Shown one piece after another: positions 1 to 15,668 of a stretch of 15,668 nucleotides of DNA. The stretch is from Deferrisomatales bacterium (GTDB taxonomy: Bacteria > Desulfobacterota > Deferrisomatia > Deferrisomatales > JACRMM01). Below the pieces are notes generated by a model. That model saw only the letters and a program-made list of their open reading frames with translations, was not told the origin of the DNA and did not search any database. Where the stretch lies: the NCBI GenBank assembly GCA_033551855.1, contig JAWSUI010000076.1:1-15668 (forward strand), in the 5' to 3' direction. Position numbers and translations under genes: made by a program. Each line of letters opens with the position of its first letter. Within the stretch, counting starts at the first letter, position 1.

Positions 1-2
1 TG

Positions 3-116
3 CCTCACCGCAACCTTCACACGGCCATTTGGTGGCCTACCCGGGAATTGCTGGTTGATCTTCAAAGGTCATCTGCAGCGGCCTATCTCCTCCGGCAAGC
101 AGTGGAGGAGCTGTAG
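3..116 (+). CDS. 3' end of an unknown protein (partial, runs off the left edge)
   Basis: Frame is open from the window edge to TAG at 114-116: PHRNLHTAIWWPTRELLVDLQRSSAAAYLLRQAVEEL*. Protein-like composition, with many A/T-ending codons unlike the rest of the window. No family recognised. Confidence 0.4.
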   Translation, partial: PHRNLHTAIWWPTRELLVDLQRSSAAAYLLRQAVEEL

Positions 117-724
117 AAAGAAGGTGCCTCAGTGGCTTTCGCAATCTCCCGAACGTGCGAGCTGTCAGCTGCCTTCCAAGACGAGCGATAGTTCGAAGCA
201 TTTCCGCAACTCCTTATTGTGCAAGGAAATTGCGAAAAATCGCGCTCACCCATTTACTGCTATGTCAACAACAAAATGCATAACGGCTGAAAATAATAGG
301 GCCGTATCCTGGTTACATGCAACTACCTAACCGGACAACACTGGAAAACTTTGTCCATCATTAGAAGGATTCAAAATTTCCCCAGCGGTGTGAGAGAGGC
401 TTCGAGGCAACTCTGGGGGCACCTATACCCAAGACCGCCTTTCCCGGTCAATCAGAATCAGACGGGGATGTTGACCGGACGGTGATGGGGCGGAGGGGCC
501 AAGAGCAAGATGGCCGAAGAGTGGCAGGGGTCTCGTCCCCCTCCAGAGTGCATGGCATGGGCAAGAGGCGCTGCCGGCACTGGGCGGGAGCCGTCGTTGA
601 ATGGGCTCCGGTGGTCCGTGACCCCCAGACCGTTTCGGAACGCCAGCAAACGAGGTTTCTGAGACGAATGAGTGGAGAAAGTTTGGCCGACTCCGGGTTG
701 CTACGGCTGAACCCCGGCGGGCTC

Positions 725-791
725 GCTGGGATGCCCGATGCTGGGCTGCCTGAGGCTGGGATGCCTGAGGCTGGAGGCTGGGACGCGAGAG
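725..791. repeat. Degenerate 15-bp tandem repeat (GCTGGGATGCCTGAG)
   Basis: Units at 725-739 (gctgggatgcccgat), 740-754 (gctgggctgcctgag), 755-769 (gctgggatgcctgag), a partial unit at 770-776, and 777-791 (gctgggacgcgagag). Confidence 0.8.
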
Positions 792-819
792 GCCGGGCGG
801 CGGTGCCGGCCCGGCCTCT
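788..819 (-). terminator. GC-rich hairpin downstream of the nitrite reductase gene, possible terminator
   Basis: AGAGGCCGGGC (788-798) is the exact reverse complement of GCCCGGCCTCT (809-819). It lies about 40 bp past the stop codon and has no good U-tract. Confidence 0.5.
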
Positions 820-860
820 TGGTGCACGAGTGGGGAATCTGTGACGCTTTTTCGCCCTGC

Positions 861-2492
861 CTACTTCTTCGCCAGCCCCGCCAGGGCCTCGTCGAGAATC
901 TTCAAGCCCTTCAGGCTCTCGTCCACGGAGCGGGTCAGGGACTCCCGCGCCAGGTCCGGGTTGTGGAAGCCGTCGGAGTTCTCGGCGGTCCAGTACTCCC
1001 AGAGGATGTGGGCCCTCATGTGCTGGTCCTGGGCCTGCGTGACGGCGTTCTCCGCGACCCCCTTCTTCTTGGCCTCGACGATCCGGTCGATGAGTTGGTC
1101 GAGCCAGAACTCGGCCTTGCGCATCTTGCCCTTGAAGTAGGCCTTCACCGAATCGATGACGTAGTGGGCCTGCTCCTCGTCCCAGTCGCCGTGGCACCGC
1201 AGGCAGGTGTCGCCGAGCATCACCTTCGGCGTGGTGGCGAAGTGGGAGGTGTGCTCCTTCCCCGTCTTGAGGCTCCTCACCTTGGGCGAGTGGCAGTCGT
1301 CGCACTGGACGCCCGCCCGTGCGTGCTTGGAGTTGTAGTACGTTTCCGCCTCGGGGTGCTGCCCCTTCCACAGGAACCCCCCGGTGAAGGAGTTCTTGAA
1401 GTCGAGGAAGGCGATCTGATTCACATAGTGCTCATAGAGCCCGAGCACGTCCTTGTACGGGAAGTGGTTGGTGCGGCGATCGGCCATGGTGACCCGCTCG
1501 CCGGTCTTGGCGTCGGTGCCCGGGTTGCAGTTGTACTCCACGTGGCACTGCCCGCACTGGAGCCGGGAGTCGTACTTCTCGAGGAGCGCGATCTTGCGGG
1601 TGTAGCCCCGCACCCCCATGTCGATCACCTGGATCTTCGTGCGGTCGGGGTCGTTGTGCCACAGGGTGTCCGCCTCCGGCCGCGTGAGGGCGTCGATGAG
1701 GCCGTCGCGCACCACCCGGGGCTTCGCCGCGTGGGGGTCGTGGCAGATGAAGCAGTTGAGGCCGTGCTGGATGGTGCGCGCGACCTCCACCGGGTTCGAG
1801 GCCCGGGACCACTTCGCCCCGACGTCCGGGTCGCCCATGTAGGCCCAGTCGAGGATCTGGTCCTGGCTCTTGCACTGGAAGCACACGGGGTTGGCGGCCG
1901 CGGCGGTCTGTGGGAGGAACGCCTTGTGCTCGGTGGTGTCGGGGAAGCGGTCCTCCAGGTAGTCCCAGGTCTTCTTCCCGGCCGGCTGGGCCACGTACTG
2001 CCAGCCCTCCTTGGGCTGGAACCGCCCCCCGAAGGCCCGGTCGACCACGAACTGGTCCACCACCATCCAGGGGTGGCTGCGGGTCAGGGCGTGCTCCTTG
2101 GTGAAGCCGTGGCCCGCCATGAGCTTGTCCCAGAAGGGGTTGGGAGACCGGTTGGTGAGCTGGCTCTTCTCGTCGCGGGCGGGCCGGTGGTACGAGGTCT
2201 CGAGGAAGCTCTCGAGCTGCTCTTCGTGACACGCCCCGCAGGCGTACCAGGAGAGGTCGGTGACGGGCCGGGTCGCGGCCCCGGGGTCCTTCAGGTGGGC
2301 CTGGAGGCCCGCGTGGCAGGCGGTACAGTTGACCCCGTCGTGCTTCGAGCCCTTGTGGAGCGACTCGATCACATCGTGGCACTCGTAGCACGCCCCCACC
2401 GCCACGGCGGGCTCAGAGGCGCCGGCCGCCAAGGGGGCGCCGGCAAGGCCAACCACTCCCAGGATCGTCCAGAATCGTCGCAACGTTCCCAT
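861..2492 (-). CDS. Octaheme cytochrome c nitrite reductase (ONR, TvNiR-type; ammonia-forming cytochrome c552 family), 543 aa with signal peptide
   Basis: Heme motifs CYECH, CTACH, CGACH, CFQCK (Lys-ligated active-site heme), CFICH, CGQCH, CDDCH, CLRCH. Also CHVEYNC, KGQHPE and ENSDGFHNP. Start moved to ATG 2492, which follows a GGAGGAGG RBS and begins a Sec-type signal MGTLRRFWTILGVVGLAGAPLAAGA. Confidence 0.92.
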   Translation of the reverse strand: MGTLRRFWTILGVVGLAGAPLAAGASEPAVAVGACYECHDVIESLHKGSKHDGVNCTACHAGLQAHLKDPGAATRPVTDLSWYACGACHEEQLESFLETSYHRPARDEKSQLTNRSPNPFWDKLMAGHGFTKEHALTRSHPWMVVDQFVVDRAFGGRFQPKEGWQYVAQPAGKKTWDYLEDRFPDTTEHKAFLPQTAAAANPVCFQCKSQDQILDWAYMGDPDVGAKWSRASNPVEVARTIQHGLNCFICHDPHAAKPRVVRDGLIDALTRPEADTLWHNDPDRTKIQVIDMGVRGYTRKIALLEKYDSRLQCGQCHVEYNCNPGTDAKTGERVTMADRRTNHFPYKDVLGLYEHYVNQIAFLDFKNSFTGGFLWKGQHPEAETYYNSKHARAGVQCDDCHSPKVRSLKTGKEHTSHFATTPKVMLGDTCLRCHGDWDEEQAHYVIDSVKAYFKGKMRKAEFWLDQLIDRIVEAKKKGVAENAVTQAQDQHMRAHILWEYWTAENSDGFHNPDLARESLTRSVDESLKGLKILDEALAGLAKK

Positions 2493-2632
2493 GGTCCTCC
2501 TCCTTCCTCCTCTCACAGTGCTCCTCGCCATCCCCCCCGGGTCATCCGACGCGGGCGGTCCCAGCCGTACCTCCTTTCGCGCCGCCCGTGCTTGCTCTCA
2601 CGTTCACGATCCTTTCCGGTTCTTCCGGTAAG

Positions 2633-2787
2633 CGACCGGGTGGGCCCACCCCCTCCGGCGGACGACGCCGGGCTGCACGGTAGGTGCGCTCCCGCGCCGC
2701 ATCCGGAACCCTCGCGGCATCGCGGCTCCCGAAGGGGCTGCTTCCGTCGAGCGGCCGTCCGCCTGCGTGGCCGGGCCCACCCGGTCG
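2633..2787. repeat. 155-bp element with perfect 15-bp terminal inverted repeats (MITE/REPIN-like or structured RNA)
   Basis: CGACCGGGTGGGCCC (2633-2647) pairs with GGGCCCACCCGGTCG (2773-2787). Inner stem GGCGGACG (2657-2664) pairs with CGTCCGCC (2756-2763). Confidence 0.7.
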
Positions 2788-2851
2788 TCCCTGGACACGA
2801 GTACCCGGTCATTTCCCGGATGCACCTCTTTTCCAGGGCCAGACACCCCCA

Positions 2852-2895
2852 CCCTCACCCCGGCAGCCCCCTTCCGGGTGGAGAGGGGGGGTCGG
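2852..2895. repeat. BoxC-like palindromic repeat overlapping the 3' end of the MetE-core gene
   Basis: CCCTCACCCCGG...GGAGAGGGGGGGTCGG aligns by eye with 10644-10685 (CCCTCACCCTGG...AGAGTGGGGTCGG). Confidence 0.5.
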
Positions 2896-3937
2896 AAGGG
2901 GTCTCGTCTCCCCACAGGCCGTACCGGTCGCGCACCCGGCGCGAGAGCTCCCGCAGGAGCTCGTAGCAGGCCTCCACGGTGGCGGTCTTGTCGGGGTTCA
3001 CCAGGGCGCAGGTCGCCGGGAGGAGGAGGCTGCGGGGCAGGAGCTCCTCCCGCCGCAGGCCGCCCTGCTCGAGGGTGTCCCACAACCCCTCCAGGTGGTC
3101 CAGCAAGCCTTGGAGGTCCGAGGCCCGAAACTCGTCGTAGTTGGCCGGGACGATCCCCCACCCCACCACCCCGCCGCCGTCCAGGAACCGGCGCAGGCTC
3201 GGGATGTAGTTGACGAAGCGGTCCCCCCGGCCGAAGGCGTTGAAGGAGAGCACGTCCATGGGGGTGCGCAGGAGGAAGTCCCAGTCGGGGTTTCCGCACA
3301 GGTGCACGCCCCGCTTGCCTTCGACCAGGGAGAAGAAGTGGTCCAGATCCTCCCGGGCGCGCTCGTCGCTGTACCCGGAGAGGGACGAGAAGATGAACTC
3401 CAGGCCGGGCTCGTCCACGAACATGAAGGCGTTGGGGTTCTTGGCGGCGAGCTCCTGGCCCATCACCGTGACCTTACGGGCCATGAAGTCCAGCAGGAAC
3501 GGGCGCACCTCGTCGCTGTAGATCAGGGGGCAGTCGTTCTCGTCCTTGACGCTGAAGCCGAAGGAGATCGGCCCCTCCACCTGCCCCCGGACGGCGACGT
3601 ACCCGGAGAGGTCGAGCTCCAGGAACCGGTGGTAGACGACCGAGTAGCGCGCGGAGAGGCGGTAGAGCTCGGGGTCCTCCAGGCGGGCGACGAACTCCTC
3701 CAGCTCCGCGTAGAAGCGCTCGGTGGAAAAGTCGATGCGCTGGTTCTCCTCGTCGATCCGGACCCCGGGGAAGTTCTCCGAGACCTGGACGTACATGTCC
3801 TCGTAGTAGGACAGGCGCGGCAGCTGGGGCCAAAAGGGGATGTCGAGGGACAGGGCCAGCTCCAGCGCTCGGTCGGCGTCGGTGTGGGGCAGGATGCCCA
3901 TGGCCGTGGTGCGGCAGTTTCCCGGGATGGGGAGCAT
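2855..3937 (-). CDS. Single-barrel MetE-like methionine synthase (core-MetE, MesB/MesC-like; UROD/MetE superfamily), 360 aa
   Basis: Motifs DIPFWPQLP, GQVEGPISF, FVDEPGL, Zn-ligand HLC (GVHLCGNPDW), WGIVP, and a C-terminal Cys in PATCAL. About half the length of full MetE, lacking the N-terminal barrel. Confidence 0.8.
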   Translation of the reverse strand: MLPIPGNCRTTAMGILPHTDADRALELALSLDIPFWPQLPRLSYYEDMYVQVSENFPGVRIDEENQRIDFSTERFYAELEEFVARLEDPELYRLSARYSVVYHRFLELDLSGYVAVRGQVEGPISFGFSVKDENDCPLIYSDEVRPFLLDFMARKVTVMGQELAAKNPNAFMFVDEPGLEFIFSSLSGYSDERAREDLDHFFSLVEGKRGVHLCGNPDWDFLLRTPMDVLSFNAFGRGDRFVNYIPSLRRFLDGGGVVGWGIVPANYDEFRASDLQGLLDHLEGLWDTLEQGGLRREELLPRSLLLPATCALVNPDKTATVEACYELLRELSRRVRDRYGLWGDETPSDPPSPPGRGLPG

Positions 3938-4027
3938 GGAACCTCGCGCAAGCCGTGGGGTCGAGCGTCGGTCGCCGCGGAGTATACCCCCACAGGGAGA
4001 CTCCGCTACCGGCCGGCGTCAAGCCCC

Positions 4028-4056
4028 TTGGAGAGGGGTGCGGTTGGAGCTAGGAT
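4028..4056 (+). promoter_or_regulatory. Putative sigma70 promoter of the proteasome-like gene
   Basis: TTGGAG (4028-4033), 17-bp spacer, TAGGAT (4051-4056), ending 37 bp before ATG 4094. Confidence 0.45.
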
Positions 4057-4093
4057 GGCTAGAAGAGCCTCGGCGGTGCGGAGAGGATCGGGG

Positions 4094-4726
4094 ATGTCAC
4101 AGCTCGTGGCCTGCTGCTTCCCGGGGGGCGTGCTCCTGGCGGCCGACCGCCGGGTGGCGGTGGAGCTCCGGGGGGAACCGCAGGTCCACTCCGTGCGCAA
4201 GCTCTTTCTCCTGGGCTCCACCGCCGCAGTGGCCACGAGCGGCGCCGCGGTGGGGATCGCCGTGAGCCGAAACCTCCACCGCTTCTTCCGGGGACGGGCC
4301 TCTCCCCACTTGGAGGACCTGGACGCCTACGCCCTCTCGGTCTTCCAGAAGGAGTACCGGGAGTTCGTCCGCCAAGGGGAGAGCTGGTTCCGCATCAACC
4401 CGTACGCCCACCGCCTCTCCTATGTCCTCCTCGCGGGGTGCGAGGGCACGGGGGCACACACGTTCCGCTTCCACGCCTCCGAGGCCCACCACGAGCCCTA
4501 TCGGCTCCTGGCCACCGGCGCGGTCCTCACGGCCCCCCGGAGGCTCGGCCTGGAGGCCCGCCTCGGTCGGGCCCTGGCGGAGGGGACCGGGGGGGACGCC
4601 CTGGTCGCCCTCGTCCTGGAGGGGCTGCGGGTGATCGGGCGGAAGGAGGAGGCGGTGGGCCCGCCCTTCGACTGGTGCCTCATCCGAGGGGCGGGGGCGA
4701 CGGAGGGAACGGAAGAAGGGGGATGA
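4094..4726 (+). CDS. Proteasome beta/HslV-like Ntn-hydrolase-fold protein with N-terminal Ser, 210 aa
   Basis: MSQLVACCFPGGVLLAADRR...RKLF...ATSG...YVLLAG matches the proteasome beta pattern: nucleophile at 1, GVLLAAD17xR19, a Lys near 33-35, a Gly near 47-49, and an LLAG strand. GGAGAGGA RBS precedes ATG 4094. This is the real part of the 2684..4726 ORF. Confidence 0.78.
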   Translation: MSQLVACCFPGGVLLAADRRVAVELRGEPQVHSVRKLFLLGSTAAVATSGAAVGIAVSRNLHRFFRGRASPHLEDLDAYALSVFQKEYREFVRQGESWFRINPYAHRLSYVLLAGCEGTGAHTFRFHASEAHHEPYRLLATGAVLTAPRRLGLEARLGRALAEGTGGDALVALVLEGLRVIGRKEEAVGPPFDWCLIRGAGATEGTEEGG

Positions 4727-4775
4727 TCCGCGTTTCTGCCGGAAGCACGGCGTCCCACTTCGGCCGCTCCTGCCC

Positions 4776-6146
4776 CTACGGATTCAGGCTCACGTAGTAC
4801 CCGGCCCTCCCCCGCTGGACCAGGAGCACGACGGTCTCCCGCTGGCTCGCGGCGAGGAGGGCCTCCCGGTACTGCTCGGTGTCGTCGACCGTGACCCCGT
4901 TGACCTGGCGCACCACGTCCCCCGGCTCGATCCCTGCGCCGGCGGCGGCGCTCCCCCGCCTCACCTCGGCGACCACGAGGCCGCGCTGCGTGGCCAGCCC
5001 GTGCCGCCTGGCCAGGGCCGGGGAGTTCACCTCCACCCGCAGACCGAGCCACGACTCGCTGAGGGCTGTCGCGTAGTCGGCCGGGATCTCCCGGGCCTCC
5101 ACCTCCACGGTGCGCTCGCCGCCCCGACCGGCAACCCGGAGCCGCAGGCGGGTGCCCACCGTGTACCCCGCCAGGCGTTCGAAGAAGCCGTCGCGATCCC
5201 GGAGCGGCATACCGTCGAGCTCGAGGAGGACGTCGCCGCGGTCGAGCCCCGCGGCGTAGGCCGGACTGTCCTCGAAGACCCGCGTGACGAGGACACCGGG
5301 CCTCCCGACGACTCCGAAGTGGCGCGCCAGGTCTGCCGTCAGGTCCTGCACGTGCAGGCCGAGCCAGGCCCTCTGGACCCGACCGTGGGCGAGCAGGCTC
5401 TCGACGATCCGGCGGGCCTTGTCGATGGGGATGGCGAACCCGATCCCCTCGGCCCGCTGGTAGATGGCAGAGTTGATGCCCACGAGCTCCCCGAGGATGT
5501 TGAGCAGCGGGCCTCCCGAGTTGCCCGGGTTGATGGACGCGTCGGTCTGGATGAAGTCGGTGTAGGTGCGCTCGTTCGCCCCCCGAATCGTGCGGTTGAG
5601 GGCGCTCACGACCCCGGTCGTCACGGTATGGGACAACCCGAAGGGGTTTCCGATGGCGATCACGGTCTCGCCGATCATGAGGTCCGCCGAGGTCCCCATC
5701 GGAACGAAGGGGAGCGGCCCCTCGGCGTCTACCTTGAGGACGGCCAGGTCGGTGCGGCTGTCGGCTCCCACCAGGCGGGCCTCGTACTCCTCTCCCGAGG
5801 CCCGGGTCACCACGATGCGCGAGGCATTCTGGATGACGTGCTCGTTGGTGAGGATGGTGCCGTCTGCCTGGATGAGCACCCCGGAACCGAGTCCCCGCTG
5901 CCGCCGCTCCGGCCCGGGCACGTCGCCGAAGAAGTCGCGGAAGAACTCGTCGAAGAGCGGGCTGAATCCCCGGAACGGGGGCTGGGCCCGGGTCACGGTC
6001 TCGGTGGAGATGTTGACGACCGCGGGAGACGCCTTCTGGACCGCCAGGACGACGGGTGTCTCCCGGGGCCCCGCCGCGGCCGCCGGGGGCGGGGCTGCGC
6101 AGCACAGAAACACGGTCGCCAGGAACACCGGGACGAGCCATCTCAT
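4776..6146 (-). CDS. htrA: HtrA/DegP/DegQ-family serine endoprotease with two PDZ domains, 456 aa
   Basis: Motifs GLGSGV, TNEHV (His), TDLAVLK (Asp), AIGNPFGL, IQTDASINPGNSGGPL (Ser), and two PDZ-like repeats. Signal peptide begins at ATG 6146 after AAGAGGA. Confidence 0.93.
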   Translation of the reverse strand: MRWLVPVFLATVFLCCAAPPPAAAAGPRETPVVLAVQKASPAVVNISTETVTRAQPPFRGFSPLFDEFFRDFFGDVPGPERRQRGLGSGVLIQADGTILTNEHVIQNASRIVVTRASGEEYEARLVGADSRTDLAVLKVDAEGPLPFVPMGTSADLMIGETVIAIGNPFGLSHTVTTGVVSALNRTIRGANERTYTDFIQTDASINPGNSGGPLLNILGELVGINSAIYQRAEGIGFAIPIDKARRIVESLLAHGRVQRAWLGLHVQDLTADLARHFGVVGRPGVLVTRVFEDSPAYAAGLDRGDVLLELDGMPLRDRDGFFERLAGYTVGTRLRLRVAGRGGERTVEVEAREIPADYATALSESWLGLRVEVNSPALARRHGLATQRGLVVAEVRRGSAAAGAGIEPGDVVRQVNGVTVDDTEQYREALLAASQRETVVLLVQRGRAGYYVSLNP

Positions 6147-6309
6147 GGATCGATCCTCTTGCGGGGGTGCCGGGGGACCCCGGAACCATAGCACCCGGCT
6201 TCCCGGGCCTTCAACGGCGTTGCACCGTCACGGCCCTTCCTCTAGAGTTCCGGCACGGACCGGTGCCGAGGGTCACCAGGCAGCGCCGGCGTTCGATGGG
6301 GAGCATGAC

Positions 6310-8040
6310 ATGATCCGACTCTTCCTGTGCCAGATGAACCCCACCGTGGGGGACATTCCGGGCAACGCCGCCAAGATCCGGGAAGGCTTCGACCGGGCGC
6401 GGCACTGCGGGGCGGACATCGCGGTGTTCCCCGAGTGCGCTCTGGTGGGGTATCCCGCCGAAGACCTGCTCTTCAAGTCCCGGTTCATCGACGACAACCT
6501 GAGGGCGCTGGACGACCTGCAGGAGCACTCCCGGGGGCTCACTGCCGTGGTGGGGTTCGTGGAGCGAGACGACGACCTCTACAACGCCGCCGCCGTCCTC
6601 CACAACGGGGAGCTGCGGGGGGTGGCGCGGAAGGCCATCCTGCCCAACTACGGCGTCTTCGACGAGGACCGGTACTTCCAGACCGGGCACGGCACCCAGG
6701 TCTTCCGCCTCGGGTCCTGCACCTTCGGGGTCACCGTGTGCGAGGACCTGTGGTACCCCTCCGGCCCCGGGCGCACGCAGGCCCTGTTGGGCGGGGCCCA
6801 GCTCCTCATCAACATCTCCGCGTCCCCTTACCACGCGGGCAAGGCGCGCTTCCGGGAAACCATGCTGGGCACCCGGGCCTCCGACAACGCGGCGGTCCTG
6901 GCCTTCTGCAACCTGGTCGGCGGCCAGGACGAGCTGGTCTTCGACGGCAACTCCCTCGTGCTCTCCCCCCGGGGCTCGGTGCTGGCCCGAGGCCTGGCAT
7001 TCCAGGAAGACCACGTGGTGGTGGATGTGGACACGAAGGAGGTCTTCTCCCAGCGCCTCAGGGACCCCCGGCGGCGGGTGGCCCTCCGGCGGGAAACCCC
7101 GGGCACCCCCCTGGGAGGGACGGTCCACCTGCCGGAGCTCCCGCGCAACCCCAGGCCGCCCTTGCCCCGCCGAGAGCTCGACACGATGGTGGAGGAGGAG
7201 GAGATCTACCGGGCGCTGGTCCTGGGCTGCCGCGACTACGCGCGCAAGAACGGCTTCGAGAAGGTCCTGCTGGGGCTGAGCGGAGGGATCGACTCGGCGC
7301 TCACGGCAGCTGTGGCCGCAGACGCCCTGGGGGCGGGCCACGTGGTGGGGGTGACGATGCCGGCTCCCTGCTCCAGCCCGGGGAGCGTGAGCGACAGCCT
7401 CGAGCTCTCCCGCAACCTCGGGATCGAGTGCCGACAGGTGCCGATCTCGGGTGTGCTCGACGCCTTTCTCCACGTCCTCGCCCCTGCCTTTGCAGGTACC
7501 GAGCCGGATGTTACCGAGGAGAACCTGCAGGCGCGAATCCGGGGCACCCTGCTCATGGCCCTATCCAACAAGCACGGCTGGCTCTTGCTCAGCACCGGGA
7601 ACAAGAGCGAGACGTCCGTGGGGTACTGCACCCTCTACGGAGACATGGCCGGAGGGCTCAACGTGCTCAAGGACGTGCCCAAGACGTTGGTGTACCGGCT
7701 GGCGCGCTGGCGCAACGCCCAGGCCCCGGGGCCCTGGATCCCCGAGGCCGTGCTCACCAAGGAACCCAGCGCCGAGCTGCGCCCGAACCAGCGCGACGCG
7801 GACTCGCTGCCGCCCTACGAGCTTCTGGACGCCGTCATCCAGGGCTACGTGGAGGAGGACCGGGCCCGGGAAGTCCTCGAGGCGGAGTTTGGGGCCGAGA
7901 CCGTCGCCAGGGTCGTGGCACTGGTGGACCGCAACGAGTACAAGCGCCGGCAGGCGGCGCCGGGCATCAAGATCACCCCCCGGGCCTTCGGGAAGGACCG
8001 CCGGTTCCCCATCACGAACGCATACCGCCCGGCCCCCTGA
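6310..8040 (+). CDS. nadE: Glutamine-dependent NAD+ synthetase, 576 aa
   Basis: Nitrilase-type domain (QMNPTVGD, FPE, KAILPNYGVFDEDRYF, CEDLW) fused to a synthetase domain (GLSGGIDS, ENLQARIR, TGNKSE, GYCTLYGD, PSAELRPNQ, EYKRRQ). GGGGAG RBS precedes ATG 6310. Confidence 0.96.
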   Translation: MIRLFLCQMNPTVGDIPGNAAKIREGFDRARHCGADIAVFPECALVGYPAEDLLFKSRFIDDNLRALDDLQEHSRGLTAVVGFVERDDDLYNAAAVLHNGELRGVARKAILPNYGVFDEDRYFQTGHGTQVFRLGSCTFGVTVCEDLWYPSGPGRTQALLGGAQLLINISASPYHAGKARFRETMLGTRASDNAAVLAFCNLVGGQDELVFDGNSLVLSPRGSVLARGLAFQEDHVVVDVDTKEVFSQRLRDPRRRVALRRETPGTPLGGTVHLPELPRNPRPPLPRRELDTMVEEEEIYRALVLGCRDYARKNGFEKVLLGLSGGIDSALTAAVAADALGAGHVVGVTMPAPCSSPGSVSDSLELSRNLGIECRQVPISGVLDAFLHVLAPAFAGTEPDVTEENLQARIRGTLLMALSNKHGWLLLSTGNKSETSVGYCTLYGDMAGGLNVLKDVPKTLVYRLARWRNAQAPGPWIPEAVLTKEPSAELRPNQRDADSLPPYELLDAVIQGYVEEDRAREVLEAEFGAETVARVVALVDRNEYKRRQAAPGIKITPRAFGKDRRFPITNAYRPAP

Positions 8041-8043
8041 CCC

Positions 8044-8071
8044 TTGACAGCCCAACCCCCGGGATTACGTT
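8044..8071 (+). promoter_or_regulatory. Putative sigma70 promoter of hsp20
   Basis: Perfect TTGACA (8044-8049), 16-bp spacer, TACGTT (8066-8071), immediately after the nadE stop. Confidence 0.55.
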
Positions 8072-8204
8072 TTTTTTCGCCAGAGCGCTGCCTTTTCAGG
8101 GAAAGCGGGTGTCGGACCCCGCGCACGCGAAGGCGCACGGCGGCCAGGGGCGGGGTTCGCGGCATACCCGTTGGGGAGAGCGGCCGCGGGAAGGGAGGAA
8201 GGTC

Positions 8205-8678
8205 ATGGCTCTGATCAAGTGGGAACCCCGGTACGGCGAGCTCGAGCCCGTGCGCAGCCTGCGCCAGGAGGTGGACCGCCTCTTCGAGGACTTCTTCCGG
8301 GGCTGGCCCCGTCCGTGGGCCGGGAGCCTGCTGGGCCAGGCGGAGGCGGCGTACGCCCCGTCGATCGACCTGCGGGAGACCGACAAGGAGCTGGTCCTCA
8401 CCGCCGAGGTGCCCGGCCTCCGCAAGGAGGACGTGGACGTGAACATCCAGGAGCAGAGCGTCACGATCCGGGGCGAGCGCAAGGAGGAGAAGGAGACCAA
8501 GGAGCAGAGCTACTACTACCGGGAGAGCTCCTTCGGGTCGTTCCAGAGGGTGGTCCCCCTGCCGGTGCCGGTGGCGGCCGAGAAGGCCAAGGCCAAGCTG
8601 AAGGACGGCGTCCTCACCCTCACATTGCCGAAGGCCGAGCCCTCCAAGCCCAAAGGGGTGACCATCAAGGTGGATTGA
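8205..8678 (+). CDS. Hsp20/alpha-crystallin small heat shock protein, 157 aa
   Basis: MALIKWEP...LRQEVDRLFEDFF, APSIDLRET, AEVPGLRKEDV, IRGERK, RESSFGSFQRVVPLP, AKLKDGVLTLTLPK. AAGGGAGG RBS. Confidence 0.95.
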   Translation: MALIKWEPRYGELEPVRSLRQEVDRLFEDFFRGWPRPWAGSLLGQAEAAYAPSIDLRETDKELVLTAEVPGLRKEDVDVNIQEQSVTIRGERKEEKETKEQSYYYRESSFGSFQRVVPLPVPVAAEKAKAKLKDGVLTLTLPKAEPSKPKGVTIKVD

Positions 8679-8684
8679 CACAAC

Positions 8685-8732
8685 CCCCGGCCTCCCCGGA
8701 AGGAGTCGGATGCCTTCGTGCCGGGGCCGGGG
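8685..8732 (+). terminator. GC-rich hairpin after hsp20, possible terminator or stabiliser
   Basis: CCCCGGCCTCCCCGG...CCGGGGCCGGGG imperfect stem with inner GAAGG/CCTTC pairing. No U-tract. Confidence 0.4.
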
Positions 8733-8981
8733 AACCCTCGAGTGGGGCCCCACGCCGCATCCGGGCGTCTTGGCGGCGCCCGCGGGAGCGGGGCAACCCC
8801 CGGCCCATCGGGGCTGCACCCGTCGCAAGCCGGAAATCTTCGGATCCCGCAATGGGTATAGGTCTGTCGGCCCCGTGCCCTCCGTGCGTCGGTGAATCCC
8901 GCGTCCCGTTTCCCCGTGCCCCCAAGAGACAAACTTGGTAAGGTGGCACGCACCCGTCCCCTTCGCGCGGCGGCTGCCCCC

Positions 8982-9542
8982 ATGAACCTTCGCAAGACCC
9001 TTCGCTACCTCTACTTCCGGTTCGTGCGCCTCCACGGCAAACCCCACGAGGTTGCCATGGGGGTGGCTATCGGCCTGGGAGTGGGCATGACACCCACCAT
9101 GGGCGTCCAGATGCCCATCGCCATCGCCATCGCCGCGATCTTTCGCCAGAGCAAGATCGCGGCGGCCGCCGGGGTCTGGATCACCAACCCGGTGACCGCG
9201 CCGCTGGTGTACTTCATCACCTACGCCCTCGGCGCCTTCTTCCTCGGCTACCCACTGCGGCCCCCCGAGGGGTTCCGCCACTCCATCAGCCACATGCAGG
9301 GCCTCACCTCGAATCTCCTCCTGCCCCTGGTGGTAGGGGGCTTCGTAGCAGCGATCCCCATGGCCGTCACGGGGTACTGGTTCACCTACCAAGCCGTCGT
9401 CGCCTACCGGCTCAAGGTCAAGCACCGGCGGGCCAACCGCCGCCATCGATGGAAATGGAACCCACACCAGGGGTGGCACCGGGTTTCCGCACACGGTCAC
9501 GGGCGGGAGCGCGACGGAGAGAGGGAAGCGCAAGGTGACTGA
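8982..9542 (+). CDS. DUF2062-family membrane protein
   Basis: PHEVAMGVAIGLGVGMTPTMGVQ and GVWITNPVT motifs with several hydrophobic segments. ATG 8982 is preferred to GTG 8892; no clear RBS. Overlaps nth by 8 bp. Confidence 0.85.
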   Translation: MNLRKTLRYLYFRFVRLHGKPHEVAMGVAIGLGVGMTPTMGVQMPIAIAIAAIFRQSKIAAAAGVWITNPVTAPLVYFITYALGAFFLGYPLRPPEGFRHSISHMQGLTSNLLLPLVVGGFVAAIPMAVTGYWFTYQAVVAYRLKVKHRRANRRHRWKWNPHQGWHRVSAHGHGRERDGEREAQGD

Positions 9543-10164
9543 AGGCGAGAGGACCCGCGAGATCGATCGGCTCTTGGCGGCCCGGTACCCCGAGACCCCC
9601 GCCCTGCGGTTTACGAGCCCCTTCGAGCTCCTGGTGGCGGCGATCCTGGCGGCCCAGTGCACCGACGAGCGCGTCAACCGGGTGACCGCGACGCTCTTCT
9701 CCCGCTTCCCGAACCCGGCGGCCTTCGCGGGCGCGCCCCAGGAGGAGATCGAGGACGCCGTGCGCTCCACCGGCTACTACCGACAGAAGGCCCGGGCGCT
9801 CCAGGCCTGCTGCCGTGCCCTGGTGGAGCGCTTCGGGGGCGAGGTCCCGGGCACCGTGGAGGAGATGGTCACCCTACCGGGGGTGGGCCGGAAGACGGCC
9901 AACCTGGTCCTGGGGAACAGCCGGGGAATCCCCGGGATCACCGTGGACACCCACGTGAAGCGCGTCGCGTTCCGGCTGGGCCTGACGCGCAACACCGACC
10001 CGGACCGGGTCGAGGGCGACCTCGTCCGCTCGGTGGACGAATCTCGCCGGGTCGCCCTTTCCAACCTCCTCACCCACCTGGGGCGAGAGATCTGCACGGC
10101 CCGCAAGCCCCGGTGCCCCACCTGCCCCCTCGCGCACCCGTGCCCCCGGGTGGGTGTCCGGTAG
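9535..10164 (+). CDS. nth: Endonuclease III (DNA glycosylase/AP lyase)
   Basis: PFELLVAAILAAQCTDERVN, HhH motif LPGVGRKTAN, VDTHVKRV, and the 4Fe-4S motif C-x6-C-x2-C-x5-C. Confidence 0.96.
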   Translation: MTEGERTREIDRLLAARYPETPALRFTSPFELLVAAILAAQCTDERVNRVTATLFSRFPNPAAFAGAPQEEIEDAVRSTGYYRQKARALQACCRALVERFGGEVPGTVEEMVTLPGVGRKTANLVLGNSRGIPGITVDTHVKRVAFRLGLTRNTDPDRVEGDLVRSVDESRRVALSNLLTHLGREICTARKPRCPTCPLAHPCPRVGVR

Positions 10165-10196
10165 GGGCGCCGAAACCCACCATCCCATTCTCGGGC

Positions 10197-10350
10197 GGGG
10201 TCGGGGAGCCGTGGAGCGCAGCCCCGCACCGCCTCGACCGATCCGCCCCGGCCTGCAGAAAGCGGGGAAGCCGGGCGTACCCACACCCCCGCCGTCGCCT
10301 CGTCGCAATAGCGCGGATTGCGGGGCGGAGCGGAGGGGCTCCCCGGCTCC
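10197..10350 (+). repeat. 154-bp long imperfect hairpin element between convergent genes
   Basis: GGGGTCGGGGAGCC (10197-10210) pairs with GGCTCCCCGGCTCC (10337-10350) using two G-U pairs. GCCCCGCA (10221-10228) pairs with TGCGGGGC (10319-10326), and there is a further inner stem. Confidence 0.65.
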
Positions 10351-10383
10351 GGACACATGCCAGGGGGCGGACCCTGGGACGCC

Positions 10384-10548
10384 TCAGGACTTGCGGCTGG
10401 TCTTGGCGAAAAAGGCGGTGTAGACCCTCTCGACTTTCTTTCCCCTGCACCCCGGGCAGGAGACCTTCTTCTTTCCGAGCTCGCTCACCGACATCTCCAC
10501 GTCAAAGTCCTTGCCGCACTTGGGGCAGTGGTACGAGTACAAGGGCAT
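10384..10548 (-). CDS. FmdB-family zinc ribbon protein, 54 aa
   Basis: MPLYSYHCPKCGKDFD...VSCPGCRGKKVERVYTAF fits the MPxYxYxCxxC...CPxC signature. GGAGG RBS lies 7 nt before ATG 10548. Confidence 0.9.
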   Translation of the reverse strand: MPLYSYHCPKCGKDFDVEMSVSELGKKKVSCPGCRGKKVERVYTAFFAKTSRKS

Positions 10549-10607
10549 CGTCGAACCTCCGCAGCGGGGCCGCCGAGGGGCGGCGAAGGGAACGGCCACA
10601 CGCCCCT

Positions 10608-10636
10608 ATGGATACCGGGTATCGCCGCCGTGTCAA
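10608..10636 (-). promoter_or_regulatory. Putative promoter of the zinc ribbon gene with an internal palindrome
   Basis: Minus-strand TTGACA (10636-10631), 16-bp spacer, weak -10 TATCCA(T). The palindrome GATACC-G-GGTATC at 10611-10623 overlaps the spacer and -10. Confidence 0.4.
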
Positions 10637-10643
10637 CTCCGCC

Positions 10644-10757
10644 CCCTCACCCTGGATCGCCCGTCCCAGAGAAGAGTGGGGTCGGGGAGCCCTTGCTATA
10701 AAGAAACTCACCTTCCTTGATTCCCCTCTCCCCCCGGGAGAGGGCCCTGGCGTGACG
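10644..10757. repeat. Pair of inverted BoxC-like palindromic repeats
   Basis: Degenerate left unit CCCTCACCCTGG...GAGTGGGG (10644-10681). Right unit has the perfect hairpin CCCTCTCCC-CCC-GGGAGAGGG (10724-10744) followed by CCCTGGCGTGACG. Confidence 0.6.
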
Positions 10758-10819
10758 ACGACCGGCCCGCGACCGGTCGGCGCTTCATCCCTCGGGGTGG
10801 CCCGAAGGTCATGGACAAC

Positions 10820-12103
<1,284 letters not shown>

Positions 12104-12107
12104 CGTC

Positions 12108-12926
12108 TCATCCTTTCGCGGCCAGCCGCGCCGCCGCGTAGGGGTTGGTGGGGCCGTGACCCGCGCCGAGGGGATAGCCCTCGCGGATCGCGGCGAGCAG
12201 GAACTCCCGAGCCCGCTCCACGGCCCCGGACAGGGGGTATCCCCGGGCAAGGAGCGCGGCGATCGCGGCAGACAGCGTGCACCCGGTTCCGTGGGTGTGG
12301 GGGGTGAAGACCCGCGGGGACCGGAACGTCTCCCGGTTGCCATCCCGATCCGCGTATCGGTCTTCCACCCACTCCCCCTCGCCGTGCCCGCCCTTGAGGA
12401 GCACGGCACGGGGACCCCGGTCCAGGATCCGGGCGCACGCCTCCCAGGCCTGGGGCTCCGCGCGGATCTCGAGCCCGGCCAGGACCTCCGCCTCGGGCAG
12501 GTTCGGCGTCACCAGGAGAGCCAGGGGCAGGATCTCTCGCACCAGGGCTTCCCGGGCGTCCTGCCGGAGCAGGGTCGCCCCGCCCTTGGCCACCATCACC
12601 GGGTCCACCACCAGCCGCTCCACGGGTCGCCGCCTCAGACCTCGGGCCACCGCTGCGATGAGCTCGGCGGAGAACAGCATGCCGGTCTTGGCCGCATCGG
12701 CCCCGATGTCCGAGAGGACGCTCTCCATCTGGGTCTCGACGGCCTCCGGGGAGAGGGGGAACACCCCCTGGACCCCCAAGCTGTTCTGGGCCGTGACCGC
12801 AGTGACCACCGAAGACCCGTGACACCCTAGGAGGGCAAAGGTCCGGAGGTCGGCCTGGATCCCGGCACCGCCCCCGGAGTCGGAACCGGCGATGGTGAGC
12901 ACGCGAGGCGGAGTACCAGCGGTCAT
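12108..12926 (-). CDS. thiD: Hydroxymethylpyrimidine/phosphomethylpyrimidine kinase, 272 aa
   Basis: [67 protein letters not shown] 12926 overlaps the upstream stop (ATGA) and follows AGGGAG. Confidence 0.96.
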
Positions 12927-13591
12927 GGGACACTCCCTGAGATGGGGGTCGACGTTCGCCTGCGCCCTCTGCCCCACGCCTGTTCCGCGGCGGCAAGGTA
13001 CGCTCGGGACCGCGCGGGGAGGTCGGTCGCCTGGAACAGGGACCCGAGGACGGCGGCGCCCCCGGCCCCGGCCATCGCGGCGAGGGTCACCCGCTCCGGG
13101 GTGATGCCCCCAAGGGCCAGGACCGGGATGGGCACCCCCCGAACCGCCTCTCGAAAACCATCGGGGCCGAGCACCGGACCGGCGGGGGGTTTGGAGGTCG
13201 GCTCGCAGAACGGGCTCAGGACGGCATAGTCGGCCCCTGCGGCCGCTGCAGCCCGCAGCTCCCGCCCGGTGTGGCAGGAGACCCCGAGGAGCACTCCCGG
13301 GTGGGACCGCCGCACGCTCGCCACGTCGAACCCCCTAGAGGGCAGGTGCAACCCCGGAGCAGCCAGTCCGAGGAGGGCCCGGGGATCCCCGTGCACCGTC
13401 AGGAAGACCCCCGGGCAACGCCCCTGAACCACCCGGCCCAGGCGCAGTCGCGCGTCCGTCCCCAGGCGGCGGGCCCGGAGGCACAGCCAACGCAGGCCAA
13501 CGCGCGACGCGACGGCGGCCTGCTCCGGGAGACAAGGCCCGAGGAGCTCCTCGTCCAGGATCGCCAAGAGGGGGGAGGGAAGGGTGCGCAT
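12923..13591 (-). CDS. ThiE/TenI-family protein (divergent thiamine-phosphate synthase or thiazole tautomerase-like)
   Basis: [42 protein letters not shown]. First gene after the TPP riboswitch. Several canonical ThiE residues are altered. Confidence 0.8.
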
Positions 13592-13638
13592 GGGCCCGGA
13601 GGGCCCTGCAGGGGGGCGGGTGATGGGTCGAGAGGTGT

Positions 13639-13722
13639 CCTGCTTCCCTACGCCGGCATTACCCGGGTCAGGTTCCAGGGGTCGTCCCGGTCGGGACTCT
13701 CAGCGCACGCGCCCCCAGCAGG
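13639..13722 (-). ncRNA. TPP (thi-box) riboswitch
   Basis: Minus strand reads CCTGCT-GGGG-GCGCGTGCGC-TGAGA-GTCCCGACCGGGAC-GACCCCTGGAACCTGACCCGGGTAATGCCGGCGTAGGGA-AGCAGG. The UGAGA, ACCUGA, UAAU and GCGUAGGGA motifs and the P1 stem are all present, upstream of thiamine genes. Confidence 0.97.
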
Positions 13723-13835
13723 GTTCCCTACTCCTCCGAGAAGAAGCTTGGGTGCTGCATCATGGGATCGGTCTCCTTCGTCGGGCCGGCGAGAGCCCGC
13801 GTCTACCGCCTTGGTAACCCATCGGCCCCTGCCCG

Positions 13836-14852
13836 TCAAGCACCCCCTTTTCCCCGGAGAGGTTCCCGTGACGCCCAGACGCAGGCGCACCGGTCCACGA
13901 GCCCCCACAGCACCGGAAACTCTCTCTTCCCTCGCTCTCCCAGGTGCTCTCCCAGCAGGCGCAGGGCCGCTCCCACGTGCTCCAGGAAGCCGGGCTTCCC
14001 GAGCCTCCCCCCCAACTTCCCGAAGGCCCCCAGGGCTTGGAGCAGGCGGAAAGCGCCCAGCGCATACCGGCCGTCCTCGGTCCAGGCGGAGGACGCCCCC
14101 AGGCGGACCAGGCACCCCCGGTAGCGCTCCAGCAGCCGGGTGCGCAGCGCCGGGGGGTTGTCGACGTAGGGGTCGAGGATCAGGGCCGCGGCGTCGTAGG
14201 CCAGGGGACCGGGACGGGCGCCCTGGAAGTCGAGGAGCGCGGGGCCCTCGGGGGTGAGCTGGATGTTTCGGCTCTGGAAGTCCCGGTGGAGGAAGAAGCC
14301 GCCGGGGGCCGAGGCCCCGAGAGCGGCCAGGCGCTCCAGGTCGCCCCGGAAGGCGTCGGGCACGACCAGGCCCAGGAAGCCCCGGGCAACCTCCCGGGCA
14401 AAGTAGAGGCCCTCGCCCTCGACCATGAGGTCCGTGCCGTAGGGCGCCGGGGCGAAGCCGGTCTCCAGGCGAAAGCCCTCGGCGCCCCGGACCTGCATGC
14501 GCGCGAGGAGTTCCAGCACGGGCTCGTAGAGGGCGAAGGGGTCGGCCCCGGGCTCCCGCAGGGCCGCGAAGAGGCTGCGGTCCCCGAGGTCCTCCAGCAG
14601 GATCCAGCCTCGGGACTCGTCCGCTCCGCGGACCCGAGGGACGCGGATGCCCCGGTCCCCCAGATGGCGGGCGATTCGCACGTACGCCTCGTTCTCTGCC
14701 GGGTCCTGGCCTTCCAGGAGCACGTAGGTGTGCCCTTCCCCTCGTACCCGGAAGAAGCGCCGGGCCGAGCCGTCGCCGTGGAGGGGGGCGACGGAGAGAG
14801 GGAGGTCGCCTCGGGGAAGGAGGCCAGCGAGCGCCGCGGGGGACGGGATCAT
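13836..14852 (-). CDS. amgK: Anomeric MurNAc/GlcNAc kinase-like phosphotransferase (AmgK/APH family), 338 aa
   Basis: GDGSARRFFR, LLEDLGD, HRDFQSRN, LLDFQGARPGPLAYD, QALGAFG. ATG 14852 is coupled (ATGA) to the nagZ stop. Confidence 0.8.
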   Translation of the reverse strand: MIPSPAALAGLLPRGDLPLSVAPLHGDGSARRFFRVRGEGHTYVLLEGQDPAENEAYVRIARHLGDRGIRVPRVRGADESRGWILLEDLGDRSLFAALREPGADPFALYEPVLELLARMQVRGAEGFRLETGFAPAPYGTDLMVEGEGLYFAREVARGFLGLVVPDAFRGDLERLAALGASAPGGFFLHRDFQSRNIQLTPEGPALLDFQGARPGPLAYDAAALILDPYVDNPPALRTRLLERYRGCLVRLGASSAWTEDGRYALGAFRLLQALGAFGKLGGRLGKPGFLEHVGAALRLLGEHLGERGKREFPVLWGLVDRCACVWASREPLRGKGGA

Positions 14853-15667
14853 CGGGAGCCCGGGGCCTCGGCCAAGCCCTGCACCCGGCCCTCGGCCTGG
14901 GCCCGGCGGTCCCCGGGAACACCCTGCGACAGCGCCTCCGCAATCGCGTCGGCATCCAGGCCGGGCTGGAGCATGCGGCCGTAGATCAAGAGGTCGCAGC
15001 CTGCGCGCACCGCGCGCACGGCCACGTCCTCCGGCGAACCGAGACCCGTGAGCGCTCCCATCTCCAGGTCGTCGGAGACGACCGCGCCTCCAAAACCCAT
15101 GCGCTCCCGCAGGACGCCCTGGAGCCAGGACCGGCACAGGGTCGCGGGAGAAGCCGAAACCTCCGGGAGGAGGAGGTGACCGGCCATGACGAGGGGCACA
15201 CCGGCCGCGATGGCCGCCCGGAAGGGGACGAGGTCGAGGGCTTCGAGCTCCGGCAGGGTGCGCCGGACCCGGGGCAGCTCCCGGTGGCTGTCGGCTCGGG
15301 CGGCGCCGTGGCCCGGGAAGTGCTTCGCGCAGGGCAGCACGCCGCCCGCCAGGGTCGCCCGCACGTGGGCCGCGGCCAGGCGGGCGACCCTCTCCGGGTT
15401 CGGGCCGAAGGAACGGTCGCCGATGGCGCCGCTCTCCCCCTGCTGGGCCACATCACACACGGGAGCCAGGTTGACGGTAATCCCGAGCCCGGCCAGGGCG
15501 CGGGCCTGGGCCTGCACCGCTTCCGCAAGGCGGGTCTCTCCCCGAGGGTCCTCCCCGAAGGTGCGGGCCGGGGGCAGCAGGGGCACGCCCTCCAGCAGGC
15601 GCTCCACCCTTCCCCCCTCCTGGTCCACGAGCACCAGAGCAGGCGAGCCGGGATCGGCCTCCGCGAG
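14849..15667 (-). CDS. nagZ: Beta-N-acetylhexosaminidase (GH3), 5' end outside the window
   Basis: DQEGGRV, NLAPVCDV, IGDRSFG, KHFPGHGAARADSH (NagZ signature), SDDLEMGA. The frame stays open to the right edge. Confidence 0.92.
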   Translation of the reverse strand, partial: LAEADPGSPALVLVDQEGGRVERLLEGVPLLPPARTFGEDPRGETRLAEAVQAQARALAGLGITVNLAPVCDVAQQGESGAIGDRSFGPNPERVARLAAAHVRATLAGGVLPCAKHFPGHGAARADSHRELPRVRRTLPELEALDLVPFRAAIAAGVPLVMAGHLLLPEVSASPATLCRSWLQGVLRERMGFGGAVVSDDLEMGALTGLGSPEDVAVRAVRAGCDLLIYGRMLQPGLDADAIAEALSQGVPGDRRAQAEGRVQGLAEAPGSR

Positions 15668-15668
15668 A

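Follow-up and report, generated by a model that had tools for sequence, protein, structure and literature searches.

Does a small gene of a Deferrisomatales bacterium, whose product resembles the beta subunit of the proteasome and begins with serine, encode a protein ligase, a protease, or something else? The gene lies in a stretch of 15,668 nucleotides (contig JAWSUI010000076.1 of assembly GCA_033551855.1), referred to here as the window. A first-pass annotation, made from the sequence alone, described a proteasome-beta homolog with Ser1 and offered it as a candidate Connectase-like ligase or a new Ntn enzyme family. The features that define the gene are as follows.

4094..4726, plus strand: gene for a proteasome-beta-fold Ntn protein of 210 aa (P0001), probable PHD family (see below), Ser-Asp-Lys branch; based on translation, homologs, predicted fold, and third-position bias
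4080..4087, plus strand: Shine-Dalgarno-like word GGAGAGGA, separated by 6 nt from the ATG at 4094, with counterparts at 15/17 related loci

The gene and its start site

Positions 4094 to 4726 (+) are a real gene. Third codon positions carry most of the differences from four relatives (39 of 64 in the comparison with relative L001). A longer open reading frame of 680 aa listed at 2684-4726 is read as the proteasome-like gene plus the antisense shadow of its opposite-strand neighbor, because GC3 drops from 0.92 in the proteasome-like gene to 0.68 in the upstream stretch; the minus-strand gene itself has a GC3 of 0.96. The translated product starts MSQLVACC, and with residues numbered for the mature protein, Met removed, it reads S1, Q2, D17-R18-R19, K35, G49, LLAG (111-114), and A146-P147-R148-R149, in agreement with the motifs listed in the first-pass annotation. 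A scan for promoters and terminators found none.

Shine-Dalgarno-like words precede the same start in related loci, in-frame residues 5′ of the ATG are unconserved among them, and three of these loci have an in-frame stop as near as 6 to 8 codons upstream of the ATG. The protein should therefore carry Ser at its N terminus without a propeptide, as had been proposed, and the same upstream comparison rules out a longer N terminus or propeptide. One relative, L013 (G304:C11:14394-15006), has its copy of the gene broken into two frames near the 5′ end, reflecting either a frameshift or a sequencing error.

A proteasome-like fold closest to Anbu and 20S beta subunits

The Pfam Proteasome model barely detects the protein (E of 0.15), and TIGR03690 scores 17.6 bits where its cut-off is 191.9. 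An AlphaFold2 model built from 69 sequences (pLDDT of 94.5) has a beta-sandwich core, flanking helices, and the nucleophile in register, with residue 2 of the model matching residue 1 of mature Anbu and 20S beta chains, so that structure comparison recovers the proteasome-beta fold on which the earlier reading depended. When the predicted model was submitted to Foldseek, all matches among those listed were 20S subunits. In VIA-align comparisons the best match was Anbu (PDB 5LOX and 5NYW; Z of 20.4, rmsd of 2.8, 194 residues, and 17% identity with 5LOX), tied with 20S beta chains at a Z of about 19 to 20, while HslV (Z of 13.7) and BPH (Z of 13.2), members of the same fold family, matched less strongly. 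Predicted helices H1 (53-65) and H2 (73-94) are followed by a short extra helix (96-101), H3, and H4; S3/S4 is a plain hairpin (20-33), H5 is absent, and the model ends in strands at 192-198 and 201-207.

Anbu likewise has no propeptide and has its Met removed by MAP; however, it carries Thr1 rather than Ser1 and a C-terminal H5 coiled-coil helix where the model ends in strands, its operon of transglutaminase, ATP-grasp, and alpha-E genes is not found at the loci compared, and the profile match to it is weak (probability of 30%). The fold and the D17/K35/G49 register are shared with 20S beta subunits (profile probability of 92% over 189 columns), but Ser1, the missing propeptide, Arg for Ser129, Val for Ser169, the low TIGR03690 score, and a genome in which no alpha subunit or Pup ligase was found all set the protein apart from them. 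The HslV profile matches weakly and only over its N-terminal 61 columns, and there is no hslU partner; the true hslV adjoins hslU on another contig.

Active-site residues and a family signature

The residues that can be aligned with the proteasome active site, and those that distinguish the family, are the following.

4097..4102, plus strand: Ser1, which Met removal is predicted to expose as the N-terminal nucleophile, followed by Gln2; Ser in 82/82 near homologs, Gln2 in 88/88 Lys-type members
4145..4147, plus strand: Asp17, triad acid; 87/87 near homologs
4199..4201, plus strand: Lys35, equivalent of proteasome Lys33, putative general base; 92/92 near homologs, Arg in 99/172 distant ones
4241..4243, plus strand: Gly49, equivalent of Gly47, putative oxyanion hole; 263/264 overall, 92/92 near homologs
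4478..4489, plus strand: loop Ser128-Glu129-x-His131 following strand S6, characteristic of the Lys type; W-x-K/R in other members
4535..4555, plus strand: Pro147-Arg148-R-L-G-L-Glu153 signature, occupying the Gly128-Ser129-Gly130 site in the model register; P, R, and E each in 264/264
4646..4648, plus strand: Glu184, probable Asp166 equivalent in the register of the profile alignment; D or E in 86/92 near homologs

Near homologs are the 92 sequences with at least 40% identity, of which 10 have gaps at position 1 and 5 at position 17. Conservation of Ser1, Asp17, and Lys35 had been named as a check on the annotation, and all three are invariant in this set wherever a residue is present; with G49, they supply the triad (Ser/Thr1-Asp17-Lys) and Gly47 equivalent of proteasome-like family members. 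In the proteasome itself the triad is Thr1-Lys33-Asp17, a Thr1Ser mutant remains an active protease, and Lys33Arg inactivates yeast beta5 (PMC4792962). The same work describes Ser129 and Asp166 as tuning the N-terminal amine, a second triad essential for efficient proteolysis (PMC4792962).

It is at this second site that the family departs most from the proteasome. By eye, GSG (Ser129) had seemed to be replaced by APRR, and the strand-loop-helix order of the model agrees, setting PRRL where 20S beta has GSGG, with P-R-R in place of G-S-G and R148 at the Ser129 position; a low-confidence part of the profile alignment places the PRRL stretch differently from the model. The GSG equivalent which that part suggests, ATGA, is rejected because it is unconserved and because the model has VLTA as the strand before H3. 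In the profile alignment register V187 replaces proteasome Ser169, and the C-terminal VGPPF lines up with the VGLPI/LGPPI words of other homologs. Signature counts refer to 264 sequences of 180 to 260 aa; in an overlapping larger set P147, R148, and E153 occur in 445, 444, and 445 of 445 sequences. Family-wide, P147, R148, E153, and G49, rather than the nucleophile or lysine, are the most conserved residues. Since Ser129 and Asp166 serve amine tuning in the proteasome and Arg148 stands at the Ser129 position here, the alignments suggest that the second relay was rebuilt in this family, with invariant Pro147-Arg148 and Glu153 in place of Ser129. With Arg at the Ser129 position, catalysis may turn over slowly or differ in kind. 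Departure from GSG is not unique, as two Anbu-like genes read GEH and GAS there.

Comparison with Connectase

The proposal of a Connectase-like enzyme rested on the statement that Connectase uses Ser1, which holds for some species; in others the nucleophile is Thr1, and other studied homologs usually have Thr1 (PMC7980362). This protein shares with Connectase (PF09894, DUF2121; PDB 6ZW0 and 8JTU) an Ntn core without propeptide or ATPase, and its Ser1 is as in Methanocaldococcus jannaschii Connectase. However, Connectase lacks H1/H2 and binds its substrate through a two-helix S3/S4 insertion (PMC8665760, PMC7980362), whereas this bacterial protein has both helices in the model and a plain S3/S4 hairpin, with a D17-K35 spacing of 17 to 21 in 256 of 257 sequences. 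These two structural hallmarks rule out Connectase membership, and the structural match (Z of 11.5, rmsd of 3.2, 142 residues) is far weaker than that to Anbu or 20S beta. No Connectase Pfam match was found in the genome from which the window comes, and one of 49 family members matches weakly (E of 0.019). Among 88 non-redundant Lys35 members Ser1 alternates with Thr1 (54 Ser and 34 Thr). Given this alternation, the use of either residue by Connectase, and the continued protease activity of the Thr1Ser proteasome, Ser1 is unusual but not diagnostic of a ligase, and nothing in the protein points specifically to a protein-joining enzyme.

Distribution and assignment to the PHD cluster

Sequence search found 75 close homologs, and a length-unrestricted search returned 61 representatives at the 50% level (97 to 250 aa), none of them fused to other domains. 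A profile of distant members enlarged the family to at least 1,335 proteins from the former Deltaproteobacteria, with named members in Deferrisoma, Desulfobacca, Desulfobacterales, and Syntrophobacteraceae. Within the window's order the gene is present in 19 of 21 genomes, including 13/13 good-quality ones, as a single copy, and the window's own genome has one. Other families of genomes carry it in 59/61 (f12) and 28/55 (f14) cases, and in a sample of the phylum it was detected in 34 of 301 genomes at an E of 0.001 and in 31 of 301 at an E below 1e-20. Phage records and viral contigs gave no match to the family, nor did models of defense systems.

Fuchs, Alva, and Lupas reported 22 uncharacterized clusters of proteasome homologs in 2021, one of which was named PHD, for Proteasome Homolog of Deltaproteobacteria (group II, representative OGP72033.1, 55 sequences at nr90) (PMC8665760). 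According to that report all 22 are without a conserved partner gene, ATPase included, and its list of clusters bearing long insertions, coiled coils, or additional domains does not include PHD (PMC8665760). The family studied here is very probably PHD. Full-length sequence links from the family to proteasome subunits (E of 1e-4), the matching range, and members with nr accessions (OPX19709.1 and RLA89594.1) make this identity likely; both accessions presumably predate the 2020 search behind the cluster. The range is mainly Deltaproteobacterial, in a survey that stayed within one phylum. The build is that of group II, with no long insertion, propeptide, or extra domain, and the proteasome-like fold and the uninformative gene context are shared as well. 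OGP72033.1 (KEGG OC.1959503) is absent among the members listed for 30 clusters (at most 15 each, of at least 1,335), and the PHD description in PMC8665760 makes no mention of the P-R-E signature or of paired Lys-less paralogs. The suggestion of a new Ntn family is thus probably wrong, as a Deltaproteobacterial homolog cluster had already been named. The literature searched beyond PMC8665760, in which subscription journals were mostly uncovered, yielded no PHD study, no activity data for the family, and no function for any of the 22 clusters.

Other proteasome-like genes occur in the phylum. L243 (G003:C65:361-1002 +) encodes an orphan 214-aa Ser1 protein that lacks a Lys33 equivalent and occurs in 1 of 301 genomes; L240 (G088:C2) encodes another orphan of 236 aa with Thr1 and GSG kept; and L205 to L209 (G048, G002, G026, G020, and G205) resemble true bacterial 20S beta subunits, present in a few genomes of the phylum.

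Genomic context

Upstream and divergent lies a 348-aa gene (2858-3901, minus strand) with no Pfam family at an E of 0.001, and beyond it a cytochrome c552 gene; degQ is downstream and convergent, and an Hsp20-like gene lies 3.5 kb off within the window. Of the order's 18 loci, 12 include the 348-aa gene, which is directly divergent in 11, and 6 include degQ. In other families the neighbors are unrelated (glucanotransferase, amylase, ABC exporter, and Mur ligase genes), and no conserved partner gene or operon, ATPase included, was found across the loci compared. The 348-aa neighbor was rejected as a dedicated partner and is read as local synteny, because its family occurs in 184 of 301 phylum genomes compared to 34 for the proteasome-like family. 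It is 79 to 95% identical in most of the order and often present in two copies per phylum genome; its product may resemble a methionine-synthase/UROD-like TIM barrel.

The first-pass annotation had pointed out that genes for an alpha subunit, HslU, the Pup system, or Anbu-type partners are missing nearby, and none was seen in the window; in the genome as a whole, neither an alpha subunit nor a Pup ligase was found, and hslVU is present. With conserved Ser1/Asp17/Lys35 and no conserved partner genes, its description of a stand-alone, noncanonical proteasome-like Ntn protein stands.

Elsewhere in the window, the c552 gene (861-2531, minus strand) encodes a multiheme, NrfA-like cytochrome (PF02335) with additional N-terminal heme motifs and shares synteny with the 348-aa gene within the window's family. 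A TPP riboswitch (13628-13726, minus strand; Rfam RF00059, 74 bits) precedes a thiamine gene cluster that includes thiC. In one genus only, a transglutaminase-like gene (PF01841; L003:6661-7278, minus strand, also L002 and L008) directly follows the family gene convergently, which recalls the Anbu operon but on the other strand.

Branches and paralog pairs

A midpoint-rooted tree of 127 non-redundant sequences, built after rows that lacked the N-terminal residue or exceeded 72% identity had been dropped, contains an all Ser-Asp-Lys clade that includes the window's protein (n = 45, SH-aLRT of 99.8), a weakly supported, mainly Thr-Asp-Lys clade (n = 34, SH-aLRT of 73.1), and a clade without Lys35, nearly all Arg35 (n = 37, SH-aLRT of 93.7). 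All 88 non-redundant Lys35 members have Asp17 with Ser or Thr at position 1. Among non-Lys members, position 1 is Gly, Ala, or Asn in 8 of 39, and Pro in some genome copies. The loop after S6 also differs, with W127 in 35/39 and K/R129 in 36/39 non-Lys members versus S128 in 82/88 and E129 in 76/88 Lys-type members. A single-sequence fold of one Gly1/Arg35 paralog was uninformative (pLDDT of 36).

Complete-triad copies are paired with unlinked copies lacking Lys35 in 46 of the 49 genomes from which at least two copies were retrieved (families f12, f14, f81, and f44), and the partners have different neighbors. These counts include kin and do not represent independent genomes; fragmentary extra matches (e.g., G326, G355, G362, and G386) were left out, and several single-copy f12 genomes were left out of the copy-type count. 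Of the other three multi-copy genomes, two carry a pair of Lys copies (one being a contig-end fragment), and in the third the second copy is an unclassifiable fragment. A typical pair, as in G051 (L052 and L053) or G246 (L054 and L055), joins a Thr-Asp-Lys copy with an acidic S-E loop to a Gly/Ser/Ala-Asp/Glu-Arg copy with a basic W-x-K loop. Of 49 genomes with one retrieved copy, 31 have the Lys type and 18 the non-Lys type, and genomes of the window's order carry the Ser-Asp-Lys type alone. A single old duplication can account for the pattern; either an active/inactive two-subunit arrangement or a pair of distinct functions would fit it.

Proposed mechanism and alternatives

The preferred reading, to which we give an even chance, is that the protein is a cytoplasmic, ATP-independent, narrow-specificity N-terminal-serine amidohydrolase. 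It would act as a peptidase or amidase and belong to group II of the proteasome-like proteins, most likely to PHD. Methionine aminopeptidase, which follows a small-residue rule, would free Ser1, as reported for Anbu. From the conservation pattern and the proteasome mechanism, Lys35, oriented by Asp17, would activate the Ser1 hydroxyl for attack on an amide carbonyl, Gly49 would provide the oxyanion hole, and water would by default resolve the acyl-enzyme ester. Pro-Arg, Glu153, and Gln2 may hold the N terminus in place of the Ser129 relay, and the Arg148/Glu153/Gln2 set could form an anion site for one substrate, for example one that has a carboxylate close to the bond to be cleaved. Because H1/H2 and the S128-E129 loop are kept, the sequence and model suggest that the protein probably works as an oligomer. 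The amidohydrolase reading is favored by the fold and N-terminal register, the co-conservation of the triad, the activity of the Thr1Ser proteasome, the single copy beside a separate hslVU, and the lack of a partner ATPase. Counting against it are an entire branch with Arg35, the very substitution that inactivates yeast beta5 at Lys33, the stronger conservation of P147, R148, E153, and G49 than of the nucleophile or lysine, and the Arg in place of Ser129, part of the second triad that efficient proteolysis by the proteasome requires.

One alternative is a nonproteolytic core role, in which the free N-terminal amine, Gly49, and Arg148 would serve ligand binding or a scaffold and the triad would be incidental, slow, or single-turnover. 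The Arg35 branch (37 of 127) keeps P-R-E and Gly49, many of its members have Gly, Ala, Pro, or Asn at position 1, and 18 of the 49 genomes with one retrieved copy have only the Arg35 type; however, many of these Arg35-only genomes are 70 to 95% complete, and Ser1/Asp17/Lys35 invariance in the window's branch, down to about 40% identity, argues for catalysis there. We consider such a role unlikely for the family. A sequence-specific transpeptidase or protein ligase of the Connectase kind, which would shift the acyl group from the Ser1 oxygen onto the amine of Ser1 and then to a second peptide while avoiding water, is a still less probable proposal. Without the Ser129 relay the N-terminal amine could have a lower pKa and attack more readily, an effect described for the D166N mutant (PMC4792962), and the absence of a propeptide and ATPase partner and the strongly conserved pocket would suit a ligase. 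Against this stand the missing substrate-binding two-helix lid, the retained H1/H2, a Connectase alignment 142 residues long where that to Anbu covers 194, the near-absence of Connectase Pfam matches, and the use of both Ser and Thr in this family and in Connectase.

A self-compartmentalizing ring or split ring acting in general quality control, like BPH, Anbu, or uncapped 20S, would fit the presence of H1 to H4 without a long ring-blocking insertion, the oligomeric nature of the best structural neighbors, and the nearby degQ and Hsp20-like genes. Yet degQ is convergent and found in a minority of the order's loci, the genome already has hslVU, and very high pocket conservation with Arg at the Ser129 position fits a specific substrate better, which leaves a general protease quite improbable. 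Doubtful to a similar degree is a new active-site system split into catalytic and noncatalytic subunits that co-assemble, with the catalytic one alone in the window's order and acyl transfer possible. The catalytic subunit would then be the Ser/Thr-Asp-Lys type with its acidic S-E loop and the partner the Arg35 type with its basic W-x-K loop; the split would be independent of the 20S alpha/beta pair, and Arg would replace the Ser129 relay.

Implications

The encoded protein is probably, from its sequence, an active, stand-alone relative of the cutting subunit of the proteasome, and the gene is most likely one more member of a catalogued, functionally uncharacterized family. An earlier proteasome homolog, Connectase, proved to be a useful protein ligase. 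Its intact triad, its place in the core gene set of the order, and the invariant Arg that stands in for proteasome Ser129 make this gene a good test case, and the pairing of triad-complete with Lys-less copies turns into a testable question how active/inactive pairs such as beta/alpha arise.
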